Origin: Vitrella brassicaformis CCMP3155
Lineage: Eukaryota > Protista > Chromerida
Direction of reading: 5' to 3'
NCBI GenBank assembly: GCA_001179505.1
Contig: CDMY01000891.1
Location: forward strand, 1 to 12,775
Length of the DNA: 12,775 nt
A program made the translations under genes and the position numbers. Each line of letters opens with the position of its first letter. Positions within the stretch are counted from its first letter, which is position 1. Under the pieces are notes generated by a model. It had not been told where the DNA came from and ran no database searches. It saw only the letters and a program-made list of their open reading frames with translations. Shown here in pieces: positions 1 to 12,775 of the stretch.

Positions 1-198
1 CGCCTCTGGTGCTGGCTGCGCTGCCGGAGCCTCGCCGTCTGCATCAGAGTCGTCTCCCGTCCTGAGTCCTTGATCTCGTCGCCGCCACAGAGACGCTCTC
101 GCCGACCGTTGGATCACTCTCGCCGCTGAGTCCTCATTCATCTCCACTGGGGTCAACGCACAGCCCACCCGAGGGCGAAGCACGAGGGTGCATACCAT
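1..198 (-). CDS. 5' end of a gene with an IQ calmodulin-binding-like motif; continues beyond the left edge
   Basis: Hand translation is open from ATG 198 (or ATG 141) to base 1: MVCTLVLRPRVGCALTPVEMNEDSAARVIQRSARASLWRRRDQGLRTGDDSDADGEAPAAQPAPEA. AARVIQRSARASLWRRR matches IQxxxR(G/A)xxxR. Absent from the ORF track because there is no stop in the window. Confidence 0.5.
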   Translation of the reverse strand, partial: MVCTLVLRPRVGCALTPVEMNEDSAARVIQRSARASLWRRRDQGLRTGDDSDADGEAPAAQPAPEA

Positions 199-1277
199 GG
201 CGATATCTATTCATCCTGGTTGGTACTGGACGTACCGATGGGGCGGATGCGCTCAGCATTCAAAAAATCACATGTAATGCACTCAGACGGCCTGCCGCAG
301 CGGGATTAGTCTCGCGGAATACGGCAACGATACGAGCAAACGGAATGCGACAACGACACGAGGAAGCAAACTGCGGAAACAATCAAGGTCGCTTTCCGTT
401 ACCTTAAAGCCTATCAAGCAAAATACACAGTCAATCAAGAGGAAAGACAAAGGCAGAAAACGCCTAAGAGAAAATGTCAGAGCGATAGCCAAACGGATGG
501 GCGGAGGGATGGACGTGACCTCAGTGAGTCCTTCCCTTCCTCATCTTTCCTTCCCCTCCTCCCCTTCCTCTCTTTTCCCTCGCAGCGGTTTCAGGGAGCA
601 CCCTAGGTGGCCTGACGGCCAAGTCCCCTGTCGGTCTGTCCAACATGAAACAGGCACCCTAACATGCAACCCGGACACGCAACACGCAGCACGCAGAGGG
701 CAGATGCAGCAGAGAGGAGGATATGCAATGCGCTGCGAACGACGGCCACATACAAGCAGGCACACAGCGTCGCACACACGCCACCCCAGCAGCAGCTTGA
801 AGGCGGCGTGCGTGCGTGCGTCAGGCACCATGACTCCATACGTAGATACCGCCCATCCCCAGGTGGCCAGCCAGTGCAGATCGCCCAGTCACACACAAAC
901 ACGCTCTCTTTTCCCTCGTCTGCGAGCTTTTCGATGTACGTACAGAAAAGTCAATAAAGGACCCCGTTTCAAAAGATCTGAGACAGGCAGCACACGAGCA
1001 GGCAATCCGGACCGACAGAATCTGAAAGTGACGGCGAAAAACCGACGCGAGCGACCCTGGCCGAAGCGACCCAGCCGTCGGTCCTTTGAGGCGACTTTTT
1101 GACGTTTCAAGGTTCGCAATGGCGCAGCCCCAGCCCGAAGGTATCAATGCGCAGATGGGTCGACGGTAACCATGGAAAAGCCGAACGTTGTATGTGTTGC
1201 AGCCAAGGCATCCATCTGTGGACACAAGCGAGTCCGCCACGACCTCTCAGCAGCAGCAGCCGTCGGGTCCCCTCGCC

Positions 1278-2549
1278 ATGGCAACAGCGGCTGCCGTCGG
1301 CGCCACGGGCAATGGCAATGGCAACGGCGGATACAGTAAGCCTGACATCAGCCGGCGGATGGATGGATGGATGAATGTCCTCTCTTCTGCGTGTTGTCGT
1401 TGCTGCAGTGTCTGTTGATGAGGGTCGTGTGTACGGGCAGCGGGAGTGGAAGCTCATCATCCCGTGGCTCAAGGGTGCTGGACACACACACGGCACACCC
1501 ATCATCCACAACGAGCCGTGTTTGCAATGGTCCCTGGCTGTGTATGGTCTGTGTGCAGTTGGGGACAAGGTGAGTGTGCTCAACGCCAATCCGCTGTACG
1601 TGGAGGCCAAGTGCGTCGAGGGCGAGAGTGCGGTCTGCACGGCGGGGGGTGAGGGGGACACACAGACGGACTGGATGGGGGGCGCCGCATCAGTGCGTGT
1701 GCGTGGGAGACATGGGGTATGGCGACGTACGAGGGTGCTCTGTGCGTGGGTGTGTGCGTTTTCAGGTGTTGCTGAGGCCGGCGCTGCCCCGAAGGCGAAA
1801 GTAGGCAGCACCACAGCACTACACCGCACCCCTCCATGGCCATGCACACCACACACCACACACCACCACACCATACGGAGGGAGATCCAGACGATGACCG
1901 TCCTATGCTCCACCCTCCCCTTTTGTGTCATTATCGTGTGTGGTGCATTCAGGCCAAGGGGAAGGGCGAGGCCAAGTCTGGTGGTGGCAAGGCGCGTGCT
2001 GCCCCGAAGCACCCTTCGTTTGAGGAGATGATCAAGGAGGCCATCGGCACACTCAAGGACCAGTCAGGCAGCAGCCTGTTCGCCATCAAGAAGTTCATCC
2101 AGGCCAAGTACTCCCTCGACGTCGAGGACGCACGCACCAAGCACCACCTCAGCCGCTCACTCTATAAGATGACCGAAGCCAAGAAACTCATCATGGTACA
2201 GGGGGAGGGTAGGTGATAATGGTGTGGCGTGTGTTGGTGTGTTGTGTGCAGATCAAGGCGTCGTACAAGTTGGACATGAACGTGGTTGGCGCTGCCAATC
2301 TTGAAGGCCGCACCCAAGAAACCCATGGCCGCCGCTGAGGGTACGCACGCACGCCACACAAACCACACACCACACCACACCACACCACACACGCAGACAC
2401 GGACGCCGCGCGACCATCACCAGGGGACGGTTGTACACGTGTGTCTACCCTTTGCCAGGTCCGCGTGTGGGGCGCTTCGCCCACTGCCAGTGGGCAATAG
2501 CACGGCCGACAAGGATGAGAAGGGCGGCGAGGGGGAGGGGGACAAGTGA
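1278..2549 (+). CDS. Linker histone H1/H5 globular (H15, winged-helix) domain protein, spliced
   Basis: Phase-consistent GT-AG exons: 1278-1335, 1409-1474, 1559-1648, 1766-1800, 1953-2195, 2252-2340 (frame problem near 2282) and 2491-2549. The spliced core KHPSFEEMIKEAIGTLKDQSGSSLFAIKKFIQAKYSLDVEDARTKHHLSRSLYKMTEAKKLIM|IKASYKL matches the GH1 consensus (HP..Y..MI.EAI..LK.R.GSS..AIKKYI...KL..VK.S(F/Y)KL). Both ends are uncertain: there is an upstream ATG at 1119, and a perfect donor GTGAGT at 2546 may extend the 3' end. Confidence 0.8.
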
Positions 2550-2644
2550 GTGTCTCTCTCACACACATCACACACATAAGGGGGAGGGGGCATGGGGGCA
2601 GAGGGCAGTCAGACGAACGGTAGCCTCTCGGCAGTTTTTGCAAT

Positions 2645-2669
2645 GGATCCATCCATCCATCCATCCATC
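2645..2669. repeat. (CCAT)n/(GGAT)n microsatellite, one example of a motif that recurs in introns and intergenic DNA
   Basis: ggatccatccatccatccatccatc. Similar tracts lie near 1357, 5672, 8733, 8947, 10024 and 10206. Confidence 0.9.
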
Positions 2670-3555
2670 TGTGTGTCCATTGCATCCATCAGTGCGATGT
2701 TTGTGCAGTCTGACGACATGAAAGACCGATCTCCATCGTATGCATCTGTGGATGTGTGGATGTGTTTGCTTCTTGTCTGCTCGACCGCCCTGCCTGCCCA
2801 TCGATTCGCCGTGCCTGGGCGTCGCCTCTCCGTTCTCGACCCACCCAGAGCGACGCCTCCTGCCTGCCTGCCTGGCTGACTGCCTTCCATTTTCTGGCTG
2901 GCTAAGTCGTCCGTGTGTGTGGTTTGGGATGTGCGTGTGTGTGTTGACTTTTTGCCGACACTTTGGCATGGAGCGACTGGATGAATGGAATGAGAATTGA
3001 TTGACGCGCAGCAAGTCACACCAACGAACAGATACCACAACAGACAGACAGACATACACCCACCCACCCACCCTGTCTACTCAGCTAGATCAAGGTCATG
3101 CAGATAACCAGTGCCACCACCCGCTGCCTTGCCTGCCTGAACAAAGGCACCCCGGAACACGCAATCACTACGTGCGTACAAATAGAGACTTAAACCAGCA
3201 CCCCCTCGTGGCACTATACGTACCCTCCCACCTGAAGTCAGCCCCCCTCCCTCCCCCTCTGTGAGGATGGATGTGTACGACCACCAGCCGACCCCTATGC
3301 GGCCACCACCTTCTGGCGAACGAGCGCAGCCGTCTGAGGGTACCGCTCATCTGGGCCGCGCTTGCAAGCAAGAGGCGGCTCGGTGGTGGAGATCTTCATG
3401 CCCGAGTTGACTCGGACAATAAACTCATCTCCCGCCTTGTCCCCACATGGAAGAGCCACTCAGTCGTAAAGCTGTCTCTCTCCCTCCCCCTGTTCGCTAC
3501 ACACCCTCCTGTCCCCTCCCGCCCTCTCGCACATCTACGCTGGCAGGCAGGGACG

Positions 3556-4012
3556 TCATGTGATGGGCTGATCGGCCCACTGCCGCACCTCATCGCGCGA
3601 CCCGGCGAACACCACCTTGGTCTTGCACTGCTCGCACAGATACTCCGGCTCGTCCAGCAGCTCCACCAGTGGTATCTTCTTCTTGCGGCCCTCGTTCTGT
3701 CTCTTGATGCCATCATTCTCCTCACGCCGCCGCGCATTCTCCGCGCGCACCTGCTGGAGGTCCCGCCGCCACTTGCTGCAGCGGTCGTCATAGCACTGGC
3801 GACACAGCCGCAGGTGTCTGCAGGGCATGTACATGACCGACGGGGGCGCGTCGAGGCAGATGGCACACTCATGCCCATCTCCCTCTGGCTGGGCCGCTGC
3901 CGGGGGCTGCTGCTGCTGGGGAGGCTGCTGTAGCGGGAGAGGGGCACTCGAGCTGCTGGACGAAGACGGCTGGTGCTGCGGGTGGTGCTGCTGGATGCTC
4001 ATCTGGGCAAGC
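3556..4012 (-). CDS. Terminal exon encoding a C3HC4 RING finger (IAP/MDM2-like zf-C3HC4_3 pattern) preceded by a Gln/Pro/Ser-rich tract
   Basis: The ligands read C-x2-C-x11-C-x-H-x3-C-x2-C, then a 52-aa insert, then C-x2-C (CEQCKTKV). Acceptor cacacAG at 4014-4013; stop at 3556. Confidence 0.88.
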
Positions 4013-7000
4013 CTGTGTGTGTGCATCAATCGCATCGCATCATGCGCCGTGTGTGTGTAATGGGATGTGTGTGGGCCCGCGTACCCTCGCTCGGTCTCTG
4101 CGAGCCGCCGGGCCAGCTCATCATTCTTCCGCTGCAGCTCAGCCTCCCGTGACGACACTCCCACACTGCACACACACACACAAGGACACGGCAAGGCATC
4201 CGAATCGGATCCGTCCCATCCGTACGTCAACGCCCGTGGGTGTATGGCACCCACCTATCACCACCACCACCAGCAGCCGAGGCGCCCTGGTCGCCCTCAT
4301 GATCATGCGATGGCCTGACCACACACACATAAAGCCGATGAAGTGACGAGCCGCCCATCGCCAGTGTGTGGGTGTGCCTGCCTACCCTAGTGGCTCTTCG
4401 TATGGTGCTGATGGTGTTGCGAATGCGGCGGCGGCTACTGGAGCTGCTGGTGCAGCAGTGGGATGGTCGTAGCTACTGGAGGACGGACAGGCGTCAAATG
4501 CGGACCTGACACAATGCAGAACAGACATATGGCAGTTCGTTGGAGGCTGTCCTGCGTTGGTCGACAGCTCTTGTGGGCATACCTCGGCCCTTAGGATGGC
4601 GAGGGACCAAGTGACCTGAGAAAATCCATGCGCAACAGCAACCCACCAGTGTGCTTGTGAGGTGGCCTCATGTCGGCCTGTCAGTGCCTTACTTGGGATA
4701 GTTGACGAGTGGCGGAGGGCCCCGGTGACACGACGGACGATGCCCACTCGACGAGGAGGGAAACGAGCCGTCACTGACACAAAGAGAGACGACAACACAC
4801 ACCAACACCATTCATTGTGCCCAACCATCGATCCCCTTCTCTGTGTCTGTCTGCCTACAGCTGCTGTGGCTCATGTGCTAGAGGTGGGAATGGATCATCG
4901 GCACCGCTCGCCGGTCTGTGTGCAGGTGGGAGAGGCCGAGGGGGTGGGGGCGGGTGAGAGGGACTCGACGACACAAACGATCGCCGCTTGCCCGACTCGC
5001 ACAGCTCCTCAGCCGACGGCAGACAGGGAGGGTGAGGGACCGGCCGAGGCAGCAAGGATGGTGCAGCAGCCGAGAGGCCCAGCCGCCTGCCTCTGCCCAA
5101 CTTGCTGCCTGCCGATGGGCCCGGCAGGCGCTCCTCGCGCGGCGTCTGGTCGGCCGTCGACACACAGCTGGGGTGAGAGAGCAGCAGACGGTCAGCTAAG
5201 GGCTGCTCAGTCGCTTTGTGCTTGGGTGTGGGGGGCTGGAAGGGCGAGGAGGGGGAACGAGTCGACGTCTGTCGGCTTGGTTCACCCACGTGAAGAGGCG
5301 ATGTAGGTGGGCTGGTTGATTGTAGGTGATCGCCTTGGCGAGGTTGTGCATGTCGTCATCGGTGAGTATCGGGGGGTAGACGTCGCTCAGCAGGCCGTAC
5401 ATGTCGCACTCGAGCAGCAGCTGGTCCATCTTGTCACTCGTGGTCGTCGGCTGGGCCACTGGGGTGCCCTCAGGCAGGATGCGGCGGCGACGCGCGTAGT
5501 CGACGATCCTATGAATGCAACGCAAGACGGCAGCGAGGGAGGTGTGCGGCAGTACATGGCTGGTCTGTGCTGTTCGGTTGGAGTGTGTCTTACTCGCTGA
5601 AGTGGTCGGCAGAAACACACACAACTGGAGCACTGTACCTGCAGGCCCACGACAACCCACACACACAATCCAATCCATCCATCCATCTTTGTTGTGTATG
5701 CAAAAACGGCTGTGCACTTACGAGTCGAATCGGTTTCGCAGACTGCTGGTGGTCTCCTGAAGAGTCGACTGAGTGGTGCTAATGACCACATCGGGCCGCC
5801 CGTCGCCCGTCGACACTCGGATGGAGCGAACGGACTCATCGCCACTCAGCGGCCGCAGGAAGGGAGCGACCGCCTTAGACACACAACACCATAGAGAGAA
5901 GCAGTCAGTCCATCGACCCACCGATCTTTTTCCTTTGCCCTTCCTTCCCCTCCTCCCCTCTCACCTTGATTTCGCGGATCATTTGTGCGTATCGGGCCTT
6001 CTTCGCCGCCCGCTCACTCTCCAGCTCAGCTAACCTCGCAGCGAAGGTCTGAGCGATCCTTTGCATGACGCTCATGAGGCCCTTGAGCTGCTCCGGCAGC
6101 TGCACGGCCTCCAGCTGGGGAGGTGCCGGCTCGCCGTAAAATGCTGCCGCCGTGTGATGTGAGGGTGGGTCGACGTCTGTGTGGCCGTCAGCCGCCTCGC
6201 CGTCTGCTGCTGCAGGGGGTGAGAGCCAGAAGCGAATCCAGTCGCACACACCACCTGCTCACTCACACACAACACCACAGGAGCAGTGGATCCACCAAGG
6301 TACTGCAGTGAGTGGATGTGGTGGCTGGCCTCGGCTCACCTGTAAAGAGTCCGGCTTGTGCCTTGCTCTTCAACAGATCCACTCCCTCCTCCCCCTCCAC
6401 CCAACGCATCTCGCTAAGCATCCTCTCGAAGGCCCGCGGGTCCGCATCAATGAAGAATCGGTTGTCGTCGTCCGTCGGTAAGCGGTGGTCCCACCTGCCT
6501 CCGAATAGCGATGCCATCACCGAGCCCGCCGCACGGGTGAGGTGCTTGCGACGGACAGTGAACGGCCGGCCGCCCACGTTGAGGTCCAGCTGGTCGTCGC
6601 CAGAGGCGGCCGAGCCGTCAGATGCACCATAAAGACTCAGCAGCTCGTGGACGTCGTACGATGCGTCGATGCGCTTCTGCTCGGCCTCGAGCTCCTCCAG
6701 CGGGCCCACAATCTGTCTGTCCAATGCGCACAGGGCTCCGTGGCGCGAGAGGAGGTTGCGATCAATGGCACTCGGCAGGTCCATCGCCCTCAGCAGTGAG
6801 GCGTCGGAGGCTGACAGGCAGGGAGAAAGAGCCACGCAGATGAGATGAATCGATAGACTCCTCCTGCAGCTTCTTACCTGTCCGGACCACCCGCCAATCG
6901 GAGTGATGATGTGTCTGCCGGCAGCTGGTGAGGCCGCCATGGTGAGCCGCTGTCAGCAACTCATAAATTGGCGGTTGAGGAATGCCGCCAATGGGCGGTT

Positions 7001-7016
7001 GCTGAAGCCCAGACAT
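3556..7016 (-). CDS. BTB(KCTD-type) - coiled coil - degenerate BTB - TLDc stub - low-complexity spacer - coiled coil - RING protein, predicted as one spliced gene (~807 aa)
   Basis: Exons 7016-6878, 6810-6340, 6254-5965, 5873-5722, 5638-5594, 5508-5290, 5167-4859, 4773-4693, 4505-4386, 4314-4255, 4165-4085 and 4012-3556 sum to 2424 nt, with GT-AG ends and matching phases at every junction. BTB: DQLDLNVGGRPFTVRRKHLTRAAGSVMASLFGGRWDHRLPTDDDNRFFIDADPRAFERML. RING: CAICLDAPPSVMYMPCRHLRLCRQC...CEQC. The start could be at 7016, 6940 or 6785. The BTB and RING halves could instead be separate genes. Confidence 0.65.
6340..6810 (-). CDS. Exon encoding a KCTD/potassium-channel-tetramerisation-type BTB domain (BTB_2)
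   Basis: LNVGG..F.V....L......MA.LF.G.W......D...RFFID.DP..F..ML is the KCTD BTB signature. A predicted helix (LEELEAEQKRIDASY) precedes it. Confidence 0.9.
6891..7000. promoter_or_regulatory. Cluster of CCGCCAAT/ATTGGCGG motifs near the head-to-head gene junction (candidate bidirectional promoter elements)
   Basis: Exact octamer at 6891-6898, 6967-6974 (inverted) and 6985-6992, plus a variant ATGGGCGG at 6991-6998. Function is inferred from position only. Confidence 0.35.
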
Positions 7017-7046
7017 CTCACCCAGACATCTCACCCAGACATCTCT
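7008..7046. repeat. 13-bp tandem repeat x3 (CCCAGACATCTCA)
   Basis: Units at 7008-7020, 7021-7033 and 7034-7046; the last base of unit 3 differs. Confidence 0.95.
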
Positions 7047-7118
7047 GCTGAGCTGGGAAGTCAACCAAAACTGGCGATCGGCAACAAGCTCGCTTTTCTG
7101 CTTGACGCTGAGGGCGAG

Positions 7119-8525
7119 ATGAGCCGTGTGAGGCAGATGCGAAAAGTAGTCGGCAATTCTCCCTCATCCACACGGCAGCCCTTCACCAGCAGACCCTCAT
7201 CGCTGTCGACTCTTCCACCCAGGCCGACCGTCAGTGCTGGGAGAGTATGACGCCTGAGGAGGCCTTCCAGCTGGGCAAGCGGCTACCCAACCTGACAGCG
7301 CTCAGGATGGTGCAGCCACGCAGCGACCGGTTGTGGGGTCTGGACAGCATGATATGCGTCGTAGAGGGCCATGCGGCTGGGCGGCGGGAGGCGTGCGAGA
7401 AGGAGGGGCAGCAGCACATCGCGAAGGGATCTCTGGAGACCATCCACTTCACCCCCACCAGCAGCACCNNNNNNNNNNNNNNNNNNNNNNNNNNNNNNNN
7501 NNNNNNNNNNNNNNNNNNNNNNNNNNNNNNNNNNNNNNNNNNNNNNNNNNNNNNNNNNNNNNNNNNNNNNNNNNNNNNNNNNNNNNNNNNNNNNNNNNNN
7601 NNNNNNNNNNNNNNNNNNNNNNNNNNNNNNNNNNNNNNNNNNNNNNNNNNNNNNNNNNNNNNNNNNNNNNNNNNNNNNNNNNNNNNNNNNNNNNNNNNNN
7701 NNNNNNNNNNNNNNNNNNNNNNNNNNNNNNNNNNNNNNNNNNNNNNNNNNNNNNNNNNNNNNNNNNNNCCCAGCCAGACGGCGATCGACATTGTGAAGAC
7801 ACTCTCATTCGACAAGGCGAAGGAGGTGTATGTCTCCAGCGCCTACGGCTTCGTCCTCCCTCCGCCTGGCACCCCCTCACCCATACCCGCAATCATCAAC
7901 GACATGCAGCCTTTCCCAGTGGCCGAGGAGCTGCACATCCGCAGCGCATTTGGCGGGGCTCTAGGCCGTCTGCTGGGGCAGAAGATGCCCAAGATGCCCA
8001 TGGGGTGCAAGTTGTGTGGTTTGGTGCAGCTGTCAGTGCAGAGGATAGAATTGCCGTGTTGGAGGCGCTGGGGGAGGAGAGGGAGGTGGACAGTGTCGCT
8101 GTGGGTGATAAGGAGGAGCCGGTCAGTCTCACGCAGGGCGGCGCCTTTGATGGATGGCGGTCGCAGGGCTTACCGTCGCTTCGCAGCGTAGACATGTACC
8201 TATTAGGTATGCGAAGCAGGCAGTGAGTGCAGCAAAGGGGGCGCTCGGTCCGTCTCGTGTGTTCATCCGCCCTGTCTGTGTGTGTCTTTATTCAGTGCCC
8301 CATGACTTGGAGGATGCTGTTGCTGCCGAGCTCATCCGTGACGGCCTCTCGACTATCCTCACCGCTGGGCTGCGCGGCCTGAGGCGTGTGGAGCTGTGGC
8401 TGGAAGGGGAAGCGGATGACTCCATCCTCACGGCGATTCGACAGCTGCTCCCAAACGGCACGGAGATCGACGACTTCACCATCAACACAGTGGGAACTCT
8501 GGTGGAGGCATCTCGTCGCTATTAA
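7119..8525 (+). pseudogene. LRR-like solenoid protein of a probably lineage-expanded family; frameshifted and possibly 5'-truncated; spans an assembly gap
   Basis: Exons 7119-7145 (or 7127), 7223-8206 and 8296-8525. Recurrent LxxLxL-like units: LPNLTALRMV, SLETIHF, AKEVYV, AEELHI, VQVVWF, LPSLRSVDMYL, LRGLRRVELWL. The protein-like frame switches at about 7994-8001. N gap at 7469-7768. Confidence 0.6.
7469..7768. other. Assembly gap (300 N)
   Basis: Run of exactly 300 N inside the LRR-like gene. Confidence 1.
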
Positions 8526-9445
8526 TCGGTGAGAACGACACGGGGGGCGGCCGAGGACTCACTCTGTGTGCACACCGCACACGTGTGTGTATGTGTGTGT
8601 GGCCAGGCTGTCTGTCTGTTTGTCCACACACAAGACAAGACAGGACAAGACAAGACAAGACATGACAGCACCGTAGTCATAGCTGCCGCATGGCCGGCCA
8701 TCTGATTAGGTCCACGTGCAGACACTCTCTTCATGGATGGATGGATGAGTGGCCCGCCCAGCTGCGGTGTGTGCGCACGTGGGCACTGTACACTTGATCC
8801 TCGCGCTCCATTGGCAGCCCAGCGCCTCGGTTGATGCCTGGTCATTCATGCTGCCTCGGCCATTGCACCAGGCAGGCCGAGAAGGTGTCGCCTGCATGTG
8901 AGCGTGTGTGGATGGATGGTTGTTACCAGTGAGGCATGATAGCCCATGGATGGATGGATGGATGGCTGGGTTCATATTGTGTGCGGGACTCGTCTGATTG
9001 TGTGAATATCTTCAATTCTGTTGCCACACACATGGTAGGTTAGTGGGTCGAGTCATTGGCTGCCGGCATACATGCACGGAATTAAGTCGATAAACGAACA
9101 TGTCGGCACGTCATCGCCTCCGCATTTCTCGGCCCGCCATGATTACCTACACAATCCATTCACCCTCACACACGTGCAGAAGCTGCCGGCAAATCTAGAC
9201 TCGCCACGGGCTGGCGTGACACGTGGGACAAATAGAGATCGTATACACATAGACACACAGCGAAAAACGAAAAAGACAGCTGTCACGTCGAGGGCGAGGT
9301 CATCATCAAGGAGGCGACGGCACTCAGCCAATGCCACCCTGCAGACGGCTGAGCACACAGAGAGAGGGAGAGGAGAGAGGGACGCATAACTCATCCGTTT
9401 CTGTCTCTGTTGCTCCTTCTCTTCCTCACCTGCAGTGTGTAGATC
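8450..9445. repeat. Copy 1 (996 nt) of a near-identical direct duplication
   Basis: Starts cccaaacggcacggag and ends gtgtgtagatc at the edge of the N gap. It aligns to 9746-10712 with a few SNPs, microsatellite length changes and one 41-versus-15 nt replacement. Confidence 0.97.
8631..8666. repeat. (CAAGA)n pentanucleotide microsatellite
   Basis: caagacaagacaggacaagacaagacaagacatgac; the duplicate near 9927 is one unit shorter. Confidence 0.85.
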
Positions 9446-9745
9446 NNNNNNNNNNNNNNNNNNNNNNNNNNNNNNNNNNNNNNNNNNNNNNNNNNNNNNN
9501 NNNNNNNNNNNNNNNNNNNNNNNNNNNNNNNNNNNNNNNNNNNNNNNNNNNNNNNNNNNNNNNNNNNNNNNNNNNNNNNNNNNNNNNNNNNNNNNNNNNN
9601 NNNNNNNNNNNNNNNNNNNNNNNNNNNNNNNNNNNNNNNNNNNNNNNNNNNNNNNNNNNNNNNNNNNNNNNNNNNNNNNNNNNNNNNNNNNNNNNNNNNN
9701 NNNNNNNNNNNNNNNNNNNNNNNNNNNNNNNNNNNNNNNNNNNNN
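9446..9745. other. Assembly gap (300 N)
   Basis: Run of exactly 300 N between the duplicated segments. It is the same length as the first gap, so probably a placeholder size. Confidence 1.
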
Positions 9746-10712
9746 CCCAAACGGCACGGAGATCGACGACTTCACCATCAACACAGTGGGAACTCTGGTG
9801 GAGGCATCTCGTCGCTATTAATCGGTGAGAACGACACGGGGGGCGGTCGAGGACTCACTCTGTGTGCACACCGCACACGTGTGTGTATGTGTGTGTGGCC
9901 AGGCTGTCTGTCTGTTTGTCCACACACAAGACAAGACAGGACAAGACAAGACATGACAGCACCGTAGTCATAGCTGCCGCATGGCCGGCCATCTGATTAG
10001 GTCCACGTGCAGACACTCTCTTGATGGATGGATGGATGAGTGGCCCGCCCAGCTGCGGTGTGTGCACGTGGGCACTGTACAGTTGATCCTCGCGCTCCAT
10101 TGGCAGCCCAGCGCCTCGGTTGATGCCTGGTCATTCATGCTCACTCATCCATGCCGGCATGTGAGCGTGTGTGGATGGTTGTTACCAGTGAGGCATGATA
10201 GCCCATGGATGGATGGATGGATGGATGGATGGCTGGGTTCATATTGTGTGCGGGACTCGTCTGATTGTGTGAATATCTTCAATTCTGTTGCCACACACAT
10301 GGTAGGTTAGTGGGTCGAGTCATTGGCTGCCGGCATACATGCACGGAATTAAGTCGATAAACGAACATGTCGGCACGTCATCGCCTCCGCATTTCTCGGC
10401 CCGCCATGATTACCTACACAATCCATTCACCCTCACACACGTGCAGAAGCTGCCGGCAAATCTAGACTCGCCACGGGCTGGCGTGACACGTGGGACAAAT
10501 AGAGATCGTATACACATAGACACACAGCGAAAAACGAAAAAGACAGCTGTCACGTCGAGGGCGAGGTCATCATCAAGGAGGCGACGGCACTCAGCCAATG
10601 CCACCCTGCAGACGGCTGAGCACACAGAGAGAGGGAGAGGAGAGAGGGACGCATAACTCATCCGTTTCTGTCTCTGTTGCTCCTTCTCTTCCTCACCTGC
10701 AGTGTGTAGATC
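9746..10712. repeat. Copy 2 (967 nt) of the direct duplication
   Basis: Begins at the first base after the N gap. It carries the last 76 nt of the LRR-like CDS (to 9821) and the last exon of the TLDc gene. Confidence 0.97.
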
Positions 10713-12775
10713 TCCATATCAGCAGCTGTGAAGTTGGAGCTGGAGGCCAGGCTGGCGCGGCCCTTGTTGGTGATGGTCCCGATGTACTTCTTGTCGGGCG
10801 GGAGGCAGTCCTTCAGCAGCCACTGAGCGCAGCGGCGAAGGTCGGCACTCTCCCGTTGGCTGAAGCCCAAGAGTGAGCTGAAGCCCAGCCACAGGCGGCC
10901 GGGCGCCTTGTGGATCATGTCACCGATGCACACCTTGCCGCTCGGGTCACACACCACGTTCTTGACCACCCCTTGTGTGCCAGCGACCCAAACAGGCTGC
11001 TCGTCGGTAGGCAGGTCGATCTTGGTGATGCCGTCGCCCTCGAACGCGCCACGTACCGAGAAGAGCGACACGGGGTAGCGGGTCACGGTCACTGCAGTGG
11101 GGTCTGCGGGCGGGGTGAGCCCGCCCTCGATGTGGGCGGCGATGACGGGGCCGCCGAGGTCCTTGAGGAGCAGCAGGAGGTCGGGAGCGTCGCCCACATT
11201 CTTGAACATGGCCTCCTGCTCCCAGCCGTCACACTCAGCCCTGACACATAGACAGGAAAGCAGCAAAGGATATCATCCTCGAGGCACCAACAGCCTGCCT
11301 GTCGTCGGTTGCTCACTTGTAGAGTAGTTGTGGGGTCGCATCCGTCATGCCGGTCGCGTCGACGAGTGCTCGCAGGTCACTGTCAGACAGGATGGGGTCG
11401 GCCGGCACAGCACTCCACACCTGCACAGAGAGAGGAGGAAGATCTCATGATGTCCACAGCCACTTCTGTGCCCTCTGGTTGATGCCTGGCTGACTGACCT
11501 GGAAGACCTCCACTCGCTGAGCGGTGAAGGAGTAGGTCTCAGCACCACAGAGGCTCGCATCCTCGCTGCTGATGGTCTTGCCCACAAATTTCCTGTTGGC
11601 CGGCAGCTCCTTCTTCTCCACCCACTGATAGCACTTGAGAAGGTCGTCAGTCGGGCAATGCTCGCCCCGCCCCAGCCACAGACGGCCGTCAGCGATGGCC
11701 AGATTGCCCCGTGGCTCACCGGCCTCCTCCGTCACCGCCCCCTGTGTGCCTGCCACCACCACAAACTGCTCTCCCCTGGGCACCTCGATCTTGGTGACGC
11801 CCTCCTCGAACGCACCGCACACTGAGAAGAGCGACACGGGGCAGTCGAAGTGCAGCTCAGATGTGGGGTCGGCCGGCAGGTGCAGCTTGGTGTCGGCGAA
11901 GACTGCGATGGTGTTGGTGTCGTCGCACTTGATGACGAAGAGGAGGCCGCGGCGCCCCACCACCCGCTGCACCAGACTGGCATACAACGAACCGTGCAGC
12001 GAACTCCTGACACACACACACACACACAGCCAGACGTGCCGACGAATGCATGAAGCATGGCGCGATGGCGCGATGGCGCCTATTTGTTCTTCCTCACTTG
12101 AAGAGGCAGAGTCTGTTGGGCTGTTTCTTGCCGATCATGATGAGGAGGGTCTGCATGACGTCGTTGGCGAGGATGTTGGGGTACATGGCCTCGAGGACGC
12201 CGTACATCTCACTCACACGCACCAGCTCATCCTGGTGGGCACACGTGGGCGGCGGGACGACGGCGCCTTCGGAGGCCAGGCGACACCGACGAGCGAAATC
12301 AACGATCCTGAACAAACCAACAGACGATAGGTCCGCTGTCTTGCTGCCTTTGGTGGTTGTCTGGGTACTCACAAGTCGAAGTGGTGCCCAGACACATCGA
12401 CGATGGGAACATCACCATACCTGCACACGCGACACAGGGGAGAAGGAGAGCCAATGACACACATTCCCTCTGTCATCTCCTCCTTGCCTTTCTCACTTGG
12501 TGAATCGGTCGTTGAGTGTGTCGAAATCGGCCAGTGTGGCGTCGGTGGTCGCCACTGTGCGGCCATCGACAGTCACACTGAGCACCTCCGCCCCTCCCCT
12601 GCCGCCCTTTATGGACGACTTGATGAAGACGCCCATCATGTCCATGAAGCTGCGGAATGCCGATTGGCTCTCGCTGTCCTCAGTCGGTTTGTCGATGGCG
12701 GTGGGCGACTCCGCGAAGAAAATGTCGTGGTAGAAGGGGATGGGCTGCACGGCGTCGAAGATCTCGGTCTCGTCG
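10550..12775 (-). CDS. Degenerate-BTB plus tandem TLDc-TLDc protein; 5' end lies beyond the right edge
   Basis: Exons >12775-12497, 12420-12373, 12307-12098, 12006-11499, 11420-11317, 11240-10697 and 10615-10550 are all GT-AG and phase-consistent. TLDc starts: PNILANDVMQTLL...LCLFK|SSLHG and DPILSDSDLRALV...LLYK|AECDG (compare LLYRASRDG). TLDc ends: SFTAQRVEVFQ and NFTAADMEIYTLQ (compare F.V.E.EV(F/W)). Confidence 0.8.

What the first reader, a model, noticed from the sequence alone, without database searches (positions are those of the whole stretch)
3556..12775. Paralog pair with a swapped C-terminal module: BTB-TLDc-TLDc versus BTB-BTB-RING, switching at a shared phase-2 intron
Seen: both minus-strand genes have homologous consecutive exons (RNRFDS|YSAPVVCVSADHFSE|IVDYARR...MYGL...PPIL...RLFT| versus NDRFTK|YGDVPIVDVSGHHFDL|IVDFARR...MYGV...PNIL...CLFK|) with three phase-2 introns at identical positions. 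After the third intron (donors at 12097 and 5289), one gene enters a full TLDc domain and the other enters an unrelated Pro/Ser-rich region leading to a RING. Known: many BTB proteins are Cullin-3 adaptors, RING fingers recruit E2s, and TLDc proteins (OXR1, NCOA7, yeast Oxr1/Rtc5) bind the V-ATPase. Inference: this is a plug-in family in which a BTB oligomerisation scaffold swaps effector modules by exon shuffling. The BTB-BTB-RING form could be a self-contained or hetero-oligomeric E3 ligase acting with its TLDc sibling.
Basis: partly seen in the sequence, partly recalled or inferred. Interest (0 to 1): 0.8.

Follow-up and report, generated by a model that had tools for sequence, protein, structure and literature searches.

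The report
Chimeric BTB-RING fusion gene in Vitrella
One of the two genes is a fusion made when the front of a BTB-TLDc gene was joined, inside an intron, to the back of an unrelated ankyrin-RING gene; this is a clear but fairly ordinary case of gene birth by shuffling, and nobody has yet shown that the fused protein is made.

Summary
The window is a whole 12,775-bp scaffold of Vitrella brassicaformis CCMP3155. Both genes are already annotated: gene A is P0035 and gene B is P0014, the latter with BTB_2 and a RING. This scan has met the BTB-TLDc family before on other DNA.

The two genes share a ~114-aa module (41% identity, E 7e-17) with three phase-2 introns at matching places. An AlphaFold model shows this module has a KCTD/T1-type BTB fold.

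Two corrections apply:
- The TLDc domain starts about 25 residues before the third intron, so the switch cuts TLDc and gene B keeps a stub.
- Gene A is not gene B's counterpart. Gene B's front (6917-5267) is ~78% identical in DNA, introns included, to BTB-coil-BTB-TLDc paralogs. Its back (5254-3446) is ~79% identical to the 3' part of ankyrin-RING genes, starting inside one of their exons.

The join (5266-5255) lies in the intron. The annotated frame needs a weak cryptic acceptor and the skipping of a dead 33-nt exon that carries a stop.

On gene B's branch the BTB half and the RING are under purifying selection (omega 0.25 and 0.28). Neither gap touches a coding exon.

The parts
10550..12774 (-). 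Gene A (P0035, 585 aa, 5' end off the scaffold). Exons: 12774-12497, 12420-12373, 12307-12098, 12006-11499, 11420-11317, 11240-10697, 10615-10550.
   Evidence: My spliced model equals database record P0035. All introns are GT-AG.
12184..12585 (-). Gene A shared module with a T1/KCTD-type BTB fold (P0035 residues ~64-150), split by two phase-2 introns.
   Evidence: AlphaFold model pLDDT 91.3. Foldseek hits to KCTD16, KCTD9 and KCTD1 BTB domains, probability 1.0, TM about 0.6 by target.
11499..12174 (-). Gene A first TLDc domain. It starts in the shared exon and is split by the third phase-2 intron (12097-12007).
   Evidence: Pfam TLD 36.1 bits, residues 154-222 matched to profile positions 7-77. 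The top 15 Foldseek PDB hits are all TLDc structures.
10697..11420 (-). Gene A second TLDc repeat, with a phase-2 intron (11316-11241) at the same place inside the domain.
   Evidence: The main exons of the two repeats are 42% identical, E 5e-30. Intron phases.
3556..7016 (-). Gene B (P0014, 807 aa). Exons: 7016-6878, 6810-6340, 6254-5965, 5873-5722, 5638-5594, 5508-5290, 5167-4859, 4773-4693, 4505-4386, 4314-4255, 4165-4085, 4012-3556. The true start is probably the ATG of the MDLPS sequence near 6786.
   Evidence: Exon chain mapped from P0014. P0002 starts at MDLPS.
5267..6917 (-). Block derived from the BTB-coil-BTB-TLDc subfamily: promoter-proximal DNA, six exons, five introns and the first 23 nt of the sixth intron.
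   Evidence: blastn at 78% identity to L001 (P0015 locus) and L002 (P0002 locus), running through the introns. A 16-nt identity with L002's intron lies at 5282-5267.
6404..6586 (-). Gene B first BTB domain (Pfam BTB_2).
   Evidence: 28.6-29.9 bits against a cutoff of 21.4.
5388..5831 (-). Gene B second BTB-fold module (P0014 residues 315-406), homologous to gene A's module.
   Evidence: 41% identity to gene A. The fold is inferred from gene A's model.
5290..5387 (-). TLDc stub: first helix and first strand of the lost TLDc domain (P0014 residues 407-439).
   Evidence: Family alignment. TLD profile coordinates in the paralogs.
5168..5289 (-). Chimeric intron: 23 nt of BTB-TLDc intron, 12 nt of unassigned filler (5266-5255, the join), then 87 nt that are exonic in ankyrin-RING genes.
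   Evidence: Three-way comparison. Donor score at the 53rd percentile and acceptor at the 7th percentile of 59 annotated introns.
3446..5254 (-). Block derived from the ankyrin-RING family: the last ~395 nt of its large exon, the small exons and introns, the RING exon and ~110 nt past the stop.
   Evidence: blastn at 78.7% identity to L003 (P0016) and 78.6% to L004 (P0019). Protein identity 72% over all of P0014 residues 440-807.
4583..4615 (-). Dead exon relic: homolog of the 66-nt exon encoding P0016 residues 779-800, shortened and carrying an in-frame TAA. Its splice sites are kept, and the annotated model skips it.
   Evidence: acceptor 31st percentile, donor 68th percentile.
3610..3876 (-). 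IAP-type RING (C3HC4_3) with a 52-residue charged insertion before the last Cys pair.
   Evidence: Pfam matches profile positions 2-33 of 49 only. Closest solved RINGs are cIAP1/2 and XIAP. The insertion was counted from the sequence.
8450..10712 (.). Redundant ~1-kb overlap (8450-9445 against 9746-10712, 94.9% identity) on both sides of gap 9446-9745.

Best explanation
Gene B is a real chimeric gene.

Shown: a DNA-level rearrangement joined the 5' 1.65 kb of a BTB-coiled coil-BTB-TLDc gene (with its introns and upstream DNA) to the 3' 1.8 kb of an ankyrin-RING gene. The join (5266-5255) lies 24-35 nt inside the intron that splits the TLDc domain. On the donor side it lies inside a large coding exon.

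Inferred: splicing runs from the retained donor (5289) to a pre-existing AG inside the former exon (5168). That happens to restore the RING gene's frame. The protein would then read: BTB(T1) - coiled coil - BTB fold - 33-aa TLDc stub - about 190 aa of disordered Pro/Ser-rich linker - coiled coil - IAP-type RING.

Inferred from family knowledge: KCTD-type BTB domains self-assemble and RINGs recruit E2 enzymes. Such a protein would act as a self-oligomerising RING ubiquitin ligase, and it might co-assemble with BTB-TLDc paralogs.

Gene A is an ordinary BTB-BTB-TLDc-TLDc family member, not gene B's parent.

The confidence of 0.55 is for the whole statement, including translation as one protein. 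The DNA-level chimeric origin alone I rate at about 0.9.
For: - Front-half homology runs through the introns and stops in the intron.
- Back-half homology starts at 5254 inside what is an exon in P0016 and P0019, and runs past the stop codon.
- No TLDc relic lies downstream of 5289.
- The public gene model P0014 has exactly this exon chain. The genome paper says the models came from Augustus with RNA-seq intron hints (PMC4501334).
- On gene B's own branch, omega is 0.25 for the BTB half (22 synonymous, 17 non-synonymous changes; Fisher p 1e-5) and 0.28 for the coiled coil plus RING (15 and 14; p 4e-4).
- In the back half, exons are 89.5% identical to P0016's and introns 77.7%. Against L003, exonic indels are multiples of three except one 4+1 pair in low-complexity sequence; intronic indels are not.
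- There is no in-frame ATG between the join and residue 660, so a separate RING protein would lack the coiled coil.
Against:
- The in-frame acceptor is weak (7th percentile).
- The 187-nt intron 4692-4506 is the longest of 59 and hides an exon relic with decent splice sites and a TAA. If that relic is included, the RING is lost.
- The Pro/Ser-rich exons evolve neutrally (omega 0.99).
- The branch-specific constraint may partly predate the fusion.
Confidence: 0.55

Rival explanations
1. The fusion is real in the DNA, but the full-length protein is not the product. The locus makes a truncated BTB-BTB protein, either through intron retention with a stop at 5196 or through a premature stop in the relic exon. 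The RING part would then be an untranslated, slowly decaying remnant.
For: Weak cryptic acceptor, and a competing acceptor at 5236 that is out of frame. Dead exon with a TAA and intact splice sites. Linker omega about 1. No RNA evidence.
Against: RING omega is 0.28 on gene B's branch. The 1.07 kb of back-half exons carry no clear frame-breaking indel, while 651 nt of introns and UTR carry several indels that are not multiples of three. All eight RING zinc ligands are intact.
Confidence: 0.3
2. Assembly artefact: two different loci (a BTB-TLDc copy and an ankyrin-RING copy) were wrongly joined in a short-read contig.
For: The scaffold is small, with two gaps and an unmerged 1-kb overlap. Both parents belong to multi-copy families.
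Against: The join lies in gap-free sequence. The two homology tracts do not overlap and are separated by 12 nt of unassigned sequence, so there is no shared repeat long enough to mislead an assembler. Both halves differ by about 20% from every other copy found.
Confidence: 0.07
3. One reading: a systematic plug-in family in which the BTB scaffold regularly exchanges effector modules at a dedicated phase-2 intron placed at a module boundary.
For: Phase-2 introns are conserved across the family and most downstream exons are phase 2-2 symmetric.
Against: The intron lies inside the TLDc domain. None of the 26 proteins returned by the family profile search has a RING, and gene B is the only RING-bearing relative met. 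The donor-side breakpoint is in an exon, not an intron.
Confidence: 0.08

Closest known systems
KCTD / T1-type BTB proteins (Pfam BTB_2), several of which are Cullin-3 adaptors
   Same: Gene B's first BTB passes the Pfam BTB_2 cutoff. The shared second module has the KCTD16/KCTD9/KCTD1 BTB fold in a confident model.
   Different: There are two BTB units in tandem separated by a coiled coil. The second is not recognisable by sequence. Cullin-3 binding and oligomeric state are untested. No KCTD C-terminal domain is present.
TLDc proteins (OXR1, NCOA7, mEAK7/TLDC1, TBC1D24), which bind the V-ATPase
   Same: Gene A has two TLDc domains by Pfam and by fold. A BTB_2+TLD architecture also exists as an ESM Atlas cluster of 93 proteins, mostly from diatoms.
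   Different: Gene B has only a 33-residue stub of TLDc. V-ATPase binding by the Vitrella proteins is untested.
Ankyrin-repeat RING E3 ligases (plant XB3/XBAT type) and IAP-type C3HC4_3 RINGs
   Same: The donor family has ankyrin repeats followed by a C-terminal C3HC4_3 RING. There is a weak match to Pfam RING_XB3-XBAT31. The closest solved RINGs are cIAP and XIAP.
   Different: A 52-residue charged insertion lies between the third and fourth ligand pairs. A long Pro/Ser-rich linker and a coiled coil precede the RING. Gene B has lost the ankyrin head.
Chimeric genes made by exon shuffling, such as TRIM5-CypA (TRIMCyp) or Drosophila jingwei (from my own knowledge)
   Same: A new C-terminal module is captured downstream of a retained donor site and replaces the original C-terminal domain.
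   Different: The captured piece here keeps its introns, so this was a DNA-level rearrangement and not retroposition. It begins mid-exon and depends on a cryptic acceptor.

Membership tests
BTB_2 / T1-KCTD BTB | Sequence match to Pfam PF02214 above the gathering score | tested here: met
   Gene B first BTB: 28.6-29.9 bits against a cutoff of 21.4.
BTB_2 / T1-KCTD BTB | The shared second module is recognisable as BTB by sequence | tested here: not met
   No Pfam hit. A profile search of PDB sequences gave 0 hits. hhalign against the family's first BTB gave probability 0.3%.
BTB_2 / T1-KCTD BTB | The shared second module has the BTB fold | tested here: met
   Model of P0035 residues 55-352, pLDDT 91.3. 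Foldseek: KCTD16 T1 TM 0.61, KCTD9 0.56, KCTD1, probability 0.99-1.0. This was tested on gene A; gene B is inferred from 41% identity.
BTB_2 / T1-KCTD BTB | Oligomerisation and/or Cullin-3 binding | not testable with these tools
   Needs biochemistry or complex modelling.
TLDc | Pfam PF07534 above the gathering score | tested here: met
   Gene A (P0035): 36.1 bits against 24.5. Single exons alone fall below the cutoff. Gene B: no hit.
TLDc | TLDc fold | tested here: met
   The top 15 Foldseek PDB hits are all TLDc structures, E 7e-8 to 2e-5, TM by target up to 0.72.
TLDc | V-ATPase binding | not testable with these tools
   Known for OXR1, NCOA7, mEAK7 and yeast Oxr1/Rtc5. The PDB entries listed are such complexes.
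RING E3 (zf-C3HC4_3) | Pfam match above the cutoff and all eight zinc ligands present | tested here: met
   30.9-35 bits against 27, covering profile positions 2-33 of 49. The last Cys-x-x-Cys follows a 52-residue insertion (sequence).
RING E3 (zf-C3HC4_3) | E2 binding and ubiquitin-ligase activity | not testable with these tools
   Needs an in vitro ubiquitination assay.
Chimeric (fusion) gene | Each part has a separate parent family, with DNA homology ending at one breakpoint | tested here: met
Chimeric (fusion) gene | A single transcript and protein spans the join | not tested
Exon patterns gave 0 hits.

The most novel reading that the evidence does not exclude
The BTB-BTB-RING chimera is expressed and co-assembles, through the shared BTB scaffold, with the roughly 30 BTB-TLDc paralogs. 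It would then ubiquitinate them or whatever their variable TLDc domains bind. A family of putative recognition proteins would thereby gain a built-in, Cullin-independent ligase subunit.
Probability: 0.1. Interest if true: 0.6.

Novelty: new member of a known kind. Interest (0 to 1): 0.35.

Why it matters
Both parent families and the breakpoint of a young fusion gene are identified here to within about 12 nucleotides, in a free-living relative of apicomplexan parasites. The case shows how an accidental join inside an intron, a cryptic splice site and symmetric phase-2 exons can together yield a new open reading frame. If the protein is made, it joins a self-assembling BTB scaffold directly to a RING, a combination I did not find in any other protein in my searches. 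The case also shows that a shared intron is not necessarily a domain boundary. For the wider scan, it adds to signs that Vitrella reshuffles ubiquitin-system modules unusually often.

Tried and rejected
- A single-sequence AlphaFold run on gene A's exon 4 failed (pLDDT 32). It was replaced by a 28-sequence alignment run.
- I first modelled a mini-exon at 4615-4583, but it contains a stop. It later turned out to be a dead exon relic.
- My first-intron model for gene B (6877-6811 with the ATG at 6940) breaks the frame. The annotated start at 7016 uses another frame, and the real start is probably the ATG of MDLPS.
- I looked for a decayed TLDc relic downstream of 5289 by tblastn and found none.
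- Sequence-only tests of the second module as BTB gave nothing.
- Low GC3 in the linker exons looked like evidence against coding. I rejected this because the parent genes show the same low GC3 in the same exons.
- Literature searches on BTB+TLDc and on Vitrella gene families found nothing relevant.
- Two exon-pattern scans of the JGI contigs found nothing.
- I did not send my own joined translations to any search tool. Exons were searched by reference. Full-length searches used the database's own records P0014 and P0035. Joined sequences were compared only inside local scripts.
Full report
**What the window is.** The sequence is GC-rich with short GT-AG introns. Protein searches show it is a complete 12,775-bp scaffold of Vitrella brassicaformis CCMP3155 (assembly GCA_001179505.1). 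The database holds two proteins whose only contig has exactly this length, and every relative found is from this species. Earlier notes of this scan had already named the organism and the BTB-TLDc family on other DNA. I confirmed both independently.

**Gaps.** There are two runs of N, at 7469-7768 and 9446-9745. Neither touches a coding exon. Gene A's coding sequence ends at 10550, and gene B's annotated start is at 7016. Gap 2 is flanked by a direct repeat, 8450-9445 against 9746-10712, at 94.9% identity, and each copy abuts the gap. This is the signature of two overlapping contig ends that were not merged. The second copy of gene A's 3' end is therefore probably not real. Gap 1 lies in an unidentified plus-strand gene. 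Because genes A and B sit on different contigs of the scaffold, their spacing rests on scaffolding.

**Gene models.** I rebuilt both genes from the sequence. Gene A has seven exons and its 5' end runs off the scaffold. It equals database record P0035 (585 aa). Gene B equals P0014 (807 aa), which UniProt names 'RING-type domain-containing protein' with BTB_2 and zf-C3HC4_3. According to the genome paper, that annotation came from Augustus with RNA-seq intron hints (PMC4501334). Whether this particular gene had such hints is unknown.
For full-length searches I used the database's own records. My own joined translations were used only in local scripts.

**The observation.**
- The two genes share about 114 residues at 41% identity, E 7e-17. 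The largest shared exon alone gives E 1e-15.
- The three introns lie after homologous residues and are all phase 2.
- This is what descent from a common ancestor predicts, not chance.

**What the domains are.**
- Gene B's first exon block carries a significant Pfam BTB_2 match.
- The shared module is not recognisable as BTB by sequence.
- I modelled gene A residues 55-352 with a 28-sequence family alignment. The model is confident (pLDDT 91.3, pTM 0.86).
- In a Foldseek search of the PDB the top 15 hits are all TLDc structures: mEAK7, NCOA7, OXR2, TBC1D24 and Oxr1. After them come KCTD-type BTB domains at TM about 0.6 by target.
- So the shared module has a T1/KCTD BTB fold, and gene A's repeats are true TLDc domains. 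Pfam TLD also passes its cutoff on the full protein (36.1 bits).
- By homology with P0028 and P0001, gene A's missing N-terminus holds a further BTB.

**First correction.** The Pfam match on gene A covers residues 154-222, which correspond to profile positions 7-77. The third intron is at residue 179. In the model, the first TLDc helix and strand precede the intron. The same phase-2 intron recurs inside the second TLDc repeat. The switch point is therefore inside the TLDc domain, and gene B keeps a 33-residue stub of it.

**Second correction: the real parents.** A profile of the shared exon found only 11 proteins in 1.8 billion.

| Part of gene B | Closest relatives | Evidence |
|---|---|---|
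| Front (residues 1-445) | P0002 (74% identical), P0015 (64%) and the close P0003; all continue after the same residue into TLDc | |
| Front DNA, 6917-5288 | P0015 and P0002 loci, 78% identical, straight through five introns | |
| Intron start, 5282-5267 | 16-nt identity with P0002's intron | |
| Back (residues 440-807) | C-terminus of P0016 (ankyrin repeats + RING), 72% identical over its whole length; about a dozen similar proteins | |
| Back DNA, 5254-3486 and 5246-3446 | P0016 locus (78.7%) and P0019 locus (78.6%), introns included, running past the stop | |

In those parent genes the start of the homology lies inside a large exon. The join is thus at 5266-5255, where 12 nt have no assigned origin. 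No TLDc relic lies downstream.
The annotated acceptor at 5168 is an AG that already exists as coding sequence in P0019's exon. It happens to fit the phase-2 donor.

**Is the fusion protein made?**

Evidence for:
- On gene B's own branch (three-taxon parsimony), omega is 0.25 for the BTB half (p 1e-5) and 0.28 for the coiled coil plus RING (p 4e-4).
- Back-half exons are better conserved than introns (89.5% against 77.7%).
- Against the P0016 locus, exonic indels are multiples of three apart from one 4+1 pair in low-complexity sequence. Intronic indels are not.
- There is no in-frame ATG between the join and residue 660.

Evidence against:
- The in-frame acceptor scores at the 7th percentile of 59 annotated introns.
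- An out-of-frame acceptor lies at 5236.
- The 187-nt intron 4692-4506 contains the relic of a 66-nt exon present in P0016. In gene B the relic is 33 nt long, carries an in-frame TAA and keeps decent splice sites.
- The Pro/Ser-rich linker evolves neutrally. Its low GC3 is shared by the parent genes and so says nothing either way.
Two gene B-specific exon patterns found nothing in the JGI contigs.

**Artefact?** The join lies in gap-free sequence. The two homology tracts do not overlap, so there is no shared repeat that could mislead an assembler. Both halves are about 20% diverged from every other copy found. I rate misassembly at about 7%.

**Verdict.**
- The exon-shuffling idea is right in kind, but the details differ. 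This is a one-off fusion between two Vitrella-specific families, it cuts the TLDc domain, and gene A is not the counterpart.
- The 26 proteins returned by the family profile search are all from Vitrella and none carries a RING.
- A BTB_2+TLD architecture also exists in diatoms, according to an ESM Atlas cluster.
- I rate the finding as a new example of a known process, of moderate interest.

Noticed in passing
window 1836-2216 (+): An exon encoding a linker histone H1/H5 globular domain (Pfam Linker_histone, 70.5 bits). It belongs to a plus-strand gene downstream of gene B.
   Followed up: partly
window 7247-8525 (+): Plus-strand open frames of an unidentified gene, interrupted by gap 7469-7768, with no Pfam match. 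Its 3' end converges on gene A's 3' end.
   Followed up: partly
window 3610-3876 (-) and P0016, P0022: The RING of this ankyrin-RING family carries a conserved 52-residue charged insertion between the third and fourth zinc-ligand pairs. P0025 in the same search has a canonical RING (55 bits over the full profile).
   Followed up: partly
L004 about 9560-9700: The DNA of the P0019 locus encodes the first half of the RING, but the annotated protein P0019 lacks it. A 1-nt indel relative to gene B suggests a frameshift, a pseudogene or an annotation error.
   Followed up: no
window 582-651 and L002 5622-5692: A 71-nt stretch is 88.7% identical between this scaffold and the region upstream of P0002. 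It may be a small dispersed repeat.
   Followed up: no
59 introns of the window and L001-L004: Annotated acceptor sites are preceded by G/T-rich tracts ending in TGTGTGCAG rather than by a classical polypyrimidine tract. Intron lengths range from 52 to 187 nt with a median of 81.
   Followed up: partly
window about 10195-10240, 8950-8970, 2650-2670, 1350-1370: GGAT/CCAT tetranucleotide microsatellites recur in intergenic and intronic DNA.
   Followed up: no
P0002 residues 513-1015 and P0015 residues 585-936: Gene B's closest paralogs carry a long, mutually conserved C-terminal region after a shortened TLDc domain. It has no Pfam match.
   Followed up: no
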